Origin: Centroscyllium fabricii
Lineage: Eukaryota
Reading direction: 5' to 3'
DNA: 64,000 nt
Assembly: GCA_051313645.2 (NCBI GenBank)
Contig: JBNRSN020000028.1
Location: 15,004,001 to 15,068,000, forward strand
Below, piece after piece: positions 1 to 64,000 of the stretch. Each line of letters begins with the position of its first letter. Position 1 is the first letter of the stretch. Both the position numbers and the translations under genes were made by a program. The notes under the pieces were generated by a model that was given only the letters and a program-made list of their open reading frames with translations, had not been told where the DNA came from and ran no database searches.

Positions 1-3000
1 GAGTGTGTTGTCAGTGTGTCTTGTATCAACAGGTGTCCGTGGTGAGGAAGGGATTGAGTGTGTTGTCAGTGTGTCTTGTATCAGCAGGAGTCCGTGGTGA
101 GGAGGGGATTGAGTGTGTTGTCAGTGTGTCTTGTATTAGCAGGAGTCCGTGGTGAGATGAGGATTGAGTGTGTTGCCAGTGGGTCTTGTATTAGCAGGGT
201 ACGTGGTGAGGAGGGGATTGAGTGTGTTGTCAGTGTGTCTTGTATTAGCAGGAGTCCGTGGTGAGGAGGCGATTGAGCGTGTTGTCAGTGTGTCTTGTAT
301 TAGCAGGAGTCCGTGGTTAGGAGGGGATTGAGTGAGTTGTCAGTGTGTCTTGTATTAGCAGGGGTCCGTGGTGAGGAGGGGATTGAGTGTGTTGTCAGTG
401 TGTCTTGTATCAGCAGGGTCCGTGGTGAGGAGGGGATTGACTGCGTTGTCAGTGTTTCTTGTATTAGCAGGAGTCCGTGGTGAGGAGGAGATTGAGTGTG
501 TTGTCAGTGTGTCTTGTATTAGAGGAATCCGTGGTGAGATGGGGATTGAGTGTGTTGTCACTGTGTCTTGTATTAGCAGGAGTCCGTGTTAAGGAGGGGA
601 TTGAGTGTGTTGCCAGTGGGTCTTGTATTAGCAGGCTCCGTGGTGAGGAGGGGATTGAGTGTGTTGTCAGTGTGTCTTGTATCAGCAGGTGTCCGTGGTG
701 AGGAAGGGATTGAGTGTGTTGTCAGTGTGTCTTGTAGTAGCAGGAGTCCGTGGTGAGGAGCGGATTGAGCGTGTTGTCAGTGTGTCTTGCATTAGAAGGA
801 GTCCGTGTTGAGGAGGGGATTGAGTTTGTTGCCAGTGTGTCTTGTATCAGCAGGAGTCCGTGGTGAGGAGGGGATTGACTGTGTTGTCAGTGTGTCTTGT
901 ATTAGCAGGAGTCCGTGGTGAGATGAGGATTGAGTGTGTTGCCAGTGGGTCTTGTATTAGCAGGGTACGTGGTGAGGAGGGGATTGAGTGTGTTGTCAGT
1001 GTGTCTTGTATCAGCAGGAGTCCGTGGTGAGGAGGGGATTGAGCGTGTTGTCAGTGTGTCTTGTATTAGCAGGAGTCCGTGGTGAGGAGGGGATTGAGCG
1101 TGTTGTCAGTGTGTCTTGTATTAGCAGGAGTCCGTGGTAAGCAGGGGATTGAGTGTGCTGTCAGTGTGTTTTGTATTAGCAGGGGTCCGTGGTGAGGATG
1201 GGATTGAGGGTGTTGTCAGTGTGCCTTGTATTAGCAGGAGTCCGTGGTGAGGAGGGGATTGAGTGTGTTGTCAGTGTGTCTTGTATTAGCAGGAGTCCGT
1301 GGTGGGGAGGGGATTGAGTGTGTTGTCAGTGTGTCTTGTATCAGCAGGAGTCCGTGGTGAGGAGGGGATTGAGTGTGTTGTCAGTGTGTCTTGTATTAGC
1401 AGGTATCCGTGGTGAGATGAGGATTGAGTGTGTTGCCAGTGGGTCTTGTATTAGCAGGGTACGTGGTGAGGAGGGGATTGAGTGTGTTGTCAGTGTGTCT
1501 TGTATCAGCAGGAGTCCGTGGTGAGGAGGGGATTGAGCGTGTTGTCAGTTTGTCTTGTATTAGCAGGAGTCCGTGGTGATAAGGCGATTGAGCGTGTTGT
1601 CAGTGTGCTTGTATTAGCAGGAGTCCGTGGTTAGGAGGGGATTGAGTGTGTTGTCAGTGTGTCTTGTATTAGCAGGGGTCCGTGGTGAGGAGGGGATTGA
1701 GTGTGTTGTCAGTTTGTCTTGTATCAGCAGGGTCCGTGGTGAGGAGGGGATTGACTGTGTTGTCAGTGTGTCTTGTATTAGCAGGAGTCCGTGGTGAGGA
1801 GGAGATTGAGTGTGTTGTCAGTGTGTCTTGTATTAGAGGAGTCCGTGGTGAGATGGGGATTGAGTGTGTTGTCACTGTGTCTTTTATTAGCAGGAGTCCG
1901 TGTTAAGGAGGGGATTGAGTGTGTTGTCAGTGTGTCTTGTATCAGCAGGTGTCCGTGGTGAGGAAGGGATTGAGTGTGTTGTCAGTGTGTCTTGTAGTAG
2001 CAGGAGTCCGTGGTGAGGAGGGGATTGAGCGTGTTGTCAGTGTGTCTTGTATTAGAAGGAGTCCGTGTTGAGGAGGGGATTGAGTTTGTTGCCAGTGTGT
2101 CTTGTATCAGCAGGAGTCCGTGGTGAGGAGGGGATTGACTGTGTTGTCAGTGTGTCTTGTATTAGCAGGAGTCCGTGGTGAGATGAGGATTGAGTGTGTT
2201 GCCAGTGGGTCTTGTATTAGCAGGGTACGTGGTGAGGAGGGGATTGAGTGTGTTGTCAGTGTGTCTTGTATCAGCAGGAGTCCGTGGTGAGGAGGGGATT
2301 GAGCGTGTTGTCAGTGTGTCTTGTATTAGCAGGAGTCCGTGGTGAGGAGGGGATTGAGCGTGTTGTCAGTGTGTCTTGTATTAGCAGGAGTCCGTGGTAA
2401 GGAGAGGATTGAGTGTGCTGTCAGTGTGTCTTGTATTAGCAGGTGTCCGTGGTGAGGATGGGATTGAGGGTGTTGTCAGTGTGTCTTGTATTAGCAGGAG
2501 TCCGTGGTGAGGAGGGGATTGAGTGTGTTGTCAGTGTGTCTTGTATTAGCAGGAGTCCGTGGTGGGGAGGGGATTGAGTGTGTTGTCAGTGTGTCTTGTA
2601 TCAGCAGGAGTCCGTGGTGAGGAGGGGATTGAGTGTGTTGTCAGTGTGTCTTGTATTAGCAGGAGACCGTGGTGAGGAGGGGATTCAGTGTGTTGTCAGT
2701 GTGTCTTGTATCAGCAGGAGTCCGTGGTGAGGAGGGGATTGAGTGTGTTGTCAGTGTGTCTTGTATCAGCAGGAGTCCGTGGTGAGGAGGGGATTGAGTG
2801 TGTTGTCAGTGTGTCTTGTATTAGCAGGAGTCCGTGGTGAGATGAGGATTGAGTGTGTTGCCAGTGGGTCTTGTATTAGCAGGGTACGTGGTGAGGAGGG
2901 GATTGAGTGTGTTGTCAGTGTGTCTTGTATCAGCAGGAGTCCGTGGTGAGGAGGGGATTGAGCGTGTTGTCAGTGTGTCTTGTATTAGCAGGAGTCCGTG

Positions 3001-6000
3001 GTGAGGAGGCGATTGAGCGTGTTGTCAGTGTGTCTTGTATTAGCAGGAGTCCGTGGCGAGGAGGTGATAAAGTGTGTTGTCAGTGTGCCTTGTATTAGCA
3101 GGAGTCCGTGGTTAGGAGGGGATTGAGTGTGTTGTCAGTGTGTCTTGTATTAGCAGGGGTCCGTGGTGAGGAGGGGATTGAGTGTGTTGCCAGTGGGTCT
3201 TGTATTAGCAGGGGTCCGTGGTGAGGAGGGGATTGAGCGTGTTGTCAGTGTGTTTTGTATTAGCAGGAGTCCGTGGTGAGGAGGGGATTGAGTGTGTTGT
3301 CAGTGTGTTTTGTATTAGCAGGGGTCCGTGGTGAGGAGAGGATTGAGTGTGTTGTCAGAGTGTCTTGTATTAGCAGGAGTCCGTGGTGAGCAGGGGATTG
3401 AGTGTGTTGTCAGTGTGTCTTGTATCAGCAGGGTCCGTGGTGAGGAGGGGATTGAGTGTGTTGTCAGTGTGTCTTATATTAGCAGGGTCCGTGGTGAGGA
3501 GGCGATTGAGTGTGTTGTCAGTGTGTCTTGTATTAGTAGGGGTCCGTGGTGAGATGAGGATTGAGTGTGTTGCCAGTGGGTCTTGTATTAGCAGGGTACG
3601 TGGTGAGGAGCGGATTGTGTGTGTTGTCAGTGTGTCTTGTATTAGCAGGAGTCCGTGGTGAGGAGGCGATTGAGCGTGTTGTCAGTGTGTCTTGTATTAG
3701 CAGGAGTCCGTGGTTAGGAGGGGATTGAGTGTGTTGTCAGTGTGTCTTGTATTAGCAGGGGTCCGTGGTGAGGAGGGGATTGAGTGTGTTGTCAGTGTGT
3801 CTTGTATCAGCAGGGTCCGTGGTGAGGAGGGGATTGAATGTGTTGTCAGTGTGTCTTGTATTAGCAGGAGTCCGTGGTGAGGAGGAGATTGAGTGTGTTG
3901 TCAGTGTGTCTTGTATTAGAGGAGTCCGTGGTGAGATGGGGATTGAGTGTGTTGTCACTGTGTCTTGTATTAGCAGGAGTCCGTGTTAAGGAGGGGATTG
4001 AGTGTGTTGCCAGTGGGTCTTGTATTAGCAGGCTCCGTGGTGAGGAGGGGATTGAGTGTGTTGTCAGTGTGTCTTGTATCAGCAGGTGTCCGTGGTGAGG
4101 AAGGGATTGAGTGTGTTGTCAGTGTGTCTTGTAGTAGCAGGAGTCCGTGGTGAGGAGGGGATTGAGCGTGTTGTCAGTGTGTCTTGTATTAGAAGGAGTC
4201 CGTGTTGAGGAGGGGATTGAGTTTGTTGCCAGTGTGTCTTGTATCAGCAGGAGTCCGTGGTGAGGAGGGGATTGAGTGTGTTGTCAGTGTGTCTTCCATT
4301 AGCAGGAGTCCGTGTTGAGGAGGGGATTGGGTGTGTTGTCAGTGTGCCTTGTATTAGCAGGGTCCGGGGTGAGATGGGGATTGAGTGTGTTGTCAGTGTG
4401 TCTTGTATTAGCAGGAGTCCGTGGTGAGGAGGGGATTGAGTGTGTTGTCAGTGTGTCTTGTATTAGCAGGGGTCCGTGTTGAGGAGGGGATTGAGTGTGT
4501 TGTCAGTGTGTCTTGTATTAGCAGGGGTCCGTGTTGAGGAGACGATTGAGTGTGTTGTCAGTGTGTCTTGTATTAGCAGGAGTCCGTGTTGAGGAGGGGA
4601 TTGAGTGTGTTGTCAGTGTGTCTTGTATTAGCAGGAGTCCGTGGTGAGGAGGGGATTGTGTGTGTTGTCAGTGTGTCTTGTATTAGCAGGAGTCCGTGGT
4701 GAGGAGGGGATTGTGTGTGTTGTCAGTGTGTCTTGTATTAGCAGGAGTCCGTGGTGAGGAGGGGATTGTGTGTGTTGTCAGTGTGTCTTGTATTAGCAGG
4801 AGTCCGTGGTGAGGAGGGGATTGTGTGTGTTGTCAGTGTGTCTTGTATTAGCAGGAGTCCGTGGTGAGGAGGGGATTGAATGTGTTGTCAGTGTGTCTTG
4901 TATTAGCAGGAGTCCGTGGTGAGATGGCGATTGAGTGTGTTGTCAGTGTGTCTTGTATTAGCATGGTCCGTGGTGAGGAGGGGATTGAGTGTGTTGTCAG
5001 TGTGTCTTCTATTAGCAGGAGTCCGTGGTGAGATGGGGATTGAGTGTGTTGTCAGTGTGTCTTATATTAGCAGGAGTCCGTGGGGAGATGGAGATTGAGT
5101 GTGTTGTCAGTGTGTCTTGTATTAGCGGGAGTCCGTGGTGAGAAGGGGATTGAGTGTTTTGTCAGTGTGTCTTGTATTAGCAGGGTCCGTGTTGAGGAGG
5201 GGATTGAGGGCGTTGTCAGTGTGTCTTATATTAGCAGGGGTCCCTGGTGAGGAGGGGATTGAGTGTGTTGTCAGTGTGTCTTGTATTAGCAGGGGTCCGT
5301 GGTGAGGAGGAGATTGAGTGTGTTGTCAGTGTGTCTTCTATTAGCGGGGTCCGTGGTGAGGAGGCGATTGAGTGTTTTGTCAGTGTGTCTTGTATTTGCA
5401 GGGTCCGTGGTGAGGAGGGGATTGAGTGTGTTGTCAGTGTGTCTTGTATTAGCAGGGTCCGTGGTGCGGAGGGGATGAGTGTGTTGTCAGTGTGTCTTGA
5501 ATTAGCAGGAGTCCGTGGTGAGGAGGGGATTGAGTGTGTTGTCAGTGTGTCTTGTATCACCAGGGTCCGTGGTGAGGAGGGGATTGAGTGTGTTGTCAGT
5601 GTGTCTTGTATTAGCAGGGTCCGTGGTGAGGAGGCGATTGAGTGTGTTGTCAGTGTGTCTTGTATTAGTAGGGGTCCGTGGTGAGGAGGTGATTGAGTGT
5701 GTTGTCAGTGTGTCTTGTATTAGCAGGGTCCGTGGTGAGATGGGGATTGAGTGTGTTGTCAGTGTGTCTTCTATTAGCAGGAGTCCATGGTGAGGAAGGG
5801 ATTGAGTGTGTTGCCAGTGGGTCTTGTATTAGCAGGGTCCGTGGTGAGGAGGTGATTGAGTGTGTTGCCAGTGGGTCTTGTATCAGCAGGGGTCCGTGGT
5901 GAGGACCGGATTGAGTGTATTGTAAGTGTGTCTTGTATTAGCAGGAGTCCGCGGTGAGGAGGGGATTGAGTGTGTTGTCAGTGTGTCTTGTATTAGCAGG

Positions 6001-9000
6001 GGTCCGTGGTGAGGAGGGGATTGAGGGTGTTGTCAGTGTGTCTTGTATTAGCAGGAGTCCGTGGCGAGGAGGGGATTAAGTGTGTTGTCAGTGTGTCTTG
6101 TATTAGCAGGAGTCCGTGGTTAGGAGGGGATTGAGTGTGTTGTCAGTGTGTCTTGTATTAGCAGGGGTCCGTGGTGAGGAAGGGATTGAGTGTGTTGTCA
6201 GTGTGTCTTGTATCAGCAGGGTCCGTGGTGAGGAGGGGATTGAGTGTGTTGTCAGTGTGTCTTGTATTAGCAGGAGTCCGTGGTGAGGAGGAGATTGAGT
6301 GTGTTGTCAGTGTGTCTTGTATTAGCAGGGGTCCGGGTTGAGGAGGGGATTGAGTTTGTTGTCAGTGTGTCTTGTATTAGCAGGAGTCCGTGGTAAGGAG
6401 GGGATTGAGTGTGCTGTCAGTGTGTCTTGTATTAGCAGGTGTCCGTGGTGAGGATGGGATTGAGGGTGTTGTCAGTGTGTCTTGTATTAGCAGGAGTCCG
6501 TGGTGAGGAGGGGATTGAGTGTGTTGTCAGTGTGTCTTGTATTAGCAGGAGTCCGTGGTGGGGAGGGGATTGAGTGTGTTGTCAGTGTGTCTTGTATCAG
6601 CAGGAGTCCGTGGTGAGGAGGGGATTGAGTGTGTTGTCAGTGTGTCTTGTATTAGCAGGAGTCCGTGGTGAGGAGGGGATTCAGTGTGTTGTCAGTGTGT
6701 CTTGTATCAGCAGGAGTCCGTGGTGAGGAGGGGATTGAGTGTGTTGTCAGTGTGTCTTGTATCAGCAGGAGTCCGTGGTGAGGAGGGGATTGAGTGTGTT
6801 GTCAGTGTGTCTTGTATTAGCAGGAGTCCGTGGTGAGACGAGGATTGAGTGTGTTGCCAGTGGGTCTTGTATTAGCAGGGTACGTGGTGAGGAGGGGATT
6901 GAGTGTGTTGTCAGTGTGTCTTGTATCAGCAGGAGTCCGTGGTGAGGAGGGGATTGAGCGTGTTGTCAGTGTGTCTTGTATTAGCAGGAGTCCGTGGTGA
7001 GGAGGCGATTGAGCGTGTTGTCAGTGTGTCTTGTATTAGCAGGAGTCCGTGGCGAGGAGGGGATAAAGTGTGTTGTCAGTGTGTCTTGTATTAGCAGGAG
7101 TCCGTGGTTAGGAGGGGATTGAGTGTGTTGTCAGTGTGTCTTGTATTAGCAGGGGTCCGTGGTGAGGAGGGGATTGAGTGTGTTGCCAGTGGGTCTTGTA
7201 TTAGCAGGGGTCCGTGGTGAGGAGGGGATTGAGCGTGTTGTCAGTGTGTTTTGTATTAGCAGGAGTCCGTGGTGAGGAGGGGATTGAGTGTGTTGTCAGT
7301 GTGTTTTGTATTAGCAGGGGTCCGTGGTGAGGAGAGGATTGAGTGTGTTGTCAGAGTGTCTTGTATTAGCAGGAGTCCGTGGTGAGCAGGGGATTGAGTG
7401 TGTTGTCAGTGTGTCTTGTATCAGCAGGGTCCGTGGTGAGGAGGGGATTGAGTGTGTTGTCAGTGTGTCTTATATTAGCAGGGTCCGTGGTGAGGAGGCG
7501 ATTGAGTGTGTTGTCAGTGTGTCTTGTATTAGTAGGGGTCCGTGGTGAGATGAGGATTGAGTGTGTTGCCAGTGGGTCTTGTATTAGCAGGGTACGTGGT
7601 GAGGAGGGGATTGAGTGTGTTGTCAGTGTGTCTTGTATTAGCAGGAGTCCGTGGTGAGGAGGCGATTGAGCGTGTTGTCAGTGTGTCTTGTATTAGCAGG
7701 AGTCCGTGGTTAGGAGGGGATTGAGTGTGTTGTCAGTGTGTCTTGTATTAGCAGGGGTCCGTGGTGAGGAGGGGATTGAGTGTGTTGTCAGTGTGTCTTG
7801 TATCAGCAGGGTCCGTGGTGAGGAGGGGATTGAATGTGTTGTCAGTGTGTCTTGTATTAGCAGGAGTCCGTGGTGAGGAGGAGATTGAGTGTGTTGTCAG
7901 TGTGTCTTGTATTAGAGGAGTCCGTGGTGAGATGGGGATTGAGTGTGTTGTCACTGTGTCTTGTATTAGCAGGAGTCCGTGTTAAGGAGGGGATTGAGTG
8001 TGTTGCCAGTGGGTCTTGTATTAGCAGGCTCCGTGGTGAGGAGGGGATTGAGTGTGTTGTCAGTGTGTCTTGTATCAGCAGGTGTCCGTGGTGAGGAAGG
8101 GATTGAGTGTGTTGTCAGTGTGTCTTGTAGTAGCAGGAGTCCGTGGTGAGGAGGGGATTGAGCGTGTTGTCAGTGTGTCTTGTATTAGAAGGAGTCCGTG
8201 TTGAGGAGGGGATTGAGTTTGTTGCCAGTGTGTATTGTATCAGCAGGAGTCCGTGGTGAGGAGGGGATTGACTGTGTTGTCAGTGTGTCTTGTATTAGCA
8301 GGAGTCCGTGGTGAGATGAGGATTGAGTGTGTTGCCAGTGGGTCTTGTATTAGCAGGGTAAGTGGTGAGGAGGGGATTGAGTGTGTTGTCAGTGTGTCTT
8401 GTATCAGCAGGAGTCCGTGGTGAGGAGGGGATTGAGCGTTTTGTCAGTGTGTCTTGTATTAGCAGGAGTCCGTGGTGATAAGGCGATTGAGCGTGTTGTC
8501 AGTGTGTCTTGTATTAGCAGGAGTCCGTGGTTAGGAGGGGATTGAGTGTGTTGTCAGTGTGTCTTGTATTAGCAGGGGTCCGTGGTGAGGAGGGGATTGA
8601 GTGTGTTGTCAGTGTGTCTTGTATCAGCAGGGTCCGTGGTGAGGAGGGGATTGACTGTGTTGTCAGTGTGTCTTGTATTAACAGGAGTCCGTGGTGAGGA
8701 GATTGAGTGTGTTGTCAGAGTGTCTTGTATTAGAGGAGTCCGTGGTGAGATGGGGATTGAGTGTGTTGTCAGTGTGTCTTGTATTAGCAGGAGTCCGTGT
8801 TAAGGAGGGGATTGAGTGTGTTGTCAGTGTGTCTTGTATTAGCAGGCTCCGTGGTGAGGAGGGGATTGAGTGTGTTGTCAGTGTGTCTTGTATCAGCAGG
8901 TGTCCGTGGTGAGGAAGGGATTGAGTGTGTTGTCAGTGTGTCTTGTACTAGCAGGAGTCCGTGGTGAGGAGGGGATTGAGCGTGTTGTCAGTGTGTCTTG

Positions 9001-12000
9001 TATTAGAAGGAGTCCGTGTTGAGGAGGGGATTGAGTTTGTTGCCAGTGTGCCTTGTATCAGCAGGAGTCCGTGGTGAGGAGGGGATTGACTGTGTTGTCA
9101 GTGTGTCTTGTATCAGCAGGAGTCCGTGGTGAGGAGGGGATTGAGCGTGTTGTCAGTGTGTCTTGTATTAGCAGGAGTCCGTGGTGAGGAGGGGATTGAG
9201 CGTGTTGTCAGTGTGTCTTGTATTAGCAGGAGTCCGTGGTAAGGAGGGGATTGAGTGTGCTGTCAGTGTGTCTTGTATTAGCAGGAGTCCGTGGTGAGGA
9301 TGGGATTGAGGGTGTTGTCAGTGTGTCTTGTATTAGCAGGAGTCCGTGGTGAGATGAGGATTGAGTGTGTTGCCAGTGGGTCTTGTATTAGCAGGGTACG
9401 TGGTGAGGAGGGGATTGAGTGTGTTGTCAGTGTGTCTTGTATCAGCAGGAGTCCGTGGTGAGGAGGGGATTGAGCGTGTTGTCAGTTTGTCTTGTATTAG
9501 CAGGAGTCCGTGGTGATAAGGCGATTGAGCGTGTTGTCAGTGTGTCTTGTATTAGCAGGAGTCCGTGGTTAGGAGGGGATTGAATGTGTTGTCAGTGTGT
9601 CTTGTATTAGCAGGGGTCCGTGGTGAGGAGGGGATTGAGTGTGTTGTCAGTGTGTCTTGTATCAGCAGGGTCCGTGGTGAGGAGGGGATTGACTGTGTTG
9701 TCAGTGTGTCTTGTATTAGCAGGAGTCCGTGGTGAGGAGGAGATTGAGTGTGTTGTCAGTGTGTCTTGTATTAGAGGAGTCCGTGGTGAGATGGGGATTG
9801 AGTGTGTTGTCACTGTGTCTTTTATTAGCAGGAGTCCGTGTTAAGGAGGGGATTGAGTGTGTTGTCAGTGTGTCTTGTATCAGCAGGTGTCCGTGGTGAG
9901 GAAGGGATTGAGTGTGTTGTCAGTGTGTCTTGTATTAGAAGGGGTCCGTGTTGAGGAGGGGATTGAGTTTGTTGCCAGTGTGTCTTGTATCAGCAGGAGT
10001 CCGTGGTGAGGAGGGGATTGACTGTGTTGTCAGTGTGTCTTGTATTAGCAGGAGTCCGTGGTGAGATGAGGATTGAGTGTGTTGCCAGTGGGTCTTGTAT
10101 TAGCAGGGTACGTGGTGAGGAGGGGATTGAGTGTGTTGTCAGTGTGTCTTGTATCAGCAGGAGTCCGTGGTGAGGAGGGGATTGAGCGTGTTGTCAGTGT
10201 GTCTTGTATTAGCAGGAGTCCGTGGTAAGGAGGGGATTGAGTGTGCTGTCAGTGTGTCTTGTATTAGCAGGGGTCCGTGGTGAGGATGGGATTGAGGGTG
10301 TTGTCAGTGTGTCTTGTATTAGCAGGAGTCCGTGGTGGGGAGGGGATTGAGTGTGTTGTCAGTGTGTCTTTTATCAGCAGGAGTCCGTGGTGAGGAGGGG
10401 ATTGAGTGTGTTGTCAGTGTGTCTTGTATTAGCAGGAGTCCGTGGTGAGGAGGGGATTGAGCGTGTTGTCAGTGTGTCTTGTATCAGCAGGAGTCCGTGG
10501 TGAGGAGGGGATTGAGTGTGTTGTCAGTGTGTCTTGTATTAGCAGGAGTCCGTGGTGAGGAGGGGATTGAGCGTGTTGTCAGTGTGTCTTGCATTAGCAG
10601 GAGTCCGTGGTGAGGAGGCGATTGAGCGTGTTGTCAGTGTGTTTTGTATTAGCAGGAGTCCGTGGTGAGGAGGGGATTGAGTGTGTTGTCAGTGTGTCTT
10701 GTATCAGCAGGAGTCCGTGGTGAGGAGGGGATTGAGTGTGTTGTCAGTGTGTCTTGTATTAGCAGGAGTCCGTGGTGAGATGAGGATTGAGTGTGTTGCC
10801 AGTGGGTCTTGTATTAGCAGGAGTCCGTGGTGAGGAGGCGATTGAGCGTGTTGTCAGTGTGTCTTGTATTAGCAGGAGTCCGTGGCGAGGAGGGGATAAA
10901 GTGTGTTGTCAGTGTGTCTTGTATTAGCAGGAGTCCGTGGTTAGGAGGGGATTGAGTGTGTTGTCAGTGTGTCTTGTATTAGCAGGGGTCCGTGGTGAGG
11001 AGGGGATTGAGTGTGTTGCCAGTGGGTCTTGTATTAGCAGGGGTCCGTGGTGAGGAGGGGCTTGAGCGTGTTGTCAGTGTGTTTTGTATTAGCAGGAGTC
11101 CGTGGTGAGGAGGGGATTGAGTGTGTTGTCAGTATGTCTTGTATTAGCAGGGGTCCGTGGTGAGGAGAGGATTGAGTGTGTTGTCAGAGTGTCTTGTATT
11201 AGCAGGAGACCGTGGTGAGCAGGGGATTGAGTGTGTTGTCAGTGTGTCTTGTATCAGCAGGGTCCGTGGTGAGGAGGGGATTGAGTGTGTTGTCAGTGTG
11301 TCTTGTATTAGCAGGGTACGTGGTGAGGAGGCGATTGAGTGTGTTGTCAGTGTGTTTTGTATTAGTAGGGGTCCGTGGTGAGATGAGGATTGAGTGTGTT
11401 GCCAGTGGGTCTTGTATTAGCAGGGTACGTGGTGAGGAGGGGATTGAGTGTGTTGTCAGTGTGTCTTGTATTAGCAGGAGTCCGTGGTGAGGAGGCGATT
11501 GAGCGTGTTGTCAGTGTGTCTTGTATTAGCAGGAGTCCGTGGTTAGGAGGGGATTGAGTGTGTTGTCAGTGTGTCTTGTATTAGCAGGGGTCCGTGGTGA
11601 GGAGGGGATTGAGTGTGTTGTCAGTGTGTCTTGTATCAGCAGGGTCCGTGGTGAGGAGGGGATTGACTGTGTTGTCAGTGTGTCTTGTATTAGCAGGAGT
11701 CCGTGGTGAGGAGGAGATTGAGTGCGTTGTCAGTGTGTCTTGTATTAGAGGAGTCCGTGGTGAGATGGGGATTGAGTGTGTTGTCACTGTGTCTTGTATT
11801 AGCAGGAGTCCGTGTTAAGGAGGGGATTGAGTGTGTTGCCAGTGGGTCTTGTATTAGCAGGCTCCGTGGTGAGGAGGGGATTGAGTGTGTTGTCAGTGTG
11901 TCTTGTATCAGCAGGTGTCCGTGGTGAGGACGGGATTGAGTGTGTTGTCAGTGTGTCTTGTAGTAGCAGGAGTCCGTGGTGAGGAGGGGATTGAGCGTGT

Positions 12001-15000
12001 TGTCAGTGTGTCTTGTATTAGAAGGAGTCCGTGTTGAGGAGGGGATTGAGTTTGTTGCCAGTGTGTCTTGTATCAGCAGGAGTCCGTGGTGAGGAGGGGA
12101 TTGACTGTGTTGTCAGTGTGTCTTGTATTAGCAGGAGTCCGTGGTGAGATGAGGATTGAGTGTGTTGCCAGTGGGTCTTGTATTAGCAGGGTACGTGGTG
12201 AGGAGGGGATTGAGTGTGTTGTCAGTGTGTCTTGTATCAGCAGGAGTCCGTGGTGAGGAGGGGATTGAGCGTGTTGTCAGTGTGTCTTGTATTAGCAGGA
12301 GTCCGTGGTGATAAGGCGATTGAGCGTGTTGTCAGTGTGTCTTGTATTAGCAGGAGTCCGTGGTTAGGAGGGGATTGAGTCTGTTGTCAGTGTGTCTTGT
12401 ATTAGCAGGGGTCCGTGGTGAGGAGGGGATTGAGTGTGTTGTCAGTGTGTCTTGTATCAGCAGGGTCCGTGGTGAGGAGGGGATTGACTGTGTTGTCAGT
12501 GTGTCTTGTATTAGCAGGAGTCCGTGGTGAGGAGGAGATTGAGTGTGTTGTCAGTGTGTCTTGTATTAGAGGAGTCCGTGGTGAGATGAGGATTGAGTGT
12601 GTTGTCACTGTGTCTTGTATTAGCAGGAGTCCGAGTTAAGGAGGGGATTGAGTGTGTTGCCAGTGGGTCTTGTATTAGCAGGCTCCGTGGTGAGGAGGGG
12701 ATTGAGTGTGTTGTCAGTGTGTCTTGTATCAGCAGGTGTCCGTGGTGAGGAAGGGATTGAGTGTGTTGTCAGTGTGTCTTGTAGTAGCAGGAGTCCGTGG
12801 TGAGGAGGGGATTGAGCGTGTTGTCAGTGTGTCTTGTATTAGAAGGAGTCCGTGTTGAGGAGGGGATTGAGTTTGTTGCCAGTGTGCCTTGTATCAGCAG
12901 GAGTCCGTGGTGAGGAGGGGATTGACTGTGTTGTCAGTGTGTCTTGTATTAGCAGGAGTCCGTGGTGAGATGAGGATTGAGTGTGTTGCCAGTGTGTCTT
13001 GTATCAGCAGGAGTCCGTGGTGAGGAGGGGATTGAGCGTGTTGTCAGTGTGTCTTGTATTAGCAGGAGTCCGTGGTGAGGAGGGGATTGAGCGTGTTGTC
13101 AGTGTGTCTTGTATTAGCAGGAGTCCGTGGTAAGGAGGGGATTGAGTGTGCTGTCAGTGTGTCTTGTATTAGCAGGAGTCCGTGGTGAGGATGGGATTGA
13201 GGGTGTTGTCAGTGTGTCTTGTATTAGCAGGAGTCCGTGGTGAGGAGGGGATTGAGTGTGTTGTCAGTGTGTTTTGTATTAGCAGGAGTCCGTGGTGGGG
13301 AGGGGATTGAGTGTGTTGTCAGTGTGTCTTGTATCAGCAGGAGTCCGTGGTGAGGAGGGGATTGAGTGTGTTGTCAGTGTGTCTTGTATTAGCAGGAGTC
13401 CGTGGTGAGGAGGGGATTGAGTGTGTTGTCAGTGTGTCTTGTATCAGCAGGAGTCCGTGGTGAGGAGGGGATTGAGTGTGTTGTCAGTGTGTCTTGTATC
13501 AGCAGGAGTCCGTGGTGAGGAGGGGATTGAGTGTGTTGTCAGTGTGTCTTGTATTAGCAGGAGTCCGTGGTGAGATGAGGATTGAGTGTGTTGCCAGTGG
13601 GTCTTGTATTAGCAGGGTACGTGGTGAGGAGGGGATTGAGTGTGTTGTCAGTGGGTCTTGTATCAGCAGGAGTCCGTGGTTAGGAGGGGATTGAGTGTGT
13701 TGTCAGTGTGTCTTGTATTAGCAGGGGTCCGTGGTGAGGAGGGGATTGAGTGTGTTGCCAGTGGGTCTTGTATTAGCAGGGGTCCGTGGTGAGGAGGGGA
13801 TTGAGCGTGTTGTCAGTGTGTCTTGTATTAGCAGGAGTCCGTGGTGAGGAGGGGATTGAGTGTGTTGTCAGTGTGTCTTGTATTAGCAGGGGTCCGTGGT
13901 GAGGAGAGGATTGAGTGTGTTGTCAGAGTGTCTTGTATTAGCAGGAGTCCGTGGTGAGCAGGGGATTGAGTGTGTTGTCAGTGTGTCTTGTATTAGCAGG
14001 AGTCCGTGGTGAGCAGGGGATTGAGTGTGTTGTCAGTGTGTCTTGTATCTGCAGGGTCCGTGGTGAGGAGGGGATTGAGTGTGTTGTCAGTGTGTCTTGT
14101 ATTAGCAGGGTCCGTGGTGAGGAGGCGATTGAGTGTGTTGTCAGTGTGTCTTGTATTAGTAGGGGTCCGTGGTGAGATGAGGATTGAGTGTGTTGCCAGT
14201 GGGTCTTGTATTAGCAGGGTACGTGGTGAGGAGGGGATTGAGTGTGTTGTCAGTGTGTCTTGTATTAGCAGGAGTCCGTGGTGAGGAGGCGATTGAGCGT
14301 GTTGTCAGTGTGTCTTATATTAGCAGGAGTCCGTGGTTAGGAGGGGATTGAGTGTGTCGTCAGTGTGTCTTGTATTAACAGGGGTCCGTGGTGAGGAGGG
14401 GATTGAGTGTGCTGTCAGTGTGTCTTGTATCAGCAGGGTCCGTGGTGAGGAGGGGATTGACAGTGTTGTCAGTGTGTCTTGTATTAGCAGGAGTCCGTGG
14501 TGAGGAGGAGATTGAGTGTGTTGTCAGTGTGTCTTGTATTAGAGGAGTCCGGGGTGAGATGGGGATTGAGTGTGTTGTCACTGTGTCTTGTATTAGCAGG
14601 AGTCCGTGTTAAGGAGGGGATTGAGTGTGTTGCCAGTGGGTCTTGTATTAGCAGGCTCCGTGGTGAGGAGGGGATTGAGTGTGTTGTCAGTGTGTCTTGT
14701 ATCAGCAGGTGTCCGTGGTGAGGAAGGGATTGAGTGTGTTGTCAGTGTGTCTTGTAGTAGCAGGAGTCCGTGGTGAGGAGGGGATTGAGCGTGTTGTCAG
14801 TGTGTCTTGTATTAGAAGGAGTCCGTGTTGAGGAGGGGATTGAGTTTGTTGCCAGTGTGTCTTGTATCAGCAGGAGTCCGTGGTGAGGAGGGGATTGACT
14901 GTGTTGTCAGTGTGTCTTGTATTAGCAGGAGTCCGTGGTGAGATGAGGGTTGAGTGTGTTGCCAGTGGGTCTTGTATTAGCAGGGTACGTGGTGAGGAGG

Positions 15001-18000
15001 GGATTGAGTGTGTTGTCAGTGTGTCTTGTATCAGCAGGAGTCCGTGGTGAGGAGGGGATTGAGCGTGTTGTCAGTGTGTCTTGTATTAGCAGGAGTCCGT
15101 GGTGATAAGGCGATTGAGCGTGTTGTCAGTGTGTCTTGTATTAGCAGGAGTCCGTGGTTAGGAGGGGATTGAGTGTGTTGTCAGTGTGACTTGTATTAGC
15201 AGGGGTCCGTGGTGAGGACGGGATTGAGTGTGTTGTCAGTGTGTCTTGTATCAGCAGGGTCCGTGGTGAGGAGGGGATTGACTGTGTTGTCAGTGTGTCT
15301 TGTATTAGCAGGAGTCCGTGGTGAGGAGGAGATTGAGTGTGTTGTCGGGGTGTCTTGTATTAGAGGAGTCCGTGGTGAGATGGGGATTGAGTGTGTTGTC
15401 ACTGTGTCTTGTATTAGCAGGAGTCCGTGTTAAGGAGGGGATTGAGTGTGTTGCCAGTGGGTCTTGTATTAGCAGGCTCCGTGGTGAGGAGGGGATTGAG
15501 TGTGTTCTCAGTGTGTCTTGTATCCGCAGGTGTCCGTGGTGAGGAAGGGATTGAGTGTGTTGTCAGTGTGTCTTGTAGTAGCAGGAGTCCGTGGTGAGGA
15601 GGGGATTGAGCGTGTTGTCAGTGTGTCTTCCATTAGCAGGAGTCCGTGGTGAGGAGGAGATTGAGTGTGTTGTCGGGGTGTCTTGTATTAGAGGAGTCCG
15701 TGGTGAGATGAGGATTGAGTGTGTTGCCAGTGGGTCTTGTATCAGCAGGGTACGTGGTGAGGAGGGGATTGAGCGTGTTGTCAGTGTGTCTTGTATTAGC
15801 AGGAGTCCGTGGTGAGGAGGGGATTGAGCGTGTTGTCAGTGTGTCTTGTATTAGCAGGAGTCCGTGGTAAGGAGGGGATTGAGCGTGTTGTCAGTGTGTC
15901 TTGTATTAGCAGGAGTCCGTGGTAAGGAGGGGATTGAGTGTGCTGTCAGTGTGTCTTGTATTAGCAGGGGTCCGTGGTGAGGATGGGATTGAGGGTGTTG
16001 TCAGTGTGTCTTGTATTAGCAGGAGTCCGTGGTGAGGAGGGGATTGAGTGTGTTGTCAGTGTGTCTTGTATTAGCAGGAGTCCGTGGTGAGGAGGGGATT
16101 GAGCGTGTTGTCAGTGTGTCTTGTATTAGCAGGAGTCCGTGGTAAGGAGGCGATTGAGTGTGCTGTCAGTGTGTCTTGTATTAGCAGGGGTCCGTGGTGA
16201 GGATGGGATTGAGGGTGTTGTCAGTGTGTCTTGTATTAGCAGGAGTCCGTGGTGAGGAGGGGATTGAGTGTGTTGTCAGTGTGTCTTGTATTAGCAGGAG
16301 TCCGTGGTGAGATGAGGATTGAGTGTGTTGCCAGTGGGTCTTGTATTAGCAGGGTACGTGGTGAGGAGGGGATTGAGTGTGTTGTCAGTGTGTCTTGTAT
16401 CAGCAGGGTCCGTGGTGAGGAGGGGATTGAGTGTGTTGTCAGTGTGTCTTGTATTAGCAGGGTACGTGGTGAGGAGGCGATTGAGTGTGTTGTCAGTGTG
16501 TTTTGTATTAGTAGGGGTCCGTGGTGAGATGAGGATTGAGTGTGTTGCCAGTGGGTCTTGTATTAGCAGGGTACGTGGTGAGGAGGGGATTGAGTGTGTT
16601 GTCAGTGTGTCTTGTATTAGCAGGAGTCCGTGGTGAGGAGGCGATTGAGCGTGTTGTCAGTGTGTCTTGTATTAGCAGGAGTCCGTGGTTAGGAGGGGAT
16701 TGAGTGTGTTGTCAGTGTGTCTTGTATTAGCAGGGGTCCGTGGTGAGGAGGGGATTGAGTGTGTTGTCAGTGTGTCTTGTATCAGCAGGGTCCGTGGTGA
16801 GGAGGGGATTGACTGTGTTGTCAGTGTGTCTTGTATTAGCAGGAGTCCGTGGTGAGGAGGAGATTGAGTGCGTTGTCAGTGTGTCTTGTATTAGAGGAGT
16901 CCGTGGTGAGATGGGGATTGAGTGTGTTGTCACTGTGTCTTGTATTAGCAGGAGTCCGTGTTAAGGAGGGGATTGAGTGTGTTGCCAGTGGGTCTTGTAT
17001 TAGCAGGCTCCGTGGTGAGGAGGGGATTGAGTGTGTTGTCAGTGTGTCTTGTATCAGCAGGTGTCCGTGGTGAGGACGGGATTGAGTGTGTTGTCAGTGT
17101 GTCTTGTAGTAGCAGGAGTCCGTGGTGAGGAGGGGATTGAGCGTGTTGTCAGTGTGTCTTGTATTAGAAGGAGTCCGTGTTGAGGAGGGGATTGAGTTTG
17201 TTGCCAGTGTGTCTTGTATCAGCAGGAGTCCGTGGTGAGGAGGGGATTGACTGTGTTGTCAGTGTGTCTTGTATTAGCAGGAGTCCGTGGTGAGATGAGG
17301 ATTGAGTGTGTTGCCAGTGGGTCTTGTATTAGCAGGGTACGTGGTGAGGAGGGGATTGAGTGTGTTGTCAGTGTGTCTTGTATCAGCAGGAGTCCGTGGT
17401 GAGGAGGGGATTGAGCGTGTTGTCAGTGTGTCTTGTATTAGCAGGAGTCCGTGGTGATAAGGCGATTGAGCGTGTTGTCAGTGTGTCTTGTATTAGCAGG
17501 AGTCCGTGGTTAGGAGGGGATTGAGTCTGTTGTCAGTGTGTCTTGTATTAGCAGGGGTCCGTGGTGAGGAGGGGATTGAGTGTGTTGTCAGTGTGTCTTG
17601 TATCAGCAGGGTCCGTGGTGAGGAGGGGATTGACTGTGTTGTCAGTGTGTCTTGTATTAGCAGGAGTCCGTGGTGAGGAGGAGATTGAGTGTGTTGTCAG
17701 TGTGTCTTGTATTAGAGGAGTCCGTGGTGAGATGAGGATTGAGTGTGTTGTCACTGTGTCTTGTATTAGCAGGAGTCCGAGTTAAGGAGGGGATTGAGTG
17801 TGTTGCCAGTGGGTCTTGTATTAGCAGGCTCCGTGGTGAGGAGGGGATTGAGTGTGTTGTCAGTGTGTCTTGTATCAGCAGGTGTCCGTGGTGAGGAAGG
17901 GATTGAGTGTGTTGTCAGTGTGTCTTGTAGTAGCAGGAGTCCGTGGTGAGGAGGGGATTGAGCGTGTTGTCAGTGTGTCTTGTATTAGAAGGAGTCCGTG

Positions 18001-21000
18001 TTGAGGAGGGGATTGAGTTTGTTGCCAGTGTGCCTTGTATCAGCAGGAGTCCGTGGTGAGGAGGGGATTGACTGTGTTGTCAGTGTGTCTTGTATTAGCA
18101 GGAGTCCGTGGTGAGATGAGGATTGAGTGTGTTGCCAGTGTGTCTTGTATCAGCAGGAGTCCGTGGTGAGGAGGGGATTGAGCGTGTTGTCAGTGTGTCT
18201 TGTATTAGCAGGAGTCCGTGGTGAGGAGGGGATTGAGCGTGTTGTCAGTGTGTCTTGTATTAGCAGGAGTCCGTGGTAAGGAGGGGATTGAGTGTGCTGT
18301 CAGTGTGTCTTGTATTAGCAGGAGTCCGTGGTGAGGATGGGATTGAGGGTGTTGTCAGTGTGTCTTGTATTAGCAGGAGTCCGTGGTGAGGAGGGGATTG
18401 AGTGTGTTGTCAGTGTGTTTTGTATTAGCAGGAGTCCGTGGTGGGGAGGGGATTGAGTGTGTTGTCAGTGTGTCTTGTATCAGCAGGAGTCCGTGGTGAG
18501 GAGGGGATTGAGTGTGTTGTCAGTGTGTCTTGTATTAGCAGGAGTCCGTGGTGAGGAGGGGATTGAGTGTGTTGTCAGTGTGTCTTGTATCAGCAGGAGT
18601 CCGTGGTGAGGAGGGGATTGAGTGTGTTGTCAGTGTGTCTTGTATCAGCAGGAGTCCGTGGTGAGGAGGGGATTGAGTGTGTTGTCAGTGTGTCTTGTAT
18701 TAGCAGGAGTCCGTGGTGAGATGAGGATTGAGTGTGTTGCCAGTGGGTCTTGTATTAGCAGGGTACGTGGTGAGGAGGGGATTGAGTGTGTTGTCAGTGT
18801 GTCTTGTATCAGCAGGAGTCCGTGGTTAGGAGGGGATTGAGTGTGTTGTCAGTGTGTCTTGTATTAGCAGGGGTCCGTGGTGAGGAGGGGATTGAGTGTG
18901 TTGCCAGTGGGTCTTGTATTAGCAGGGGTCCGTGGTGAGGAGGGGATTGAGCGTGTTGTCAGTGTGTCTTGTATTAGCAGGAGTCCGTGGTGAGGAGGGG
19001 ATTGAGTGTGTTGTCAGTGTGTCTTGTATTAGCAGGGGTCCGTGGTGAGGAGAGGATTGAGTGTGTTGTCAGAGTGTCTTGTATTAGCAGGAGTCCGTGG
19101 TGAGCAGGGGATTGAGTGTGTTGTCAGTGTGTCTTGTATTAGCAGGAGTCCGTGGTGAGCAGGGGATTGAGTGTGTTGTCAGTGTGTCTTGTATCTGCAG
19201 GGTCCGTGGTGAGGAGGGGATTGAGTGTGTTGTCAGTGTGTCTTGTATTAGCAGGGTCCGTGGTGAGGAGGCGATTGAGTGTGTTGTCAGTGTGTCTTGT
19301 ATTAGTAGGGGTCCGTGGTGAGATGAGGATTGAGTGTGTTGCCAGTGGGTCTTGTATTAGCAGGGTACGTGGTGAGGAGGGGATTGAGTGTGTTGTCAGT
19401 GTGTCTTGTATTAGCAGGAGTCCGTGGTGAGGAGGCGATTGAGCGTGTTGTCAGTGTGTCTTATATTAGCAGGAGTCCGTGGTTAGGAGGGGATTGAGTG
19501 TGTCGTCAGTGTGTCTTGTATTAACAGGGGTCCGTGGTGAGGAGGGGATTGAGTGTGCTGTCAGTGTGTCTTGTATCAGCAGGGTCCGTGGTGAGGAGGG
19601 GATTGACAGTGTTGTCAGTGTGTCTTGTATTAGCAGGAGTCCGTGGTGAGGAGGAGATTGAGTGTGTTGTCAGTGTGTCTTGTATTAGAGGAGTCCGGGG
19701 TGAGATGGGGATTGAGTGTGTTGTCACTGTGTCTTGTATTAGCAGGAGTCCGTGTTAAGGAGGGGATTGAGTGTGTTGCCAGTGGGTCTTGTATTAGCAG
19801 GCTCCGTGGTGAGGAGGGGATTGAGTGTGTTGTCAGTGTGTCTTGTATCAGCAGGTGTCCGTGGTGAGGAAGGGATTGAGTGTGTTGTCAGTGTGTCTTG
19901 TAGTAGCAGGAGTCCGTGGTGAGGAGGGGATTGAGCGTGTTGTCAGTGTGTCTTGTATTAGAAGGAGTCCGTGTTGAGGAGGGGATTGAGTTTGTTGCCA
20001 GTGTGTCTTGTATCAGCAGGAGTCCGTGGTGAGGAGGGGATTGACTGTGTTGTCAGTGTGTCTTGTATTAGCAGGAGTCCGTGGTGAGATGAGGGTTGAG
20101 TGTGTTGCCAGTGGGTCTTGTATTAGCAGGGTACGTGGTGAGGAGGGGATTGAGTGTGTTGTCAGTGTGTCTTGTATCAGCAGGAGTCCGTGGTGAGGAG
20201 GGGATTGAGCGTGTTGTCAGTGTGTCTTGTATTAGCAGGAGTCCGTGGTGATAAGGCGATTGAGCGTGTTGTCAGTGTGTCTTGTATTAGCAGGAGTCCG
20301 TGGTTAGGAGGGGATTGAGTGTGTTGTCAGTGTGACTTGTATTAGCAGGGGTCCGTGGTGAGGACGGGATTGAGTGTGTTGTCAGTGTGTCTTGTATCAG
20401 CAGGGTCCGTGGTGAGGAGGGGATTGACTGTGTTGTCAGTGTGTCTTGTATTAGCAGGAGTCCGTGGTGAGGAGGAGATTGAGTGTGTTGTCGGGGTGTC
20501 TTGTATTAGAGGAGTCCGTGGTGAGATGGGGATTGAGTGTGTTGTCACTGTGTCTTGTATTAGCAGGAGTCCGTGTTAAGGAGGGGATTGAGTGTGTTGC
20601 CAGTGGGTCTTGTATTAGCAGGCTCCGTGGTGAGGAGGGGATTGAGTGTGTTCTCAGTGTGTCTTGTATCCGCAGGTGTCCGTGGTGAGGAAGGGATTGA
20701 GTGTGTTGTCAGTGTGTCTTGTAGTAGCAGGAGTCCGTGGTGAGGAGGGGATTGAGCGTGTTGTCAGTGTGTCTTCCATTAGCAGGAGTCCGTGGTGAGG
20801 AGGAGATTGAGTGTGTTGTCGGGGTGTCTTGTATTAGAGGAGTCCGTGGTGAGATGAGGATTGAGTGTGTTGCCAGTGGGTCTTGTATCAGCAGGGTACG
20901 TGGTGAGGAGGGGATTGAGCGTGTTGTCAGTGTGTCTTGTATTAGCAGGAGTCCGTGGTGAGGAGGGGATTGAGCGTGTTGTCAGTGTGTCTTGTATTAG

Positions 21001-23443
21001 CAGGAGTCCGTGGTAAGGAGGGGATTGAGCGTGTTGTCAGTGTGTCTTGTATTAGCAGGAGTCCGTGGTAAGGAGGGGATTGAGTGTGCTGTCAGTGTGT
21101 CTTGTATTAGCAGGGGTCCGTGGTGAGGATGGGATTGAGGGTGTTGTCAGTGTGTCTTGTATTAGCAGGAGTCCGTGGTGAGGAGGGGATTGAGTGTGTT
21201 GTCAGTGTGTCTTGTATTAGCAGGAGTCCGTGGTGAGGAGGGGATTGAGCGTGTTGTCAGTGTGTCTTGTATTAGCAGGAGTCCGTGGTAAGGAGGCGAT
21301 TGAGTGTGCTGTCAGTGTGTCTTGTATTAGCAGGGGTCCGTGGTGAGGATGGGATTGAGGGTGTTGTCAGTGTGTCTTGTATTAGCAGGAGTCCGTGGTG
21401 AGGAGGGGATTGAGTGTGTTGTCAGTGTGTCTTGTATTAGCAGGAGTCCGTGGTGGGGAGGGGATTGAGTGTGTTGTCAATGTGTCTTGTATCAGCAGGA
21501 GTCCGTGGTGAGGAGGGGATTGAGTGTGTTGTCAGTGTGTCTTGTATTAGCAGGAGTCCGTGGTGAGATGAGGATTGAGTGTGTTGCCAGTGGGTCTTGT
21601 ATTAGCAGGGTACGTGGTGAGGAGGGGATTGAGTGTGTTGTCAGTGTGTCTTGTATCAGCAGGAGTCCGTGGTGAGGAGGGGATTGAGCGTGTTGTCAGT
21701 GTGTCTTGTATTAGCAGGAGTCCGTGGTGAGGAGGCGATTGAGCGTGTTGTCAGTGTGTCTTGTATTAGCAGGAGTCCGTGGTGAGGAGGGGATTGAGTG
21801 TGTTGTCAGTGTGTCTTGTATCAGCAGGAGTCCGTGGTGAGGAGGGGATTGAGTGTGTTGTCAGTGTGTCTTGTATCAGCAGGAGTCCGTGGCGAGGAGG
21901 GGATTGAGTGTGTTGTCAGTGTGTCTTGTATTAGCAGGAGTCCGTGGTGAGATGAGGATTGAGTGTGTTGCCAGTGGGTCTTGTATTAGCAGGGTACGTG
22001 GTGAGGAGGGGATTGAGTGTGTTGTCAGTGTGTCTTGTATCAGCAGGAGTCCGTGGTGAGGAGGGGATTGAGCGTGTTGTCAGTGTGTCTTGTATTAGCA
22101 GGAGTCCGTGGTGAGGAGGCGATTGAGCGTGTTGTCAGTGTGTCTTGTATTAGCAGGAGTCCGTGGCGAGGAGGGGATAAAGTGTGTTGTCAGTGTGTCT
22201 TGTATTAGCAGGAGTCCGTGGTTAGGAGGGGATTGAGTGTGTTGTCAGTGTGTCTTGTATTAGCAGGGGTCCGTGGTGAGGAGGGGATTGAGTGTGTTGC
22301 CAGTGGGTCTTGTATTAGCAGGGGTCCGTGGTGAGGAGGGGATTGAGCGTGTTGTCAGTGTGTCTTGTATTAGCAGGAGTCCGTGGTGAGCAGGGGATTG
22401 AGTGTGTTGTCAGTGTGTCTTGTATCAGCAGGGTCCGTGGTGAGGAGGGGATTGAGTGTGTTGTCAGTGTGTCTTGTATTAGCAGGGTCCGTGGTGAGGA
22501 GGCGATTGAGTGTGTTGTCAGTGTGTCTTGTATTAGTAGGGGTCCGTGGTGAGGAGGTGATTGAGTGTGTTGTCAGTGTGTCTTGTATTAGCAGGGTCCG
22601 TGGTGAGATGGGGATTGAGTGTGTTGTCAGTGTGTCTTCTATTAGCAGGAGTCCATGGTGAGGAGGGGATTGAGTGTGTTGCCAGTGGGTCTTGTATTAG
22701 CAGGGTCCGTGGTGAGGAGGTGATTGAGTGTGTTGCCAGTGGGTCTTGTATCAGCAGGGGTCCGTGGTGAGGAGCGGATTGAGTGTGTTGTAAGTGTGTC
22801 TTGTATTAGCAGGAGTCCGTGGTGAGGAGGGGATTGAGTGTGTTGTCAGTGTGTCTTGTATTAGCAGGGGTCCGTGGTGAGGAGGGAATTGAGGGTGTTG
22901 TCAGTGTGTCTTGTATTAGCAGGAGTCCGTGGCGAGGAGGGGATTAAGTGTGTTGTCAGTGTGTCTTGTATTAGCAGGAGTCCGTGGTTAGGAGGGGATT
23001 GAGTGTGTTGTCAGTGTGTCTTGTATTAGCAGGGGTCCGTGGTGAGTAGGGGATTGAGTGGGTTGTCAGTGTGTCTTGTATCAGCAGGGTCCGTGATGAG
23101 GAGGGGATTGAGTGTGTTGTCAGTGTGTCTTCTATTAGCAGGAGTCCGTGGTGAGGAGGAGATTGAGTGTGTTGTCAGTGTGTCTTGTATTAGCAGGGGT
23201 CCGGGTTGAGGAGGGGATTGAGTTTGTTGTCAGTGTGTCTTGTATTAGCAGGAGTCCGTTTTGAGGAGGGGATTGAGTGTGTTGTCAGTGCGTCTTGTAT
23301 TAGAGGAGTCCGTGGTGAGATGGGGATTGAGTGTGTTGTCACTGTGTCTTGTATTAGCAGGAGTCTGTGTTAAGGAGGGGATTGAGTGTGTTGCCAGTGG
23401 GTCTTGTATTAGCAGGGTCCGTGGTGAGGAGGCGATTGAGTGT
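1..23443 (+). repeat. 54/55-bp tandem satellite array, segment 1 (open at window start)
   Basis: Continuous head-to-tail copies of GGAGTCCGTGGTGAGGAGGGGATTGAGTGTGTTGTCAGTGTGTCTTGTATTAGCA. 54-bp variants (CAGGGTCC, CAGGGTAC, TAGAGGAG) and recurrent single-base variants are present; one orientation throughout. Confidence 0.99.
11221..21455 (+). repeat. Near-identical tandem duplication, period 5146 bp (11221-16309 vs 16367-21455)
   Basis: ORF track pairs are offset by 5146 (11581/16727, 13951/19097, 15591/20737). Private variants are shared (GAGTCTGTTG, CCGAGTTAAG, TGTCGTCAGT, TGTCGGGGTG); one difference seen (ORF 13476 vs 18622). Confidence 0.9.
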
Positions 23444-23996
23444 TGTCATGGGTGGACTGTCACTTTAAATGTCTAGGCTGCAGTTCATTATTGGATCATC
23501 ACCTATTGTAATGTAACACATCTGATTGGTCCATATTCTAGATATAAGCCACCTGTTAGCCCTAGGACTTTGTCGGAGTGTTATTTCTATGCTGCTGGTT
23601 TAAGAGTTCTGTTATTTCCTGTTACCTGTTATTTCTGGAGTTATATTTGTATTCGTTTCCAATTCGTTTTTGGATTCCTGGTTCCTGCCGTGTGAGATTA
23701 CCTGGTACACCGATCAAGGAGTGTCCTTTCCTGAACTGTGATTATTGGAAGTACTGCAGCACCAGACTTTTGGGCCTTGCTTTTTCAACCACCTAGGATT
23801 GGGGTTTGGACATTTGAACTCTGGCTTACCGGCTATCGGTATCTTGGACTACTGTTGCTTTATTGTGCATTGTGGATTATACTCTATGTGTTTTGATATC
23901 TTTATATGCACTGTTGTTATAATTAGGATTAAAGCACCCATTTACTATAGACTGTCTCCAGTGTTCTGCTATTGGGTTCGTAACCGAACCATTACA
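23444..23996 (+). repeat. 5' LTR (553 bp)
   Basis: TGTCATGG...CCATTACA imperfect terminal inverted repeat. Repeated at +5077 with no mismatch found by eye; ORF-track translations of both LTRs are identical. Confidence 0.97.
23525..23582 (+). promoter_or_regulatory. LTR promoter: ATTGG (reverse CCAAT), TATAA and predicted transcript start / self-primer
   Basis: ATTGG 23525-23529, TATAA 23543-23547, and GTCGGAGTGTT starting 29 nt after the TATA start (23572-23582). Confidence 0.7.
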
Positions 23997-23997
23997 G

Positions 23998-24008
23998 AAC
24001 ACTCCGAC
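23998..24008 (+). promoter_or_regulatory. Primer-binding site of self-priming (Tf1-type) form
   Basis: AACACTCCGAC lies 1 nt after the LTR end. It lacks the TGG start of tRNA PBSs and is the exact reverse complement of LTR 23572-23582. Confidence 0.85.
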
Positions 24009-24013
24009 CAATC

Positions 24014-24970
24014 ATGAACCCAGCAGACACACCGGGACGTCTGGCGCGCATGGAGGAGGTCCTGACACTTCAGGGTCAGGCTTTTGGGGATTTGTTCTCT
24101 AAAATAGAACGGCTAACCTCTGACATGAGGGCGTTCGCTGTAGCTAACCCAGCAGGGATTTCTTCCACACCGGAACCTGTTTCAACAGCTGAATCAGTTT
24201 CCCTGCCTCTACTTCAGAGCTTCACACCCGAGCCCCGGGTTGGAGTACCAGAGCGTTATGCTGGTGAACCAGAACAGTGCGACCCCTTCATTACGAACTG
24301 TTCTATTTTGTTTTCCCTACAACCGCGCACCTTTGCCAGCGAGAAGGCAAGAGTAGCATTTATGATCAACCATCTCTCGGGGAGAGCTAGACTCTGGGGT
24401 ACTGCCGAGTGGGAGAGAGATACTCCGGCATGCAGTTCTTTCAGAACATTTTCTGAGGAGTTGAGAAGAGTTTTTGGCAGGGTAGCCTTTGAGGTGGAGA
24501 CGGCTGAGGGCCTTATGAGTATGAACCAGGGAAATCAGACGGTGGTGGACTATGCCATTGATTTTCGGATCAAGGCTCGTCGGAGCAGTTGGAACATGGC
24601 TGCCAAGTGTGAGGTTTTCCTGCATGGATTGGCGGGATACGTCAAGGATGAATTAGTATCACATAATCTCCCTTCTACTTTGGATGAGATCATCAGTCTG
24701 GTTACTAGGATCGATCTAAGGATCCAGGCACGACAGCGTGAGAGAGGATTGGGAGAGACGGGTCATCATCCTGGTAAACGGGTTCAGGAGAGATTCGTGG
24801 CGCCCAGAGATTCGGCCACGTCAGGGATTCCCGAACCCATGCAGTTAGGCTGCACAGGCATTTCGCCATTAGAACACAGTCGGCGCCGCAGGAGGGGTTT
24901 ATGCCTATACTGTGGTCAGGCCGGCCATTTTGTCGTAGGATGCCCGGTAAAAGACCAGACTCACCAGTAG
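24014..24970 (+). CDS. gag: Gag (sushi/PEG10-like capsid with CCHC zinc knuckle), 318 aa
   Basis: Open ORF with [36 protein letters not shown] and [14 protein letters not shown] (CX2CX4HX4C). Confidence 0.95.
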
Positions 24971-27900
24971 AGGGAGTCGTACTGGTGAGCCGAACTCCGA
25001 TTAGACTCTCTTCTAATTCACGGCCTTTGTGCCAGGCTCGACTTCTTCTGCCGTCAGGATCTCGGAAGTTTGCCATATTTATCGACTCGGGGGCAGATGT
25101 TAATATCATTGATAAGGACCTGGTTACACAGTTGGGGATCGACCGGTGTCCACTGCCGCAACCTGTTGCTGCCAACGCTCTTGATGGCCACCTTCTGGGA
25201 ACAGTGACTCATCAGACGTCGCCCATTCACTTATTGTTTTCAGGGAATCATCATGAAAGCATTCGGTTCCATATCCTGGATTCGCCTCAGCTTCCTCTTA
25301 TTCTGGGACACGCATGGCTTCGTCGTCACAATCCCCACATTGACTGGAAAACGGGAGCCATTTTGGGTTGGAGTCATTCCTGTCACCAAGTCTGCTTAAA
25401 ACAAGCCACTGGAGGTCGTCAGTCGGTCACACCTCTTCCCAGTTCTGATCTCTCTGCGGTTCCTACCGAGTATCATGATTTCAGGGAGGTATTTAGTAAG
25501 GCTAGAGCCACTTCGCTACCTCCACATCGCCCATACGATTGTGCTATTGATTTATTACCAGGCTCCTCTCCACCCAGGGGGCGCCTGTATTCACTATCGG
25601 CACCTGAGAGGAGGGCCATGGAGGTCTATATCGAGGACTCAATATCTGCTGGGATCATCCGTTCTTCCTCTTCTCCAGCAGGGGCAGGATTCTTCTTCGT
25701 TGGCAAGAAGGACGGTTCGCTCCGGCCGTGTATCGATTATAGAGGACTTAATGATATCACTATCAAGAATCGGTATCCTCTGCCTCTTATCTCGTCAGCA
25801 TTTGAATTAATTCAGGGAGCTACCATCTTTTCTAAATTGGATCTGCGCAACGCGTACCATCTGGTCCGGATAAGAGAGGGCGATGAGTGGAAAACCGCTT
25901 TCAACACTCCGTCTGGCCATTACGAATATCTAGTTATGCCGTTCGGGTTAACCAACGCCCCGGCGGTATTTCAAGCCCTGGTCAACGACGTTCTTCGGGA
26001 CATGCTGAATATTTTTGTTTTTGTGTACATGGACGATATTCTGATATTTTCAAAGACTCAGGAGGAACATGTGCATCACGTACAGACGGTTTTGCAAAGG
26101 CTTCTAGAAAACTCTTTATTTGTAAAAGCCGAGAAATGTGAGTTTCATGTGACCACCGTTTCATTCCTGGGCTATATCATCGCGCAGGGGAGCGTGCGAA
26201 TGGACCCGGAGAAGGTGACAGCCGTTACGTCTTGGCCTAGTCCGGAGAATCGCAAGCAATTACAACGGTTCTTGGGTTTCGCTAACTTTTACCGAAGAAT
26301 TATTCGGGGCTATAGCACGGTAGCGGCACCATTATCGGCGCTTACATCTTCTAAGGTGCCATTCAGATGGTCTATCGCTGCTGAGGAGTCGTTTAAGGAA
26401 CTCAGGTCCCGCTTTACTTCGGCTCCCATTCTGCAGGTGCCTGACCCGGATCAACAATTTGTAGTAGAGGTGGATGCATCGGATGTGGGAGTTGGAGCCA
26501 TCTTGTCGCAGAAGTCAGTTTCGGACCAGAAGATCCATCCATGTGCCTTCTTCTCCAAGCGTCTTTCACCAGCAGAAATGAATTATGATATCGGGGACAG
26601 AGAATTGCTGGCGGTCAAGATGGCCTTAGAGGAGTGGCGCCACTGGCTGGAGGGGACCAAGCTGCCATTTCTTGTGTGGACGGATCACAAAAATTTGGAG
26701 TATATACGTACGGCCAAAAGGCTAAATTCACGTCAGGCTAGGTGGTCTCTTTTTTTTACGCGATTCCACTTCACCCTCTCCTACAGGCCTGGCTCCCGCA
26801 ACATCAAACCCGATGCTCTATCGCGCCTATTTACGAGAGAGGAGGGTTCCGCCCCAGGGCCAGACCTCATTTTGCCAGCCTCCTGCCGTATTGCTGCGGT
26901 TACATGGGAGATCGAGGAGAGGGTAAGAGCAGCTGCGGGGGAGCAGGGCGGGCCCAGCGGTTGTCCTCCCGACCGTTTGTTTGTGCCTAAGAACATTCGA
27001 TCGGATGTCCTTCAGTGGGCTCATGCGTCCAAGCTGTCCTGCCATCCTGGGGCACTCAGGACCAAGGAGGTGATTTTGCGAAGGTTCTGGTGGGACACGC
27101 TAGAGGAGGATACTCGGAATTTCGTCAATGCCTGTCCGATTTGCAACCAGCACAAGTCTTCTCGGCGGGCACCTGCTGGCCTGCTTCAACCATTGCCTAT
27201 ACCCCATCGGCCTTGGTCTCACATAGCCCTGGATTTTGTCACAGGACTACCCTCATCCAAGGGACTGACCACGGTGCTAACGGTGGTGGACAGGTTTAGC
27301 AAGATGGCACATTTTATACCCTTGGCTAAGCTGCCCTCTGCTAAAGAAACTGCAGAGCTCATGTTGCAGCACGTGTTTCGGCTTCATGGGCTTCCGGTGG
27401 ATGTGGTGTCTGATCGAGGTCCCCAATTTACTTCGATATTTTGGAGGGAATTCTGCAGTCTCATCGGGGCCAAGGTCAGTCTGTCGTCGGGATTCCATCC
27501 CCAGTCTAATGGACAATCGGAGAGGATGAATCAGGAGATGGAGAAGGCACTTCGGTGCATGATCTCCAAAAATCCCTCTTCCTGGTCCACATTACTATTG
27601 TGGGTGGAGTATGCGCACAACACGCTGACTAGTTCCGCTACAGGACTTTCGCCCTTTCAGTGCGCATATGGGTTCCAGCCTCCATTGTTTCCGGACCTAG
27701 AGAAGGAGGTATCTTGTCCGTCCGTCCAGGACTTCATCCAACGATGCCACAGGACATGGGAACAAGCGCGGATGTCGCTGCTTCGCTCGGCGGATCGATA
27801 CTCGGCTTCGGCCAACCGTCGTCGTTCTACTGCTCCGGAGTATCGGGTCGGGCAGAAGGTTTGGCTCTCCACAAAGGATCTGCCTCTCCAAGTGGAGTCC

Positions 27901-28443
27901 AAAAAACTCGCTCCCAGATTTATCGGACCGTTCGTGGTTGAAAGGATCATTAACCCCGCTGCGGTACGACTCAAGCTCCCCAAGTCCATGAGGGTTCATC
28001 CCACTTTCCACGTATCACGTATAAAGCCTGCTCAGGAGAGTGCCTTAGTACCCGTTTCCGCACCCCCTCCACCTCCTCGTATGCTCGACGGTGGATTAGT
28101 GTACACGGTCCGTCGTTTGCTTGACTCCCGTCACCGAGGAAAGGGACTTCAGTACCTAGTGGACTGGGAAGGGTATGGTCCTGAGGAGAGGTCCTGGGTC
28201 CCTGCTCGGAATATCATGGATCCCAAACTTATTTCCGACTTTCGCAAACAGCACCCTGGTCAACCGAGAAAGGGGAGGGCGATTCCTAGGAGACCTGGAC
28301 AGGTTTTCGACCCCATTTTGAGTCAGGTGGACCTGGACGATAGGGTGGCATCTGATGACGAGGGCCCTGAAATAATGGGGCAGGATGATTCTGTTTCACC
28401 AGATGAGGAGATGGACATTGACAAGAGACCCGAAAATTGTTAG
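24901..28443 (+). CDS. pol: Pol polyprotein: aspartic protease, RT, RNase H, integrase, chromodomain (probably made as a Gag-Pol fusion from ~24950)
   Basis: Uninterrupted 1180-aa frame: FIDSGAD (D at 25084), MPFGL, YMDD (26026-26037), [22 protein letters not shown] (H..CH..CPIC), [39 protein letters not shown]...[15 protein letters not shown]. Confidence 0.97.
24946..24998 (+). promoter_or_regulatory. Predicted -1 ribosomal frameshift signal (slippery site plus H-type pseudoknot)
   Basis: pol is in the -1 frame relative to gag. G GTA AAA at 24946-24952; stem 1 CTCACCAGTA (24960-24969)/TACTGGTGAG (24980-24989); stem 2 GGAGT (24973-24977)/ACTCC (24994-24998). Confidence 0.75.
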
Positions 28444-28507
28444 TTCCTTCTCCCCGCCAACCCGGTTGTAGGCGATTGGGTTTTGGGGACGTCAGGTGGC
28501 GTCCCTT

Positions 28508-28517
28508 AAGGGGGGGG
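28508..28517 (+). promoter_or_regulatory. Polypurine tract (plus-strand primer)
   Basis: AAGGGGGGGG ends 3 nt before the 3' LTR and is preceded by a GGGACGTC/GGCGTCCC hairpin (~28486-28505). Confidence 0.9.
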
Positions 28518-28520
28518 TTC

Positions 28521-29073
28521 TGTCATGGGTGGACTGTCACTTTAAATGTCTAGGCTGCAGTTCATTATTGGATCATCACCTATTGTAATGTAACACATCT
28601 GATTGGTCCATATTCTAGATATAAGCCACCTGTTAGCCCTAGGACTTTGTCGGAGTGTTATTTCTATGCTGCTGGTTTAAGAGTTCTGTTATTTCCTGTT
28701 ACCTGTTATTTCTGGAGTTATATTTGTATTCGTTTCCAATTCGTTTTTGGATTCCTGGTTCCTGCCGTGTGAGATTACCTGGTACACCGATCAAGGAGTG
28801 TCCTTTCCTGAACTGTGATTATTGGAAGTACTGCAGCACCAGACTTTTGGGCCTTGCTTTTTCAACCACCTAGGATTGGGGTTTGGACATTTGAACTCTG
28901 GCTTACCGGCTATCGGTATCTTGGACTACTGTTGCTTTATTGTGCATTGTGGATTATACTCTATGTGTTTTGATATCTTTATATGCACTGTTGTTATAAT
29001 TAGGATTAAAGCACCCATTTACTATAGACTGTCTCCAGTGTTCTGCTATTGGGTTCGTAACCGAACCATTACA
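28521..29073 (+). repeat. 3' LTR (553 bp)
   Basis: Direct repeat of 23444-23996. Candidate polyA signal ATTAAA at 29005-29010; followed by the TSD AGTGT. Confidence 0.97.
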
Positions 29074-32000
29074 AGTGTGTTGTCAGTGTGTCTTGTATCA
29101 GCAGGTGTCCGTGGTGAGGAAGGGATTGAGTTTGTTGCCAGTGTGCCTTGTATCAGCAGGAGTCCGTGGTGAGGAGGGGATTGAGTGTGTTGTCAGTGTG
29201 TCTTGTATTAGCAGGAGTCCGTGGTGAGATGAGGATTGAGTGTGTTGCCAGTGTGTCTTGTATTAGCAGGGTACGTGGTGAGGAGGGGATTGAGTGTGTT
29301 GTCAGTGTGCCTTGTATCAGCAGGAGTCCGTGGTGAGGAGGGGATTGAGCGTGTTGTCAGTGTGTCTTGTATTAGCAGGAGTCAGTGTTGAGGAGGGGAT
29401 TGAGTTTGTTGCCAGTGTGTCTTGTATCAGCAGGAGTCCGTGGTGAGGAGGGGATTGAGTGTGTTGTCAGTGTGTCTTGTATTAGCAGGAGTCCGTGGTG
29501 AGATGAGGATTGAGTGTGTTGCCAGTGGGTCTTGTATTAGCAGGGTACGTGGTGAGGAGGCGATTGAGTGTGTTGGCAGTGTGCCTTGTATCAGCAGGTG
29601 TCCGTGGTGAGGAGGGGATTGAGCGTGTTGTCAGTGTGTCTTGTATTAGCAGGAGTCCGTGGTGAGGAGGGGATTGAGCGTGTTGTCAGTGTGTCTTGTA
29701 TTAGCAGGAGTCCGTGGTAAGGAGGGGATTGAGTGTGCTGTCAGTGTGTCTTGTATTAGCAGGGGTCCGTGGTGAGGAGGGGATTGAGGGTGTTGTCAGT
29801 GTGTCTTATATTAGCAGGAGTCCGTGGTGAGGAGGGGATTGAGTGTGTTGTCAGTGTGTCTTGTATTAGCAGGAGTCCGTGGTGAGGAGGAGATTGAGTG
29901 TGTTGTCAGTGTGTCTTGTATTAGCAGGGGTCCGTGTTGAGGAGGGGATTGAGTTTGTTGTCAGTGTGTCCTGTATTAGCAGGAGTCCGTGTTGAGGAGG
30001 GGATTGAGTGTGTTGTCAGTGTGTCTTGTATTAGAGGAGTCCGTGGTGAGATGGGGATTGAGTGTGTTGTCACTGTGACTTGTATTAGCAGGAGTCCGTG
30101 TTAAGGAGGGGATTGAGTGTGTTGCCAGTGGGTCTTGTATTAGCAGGATCCGTGGTGAGGAGGGGATTGAGTGTGTGGTCAGTGTGTCTTGTATCAACAG
30201 GTGTCCGTGGTGAGGAAGGGATTGAGTGTGTTGTCAGTGTGTCTTGTATCAGCAGGAGTCCGTGGTGAGGAGGGGATTGAGTGTGTTGTCAGTGTGTCTT
30301 GTATTAGCAGGAGTCCGTGGTGAGATGAGGATTGAGTGTGTTGCCAGTGGGTCTTGTATTAGCAGGGTACGTGGTGAGGAGGGGATTGAGTGTGTTGTCA
30401 GTGTGTCTTGTATTAGCAGGAGTCCGTGGTTAGGAGGGGATTGAGTGTGTTGTCAGTGTGTCTTTTATTAGCAGGGGTCCGTGGTGAGGAGGGGATTGAG
30501 TGTGTTGTCAGTGTGTCTTGTATCAGCAGGGTCCGTGGTGAGGAGGGGATTGACTGTGTTGTCAGTGTGTCTTGTATTAGCAGAAGTCCGTGGTGAGGAG
30601 GAGATTGAGTGTGTTGTCAGTGTGTCTTGTATTAGCAGGGGTCCGTGTTGAGGAGGCGATTGAGTTTGTTGTCAGCGTGTCTTGTATTAGCCGGAGTCCG
30701 TGTTGAGGAGAGGATTGAGTGTGTTGTCAGTGTGTCTTGTATTAGAGGAGTCCGTGGTGAGATGGGGATTGAGTGTGTTGTCACTGTGTCTTGTATTAGC
30801 AGGAGTCCGTGTTAAGGAGGAAATTGAGTGTGTTGCCAGTGGATCTTGTATTAGCAGGCTCCGTGGTGAGGAGGGGATTGAGTGTGTTGTCAGTGTGTCT
30901 TGTATCAGCAGGTGTCCGTGGTGAGGAAGGGATTGAGTGTGTTGTCAGTGTGGCTTGTAGTAGCAGGAGTCCGTGGTGAGGAGGGGATTGAGCGTGTTGT
31001 CAGTGTGTCTTGTATTAGCAGGAGTCCGTGTTGAGGGGATTGAGTTTGTTGCCAGTGTGTCTTGTATCAGCAGGAGTCCGTGGTGAGGAGGGGATTGACT
31101 GTGTTGTCAGTGTGTCTTGTATTAGCAGGAGTCCGTGGTGAGATGAGGATTGAATGTGTTTCCAGTGGGTCTTGTACTAGCAGGGTACGTGGTGAGGAGG
31201 GGATTGAGTGTGTTGTCAGTGTGTCTTGTATCAGCAGGAGTCCGTGGTGAGGAGGGGATTGAGCGTGTTGTCAGTGTGTCTTGTATTAGCAGGAGTCCGT
31301 GGTGAGGAGGGGATTGAGCGTGTTGTCAGTGTGTCTTGTATTAGCAGGAGTCCGTGGTAAGGAGGGGATTGAGTGTGCTGTCAGTGTGTCTTGTATTAGC
31401 AGGGGTCCGTGGTGATGATGGGATTGAGGGTGTTGTCAGTGTGCCTTGTATTAGCAGGAGTCCGTGGTGAGGAGGGGATTGAGTGTGTTGTCAGTGTGTC
31501 TTGTATTAGCAGGAGTCCGTGGTGAGGAGGAGATTCAGTGTGTTGTCAGTGTGTCTTGAATTAGCAGGGGTCCGTGTTGAGGAGGGGATTGAGTTTGTTG
31601 TCAGTGTGTCTTGTATTAGCAGGAGTCCGTGTTGAGGAGGGGATTGAGTGTGTTGTCAGTGTGTCTTGTATTAGAGGAGTCCATGGTGAGATGGGGATTG
31701 AGTGTGTTGTCACTGTGTCTTGTATTAGCAGGAGTCCGTGTTAAGGAGGGGATTGAGTGTGTTGCCAGTGGGTCTTGTATTAGCAGGGTCCGTGGTGGGG
31801 AGGGGATTGAGTGTGTTGTCAGTGTGTCTTGTATCAGCAGGTGTCCGTGGTGAGGAAGGGATTGAGTGTGTTGTCAGTGTGTCTTGTAGTAGCAGGAGTC
31901 CGTGGTGAGGAGGGGATTGAGCGTGTTGTCAGTGTGTCTTGTATTAGCAGGAGTCCGTGTTGAGGAGGGGATTGAGTTTGTTGCCAATGTGTCTTGTTTC

Positions 32001-35000
32001 AGCAGGAGTCCGTGGTGAGGAGGGGATTGAGTGTGTTGTCAGTGTGTCTTGTATTAGCAGGAGTCCGTGGTGAGATGAGGATTGAGTGTGTTGCCAGTGG
32101 GTGTTGTATTAGCAGGGTACGTGGTGAGGAGGGGATTGAGTGTGTTGTCAGTGTGTCTTGTATCAGCTGGAGTCCGTGGTGAGGAGGGGATTGAGCGTGT
32201 TGTCAGTGTGTCTTGTATTAGCAGGAGTTCGTGGTGAGGAGGGGATTGAGCATGTTGTCAGTGTGTCTTGTATTAGCAGGAGTCCGTGGTAAGGAGGGGA
32301 TTGAGTATGCTGTCAGTGTGTCTTGTATTAGCAGGGGTCCGTGGTGAGGAGGGGATTGAGGGTGTTGTCAGTGTGTCTTGTATTAGCAGGAGTCCGTGGT
32401 GAGGAGGGGATTGAGTGTGTTGTCAGTGTGTCTTGTATTAGCAGGAGTCCGTGGTGAGGAGGAGATTGAGTGTGTTGTCAGTGTGTCTTGTATTAGCAGG
32501 GGTCCGTGTTGAGGAGGGGATTGAGTTTGTTGTCAGTGTGTCTTGTATTAGCAGGAGTCCGTGTTGAGGAGGGGATTGAGTGTGTTGTCAGTGTGTCTTG
32601 TATTAGAGGAGTCCGTGGTGAGATGGGGATTGAGTGTGTTGTCACTGTGTCTTGTATTAGCAGGAGTCCGTGTTAAGGAGGGGATTGAGTGTGTTGCCAG
32701 TGGGTCTTGTATTAGCAGGATCCGTGGTGAGCAGGGCATTGAGTGTGTTGTCAGTGTGTCTTTTATCAACAGGTGTCCGTGGTGAGGAAGGGATTGAGTG
32801 TGTTGTCAGTGTGTCTTGTATCAGCAGGAGTCCGTGGTGAGGAGGGGATTGAGTGTGTTGTCAGTGTGTCTTGTATTAGCAGGAGTCCGTGGTGAGATGA
32901 GGATTGAGTGTTATGCCAGTGGGTCTTGTATTAGCAGGGTACGTGGTGAGGAGGGGATTGAGTGTGTTGTCAGTGTGTCTTGTATTAGCAGGGGTCCGGG
33001 TTGAGGAGGGGATTGAGCGTGTTGTCAGTATGTCTGGTATTAGAAGGAGTCCGTGTTGAGGAGGGGATTGAGTTTGTTGCCAGTGTGTCTTGTATCAGCA
33101 GGAGTCCGTGGTGAGGAGGGGATTGACTGTGTTGTCAGTGTGTCTTTTATTAGCAGGAGTCCGTGGTGAGATGAGGATTGAGTGTGTTGCCAGTGGGTCT
33201 TGTATTAGCAGGGTACGTGGTGAGGAGGGGATTGAGTGTGTTGTCAGTGTGTCTTGTATCAGCAGGAGTCCGTGGTGAGGAGGGGATTGAGCGTGTTGTC
33301 AGTGTGTCTTGTATTAGCAGGAGTCCGTGGTAAGGAGGGGATTGAGTGTGCTGTCAGTGTGTCTTGTATTAGCAGGGGTCCGTGGTGAGGATGGGATTGA
33401 GGGTGTTGTCAGTGTGTCTTGTATCAGCAGGGTCCGTGGTGAGGAGGGGATTGACTGTGTTGTCAGTGTGTCTTGTATTAGCAGTAGTCCGTGGTGAGGA
33501 GGAGATTGAGCGTGTTGTCAGTGTGTCTTGTATTAGAGGAGTCCGTGGTGAGATGGGGATTGAGTGTGTTGTCACTGTGTCTTGTATTAGCAGGAGTCCG
33601 TGTTAAGGAGGGGATTGAGTGTGTTGCCAGTGGGTCTTGTATTAGCAGGGTCCGTGGTGAGGAGGGGATTGAGTTTGTTGCCAGTGGGTCTTGTATTAGC
33701 AGGCTCCGTGGTGAGGAGGGGATTGAGTGTGTTTTCAGTGTGTCTTTTAGTAGCAGGAGTCCGTGGTGAGGAGGGGATTAAGCGTGTTGTCAGTGTGTCT
33801 TGTATTAGAAGGAGTCCGTGTTGAGGAGGGGATTGAGTTTGTTGCCAGTGTGTCTTGTATCAGCAGGAGTCCGTGGTGAGGAGGGGATTGACTGTGTTGT
33901 CAGTGTGTCTTGTATTAGCAGGAGTCCGTGGTGAGATGAGGATTGAGTGTGTTGCCAGTGGGTCTTGTATTAGCAGGGTACGTGGTGAGGAGGGGATTGA
34001 GTGTGTTGTCAGTGTGTCTTCTATCAGCAGGTGTCCGTGGTGAGGAGGGGATTGAGTGTGTTGTCAGTGTGTCTTGTATTAGCAGGAGTCCGTGGTGGGG
34101 AGGAGATTGAGTGTGTTGTCAGTGTGTCTTGTATCAGCAGGAGTCCGTGGTGAGGAGGGGACTGAGTGTGTTGTCAGTGTGTCTTGTATTAGCAGGAGTC
34201 CGTGGTGAGATGAGGATTGAGTGTGTTGCCAGTGGGTCTTGTATTAGCAGGGTACGTGGTGAGGAGGGGATTGAGTGTGTTGTCAGTGTGTCTTGTATCA
34301 GCAGGAGTCCGTGGTGAGGAGGGGATTGAGCGTGTTGTCAGTGTGTCTTGTATTAGCAGGAGTCCGTGGTGAGGAGGCGATTGAGCGTGTTGTCAGTGTG
34401 TCTTGTATTAGCAGGAGTCCGTGGTGAGGAGGGAATTGAGTGTGTTGTCAGTGTGTCTTGTATCAGCAGGAGTCCGTGGTGAGGAGGGGATTGAGTGTGT
34501 TGTCAGTGTGTCTTGTATCAGCAGGAGTCCGTGGTGAGGAGGGGATTGAGTGTGTTGTCAGTGTGTCTTGTATTAGCAGGAGTCCGTGGTGAGATGAGGA
34601 TTGAGTGTGTTGCCAGTGGGTCTTGTATTAGCAGGGTACGTGGTGAGGAGGGGATTGAGTGTGTTGTCAGTGTGTCTTGTATCAGCAGGAGTCCGTGGTG
34701 AGGAGGGGATTGAGCGTGTTGTCAGTGTGTCTTGTATTAGCAGGATTCCGTGGTGAGGAGGCGATTGAGCGTGTTGTCAGTGTGTCTTGTATTAGCAGGA
34801 TTCCGTGGCGAGGAGGGGATAAAGTGTGTTGTCAGTGTGTCTTGTATTAGCAGGAGTCCGTGGTTAGGAGGGGATTGAGTGTTTTTTCAGTGTGTCTTGT
34901 ATTAGCAGGGGTCCGTGGTGAGGAGCGGATTGAGTGTGTTGCCATTGGGTCTTGTATTAGCAGGGGTCCGTGGTGAGGAGGGGATTGAGCGTGTTGTCAG

Positions 35001-38000
35001 TGTGTCTTGTATTAGCAGGAGTCCGTGGTGAGGAGGGGATTGAGTGTGTTGTCAGTGTGTCTTGTATTAGCAGGGGTCCGTGGTGAGGAGAGGATTGAGT
35101 GTGTTGTCAGAGTGTCTTGTATTAGCAGGAGTCCGTGGTGAGCAGGGGATTGAGTGTGTTGTCAGTGTGTCTTGTATCAGCAGGGTCCGTGGTGAGGAGG
35201 GGATTGAGTGTGTTGTCAGTGTGTCTTGTATTAGTAGGGGTCCGTGGTGAGGAGGTGATTGAGTGTGTTGTCAGTGTGCCTTGTATTAGCAGGGTCCGTG
35301 GTGAGATGGGGATTGAGTGTGTTGTCAGTGTGTCTTGTATTAGCAGGAGTCCGTGGTGAGCAGGGGATTGAGTGTGTTGTCAGTGTGTCTTGTATCAGCA
35401 GGGTCCGTGGTGAGGAGGCGATTGAGTGTGTTGTCAGTGTGTCTTGTATTAGTAGGGGTCCGTGGTGAGGAGGTGATTGAGTGTGTTGTCAGTGTGCCTT
35501 GTATTAGCAGGGTCCGTGGTGAGATGGGGATTGAGTGTGTTGTCAGTGTGTCTTCTATTAGCAGGAGTCCATGGTGAGGAGGGGATTGAGTGTGTTGCCA
35601 GTGGGTCTTGTATTAGCAGGGTCCGTGGTGAGGAGGTGATTGAGTGTGTTGCCAGTGGGTCTTGTATCAGCAGGGGTCCGTGGTGAGGAGCGGATTGAGT
35701 GTGTTGTAAGTGTGTCTTGCATTAGCAGGAGTCCGTGGTGAGGAGAGGATTGAGTGTGTTGTCAGTGTGTCTTGTATTATCAGGGGTCCGTGGTGAGGAG
35801 GGGATTGAGGGTGTTGTCAGTGTGTCTTGTATTAGCAGGAGTCCGTGGCGAGGAGGGGATTAAGTGTGTTGTCAGTGTGTCTTGTATTAGCAGGAGTCCG
35901 TGGTTAGGAGGGGATTGAGTGTGTTGTCAGTGTGTCTTGTATTAGCAGAGGTCCGTGGTGAGGAGGGGATTGAGTGTGTTGTCAGTGTGTCTTGTATCAG
36001 CAGGGTCCGTGGTGAGGAGGGGATTGAGTGTGTTGTCAGTGTGTCTTCTATTAGCAGGAGTCCGTGGTGAGGAGGAGATTGAGTGTGTTGTCAGTGTGTC
36101 TTGTATTAGCAGGAGTCCGTGGTGAGGAGGGGATTGAGTGTGTTGTCAGTGTGTCTTGTATTAGCAGGAGTCCGTGGTGGGGAGGGGATTGAGTGTGTTG
36201 TCAGTGTGTCTTGTATCAGCAGGAGTCCGTGGTGAGGAGGGGATTGAGTGTGTTGTCAGTGTGTCTTGTATTAGCAGGAGTCCGTGGTGAGATGAGGATT
36301 GAGTGTGTTGCCAGTGGGTCTTGTAACTAGCAGGGTACGTGGTGATGAGGGGATTGAGTGTGTTGTCAGTGTGTCTTGTATCAGCAGGAGTCCGTGGTGA
36401 GGAGGGGATTGAGCGTGTTGTCAGTGTGTCTTGTATTAGCAGGAGTCCGTGGTGAGGAGGCGATTGAGCGTGTTGTCAGTGTGTCTTGTATTAGCAGGAG
36501 TCCGTGGTGAGGAGGGGATTGAGTGTGTTGTCAGTGTGTCTTGTATCAGCAGGAGTCCGTGGTGAGGAGGGGATTGAGTGTGTTGTCAGTGTGTCTTGTA
36601 TCAGCAGGAGTCCGTGGTGAGGAGGGGATTGAGTGTGTTGTCAGTGTGTCTTGTATTAGCAGGAGTCCGTGGTGAGATGAGGATTGAGTGTGTTGCCAGT
36701 GGGTCTTGTATTAGCAGGGTACGTGGTGAGGAGGGGATTGAGTGTGTTGTCAGTGTGTCTTGTGTCAGCAGGAGTCCGTGGTGAGGAGGGGATTGAGCGT
36801 GTTGTCAGTGTGTCTTGTATTAGCAGGAGTCCGTGGTGAGGAGGCGATTGAGCGTGTTGTCAGTGTGTCTTGTATTAGCAGGAGTCCGTGGCGAGGAGGG
36901 GATAAAGTGTGTTGTCAGTGTGTCTTGTATTAGCAGGAGTCCGTGGTTAGGAGGGGATTGAGTGTGTTGTCAGTGTGTCTTGTATTAGCAGGGGTCCGTG
37001 GTGAGGAGGGGATTGAGTGTGTTGCCAGTGGGTCTTGTATTAGCAGGGGTCCGTGGTGAGGAGGGGATTGAGCGTGTTGTCAGTGTGTCTTGTATTAGCA
37101 GGAGTCCGTGGTGAGGAGGGGATTGAGTGTGTTGTCAGTGTGTCTTGTATTAGCAGGGGTCCGTGGTGAGGAGAGGGTTGAGTGTGTTGTCAGAGTGTCT
37201 TGTATTAGCAGGAGTCCGTGGTGAGCAGGGGATTGAGTGTGTTGTCAGTGTGTCTTGTATCAGCAGGGTCCGTGGTGAGGAGGGGATTGAGTGTGTTGTC
37301 AGTGTGTCTTGTATTAGCAGGGTCCGTGGTGAGGAGGCGATTGAGTGTGTTGTCAGTGTGTCTTGTATTAGTAGGAGTCCGTGGTGAGGAGGTGATTGAG
37401 TGTGTTGTCAGTGTGTCTTGTATTAGCAGGGTCCGTGGTGAGATGGGGATTGAGTGTGTTGTCAGTGTGTCTTCTATTAGCAGGAGTCCATGGTGAGGAG
37501 GGGATTGAGTGTGTTGCCAGTGGGTCTTGTATTAGCAGGGTCCGTGGTGAGGAGGTGATTGAGTGTGTTGCCAGTGGGTCTTGTATCAGCAGGGGTCCGT
37601 TGTGAGGAGCGGATTGAGTGTGTTGTAAGTGTGTCTTGTATTAGCAGGAGTCCGTGGTGAGGAGGGGATTGAGTGTGTTGTCAGTGTGTCTTGTATTAGC
37701 AGGGGTCCGTGGTGAGGAGGGGATTGAGGGTGTTGTCAGTGTGTCTTGTATTAGCAGGAGTCCGTGGCGAGGAGGGGATTAAGTGTGTTGTCAGTGTGTC
37801 TTGTATTAGCAGGAGTCCGTGGTTAGGAGGGGATTGAGTGTGTTGTCAGTGTGTCTTGTATTAGCAGTGGTCCGTGGTGAGGAGGGGATTGAGTGTGTTG
37901 TCAGTGTGTCTTGTATCAGCAGGGTCCGTGGTGAGGAGGGGATTGAGTGTGTTGTCAGTGTGTCTTCTATTAGCAGGAGTCCGTGGTGAGGAGGAGATTG

Positions 38001-39715
38001 AGTGTGTTGTCAGTGTGTCTTGTATTAGCAGGGGTCCGGGTTGAGGAGGGGACTGAGTTTGTTGTCAGTGTGTCTTGTATTAGCAGGAGTCCGTGTTGAG
38101 GAGGGGATTGAGTGTGTTGTCAGTGTGTCTTGTATTAGAGGAGTCCGTGGTGAGATGGGGATTGAGTGTGTTGTCACTGTGTCTTGTATTAGCAGGAGTC
38201 CGTGTTAAGGAGGGGATTGAGTGTGTTGCCAGTGGGTCTTGTATTAGCAGGGTCCGTGGTGAGGAGGCGATTGAGTGTGTTGGCAGTGTGTCTTGTATCA
38301 GCAGGTGTCCGTGGTGAGGAAGGGATTGAGTTTGTTGCCAGTGTGTCTTGTATCAGCAGGAGTCCGTGGTGAGGAGGGGATTGAGTGTGTTGTCAGTGTG
38401 TCTTGTATTAGCAGGAGTCCGTGGTGAGATGAGGATTGAGTGTGTTGCCAGTGGGTCTTGTATTAGCAGGGTACGTGGTGAGGAGGGGATTGAGTGTGTT
38501 GTCAGTGTGCCTTGTATCAGCAGGAGTCCGTGGTGAGGAGGGGATTGAGCGTGTTGTCAGTGTGTCTTGTATTAGCAGGAGTCCGTGTTGAGGAGGGGAT
38601 TGAGTTTGTTGCCAGTGTGTCTTGTATCAGCAGGAGTCCGTGGTGAGGAGGGGATTGAGTGTGTTGTCAGTGTGTCTTGTATTAGCAGGAGTCCGTGGTG
38701 AGATGTGGATTGAGTGTGTTGCCAGTGGGTCTTGTATTAGCAGGGTACGTGGTGAGGAGGGGATTGAGTGTGTTGGCAATGTGCCTTGTATCAGCAGGAG
38801 TCCGTGGTGAGGAGGGGATTGAGCGTGTTGTCAGTGTGTCTTGTATTAGCAGGAGTCCGTGGTGAGGAGGGGATTGAGCGTGTTGTCAGTGTGTCTTGTA
38901 TTAGCAGGAGTCCGTGGTAAGGAGGGGATTGAGTGTGCTGTCAGTGTGTCTTGTATTAGCAGGGGTCCGTGGTGAGGAGGGGATTGAGGGTGTTGTCAGT
39001 GTGTCTTGTATTAGCAGGAGTCCGTGGTGAGGAGGGGATTGAGTGTGTTGTCAGTGTGTCTTGTATTAGCAGGAGTCCGTGGTGAGGAGGAGATTGAGTG
39101 TGTTGTCAGTGTGTCTTTTATTAGCAGGGGTCCGTGTTGAGGAGGGGATTGAGTTTGTTGTCAGTGTGTCTTGTATTAGCAGGAGTCCGTGTTGAGGAGG
39201 GGATTGAGTGTGTTGTCAGTGTGTCTTGTATTAGAGGAGTCCGTGGTGAGATGGGGATTGAGTGTGTTGTCACTGTGACTTGTATTAGCAGGAGTCCGTG
39301 TTAAGGAGGGGATTGAGTGTGTTGCCAGTGGGTCTTGTATTAGCAGGATCCGTGGTGAGGAGGGGATTGAGTGTGTTGTCAGTGTGTCTTGTATCAACAG
39401 GTGTCCGTGGTGAGGAAGGGATTGAGTGTGTTGTCAGTGTGTCTTGTATCAGCAGGAGTCCGTGCTGAGGAGGGGATTGAGTGTGTTGTCAGTGTGTCTT
39501 GTATTAGCAGGAGTCCGTGGTGAGATGAGGATTGAGTGTGTTGCCAGTGGGTCTTGTATTAGCAGGGTACGTGGTGAGGAGGGGATTGAGTGTGTTGTCA
39601 GTGTGTCTTGTATTAGCAGAAGTCCGTGGTTAGGAGGGGATTGAGTGTGTTGTCAGTGTGTCTTGTATTAGCAGGGGTCCGTGGTGAGGAGGGGATTGTG
39701 TGTGTTGCCAGTGTG
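29074..39715 (+). repeat. 54/55-bp satellite array, segment 2
   Basis: Same monomer; resumes in phase after the TSD. Confidence 0.99.
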
Positions 39716-40472
39716 GGCAGAGTTAGGCCAATATCCACTACTATTTAAAATCCAAAAAAGAGCAATCAAATTCTGGAAACACCTAAAACTGAGCAACCCT
39801 CACAGTTATCACTACAAAGCCCTGAAATGCCAAGAAGCGAACATAAAAAGAAGTCCCATCAACCAACTAGTCCTAGGACTTAGCGAAGTAACTAACAACA
39901 CTACTGTTAACAACCAACTTAGCGGAAAAACCACTAACACTACTGGTAACAACCAGCCCCTGGACAGTGACGCCCTAGCACTCAGAATCCGACCCAACAC
40001 AATTATTACTCAACAAAAAGTAAAATACCTGAACTACTGGACAGAAACGACAAAAACCCAAAACAAACTAGATTGCTAGTTCGCCCTAAACAGACAGTAC
40101 ACCATGGCGGACTACCTGTCCATGGTGAAAGACAGCAAACTGAGAAAAACTCTGACAATGTACAGACTTTGCGAGCGCAGCCTAGCCATCGAAAAATGCA
40201 GACACAGAAAGACTTGGCTGCCCAGAGAGGAAAGGCTGTGCTCCCACTGCAGTCAGGGAGTGGTGGAGACAGAGCTGCACTTCCTCACAACTTGCGAAAA
40301 TTATCAGGGAATAAGGGGAAATTTCTTCCCAAAATTTGCAACAGCATGCCCTGAATTCAAAAATTTGACCGACCACCAGAAACTCCCATACCTACTAGGG
40401 GAACAGAGGGAATGTATAAAACTTGCGGCAAACTACGTCACAGCTTGCCATAAGCAGAGGGACAACCAGTGA
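39716..40472 (+). pseudogene. LINE ORF2 C-terminal remnant with in-frame stop
   Basis: Track ORFs 39681-40079 and 40104-40472 are in the same frame, separated by TAG at 40077-40079. The apparent N-terminus is satellite sequence. Confidence 0.85.
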
Positions 40473-40730
40473 CCATTGACATTGAAGCTAGGATGAGCAT
40501 ACAAGCTCTATATGCGGGTATAAATGTACATGTGTGCGTAACTAATGTACGGTTGTCAATAAGTCTACTAATGTATTATTCTATGTACTACGTCTACTAA
40601 TGTATTATTCTTATGTATGTTAAAATGTTTTACTAATGTAATATTCTTATGTATGTTGCACTGCTTTGGCAACAACGGTTGATGCCATTCATGACAATAA
40701 AGCCTTTTGAATAGTGAATAGTGAATAGTG
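39716..40730 (+). mobile_element. 5'-truncated non-LTR retrotransposon (LINE) 3' fragment, copy 1; clade tentatively RTE-X-like
   Basis: A-rich coding strand encoding AELGQYPL...YRLCERSLAIEKCRHRKTWLPREERLCSHCSQGVVETELHFLTTC (LINE ORF2 C-terminal Cys/His region), 3' UTR, AATAAA 40696-40701, tail (TGAATAG)3. Net 1015-bp insert relative to the empty paralogous site at ~30515. Clade assignment is from memory of motifs, not a search. Confidence 0.88.
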
Positions 40731-43700
40731 TCTTGTATCAGCAGGGTCCGTGGTGAGGAGGGGATTGACTGTGTTGTCAGTGTGTCTTGTATTAGCAGGA
40801 GTCCGTGGTGAGGAGGAGATTGAGTGTGTTGTCAGTGTGTCTTGTATTAGCAGGGGTCCGTGTTGAGGAGGCGATTGAGTTTGTTGTCAGCGTGTCTTGT
40901 ATTAGCCGGAGTCCGTGTTGAGGAGGGGATTGAGTGTGTTGTCAGTGTGTCTTGTATTAGAGGAGTCCGTGGTGAGATGGGGATTGAGTGTGTTGTCACT
41001 GTGTCTTGTATTAGCAGGAGTCCGTGTTAAGGAGGAAATTGAGTGTGTTGCCAGTGGATCTTGTATTAGCAGGCTCCGTGGTGAGGAGGGGATTGAGTGT
41101 GTTGTCAGTGTGTCTTGTATCAGCAGGTGTCCGTGGTGAGGAAGGGATTGAGTGTGTTGTCATTGTGGCTTGTAGTAGCAGGAGTCCGTGGTGAGGAGGG
41201 GATTGAGCGTGTTGTCAGTGTGTCTTGTATTAGCAGGAGTCCGTGTTGAGGAGGGGATTGAGTTTGTTGCCAGTGTGTCTTGTATCAGCAGGAGTCCGTG
41301 GTGAGGAGGGGATTGACTGTGTTGTCAGTGTGTCTTGTATTAGCAGGAGTCCGTGGTGAGATGAGGATTGAGTGTGTTGCCAGTGGGTCTTGTATTAGCA
41401 GGGTACGTGGTGAGTAGGGGATTGAGTGTGTTGTCAGTGTGTCTTGTATCAGCAGGAGTCCGTGGTGAGGAGGGGATTGAGCGTGTTGTCAGTGTGTCTT
41501 GTATTAGCAGGAGTCCGTGGTGAGGAGGGGATTGAGCGTGTTGTCAGTGTGTCTTGTATTAGCAGGAGTCCGTGGTAAGGAGGGGATTGAGTGTGCTGTC
41601 AGTGTGTCTTGTATTAGCAGGGGTCCGTGGTGATGATGGGATTGAGGGTGTTGTCAGTGTGTCTTGTATTAGCAGGAGTCCGTGGTGAGGAGGAGATTGA
41701 GTGTGTTGTCAGTGTGTCTTGTATTAGCAGGGGTCCGTGTTGAGGAGGGGATTGAGTTTGTTGTCAGTGTGTCTTGTATTAGCAGGAGTCCGTGTTGAGG
41801 AGGGGATTGAGTGTGTTGTCAGTGTGTCTTGTATTAGAGGAGTCCGTGGTGAGATGGGGATTGAGTGTGTTGTCACTGTGTCTTGTATTAGCAGGAGTCC
41901 GTGTTAAGGAGGGGATTGAGTGTGTTGCCAGTGGGTCTTGTATTAGCAGGGTCCGTGGTGGGGAGGGGATTGAGTGTGTTGTCAGTGTGTCTTGTGTCAG
42001 CAGGTGTCCGTGGTGAGGAAGGGATTGAGTGTGTTGTCAGTGTGACTTGTAGTAGCAGGAGTCCGTGGTGAGGAGGGGATTGAGCGTGTTGTCAGTGTGT
42101 CTTGTATTAGCAGGAGTCCGTGTTGAGGAGGGGTTTGAGTTTGTTGCCAGTGTGTCTTGTATCAGCAGGAGTCCGTGGTGAGGAGGGGATTGAGTGTGTT
42201 GTCAGTGTGTCTTGTATTAGCAGGAGTCCGTGGTGAGATGAGGATTGAGTGTGTTGCCAGTGGGTCTTGTATTAGCAGGGTACGTGGTGAGGAGGGGATT
42301 GAGTGTGTTGTCAGTGTGTCTTGTATCAGCAGGAGTCCGTGGTGAGGAGGGGATTGAGCGTGTTGTCACTGTGTCTTGTATTAGCAGGAGTCCGTGGTGA
42401 GGAGGGGATTGAGCGTGTTGTCAGTGTGTCTTGTATTAGCAGGAGTCCGTGGTAAGGAGGGGATTGAGTGTGCTGTCAGTGTGTCTTGTATTAGCAGGGG
42501 TCCGTAGTGAGGAGGGGATTGAGGGTGTTGTCAGTGTGTCTTGTATTAGCAGGAGTCCGTGGTGAGGAGGGGATTGAGTGTGTTGTCAGTGTGTCTTGTA
42601 TTAGCAGGAGTCCGTGGTGAGTAGGAGATTGAGTGTGTTGTCAGTGTGTCTTGTATTAGCAGGGGTCCGTGTTGAGGAGCGGATTGAGTTTGTTGTCAGT
42701 GTGTCTTGTATTAGCAGGAGTCCGTGTTGAGGAGTGGATTGAGTATGTTGTCAGTGTGTCTTGTATTAGAGGAGTCCGTGGTGAGATGGGGATTGAGTGT
42801 GTTGTCACTGTGTCTTGTATTAGCAGGAGTCCGTGTTAAGGAGGGGATTGAGTGTGTTGCCAGTGGGTCTTGTATTAGCAGGATCCGTGGTGAGGAGGGC
42901 ATTGAGTGTGTTGTCAGTGTGTCTTGTATCAACAGGTGTCCGTGGTGAGGAAGGGATTGAGTGTGTTGTCAGTGTGTCTTGTATCAGCAGGAGTCCGTGG
43001 TGAGGAGGGGATTGAGTGTGTTGTCAGTGTGTCTTGTATTAGCAGGAGTCCGTGGTGAGATGAGGATTGAGTGTGTTGCCAGTGGGTCTTGTATTAGCAG
43101 GAGTCCGTGGTGAGGAGGGGATTGAGTGTGTTGTCAGTGTGTCTTGTATTAGCAGGAGTCCGTGGTGAGGAGGCGATTGAGCGTGTTGTCAGTGTGTCTT
43201 GTATTAGCAGGAGTCCGTGGTTAGGAGGGGATTGAGTGTGTTGTCAGTCTGTCTTGTATTAGCAGGTGTCCGTGGTGAGGAGGGGATTGAGTGTGTTGTC
43301 AGTGTGTCTTCTATCAGCAGGAGTCCGTGGTGAGGAGGGGATTGAGTGTGTTGTCAGTGTGTCTTGTATTAGCAGGAGTCCGTGGTGAGATGAGGATTGA
43401 GTGTGTTGCCAGTGGGTCTTGTATTAGCAGGGTACGTGGTGAGGAGGGGATTGAGTGTGTTGTCAGTGTGTCTTGTATCAGCAGGAGTCCGTGGTGAGGA
43501 GGGGATTGAGCGTGTTGTCAGTGTGTCTTGTATTAGCAGGAGTCCGTGGTGATAAGGCGATTGAGCGTGTTGTCAGTGTGTCTTGTATTAGCAGGAGTCC
43601 GTGGTTAGGAGGGGATTGAGTGTGTTGTCAGTGTGTCTTGTATTAGCAGGAGTCCGTGGTGAGGAGGGGATTGAGTGTGTTGTCAGTGTGTCTTGTATCA

Positions 43701-44127
43701 GCAGGGTCCGTGGTGAGGAGGGGATTGACTGTGTTGTCAGTGTGTCTTGTATTAGCAGTAGTCCGTGGTGAGGAGGAGATTGAGCGTGTTGTCAGTGTGT
43801 CTTGTATTAGAGGAGTCCGTGGTGAGATGGGGATTGAGTGTGTTGTCACTGTGTCTTGTATTAGCAGGAGTCCGTGTTAAGGAGGGGATTGAGTGTGTTG
43901 CCAGTGGGTCTTGTATTAGCAGGCTCCGTGGTGAGGAGGGGATTGAGTGTGTTGTCAGTGTGTCTTGTAGTAGCAGGAGTCCGTGGTGAGGAGGGGATTG
44001 AGTGTGTTGTCAGTGTGTCTTGTATTAGCAGAAGTCCGTGGTTAGGAGGGGATTGAGTGTGTTGTCAGTGTGTCTTGTATTAGCAGGGGTCCGTGGTGAG
44101 GAGGGGATTGTGTGTGTTGCCAGTGTG
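40731..44127 (+). repeat. 54/55-bp satellite array, segment 3
   Basis: Same monomer. Confidence 0.99.
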
Positions 44128-45142
44128 GGCAGAGTTAGGCCAATATCCACTACTATTTAAAATCCAAAAAAGAGCAATCAAATTCTGGAAACACCTAAAA
44201 CTGAGCAACCCTCACAGTTATCACTACAAAGCCCTGAAATGCCAAGAAGCGAACATAAAAAGAAGTCCCATCAACCAACTAGTCCTAGGACTTAGCGAAG
44301 TAACTAACAACACTACTGTTAACAACCAACTTAGCGGAAAAACCACTAACACTACTGGTAACAACCAGCCCCTGGACAGTGACGCCCTAGCACTCAGAAT
44401 CCGACCCAACACAATTATTACTCAACAAAAAGTAAAATACCTGAACTACTGGACAGAAACGACAAAAACCCAAAACAAACTAGATTGCTAGTTCGCCCTA
44501 AACAGACAGTACACCATGGCGGACTACCTGTCCATGGTGAAAGACAGCAAACTGAGAAAAACTCTGACAATGTACAGACTTTGCGAGCGCAGCCTAGCCA
44601 TCGAAAAATGCAGACACAGAAAGACTTGGCTGCCCAGAGAGGAAAGGCTGTGCTCCCACTGCAGTCAGGGAGTGGTGGAGACAGAGCTGCACTTCCTCAC
44701 AACTTGCGAAAATTATCAGGGAATAAGGGGAAATTTCTTCCCAAAATTTGCAACAGCATGCCCTGAATTCAAAAATTTGACCGACCACCAGAAACTCCCA
44801 TACCTACTAGGGGAACAGAGGGAATGTATAAAACTTGCGGCAAACTACGTCACAGCTTGCCATAAGCAGAGGGACAACCAGTGACCATTGACATTGAAGC
44901 TAGGATGAGCATACAAGCTCTATATGCGGGTATAAATGTACATGTGTGCGTAACTAATGTACGGTTGTCAATAAGTCTACTAATGTATTATTCTATGTAC
45001 TACGTCTACTAATGTATTATTCTTATGTATGTTAAAATGTTTTACTAATGTAATATTCTTATGTATGTTGCACTGCTTTGGCAACAACGGTTGATGCCAT
45101 TCATGACAATAAAGCCTTTTGAATAGTGAATAGTGAATAGTG
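44128..45142 (+). mobile_element. 5'-truncated LINE 3' fragment, copy 2 (duplicate of copy 1)
   Basis: Same 5' junction (CCAGTGTG|GGCAGAG), same premature TAG, same tail and flanks as 39716-40730. Confidence 0.88.
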
Positions 45143-48100
45143 TCTTGTATCAGCAGGGTCCGTGGTGAGGAGGGGATTGACTGTGTTGTCAGTGTGTCTT
45201 GTATTAGCAGGAGTCCGTGGTGAGGAGGAGATTGAGTGTGTTGTCAGTGTGTCTTGTATTAGCAGGGGTCCGTGTTGAGGAGGCGATTGAGTTTGTTGTC
45301 AGCGTGTCTTGTATTAGCCGGAGTCCGTGTTGAGGAGGGGATTGAGTGTGTTGTCAGTGTGTCTTGTATTAGAGGAGTCCGTGGTGAGATGGGGATTGAG
45401 TGTGTTGTCACTGTGTCTTGTATTAGCAGGAGTCCGTGTTAAGGAGGAAATTGAGTGTGTTGCCAGTGGATCTTGTATTAGCAGGCTCCGTGGTGAGGAG
45501 GGGATTGAGTGTGTTGTCAGTGTGTCTTGTATCAGCAGGTGTCCGTGGTGAGGAAGGGATTGAGTGTGTTGTCATTGTGGCTTGTAGTAGCAGGAGTCCG
45601 TGGTGAGGAGGGGATTGAGCGTGTTGTCAGTGTGTCTTGTATTAGCAGGAGTCCGTGTTGAGGAGGGGATTGAGTTTGTTGCCAGTGTGTCTTGTATCAG
45701 CAGGAGTCCGTGGTGAGGAGGGGATTGACTGTGTTGTCAGTGTGTCTTGTATTAGCAGGAGTCCGTGGTGAGATGAGGATTGAGTGTGTTGCCAGTGGGT
45801 CTTGTATTAGCAGGGTACGTGGTGAGTAGGGGATTGAGTGTGTTGTCAGTGTGTCTTGTATCAGCAGGAGTCCGTGGTGAGGAGGGGATTGAGCGTGTTG
45901 TCAGTGTGTCTTGTATTAGCAGGAGTCCGTGGTGAGGAGGGGATTGAGCGTGTTGTCAGTGTGTCTTGTATTAGCAGGAGTCCGTGGTAAGGAGGGGATT
46001 GAGTGTGCTGTCAGTGTGTCTTGTATTAGCAGGGGTCCGTGGTGATGATGGGATTGAGGGTGTTGTCAGTGTGTCTTGTATTAGCAGGAGTCCGTGGTGA
46101 GGAGGAGATTGAGTGTGTTGTCAGTGTGTCTTGTATTAGCAGGGGTCCGTGTTGAGGAGGGGATTGAGTTTGTTGTCAGTGTGTCTTGTATTAGCAGGAG
46201 TCCGTGTTGAGGAGGGGATTGAGTGTGTTGTCAGTGTGTCTTGTATTAGAGGAGTCCGTGGTGAGATGGGGATTGAGTGTGTTGTCACTGTGTCTTGTAT
46301 TAGCAGGAGTCCGTGTTAAGGAGGGGATTGAGTGTGTTGCCAGTGGGTCTTGTATTAGCAGGGTCCGTGGTGGGGAGGGGATTGAGTGTGTTGTCAGTGT
46401 GTCTTGTGTCAGCAGGTGTCCGTGGTGAGGAAGGGATTGAGTGTGTTGTCAGTGTGACTTGTAGTAGCAGGAGTCCGTGGTGAGGAGGGGATTGAGCGTG
46501 TTGTCAGTGTGTCTTGTATTAGCAGGAGTCCGTGTTGAGGAGGGGTTTGAGTTTGTTGCCAGTGTGTCTTGTATCAGCAGGAGTCCGTGGTGAGGAGGGG
46601 ATTGAGTGTGTTGTCAGTGTGTCTTGTATTAGCAGGAGTCCGTGGTGAGATGAGGATTGAGTGTGTTGCCAGTGGGTCTTGTATTAGCAGGGTACGTGGT
46701 GAGGAGGGGATTGAGTGTGTTGTCAGTGTGTCTTGTATCAGCAGGAGTCCGTGGTGAGGAGGGGATTGAGCGTGTTGTCACTGTGTCTTGTATTAGCAGG
46801 AGTCCGTGGTGAGGAGGGGATTGAGCGTGTTGTCAGTGTGTCTTGTATTAGCAGGAGTCCGTGGTAAGGAGGGGATTGAGTGTGCTGTCAGTGTGTCTTG
46901 TATTAGCAGGGGTCCGTAGTGAGGAGGGGATTGAGGGTGTTGTCAGTGTGTCTTGTATTAGCAGGAGTCCGTGGTGAGGAGGGGATTGAGTGTGTTGTCA
47001 GTGTGTCTTGTATTAGCAGGAGTCCGTGGTGAGTAGGAGATTGAGTGTGTTGTCAGTGTGTCTTGTATTAGCAGGGGTCCGTGTTGAGGAGCGGATTGAG
47101 TTTGTTGTCAGTGTGTCTTGTATTAGCAGGAGTCCGTGTTGAGGAGTGGATTGAGTATGTTGTCAGTGTGTCTTGTATTAGAGGAGTCCGTGGTGAGATG
47201 GGGATTGAGTGTGTTGTCACTGTGTCTTGTATTAGCAGGAGTCCGTGTTAAGGAGGGGATTGAGTGTGTTGCCAGTGGGTCTTGTATTAGCAGGATCCGT
47301 GGTGAGGAGGGCATTGAGTGTGTTGTCAGTGTGTCTTGTATCAACAGGTGTCCGTGGTGAGGAAGGGATTGAGTGTGTTGTCAGTGTGTCTTGTATCAGC
47401 AGGAGTCCGTGGTGAGGAGGGGATTGAGTGTGTTGTCAGTGTGTCTTGTATTAGCAGGAGTCCGTGGTGAGATGAGGATTGAGTGTGTTGCCAGTGGGTC
47501 TTGTATTAGCAGGAGTCCGTGGTGAGGAGGGGATTGAGTGTGTTGTCAGTGTGTCTTGTATTAGCAGGAGTCCGTGGTGAGGAGGCGATTGAGCGTGTTG
47601 TCAGTGTGTCTTGTATTAGCAGGAGTCCGTGGTTAGGAGGGGATTGAGTGTGTTGTCAGTCTGTCTTGTATTAGCAGGTGTCCGTGGTGAGGAGGGGATT
47701 GAGTGTGTTGTCAGTGTGTCTTCTATCAGCAGGAGTCCGTGGTGAGGAGGGGATTGAGTGTGTTGTCAGTGTGTCTTGTATTAGCAGGAGTCCGTGGTGA
47801 GATGAGGATTGAGTGTGTTGCCAGTGGGTCTTGTATTAGCAGGGTACGTGGTGAGGAGGGGATTGAGTGTGTTGTCAGTGTGTCTTGTATCAGCAGGAGT
47901 CCGTGGTGAGGAGGGGATTGAGCGTGTTGTCAGTGTGTCTTGTATTAGCAGGAGTCCGTGGTGATAAGGCGATTGAGCGTGTTGTCAGTGTGTCTTGTAT
48001 TAGCAGGAGTCCGTGGTTAGGAGGGGATTGAGTGTGTTGTCAGTGTGTCTTGTATTAGCAGGAGTCCGTGGTGAGGAGGGGATTGAGTGTGTTGTCAGTG

Positions 48101-51100
48101 TGTCTTGTATCAGCAGGGTCCGTGGTGAGGAGGGGATTGACTGTGTTGTCAGTGTGTCTTGTATTAGCAGTAGTCCGTGGTGAGGAGGAGATTGAGCGTG
48201 TTGTCAGTGTGTCTTGTATTAGAGGAGTCCGTGGTGAGATGGGGATTGAGTGTGTTGTCACTGTGTCTTGTATTAGCAGGAGTCCGTGTTAAGGAGGGGA
48301 TTGAGTGTGTTGCCAGTGGGTCTTGTATTAGCAGGCTCCGTGGTGAGGAGGGGATTGAGTGTGTTGTCAGTGTGTCTTGTAGTAGCAGGAGTCCGTGGTG
48401 AGGAGGGGATTAAGCGTGTTGTCAGTGTGTCTTGTATTAGAAGGAGTCCGTGTTGAGGAGGGGATTGAGTTTGTTGCCAGTGTGTCTTGTATCAGCAGGA
48501 GTCCGTGGTGAGGAGGGGATTGACTGTGTTGTCAGTGTGTCTTGAATTAGCAGGAGTCCGTGGTGAGATGAGGATTGAGTGTGTTGCCAGTGGGTCTTGT
48601 ATTAGCAGGGTACGTGGAGAGGAGGGGATTGAGTGTGTTGTCAGTGTGTCTTCTATCAGCAGGTGTCCGTGGTGAGGAGGGGATTGAGCGTGTTGTCAGT
48701 GTGTCTTGTATTAGCAGGAGTCCGTGGTGAGGAGGGGATTGAGTGTGTTGTCAGTGTGTCTTGTATTAGCAGGAGTCCGTGGTGGGGAGGAGATTGAGTG
48801 TGTTGTCAGTGTGTCTTGTATCAGCAGGAGTCCGTGGTGAGGAGGGGACTGAGTGTGTTGTCAGTGTGTCTTGTATTAGCAGGAGTCCGTGGTGAGATGA
48901 GGATTGAGTGTGTTGCCAGTGGGTCTTGTATTAGCAGGGTACGTGGTGAGGAGGGGATTGAGTGTGTTGTCAGTGTGTCTTGTATCAGCAGGAGTCCGTG
49001 GTGAGGAGGGGATTGAGCGTGTTGTCAGTGTGTCTTGTATTAGCAGGAGTCCGTGGTGAGGAGGCGATTGAGCGTGTTGTCAGTGTGTCTTGTATTAGCA
49101 GGAGTCCGTGGTGAGGAGGGGATTGAGTGTGTTGTCAGTGTGTCTTGTATCAGCAGGAGTCCGTGGTGAGGAGGGGATTGAGTGTGTTGTCAGTGTGTCT
49201 TGTATCAGCAGGAGTCCGTGGTGAGGAGGGGATTGAGTGTGTTGTCAGTGTGTCTTGTATTAGCAGGAGTCCGTGGTGAGATGAGGATTGAGTGTGTTGC
49301 CAGTGGGTCTTGTATTAGCAGGGTACGTGGTGAGGAGGGGATTGAGTGTGTTGTCAGTGTGTCTTGTATCAGCAGGAGTCCGTGGTGAGGAGGGGATTGA
49401 GCGTGTTGTCAGTGTGTCTTGTATTAGCAGGATTCCGTGGTGAGGAGGCGATTGAGCGTGTTGTCAGTGTGTCTTGTATTAGCAGGAGTCCGTGGCGAGG
49501 AGGGGATAAAGTGTGTTGTCAGTGTGTCTTGTATTAGCAGGAGTCCGTGGTTAGGAGGGGATTGAGTGTGTTGTCAGTGTGTCTTGTATTAGCAGGGGTC
49601 CGTGGTGAGGAGGGGATTGAGTGTGTTGCCAGTGGGTCTTGTATTAGCAGGGGTCCGTGGTGAGGAGGGGATTGAGCGTGTTGTCAGTGTGTCTTGTATT
49701 AGCAGGAGTCCGTGGTGAGGAGGGGATCGAGTGTGTTGTCAGTGTGTCTTGTATTAGCAGGGGTCCGTGGTGAGGAGAGGATTGAGTGTGTTGTCAGAGT
49801 GTCTTCTATTAGCAGGAGACCGTGGTGAGCAGGGGATTGAGTGTGTTGTCAGTGTGTCTTGTATCAGCAGGGTCCGTGGTGAGGAGGGGATTGAGTGTGT
49901 TGTCAGTGTGTCTTGTATTAGTAGGGGTCCGTGGTGAGGAGGTGATTGAGTGTGTTGTCAGTGTGCCTTGTATTAGCAGGGTCCGTGGTGAGATGAGGAT
50001 TGAGTGTGTTGCCAGTGGGTCTTGTATTAGCAGGAGTCCGTGGTGAGGAGGGGATTGAGTGTGTTGTCAGTGTGTCTTGTATTAGCAGGAGTCCGTGGTG
50101 AGGAGGCGATTGAGCGTGTTGTCAGTGTGTCTTGTATTAGCAGGAGTCCGTGGTTAGGAGGGGATTGAGTGTGTTGTCAGTCTGTCTTGTATTAGCAGGT
50201 GTCCGTGGTGAGGAGGGGATTGAGTGTGTTGTCAGTGTGTCTTCTATCAGCAGGAGTCCGTGGTGAGGAGGGGATTGAGTGTGTTGTCAGTGTGTCTTGT
50301 ATTAGCAGGAGTCCGTGGTGAGATGAGGATTGAGTGTGTTGCCAGTGGGTCTTGTATTAGCAGGGTACGTGGTGAGGAGGGGATTGAGTGTGTTGTCAGT
50401 GTGTCTTGTATCAGCAGGAGTCCGTGGTGAGGAGGGGATTGAGCGTGTTGTCAGTGTGTCTTGTATTAGCAGGAGTCCGTGGTGATAAGGCGATTGAGCG
50501 TGTTGTCAGTGTGTCTTGTATTAGCAGGAGTCCGTGGTTAGGAGGGGATTGAGTGTGTTGTCAGTGTGTCTTGTATTAGCAGGAGTCCGTGGTGAGGAGG
50601 GGATTGAGTGTGTTGTCAGTGTGTCTTGTATCAGCAGGGTCCGTGGTGAGGAGGGGATTGACTGTGTTGTCAGTGTGTCTTGTATTAGCAGTAGTCCGTG
50701 GTGAGGAGGAGATTGAGCGTGTTGTCAGTGTGTCTTGTATTAGAGGAGTCCGTGGTGAGATGGGGATTGAGTGTGTTGTCACTGTGTCTTGTATTAGCAG
50801 GAGTCCGTGTTAAGGAGGGGATTGAGTGTGTTGCCAGTGGGTCTTGTATTAGCAGGCTCCGTGGTGAGGAGGGGATTGAGTGTGTTGTCAGTGTGTCTTG
50901 TAGTAGCAGGAGTCCGTGGTGAGGAGGGGATTAAGCGTGTTGTCAGTGTGTCTTGTATTAGAAGGAGTCCGTGTTGAGGAGGGGATTGAGTTTGTTGCCA
51001 GTGTGTCTTGTATCAGCAGGAGTCCGTGGTGAGGAGGGGATTGACTGTGTTGTCAGTGTGTCTTGAATTAGCAGGAGTCCGTGGTGAGATGAGGATTGAG

Positions 51101-54100
51101 TGTGTTGCCAGTGGGTCTTGTATTAGCAGGGTACGTGGAGAGGAGGGGATTGAGTGTGTTGTCAGTGTGTCTTCTATCAGCAGGTGTCCGTGGTGAGGAG
51201 GGGATTGAGCGTGTTGTCAGTGTGTCTTGTATTAGCAGGAGTCCGTGGTGAGGAGGGGATTGAGTGTGTTGTCAGTGTGTCTTGTATTAGCAGGAGTCCG
51301 TGGTGGGGAGGAGATTGAGTGTGTTGTCAGTGTGTCTTGTATCAGCAGGAGTCCGTGGTGAGGAGGGGACTGAGTGTGTTGTCAGTGTGTCTTGTATTAG
51401 CAGGAGTCCGTGGTGAGATGAGGATTGAGTGTGTTGCCAGTGGGTCTTGTATTAGCAGGGTACGTGGTGAGGAGGGGATTGAGTGTGTTGTCAGTGTGTC
51501 TTGTATCAGCAGGAGTCCGTGGTGAGGAGGGGATTGAGCGTGTTGTCAGTGTGTCTTGTATTAGCAGGAGTCCGTGGTGAGGAGGCGATTGAGCGTGTTG
51601 TCAGTGTGTCTTGTATTAGCAGGAGTCCGTGGTGAGGAGGGGATTGAGTGTGTTGTCAGTGTGTCTTGTATCAGCAGGAGTCCGTGGTGAGGAGGGGATT
51701 GAGTGTGTTGTCAGTGTGTCTTGTATCAGCAGGAGTCCGTGGTGAGGAGGGGATTGAGTGTGTTGTCAGTGTGTCTTGTATTAGCAGGAGTCCGTGGTGA
51801 GATGAGGATTGAGTGTGTTGCCAGTGGGTCTTGTATTAGCAGGGTACGTGGTGAGGAGGGGATTGAGTGTGTTGTCAGTGTGTCTTGTATCAGCAGGAGT
51901 CCGTGGTGAGGAGGGGATTGAGCGTGTTGTCAGTGTGTCTTGTATTAGCAGGATTCCGTGGTGAGGAGGCGATTGAGCGTGTTGTCAGTGTGTCTTGTAT
52001 TAGCAGGAGTCCGTGGCGAGGAGGGGATAAAGTGTGTTGTCAGTGTGTCTTGTATTAGCAGGAGTCCGTGGTTAGGAGGGGATTGAGTGTGTTGTCAGTG
52101 TGTCTTGTATTAGCAGGGGTCCGTGGTGAGGAGGGGATTGAGTGTGTTGCCAGTGGGTCTTGTATTAGCAGGGGTCCGTGGTGAGGAGGGGATTGAGCGT
52201 GTTGTCAGTGTGTCTTGTATTAGCAGGAGTCCGTGGTGAGGAGGGGATCGAGTGTGTTGTCAGTGTGTCTTGTATTAGCAGGGGTCCGTGGTGAGGAGAG
52301 GATTGAGTGTGTTGTCAGAGTGTCTTCTATTAGCAGGAGACCGTGGTGAGCAGGGGATTGAGTGTGTTGTCAGTGTGTCTTGTATCAGCAGGGTCCGTGG
52401 TGAGGAGGGGATTGAGTGTGTTGTCAGTGTGTCTTGTATTAGTAGGGGTCCGTGGTGAGGAGGTGATTGAGTGTGTTGTCAGTGTGCCTTGTATTAGCAG
52501 GGTCCGTGGTGAGATGGGGATTGAGTGTGTTGTCAGTGTGTCTTGTATTAGCAGGAGTCCGTGGTGAGCAGGGGATTGAGTGTGTTGTCAGTGTGTCTTG
52601 TATCAGCAGGGTCCGTGGTGAGGAGGCGATTGAGTGTGTTGTCAGTGTGTCTTGTATTAGTAGGGGTCCGTGGTGAGATGGGGATTGAGTGTGTTGTCAG
52701 TGTGTCTTCTATTAGCAGGAGTCCATGGTGAGGAGGGGATTGAGTGTGTTGTCAGTGTGTCTTGTATTAGCAGGAGTCCGTGGTGAGATGAGGATTGAGT
52801 GTGTTGCCAGTGGGTCTTGTATTAGCAGGGTACGTGGTGAGGAGGGGATTGAGTGTGTTGTCAGTGTGTCTTGTATTAGCAGGAGTCCGTGGTGAGGAGG
52901 CGATTGAGCGTGTTGTCAGTGTGTCTTGTATTAGCAGGAGTCCGTGGTTAGGAGGGGATTGAGTGTGTTGTCAGTGTGTCTTGTATTAGCAGGTGTCCGT
53001 GGTGAGGAGGGGATTGAGTGTGTTGTCAGTGTGTCTTCTATCAGCAGGAGTCCGTGGTGAGGAGGGGATTGAGTGTGTTGTCAGTGTGTCTTGTATTAGC
53101 AGGAGTCCGTGGTGAGATGAGGATTGAGTGTGTTGCCAGTGGGTCTTGTATTAGCAGGGTACGTGGTGAGGAGGGGATTGAGTGTGTTGTCAGTGTGTCT
53201 TGTATCAGCAGGAGTCCGTGGTGAGGAGGGGATTGAGCGTGTTGTCAGTGTGTCTTGTATTAGCAGGAGTCCGTGGTGATAAGGCGATTGAGCGTGTTGT
53301 CAGTGTGTCTTGTATTAGCAGGAGTCCGTGGTTAGGAGGGGATTGAGTGTGTTGTCAGTGTGTCTTGTATTAGCAGGGGTCCGTGGTGAGGAGGGGATTG
53401 AGTGTGTTGTCAGTGTGTCTTGTATCAGCAGGGTCCGTGGTGAGGAGGGGATTGACTGTGTTGTCAGTGTGTCTTGTATTAGCAGTAGTCCGTGGTGAGG
53501 AGGAGATTGAGCGTGTTGTCAGTGTGTCTTGTATTAGAGGAGTCCGTGGTGAGATGGGGATTGAGTGTGTTGTCACTGTGTCTTGTATTAGCAGGAGTCC
53601 GTGTTAAGGATGGGATTGAGTGTGTTGCCAGTGGGTCTTGTATTAGCAGGCTCCGTGGTGAGGAGGGGATTGAGTGTGTTGTCAGTGTGTCTTGTAGTAG
53701 CAGGAGTCCGTGGTGAGGAGGGGATTAAGCGTGTTGTCAGTGTGTCTTGTATTAGAAGGAGTCCGTGTTGAGGAGGGGATTGAGTTTGTTGCCAGTGTGT
53801 CTTGTATCAGCAGGAGTCCGTGGTGAGGAGGGGATTGACTGTGTTGTCAGTGTGTCTTGTATTAGCAGGAGTCCGTGGTGAGATGAGGATTGAGTGTGTT
53901 GCCAGTGGGTCTTGTATTAGCAGGGTACGTGGTGAGGAGGGGATTGAGTGTGTTGTCAGTGTGTCTTCTATCAGCAGGTGTCCGTGGTGAGGAGGGGATT
54001 GAGCGTGTTGTCAGTGTGTCTTGTATTAGCAGGAGTCCGTGGTGAGGAGGGGATTGAGTGTGTTGTCAGTGTGTCTTGTATTAGCAGGAGTCCGTGGTGG

Positions 54101-57100
54101 GGAGGAGATTGAGTGTGTTGTCAGTGTGTCTTGTATCAGCAGGAGTCCGTGGTGAGGAGGGGACTGAGTGTGTTGTCAGTGTGTCTTGTATTAGCAGGAG
54201 TCCGTGGTGAGATGAGGATTGAGTGTGTTGCCAGTGGGTCTTGTATTAGCAGGGTACGTGGTGAGGAGGGGATTGAGTGTGTTGTCAGTGTGTCTTGTAT
54301 CAGCAGGAGTCCGTGGTGAGGAGGGGATTGAGCGTGTTGTCAGTGTGTCTTGTATTAGCAGGAGTCCGTGGTGAGGAGGCGATTGAGCGTGTTGTCAGTG
54401 TGTCTTGTATTAGCAGGAGTCCGTGGTGAGGAGGGGATTGAGTGTGTTGTCAGTGTGTCTTGTATCAGCAGGAGTCCGTGGTGAGGAGGGGATTGAGTGT
54501 GTTGTCAGTGTGTCTTGTATCAGCAGGAGTCCGTGGTGAGGATGGGATTGAGTGTGTTGTCAGTGTGTCTTGTATTAGCAGGAGTCCGTGGTGAGATGAG
54601 GATTGAGTGTGTTGCCAGTGGGTCTTGTATTAGCAGGGTACGTGGTGAGGAGGGGATTGAGTGTGTTGTCAGTGTGTCTTGTATCAGCAGGAGTCCGTGG
54701 TGAGGAGGGGATTGAGCGTGTTGTCAGTGTGTCTTGTATTAGCAGGATTCCGTGGTGAGGAGGCGATTGAGCGTGTTGTCAGTGTGTCTTGTATTAGCAG
54801 GAGTCCGTGGCGAGGAGGGGATAAAGTGTGTTGTCAGTGTGTCTTGTATTAGCAGGAGTCCGTGGTTAGGAGGGGATTGAGTGTGTTGTCAGTGTGTCTT
54901 GTATTAGCAGGGGTCCGTGGTGAGGAGGGGATTGAGTGTGTTGCCAGTGGGTCTTGTATTAGCAGGGGTCCGTGGTGAGGAGGGGATTGAGCGTGTTGTC
55001 AGTGTGTCTTGTATTAGCAGGAGTCCGTGGTGAGGAGGGGATTGAGTGTGTTGTCAGTGTGTCTTGTATTAGCAGGGGTCCGTGGTGAGGAGAGGATTGA
55101 GTGTGTTGTCAGAGTGTCTTGTATTAGCAGGAGTCCGTGGTGAGCAGGGGATTGAGTGTGTTGTCAGTGTGTCTTGTATCAGCAGGGTCCGTGGTGAGGA
55201 GGGGATTGAGTGTGTTGTCAGTGTGTCTTGTATTAGTAGGGGTCCGTGGTGAGGAGGTGATTGAGTGTGTTGTCAGTGTGCCTTGTATTAGCAGGGTCCG
55301 TGGTGAGATGGGGATTGAGTGTGTTGTCAGTGTGTCTTGTATTAGCAGGAGTCCGTGGTGAGCAGGGGATTGAGTGTGTTGTCAGTGTGTCTTGTATCAG
55401 CAGGGTCCGTGGTGAGGAGGCGATTGAGTGTGTTGTCAGTGTGTCTTGTATTAGTAGGGGTCCGTGGTGAGGAGGTGATTGAGTGTGTTGTCAGTGTGCC
55501 TTGTATTAGCAGGGTCCGTGGTGAGATGGGGATTGAGTGTGTTGTCAGTGTGTCTTCTATTAGCAGGAGTCCATGGTGAGGAGGGGATTGAGTGTGTTGC
55601 CAGTGGGTCTTGTATTAGCAGGGTCCGTGGTGAGGAGGGGATTGAGTGTGTTGCCAGTGGGTCTTGTATTAGCAGGAGTCCGTGGCGAGGAGGGGATTAA
55701 GTGTGTTGTCAGTGTGTCTTGTATTAGCAGGAGTCCGTGGTTAGAAGGGGATTGAGTGTGTTGTCAGTGTGTCTTGTATTAGCAGTGGTCCGTGGTGAGG
55801 AGGGGATTGAGTGTGTTGTCAGTGTGTCTTGTATCAGCAGGGTCCGTGGTGAGGAGGGGATTGAATGTGTTGTCAGTGTGTCTTCTATTAGCAGGAGTCC
55901 GTGGTGAGGAGGAGATTGAGTGTGTTGTCAGTGTGTCTTGTATTAGCAGGAGTCCGTGGTGAGGAGGGGATTGAGTGTGTTGTCAGTGTGTCTTGTATTA
56001 GCAGGAGTCCGTGGTGGGGAGGGGATTGAGTGTGTTGTCAGTGTGTCTTGTATCAGCAGGAGTCCGTGGTGTGGAGGGGATTGAGTGTGTTGTCAGTGTG
56101 TCTTGTATTAGCAGGAGTCCGTGGTGAGATGAGGATTGAGTGTGTTGCCAGTGGGTCTTGTATTAGCAGGGTACGTGGTGATGAGGGGATTGAGTGTGTT
56201 GTCAGTGTGTCTTGTATCAGCAGGAGTCCGTGGTGAGGAGGGGATTGAGCGTGTTGTCAGTGTGTCTTGTATTAGCAGGAGTCCGTGGTGAGGAGGCGAT
56301 TGAGCGTGTTGTCAGTGTGTCTTGTATTAGCAGGAGTCCGTGGTGAGGAGGGGATTGAGTGTGTTGTCAGTGTGTCTTGTATCAGCAGGAGTCCGTGGTG
56401 AGGAGGGGATTGAGTGTGTTGTCAGTGTGTCTTGTATCAGCAGGAGTCCGTGGTTAGGAGGGGATTGAGTGTGTTGTCAGTGTGTCTTGTATTAGCAGGA
56501 GTCCGTGGTGAGATGAGGATTGAGTGTGTTGCCAGTGGGTCTTGAATTAGCAGGGTACGTGGTGAGGAGGGGATTGAGTGTGTTGTCAGTGTGTCTTGTG
56601 TCAGCAGGAGTCCGTGGTGAGGAGGGGATTGAGCGTGTTGTCAGTGTGTCTTGTATTAGCAGGAGTCCGTGGTGAGGAGGCGATTGAGCGTGTTGTCAGT
56701 GTGTCTTGTATTAGCAGGAGTCCGTGGCGAGGAGGGGATAAAGTGTGTTGTCAGTGTGTCTTGTATTAGCAGGAGTCCGTGGTTAGGAGGGGATTGAGTG
56801 TGTTGTCAGTGTGTCTTGTATTAGCAGGGGTCCGTGGTGAGGAGGGGATTGAGTGTGTTGCCAGTGGGTCTTGTATTAGCAGGGGTCCGTGGTGAGGAGG
56901 GGATTGAGCGTGTTGTCAGTGTGTCTTGTATTAGCAGGAGTCCGAGGTGAGGAGGGGATTGAGTGTGTTGTCAGTGTATCTTGTATTAGCAGGGGTCCGT
57001 GGTAAGGAGAGGGTTGAGTGTGTTGTCAGAGTGTCTTGTATTAGCAGGAGTCCGTGGTGAGCAGGGGATTGAGTGTGTTGTCAGTGTGTCTTGTATCAGC

Positions 57101-58617
57101 AGGGTCCGTGGTGAGGAGGGGATTGAGTGTGTTGTCAGTGTGTCTTGTATTAGCAGGGTCCGTGGTGAGGAGGCGATTGAGTGTGTTGTCAGTGTGTCTT
57201 GTATTAGTAGGAGTCCGTGGTGAGGAGGTGATTGAGTGTGTTGTCAGTGTGTCTTGTATTAGCAGGGTCCGTGGTGAGATGGGGATTGAGTGTGTTGTCA
57301 GTGTGTCTTCTATTAGCAGGAGTCCATGGTGAGGAGGGGATTGAGTGTGTTGCCAGTGGGTCTTGTATTAGCAGGGTCCGTGGTGAGGAGGTGATTGAGT
57401 GTGTTGCCAGTGGGTCTTGTATCAGCAGGGGTCCGTTGTGAGGAGCGGATTGAGTGTGTTGTAAGTGTGTCTTGTATTAGCAGGAGTCCGTGGTGAGGAG
57501 GGGATTGAGTGTGTTGTCAGTGTGTCTTGTATTAGCAGGGGTCCGTGGTGAGGAGGGGATTGAGGGTGTTGTCAGTGTGTCTTGTATTAGCAGGAGTCCG
57601 TGGCGAGGAGGGGATTAAGTGTGTTGTCAGTGTGTCTTGTATTAGCAGGAGTCCGTGGTTAGGAGGGGATTGAGTGTGTTGTCAGTGTGTCTTGTATTAA
57701 CAGTGGTCCGTGGTGAGGAGGGGATTGAGTGTGTTGTCAGTGTGTCTTGTATCAGCAGGGTCCGTGGTGAGGAGGGGATTGAGTGTGCTGTCAGTGTGTC
57801 TTCTATTAGCAGGAGTCCGTGGTGAGGAGGAGGTTGAGTGTGTTGTCAGTGTGTCTTGTATTAGCAGGGGTCCGGGTTGAGGAGGGGACTGAGTTTGTTG
57901 TCAGTGTGTCTTGTATTAGCAGGAGTCCGTGTTGAGGAGGGGATTGAGTGTGTTGTCAGTGTGTCTTGTATTAGAGGAGTCCGTGGTGAGATGGGGATTG
58001 AGTGTGTTGTCACTGTGTCTTGTATTAGCAGGAGTCCGTGTTAAGGAGGGGATTGAGTGTGTTGCCAGTGGGTCTTGTATTAGCAGGGTCCGTGGTGAGG
58101 AGGCGATTGAGTGTGTTGGCAGTGTGTCTTGTATCAGCAGGTGTCCGTGGTGAGGAAGGGATTGAGTTTGTTGCCAGTGTGTCTTGTATCAGCAGGAGTC
58201 CGTGGTGAGGAGGGGATTGAGTGTGTTGTCAGTGTGTCTTGTATTAGCAGGAGTCCGTGGTGAGATGAGGATTGAGTGTGTTGCCAGTGGGTCTTGTATT
58301 AGCAGGGTACGTGGTGAGGAGGGGATTGAGTGTGTTGTCAGTGTGCCTTGTATCAGCAGGAGTCCGTGGTGAGGAGGGGATTGAGCGTGTTGTCAGTGTG
58401 TCTTGTATTAGCAGGAGTCCGTGTTGAGGAGGGGATTGAGTTTGTTGCCAGTGTGTCTTGTATCAGCAGGAGTCCGCGGTGAGGAGGGGATTGAGCGTGT
58501 TGTCAGTGTGTCTTGTATTAGCAGGAGTCCGTGTTGAGGAGGGGATTGAGTTTGTTGCCAGTGTGTCTTGTATCAGCAGGAGTCCGTGGTGAGGAGGGGA
58601 TTGAGTGTGTTGTCAGT
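45143..58617 (+). repeat. 54/55-bp satellite array, segment 4
   Basis: Same monomer; ends abruptly at ...TGTCAGT (58617). Confidence 0.99.
47460..52501 (+). repeat. Tandem duplication, period 2521 bp (47460-49980 / 49981-52501)
   Basis: ORF pairs are offset by 2521 (47703/50224, 48487/51008, 49822/52343). Shared private variants GTACGTGGAGAGG, GGGGATCGAG, CTTCTATTAGCAGGAGACC. Confidence 0.9.
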
Positions 58618-59067
58618 CGCCTCGAGGGTACAATTAAAATCTCCCCCGAGGATGATGCACTCGCCGCCGTCGACAGAGCTCAGAAGAGCGGACACTTCTT
58701 CAAAGAAGCGCACTTGCTGCGCACCGATCTGAGGGGCATACACGTTCACAAGATGGAGCGGCACGCCCCCGTGATGAACAGTGACCTGGAGCAAGCGGCC
58801 CGGCACGTGCTCCTTGACCCTCAATATCTCCGGCTGAAAATGTGGGGACAGCAAGATAGCCACCCCGCTGGACATGTTGGAGAGGTGACTCATGCTGACC
58901 CCTCCTTGCCACTCCAGGAGCCACGTGGCCTCGTCTCCCGGAACGGTGTGGGTTTCTTGCAGGAAGCACACCGCATACTTCCCGTCCCGAAGGACCGAGA
59001 ATTTGTTATATCTACTGTATGCCTCCCTGCTGCCGTTGATGTTAAGGCTAGCTATGGTTATCTTCAT
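58618..59067 (-). pseudogene. Tx1 ORF2 N-terminal apurinic-like endonuclease fragment, truncated
   Basis: MKITIASLNING, FLQETH, SSGVAILLS, LVNVYAP, ILGGDFNCTLEA, then runs straight into satellite; no RT domain. Confidence 0.92.
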
Positions 59068-59092
59068 ATCAGCAGTCTAATACTAATTTTTC

Positions 59093-61276
59093 CTATCGGG
59101 GAGAAGGAGCGCAATCCTTGGATATACGCTCCTTCTTCCGCAGCCCATTGAGGAACTTCTTGAGCCGGCGCAGCTCGAGGTCATTATCGCCCCTGTCCGC
59201 GGCCAAGGTTTTAATGGCGACGCGGACAGATAAAATGAGCGGCGCCAGCTCCGACCACCTTTCGATGGCCTGACGGACTAGTTTTTGGTGACCCAGGCGC
59301 ACGGCCACAAATTTCCGGAGCGCCGCCACGGGGATGAGGGGAGACTCGGCGGGGGGCTCGGGGCCGTCCACCACCTCATCGGTGATGAACTCCAGATCAT
59401 CGTCCGCGCCCGGCTCCGAGTCCTCGTCCTCCTCCGGAAGGCCACCACCGGCGTCCGATCCATCAGCCGCGCATAACGCGACTAACGGCTCGGCCGCACC
59501 GTCTGACCCTACCTCTGTCTCGATCCCACCCCCAGGATCGGTAGCAGAGGAGTCCTCCCTGGGCTCCACCAGGGGTGCCGGGCCAGAGGGGGGCAGCAGT
59601 TCGGGGCTCCCCTCCTCCTCAAGCGCCGGAGAGCACGGAGAGACGGGGATGTATTCATATATTATCTTCTCCTGTGCGTCCGACGCCGATGTTGAGGGAG
59701 GGGTGAAGGAGCCGTCACCTTCCCCGCCACCAACCACTGACCCAGCTTGTAGGGTATCCTGGCTTAGACTCTCGACCATATCGAGCAGCTCCTGGACAAT
59801 ACCGTTTTTGTTTTGGGCGAGGTCTATCCCTTCGACCTAGTCCACCCCTGTCTCCAGGACGCCCGACCCGTCGAGGTAAATTTGTTCCCCTTGAGGGTTT
59901 TGGTATTGCAGAGGTTGTTCCGCGTCCCCCCCCTCGGGCAGGGCCATATCCCCATCGCCGGGAGACACGGGCGGGGCAATCTCATCCGCCCCACTCTCCC
60001 GCAAGACAGGCGACCCCCGCCCGTCTTTTACAACTATAGTGATTTTGGGAGGGGGCGCGGAGCACGACGACTCCGCTCCCTCGGGGGGACCGTCCTCATG
60101 ATCACGGCCCCCCTGCTGACCCTGGGAGTCGAAGTCCTGCTTCCTTTTTATCCCGAAGGGCCACTGAGCGGGGGTGACCTCCATTTCTTCTAAGGCCACC
60201 CCCTCCTCTGTTCCCCCCGGCTGAATAGTTGTTTCGGGCCCCTTTTATCCGAGCCCTGCCGCAGTTGTTAGGTTTTCTGCCATGGCAGTGGCGGCCGCAG
60301 GCTCAGACTCGGGGCCCTCCTTGCTCCCATATTGATCCACCAGACCCTTGATGTAATCGGGAGTCATGGCTGGCAGGTCCTGCTGTTGGGCATCCCCTTC
60401 TAGGGGACCCTCCCTCCTTTGTTTTCTTTTGTTCCGCGCCTTCTTTCTGGCCGGACATGTTTCCTCCCCCCCGCCGGAGGCCGTGATGACATTGGCCTCC
60501 GACGACTCCCGCGCACCGGACTTCCAAGACACGCGGCCTGACTCTGGGGGATGAGCGGCGCCGGTGCCATTTTTGGCCGCACTATTATTGGCGGCCTTGG
60601 AGGCGGGGCAGTTCCTCCTGATATGCCACACCTCCTTACATGCATGGCACCGCACGTTGTCCGTCGTCCAGAAGACGCAGTAGGCGGTCCCCTGGTACAG
60701 CACGGGGAACGCGCCATCAGTGTCCTCCTCCCGCGCCAGCTGCATAAAATCTGACGCCGCAAGGAGAAGACGTGGCGAAGGCTGGCCTCCCGGAACCCGA
60801 GCGGGATGGGCGTTATCCCCGATCTCACCTCCCCAAGTTTGCGTAGGTGGGGGAGGAGGAGCTCACCGGGAATATAGGGCGGGATGTTTGAGAGGACCAC
60901 CCTCTGCCCGGCGGCCTCAAGAGGGTCCACCGACAGGAAGGTGCCGCCCACGGTGAGCCCTTGTTCGATGGCCAGGGCCGCCGCCCGCTCAGATTTCAGG
61001 AAGAACACAGCCTTCCCATACATTTTAGAGGCCGCGACGATGGCTGAGGGGCCGACCACCCCAGCCATGGCCTTGACGCATGCCTCTATTGTCATTGATG
61101 GGTGAGCGTAGCTCCGCACCCCCAGTTTCCTTGTTAGTAGCCGGAAAGGTGACGGGGCATCAGGGGCAGCCGTGGTCTTGGCAGTGGATGCCACGGTTGC
61201 GTATGTTCCCGATGTCCCCGCCACCAGCGAAGATGTTGTCGCTATGCTACCAGGTGGGGAGGGGGTTTGGAGCCAT
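59093..61276 (-). pseudogene. Tx1 ORF1 (gag-like, zinc knuckle), disrupted
   Basis: Track pieces 60400-61224, 60245-60745, 59837-60199 and 59093-59779 join via a 1-nt frameshift at ~60746-60749 and in-frame stops at 60245-60247 and 59837-59839. Likely ATG at 61276 is out of frame across a G-run. CHACKEVWHIRRNC knuckle present. Confidence 0.85.
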
Positions 61277-61494
61277 GCTCACCCCAAGTCACAGGCCTTA
61301 GAGTTTAAAATGGCCTCAGATTGTTTTATTTGATTTTCCTCTTGAGCAGAGGGGGGGGGGTGATTAGATAAAGACACACCCCTCCCCTTGATGACAGAAG
61401 GGGGCTTAGGGGCCTTCTCCCCTCTACTCAATTGGCAATAGAAAAAATGAAAGGAAAGGAAATAATTGAGGCGCCTCTAGGGAAAGAGGCAGAC

Positions 61495-61518
61495 AGAGAG
61501 AGAGAGAGAGAGAGAGAG
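61495..61518 (+). repeat. (AG)12 microsatellite within the putative Tx1 5' UTR
   Basis: Direct read of the sequence. Confidence 0.95.
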
Positions 61519-62120
61519 GGGTGGTGGGAAGGAGGGAGACCACAAGGGTTGGGTCCCCACTCAGGATGGATGGGTGGGTGGGTGTTGACTAAAGCAGGGT
61601 GCACTCTGCGATGGAAAAAGAAACCCCGGATGATGGTCTTCTGGTGGGGGGAGAAGATGTCTTCACCTGGGATAGCTGGAGATGCCCAGGCTCAGTCCAC
61701 ACCAGGTCTTTAAATATGTTCGATTAATCAAAGACTTCACCTAGGCAGCTCCAGCTGTCCCAGGCCAGGCAATAGAAGGGGTGTTTTTAGTGGTGTGCGT
61801 GGCCTAGTTTGAATAGAAACCACACACAGACACACACACCCCTTGATGGTCCGGCCTTCTGGTCTTCTTTTCACCCCCTCCCACAAATAAACACAGTCTT
61901 TGAGAGAGTGCACCTAATGAAACAACACCCACCTTCAGATGGTTATTCTCCCTCCTTCCGAGCAGTTGGTGATGATGATATCTTCCTCACCCCTCTCTCC
62001 CTCTCCCGAAATGGAGGCCAATCTGGAAGGCAATGATGGGAAGGCCTCAATGTTGTTGTTTTTGCCGGATGCTTGGCCTCCCTTTCCTCTCCTCCGTCCT
62101 CTCTCCCGAGGCACCTCTGC

Positions 62121-62587
62121 TTTACAAAGTATTCGAAGGGATGAATCCCAGCACTGAGTTCAGCAGTAAATTTAACTCTTCTGTAACTGAGCTTCAGGTG
62201 GCAGAACGCAATGTCCAGAATGTAGGCAACCGTAGTTCTCCGAAGTCCGCTCCACAGCTAAGACTCACTCTACCCGAGTTTCCAGAAGAGAATACATCAT
62301 CTACAAGGCAGGGGAACGCCCAAACCCATTGCCTCTCCAGGAGCTCAGACAGCAACCACTCCTTCGTAGTAATGAGTAGTAAGTAGAATGATCCGGCCAC
62401 TGCCTGGTCTCAGCACCCAGCTTATAAGCCGACTAGATAGATTAGTGCTAACCAATAAGAATGCAGGTATAGAGAACGAGGAACCCACAGGTATGTGCAC
62501 AGGTAATTGAGGTATAATGAACCAAAACAGAGAACAAAACATAGAATTCCAAAATGGATTCCTTAAAGGGGAATGCCATCTGTGACA
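62121..62587 (-). mobile_element. Partial LTR of a second Ty3/Gypsy (sushi-like) family; 3' end missing, left boundary approximate
   Basis: Minus strand begins TGTCACAG at 62587 exactly at the satellite junction. It has ATTGG (62456-62452), TATAA (62426-62422) and GCCGGATCATTC starting 29 nt after the TATA, the same layout as the 23444 LTR but different sequence. Confidence 0.65.
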
Positions 62588-64000
62588 GGAGTCCGTGGTG
62601 AGATGGGGATTGAGTGTGTTGTCACTGTGACTTGTATTAGCAGGAGTCCGTGTTGAGGAGGGGATTGAGTGTGTTGCCAGTGGGTCTTGTATTAGCATGG
62701 ACCGTGGTGAGGCGGGGATTGAGTGTGTTGTCAGTGTGTCTTGTATCAGCAGGTGTCCGTGGTGAGGAAGGGATTGAGTGTGTTGTCAGTGTGTCTTGTA
62801 GTAGCAGGAGTCCGTGTTGAGGAGGGGATTGAGCGCGTTGTCAGTGTGTCTTGTATTAGCAGGAGTCCGTGTTGAGGAGGTGATTGAGTGTGTTGCCAGT
62901 GTGTCTTTTATCAGCAGGAGTCCGTGGTGAGGTGGGGATTGAGTGTGTTGTCAGTGTGTCTTGAATTAGCAGGAGTCCGTGGTGAGATTGAGATTGAGTG
63001 TGTTGCCAATGGGTCTTGTATTAGCAGGAGTCCGTGTTGAGGAGGGGATTCAGTGTGTTGCCAGTGGGTCTTGTATTAGCAGGGTCCGTGGTGAGGAGGG
63101 GATTCAGTGTGTTGTCAGTGTGTCTTGTATCAGCAGGAGTCCGTGGTGAGGAGGGGATTGAGCGTGTTGTCAGTGTGTCTTGTATTAGCAGGAGTCCGTG
63201 GTGAGGAGGGGATTGAGTGTGTTGTCAGTGTGTCTTGTATTAGCAGGAGTCCGTGGTAAGGAGGGGATTGAGTGTGCTGTCAGTGTGTCTTGTATTAGCA
63301 GGGGTCCGTGGTGAGGAGGGGATTGAGGGTGTTGTCAGTGTGTCTTGTATTAGCAGGAGTCCGTGGTGAGATGGGGATTGAGTGTTTTGTCAGTGTGTCT
63401 TGTATTAGCAGGGTCCGTGTTGAGGAGGGGATTGAGTGTGTTGTCAGTGTGTCTTGTATTAGCAGGAGTCCGTGTGGAGTAGGGGATTGTGGGTGTTGTC
63501 AGTGTGTTTTGTATAGCAGGGGTCCCTGGTGAGGAGGGGATTGAGTGTGTTGTCAGTGTGTCTTGTATTAGCAGGGTCCGTGTTGAGGAGGGGATTGAGT
63601 GTGTTGTCAGTGTGTCTTGTATTAGCAGGGGTCCGTGGTGAGGAGGAGATTCAGTGTGTTGTCAGTGTGTCTTGAATTAGCGGGGTCCATGGTGAGGAGC
63701 GGATTGAGTGTGTTGTCAGTGTGTCATGTATTTGCAGGGTCCGTGGTGAGGAGGGGATTGAGTGTGTTGTCAGTGTGTCTTTTACTAGGAGGGTCCGTGG
63801 TGAGGATGGGATTGAGTGTGTTGTCAGTGTGTCTTGAATTAGCAGGAGTCCGTGGTGAGGAGGGGATTGAGTGTGTTGTCAGTGTGTCTTGTATTAGCAG
63901 GAGTCCCTGGTGAGGAGGGGATTGAATGTGTTGTCAGTGTGTCTTGTATTAGCAGGAGTCCGTGGTGAGGAGGGGATTGAGTGTGTTGTCAGTGTGTCTT
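62588..64000 (+). repeat. 54/55-bp satellite array, segment 5 (more diverged; open at window end)
   Basis: Same monomer with a visibly higher density of substitutions and small indels. Confidence 0.97.

What the first reader, a model, noticed from the sequence alone, without database searches (positions are those of the whole stretch)
23572..24008. tRNA-independent self-priming signature in an intact vertebrate chromovirus
Seen: there is no TGG-type PBS. The 11 nt after the LTR (AACACTCCGAC, 23998-24008) are the perfect reverse complement of GTCGGAGTGTT (23572-23582), which starts 29 nt after TATAA, where a Pol II start is expected. A 6-bp hairpin GGTTCG-TAAC-CGAACC (23975-23990) sits at the U5 end. 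Established: S. pombe Tf1 primes reverse transcription with the first 11 nt of its own mRNA, and this has been proposed for the sushi group. Inference: this element uses the same mechanism and is a tractable vertebrate example with all cis signals intact.
Basis: partly seen in the sequence, partly recalled or inferred. Interest (0 to 1): 0.72.

Follow-up and report, generated by a model that had tools for sequence, protein, structure and literature searches.

The report
Self-priming sushi-type retrotransposon in a vertebrate
A young jumping gene with thousands of copies has no tRNA docking site; that site instead pairs with 11 letters at the predicted start of the element's own RNA, and related families keep the pairing with different letters, so it likely primes its own copying, a trick shown in yeast Tf1 and already proposed for this vertebrate group.

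Summary
Observation confirmed with two corrections. The element is an intact Ty3/gypsy chromovirus (identical 553-bp LTRs, 5-bp target duplication, open gag and pol). 23572-23582 is the exact complement of 23998-24008, which starts one G after the LTR end; 0 of 3000 shuffles reach 11. Across relatives the two 11-mers change together: 16 distinct pairs, 94% Watson-Crick versus 56% shuffled, 10 of 11 columns with compensatory changes, and a TATA-like box 29-31 nt upstream in 27 of 31. Inside the family (3065 exact junction copies), variants of the 11-mer almost never appear in both LTRs, unlike a control block. Start site and cleavage are untested (no RNA run listed). Self-priming is already proposed in print for the whole Tf1/sushi group, vertebrates included, and this scan noted the same signature on other DNA (e1-8041390, e1-8034992). 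Verdict: new member of a known kind, with unusually good comparative support.

The parts
23439..23443 (+). left target-site duplication AGTGT, inside a 55-bp satellite
   Evidence: same 5 nt at 29074-29078; satellite 1-58617
23444..23996 (+). 5' LTR, 553 bp, TG...CA
   Evidence: identical to 28521-29073
23543..23548 (+). TATA-like box, 29 nt before the 11-mer
   Evidence: same spacing (29-31 nt) in 27 of 31 elements
23572..23582 (+). predicted self-primer (predicted first 11 nt of the RNA)
   Evidence: complement of 23998-24008; covaries with it across families
23928..23933 (+). ATTAAA, candidate poly(A) signal (inferred; would make R long and U5 short)
   Evidence: only AATAAA/ATTAAA in the LTR
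23953..23981 (+). U5 arm predicted to pair with 24014-24039 (gag AUG and first codons)
   Evidence: minimum-energy fold with the PBS held open; covariation
23975..23990 (+).
23997..23997 (+). 1-nt spacer between LTR and PBS
   Evidence: G in 23 of 24 aligned elements
23998..24008 (+). primer-binding site, not of the tRNA (TGG) type
24014..24970 (+). gag ORF (318 aa, capsid and CCHC knuckle), only 5 nt after the PBS
24778..28443 (+). pol ORF in the -1 frame: protease, RT, RNase H, integrase, SH3, chromodomain
28508..28517 (+). polypurine tract, 3 nt before the 3' LTR
28521..29073 (+). 3' LTR
29074..29078 (+). right target-site duplication

Best explanation
This is an intact, young Ty3/gypsy chromovirus whose primer-binding site is complementary to an 11-mer 29 nt behind its TATA box, and it likely primes reverse transcription with that 11-mer, the predicted 5' end of its own RNA, as Tf1 does. 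Shown: the pairing, its covariation, its fixed register (nt 1 pairs with base 12 after the LTR) and its spacing from the TATA-like box. Inferred: transcription starts at or next to 23572; the 5' end folds onto the PBS; the element's RNase H cuts after nt 11 (by analogy with Tf1); the freed 3' end primes minus-strand DNA. Predicted: a long U5:gag-start duplex closes the loop that holds the PBS, giving a pseudoknot that would be the leader-side arm of the published 'pretzel'.
For: Exact 11-nt complement, 0 of 3000 shuffles. 30 of 35 anchored elements kept for the count give 16 distinct pairs and 12 distinct 5' 11-mers; 94.3% of cells are Watson-Crick versus 56.1% in shuffles (maximum 75.6% in 20000); 10 of 11 columns show two or more Watson-Crick types. 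The pair just outside the 5' end is broken in 16 of 16, a sharp edge as expected of an RNA end. TATA-like box 29-31 nt upstream in 27 of 31, background 2.4% of LTR positions. In the own genome all 30 of 40 fetched relatives that could be read have 8-11 of 11 matches at that position. Within the family: 21 LTR hits with a change in primer nt 5-8, only 2 of them in a both-LTR pair, versus 153 hits in a 4-nt control block 30 nt downstream, 90 of the 100 listed in pairs. U5:gag duplex: beats shuffled U5 in 23 of 24 (at most 8 of 300), 6 of 14 pairs with double changes, 0 of 500 shuffles. Literature.
Against: No RNA evidence for the start site or cleavage. The partner sites were found by searching for complementarity and rows were kept at 9 of 11 or better, so the 94% is biased upward; the TATA motif list was set after seeing the sequences; the shuffle ignores relatedness. 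The control-block excess comes mostly from one sub-lineage (6 variant types in pairs versus 1), and nt 5-8 could be constrained as promoter sequence instead. No matched double change was seen inside the family: 0 of 12 readable PBS variants and 0 of 19 readable 11-mer variants. The third duplex of the pretzel (PBS-upstream side) was not found as a conserved helix. In whole-leader folds the primer:PBS helix has only about 0.4 probability, but that method cannot form it together with the U5:gag duplex.
Confidence: 0.9

Rival explanations
1. A host tRNA fragment or other small RNA is the primer, and the LTR match is secondary.
For: The full tRNA set could not be screened: the 30 loci fetched held only tRNA-Lys and tRNA-Cys. 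Half-tRNA priming exists in copia lineages (PMC6317226).
Against: No TGG in the first 6 nt after the LTR in any of 27 distinct PBS contexts, so no CCA end can bind. The PBS drifts by single letters between close subfamilies, each time matched in cis. Best match to the 11 tRNA sequences held is 4-7 nt. No Rfam hit in 23400-24200.
Confidence: 0.03
2. The helix is real but only structural (packaging, circularisation or translation control); the primer's 3' end is made another way, for example from the 3' R copy, a second RNA molecule or an internal cut.
For: Covariation proves pairing, not cleavage. The same 11-mer is present in the 3' R region, so pairing in trans or with the 3' end is possible. 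No concerted variants inside the family.
Against: The helix sits exactly at the PBS position, its 5' edge is sharp (16 of 16 unpaired at -1) and tied to TATA spacing, its length equals Tf1's 11 nt, and no other primer site exists.
Confidence: 0.06
3. Chance complementarity.
For: None beyond the size of the search space.
Against: 0 of 3000 shuffles; covariation.
Confidence: 0.01

Closest known systems
Tf1/Tf2 of Schizosaccharomyces pombe (self-priming shown for Tf1)
   Same: Chromovirus; 11-nt 5' sequence complementary to the PBS; RNase H present; flanking U5 structure (PMC7175516 passages; PMC10085805 passages).
   Different: Tf1 has one ORF and no CCHC knuckle; this element has overlapping gag/pol in the -1 frame and a CCHC knuckle. 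Here the leader is 4-7 nt, so the leader-side duplex is made of gag codons. A conserved third duplex was not found.
Vertebrate Tf1/sushi group (sushi-ichi of Takifugu; Butler et al. 2001, known to me only through citing passages)
   Same: Self-priming and the 'pretzel' are stated as common features of the group, vertebrates included. Every named Gag homologue among the 120 listed is from a teleost fish, several from Takifugu.
   Different: Nothing shown to differ. I could not read Butler 2001, so whether it already draws the U5:gag duplex is unknown. No tree with sushi-ichi itself was built.
Retroviral U5-AUG helix (HIV-1 leader)
   Same: U5 pairs with the gag start region as part of a conformational switch (PMC3794615 passages).
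   Different: HIV-1 primes with a tRNA (established knowledge); no switch has been shown here, and homology of the two helices is not claimed.

Membership tests
Ty3/gypsy chromovirus | PR-RT-RH-IN order with C-terminal chromodomain | tested here: met
   Pfam order and Chromo PF00385 at aa 1109-1157, E 6e-12; closest solved RT is Ty3
Ty3/gypsy chromovirus | TG..CA LTRs, 5-bp target duplication, PPT | tested here: met
Tf1/sushi group | No tRNA-type PBS | tested here: met
   no TGG; internal tRNA fragments screened only against Lys and Cys
Tf1/sushi group | PBS complementary to an LTR sequence at the expected RNA start | tested here: met
Tf1/sushi group | That sequence is the actual 5' end of the RNA | not testable with these tools
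   no RNA holder listed
Tf1/sushi group | RNase H cleavage between nt 11 and 12 | not testable with these tools
   needs biochemistry
Tf1/sushi group | Pretzel: duplex between the PBS-downstream sequence and the LTR | tested here: met
   U5:gag-start duplex, 23 of 24; covariation
Tf1/sushi group | Pretzel: duplex between the PBS-upstream sequence and the LTR | tested here: inconclusive
   hairpin stable in the closest subfamilies only, no covariation; no partner just after the primer in 13 elements (best 12 of 200 shuffles)
Tf1/sushi group (non-yeast members) | gag-pol joined by -1 frameshift; CCHC in Gag | tested here: met
   frames offset -1 and CCHC motif; the slip itself is not shown
Tf1/sushi group | Monophyly with Tf1 and sushi-ichi in an RT-IN tree | not tested
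   no named reference sequences in hand; the tree holds only fetched relatives; named Gag homologues are teleost

The most novel reading that the evidence does not exclude
In vertebrate sushi-type elements the leader has shrunk to 4-7 nt, so the priming scaffold is built from the gag start codons themselves: a U5:gag-AUG duplex, kept by compensatory changes that alter Gag residues 2-4, closes a pseudoknot around the self-primer helix and acts as a switch between translating Gag and priming, like the retroviral U5-AUG helix but in a tRNA-free element.
Probability: 0.25. Interest if true: 0.62.

Novelty: new member of a known kind. Interest (0 to 1): 0.38.

Why it matters
Self-priming has been shown by experiment in yeast Tf1 and, in the papers I could read, is only proposed or 'implicated' for vertebrates. 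This family gives strong comparative support: covariation over 12 different primers and a selection signal among thousands of near-identical copies. It makes a sharp prediction (capped RNA starting at 23572, an 11-nt RNA on strong-stop DNA) that one 5'-end sequencing experiment in the host could settle. It also indicates which flanking helix is conserved (U5:gag start) and which is not (the small hairpin). It does not reveal a new mechanism.

Tried and rejected
No RNA holder listed; this says nothing on expression. DNA contigs laid on the leader cannot show a start; none of the 15 listed variant places falls in either 11-mer. Viral contigs gave no relative. Host tRNA screen covered only Lys and Cys. 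Pairing of the LTR's last 15 nt with the 50 nt after the primer: no signal in 13 elements. Templated copying of the primer into the PBS (which would give matched double changes): no case among 12 plus 19 readable variant copies; not excluded, since such variants may not replicate. Two local competitors (23818-23825 for the primer; 23960-23968 for the PBS 5' half) were not followed as conserved. Rows dropped: 10 of 40 own-genome relatives had no readable LTR/gag junction; 72 of 79 metagenome loci lacked the vertebrate-type anchor; 5 of 35 anchored rows were left out (L094 and L136 later showed 10 and 8 of 11 matches at the right place; L005, L008, L012 have only 96-423 nt upstream and no partner was found). 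Primary papers (Levin 1995; Lin and Levin 1997, 1998; Atwood-Moore 2006; Butler 2001; Esnault and Levin 2015; Wilhelm 2001) were not held.

Full report
Anatomy. The window is mostly a 55-bp satellite (1-58617). Inserted in it is a 5630-bp LTR element: identical 553-bp LTRs at 23444-23996 and 28521-29073, target duplication AGTGT, a purine tract at 28508-28517. Gag (24014-24970) has capsid and CCHC motifs; pol (24778-28443, -1 frame) has protease, RT, RNase H, integrase, SH3 and chromodomain. All named Gag homologues among the 120 listed are teleost. The family is large and young: 150 of 150 scored RT hits are 100% identical and 3065 places match the 32-nt LTR/PBS/gag junction exactly. The genome has 7.2 billion bases; the host was not identified.

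Observation. 23572-23582 is the exact complement of 23998-24008, 29 nt after TATAA at 23543. The PBS begins one G after the LTR end. 0 of 3000 shuffles of the LTR give an 11-nt match. The duplex is worth -17.6 kcal/mol.

Sister families. Degenerate RT patterns that exclude the own codons found other families; I fetched 40 of those places and 79 metagenome loci. An anchor using only the LTR end and the gag start located the PBS in 35 rows (window, 27 own-genome, 7 metagenome), and in 3 more own-genome loci with a looser anchor. Thirty rows with at least 9 of 11 matches were counted: 16 distinct pairs, 94.3% Watson-Crick cells, shuffled mean 56.1%, maximum 75.6% in 20000; ten columns carry two to four Watson-Crick types and column 10 is invariant. 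On the RT tree the change is stepwise: the window's 11-mer differs by one pair from its sister subfamily and by four from the next, and each change is matched in the PBS. The pair outside nt 1 is broken in 16 of 16. A TATA-like box lies 29-31 nt upstream in 27 of 31 rows against 2.4% background. Caveats: partners were found by complementarity, the motif list was chosen afterwards, and shuffles ignore kinship. The five rows left out are described under Tried and rejected. Two distant metagenome elements (about 50% RT identity) show a 12-nt match in the same layout.

Within the family. Changes in PBS nt 4-7 occur in 13 places, changes in primer nt 5-8 in 21 LTR places, changes in a control block at 23602-23605 in 153. 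A variant that has passed through replication sits in both LTRs: 90 of the 100 listed control hits do, against 2 of 21 primer hits. Counted as variant types in both LTRs it is 6 against 1, and one sub-lineage dominates the control, so the Fisher value overstates the case; unchanged-copy counts for these two patterns were not measured. No copy has a matched change on both sides (0 of 12 and 0 of 19 readable). This fits purifying selection on the 11-mer, but promoter function would give the same picture.

Flanking structure. The U5:gag duplex beats shuffled U5 in 23 of 24 elements (at most 8 of 300; L013 fails). On the alignment 82% of cells pair, 6 of 14 pairs show double changes, 0 of 500 shuffles reach that, slid controls give at most 2, and RNAalifold predicts the same helix unaided, 4 of 8 pairs with double changes. 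Some changes alter Gag residues 2-4. Pairing at the A and U of the AUG itself is variable. The hairpin pairs in only 49.6% of cells, no better than shuffles; terminal hairpins of -6.6 to -9.4 kcal/mol occur in the four closest elements and in L093/L095, weaker elsewhere. The primer helix and the U5:gag helix cross, so together they form a pseudoknot (inference); nested folding splits the weight about 0.4 each.

Mechanism. Shown: sequence layout, covariation, spacing. Inferred from Tf1: start at 23572, RNase H cut between nt 11 and 12, priming (PMC7175516, passages). Not tested: start site, cleavage, expression.

What is known. PMC10085805 (passages) calls self-priming a common feature of Tf1/sushi elements and describes the three-duplex pretzel, citing Butler et al. 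2001 for vertebrates. PMC6317226 (passages) says self-primers were described in the group 'from yeast and vertebrates'. PMC4600332 (passages) says shown for Tf1, 'implicated' from fungi to vertebrates. PMC2864245, PMC3601003, PMC4340606 and PMC3794615 were read as passages. The primary papers were not held, and no supplements were opened. Eight searches listed no experimental test in a vertebrate element and no U5-AUG helix in a retrotransposon; the library lacks most subscription journals, so this is weak. Earlier notes of this scan report the same signature in other genomes.

Verdict. Real, well supported, and a new member of a known kind. Confidence in self-priming 0.9; interest 0.38; the U5:gag switch reading 0.25.

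Noticed in passing
window 1-58617 and 62586-64000: 55-bp tandem satellite, about 1064 copies, with longer-period structure (329 bp); the target duplication AGTGT is part of the unit.
   Followed up: no
window about 58618-62585, minus strand: Non-LTR retrotransposon fragment in the satellite: ORF1-like frames followed by an endonuclease N-terminus (Exo_endo_phos, E 1e-7) that stops at the satellite; looks Tx1-like (label recalled) and is cut at its 3' end rather than its 5' end.
   Followed up: partly
L163-L182 (G000 copies): Single-LTR variants of the 11-mer lie in the 5' LTR in 14 copies and in the 3' LTR in 4 (1 unassigned, 1 both); an excess in the 5' LTR would fit fixation of RT errors during plus-strand transfer (inference).
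   Followed up: partly
L084, L085, L088, L137, L144, L001, L017: These lineages pair only 10 nt (nt 11 mismatched) yet keep nt 1 paired to base 12 after the LTR, so the register is fixed from the LTR end rather than by primer length.
   Followed up: partly
L024, L057, L075: Distant metagenome chromoviruses (about 50% RT identity, 7.5-7.8 kb) with a 12-nt self-complementary PBS and a long leader.
   Followed up: no
L092 and L136 flanks: Flanking repeats resemble cartilaginous-fish SINE tails (recalled, untested), a hint on the host group.
   Followed up: no
G000:C1:91049692-91057642: Three junction matches 2879 bp apart, suggesting a tandem array of partial elements.
   Followed up: no
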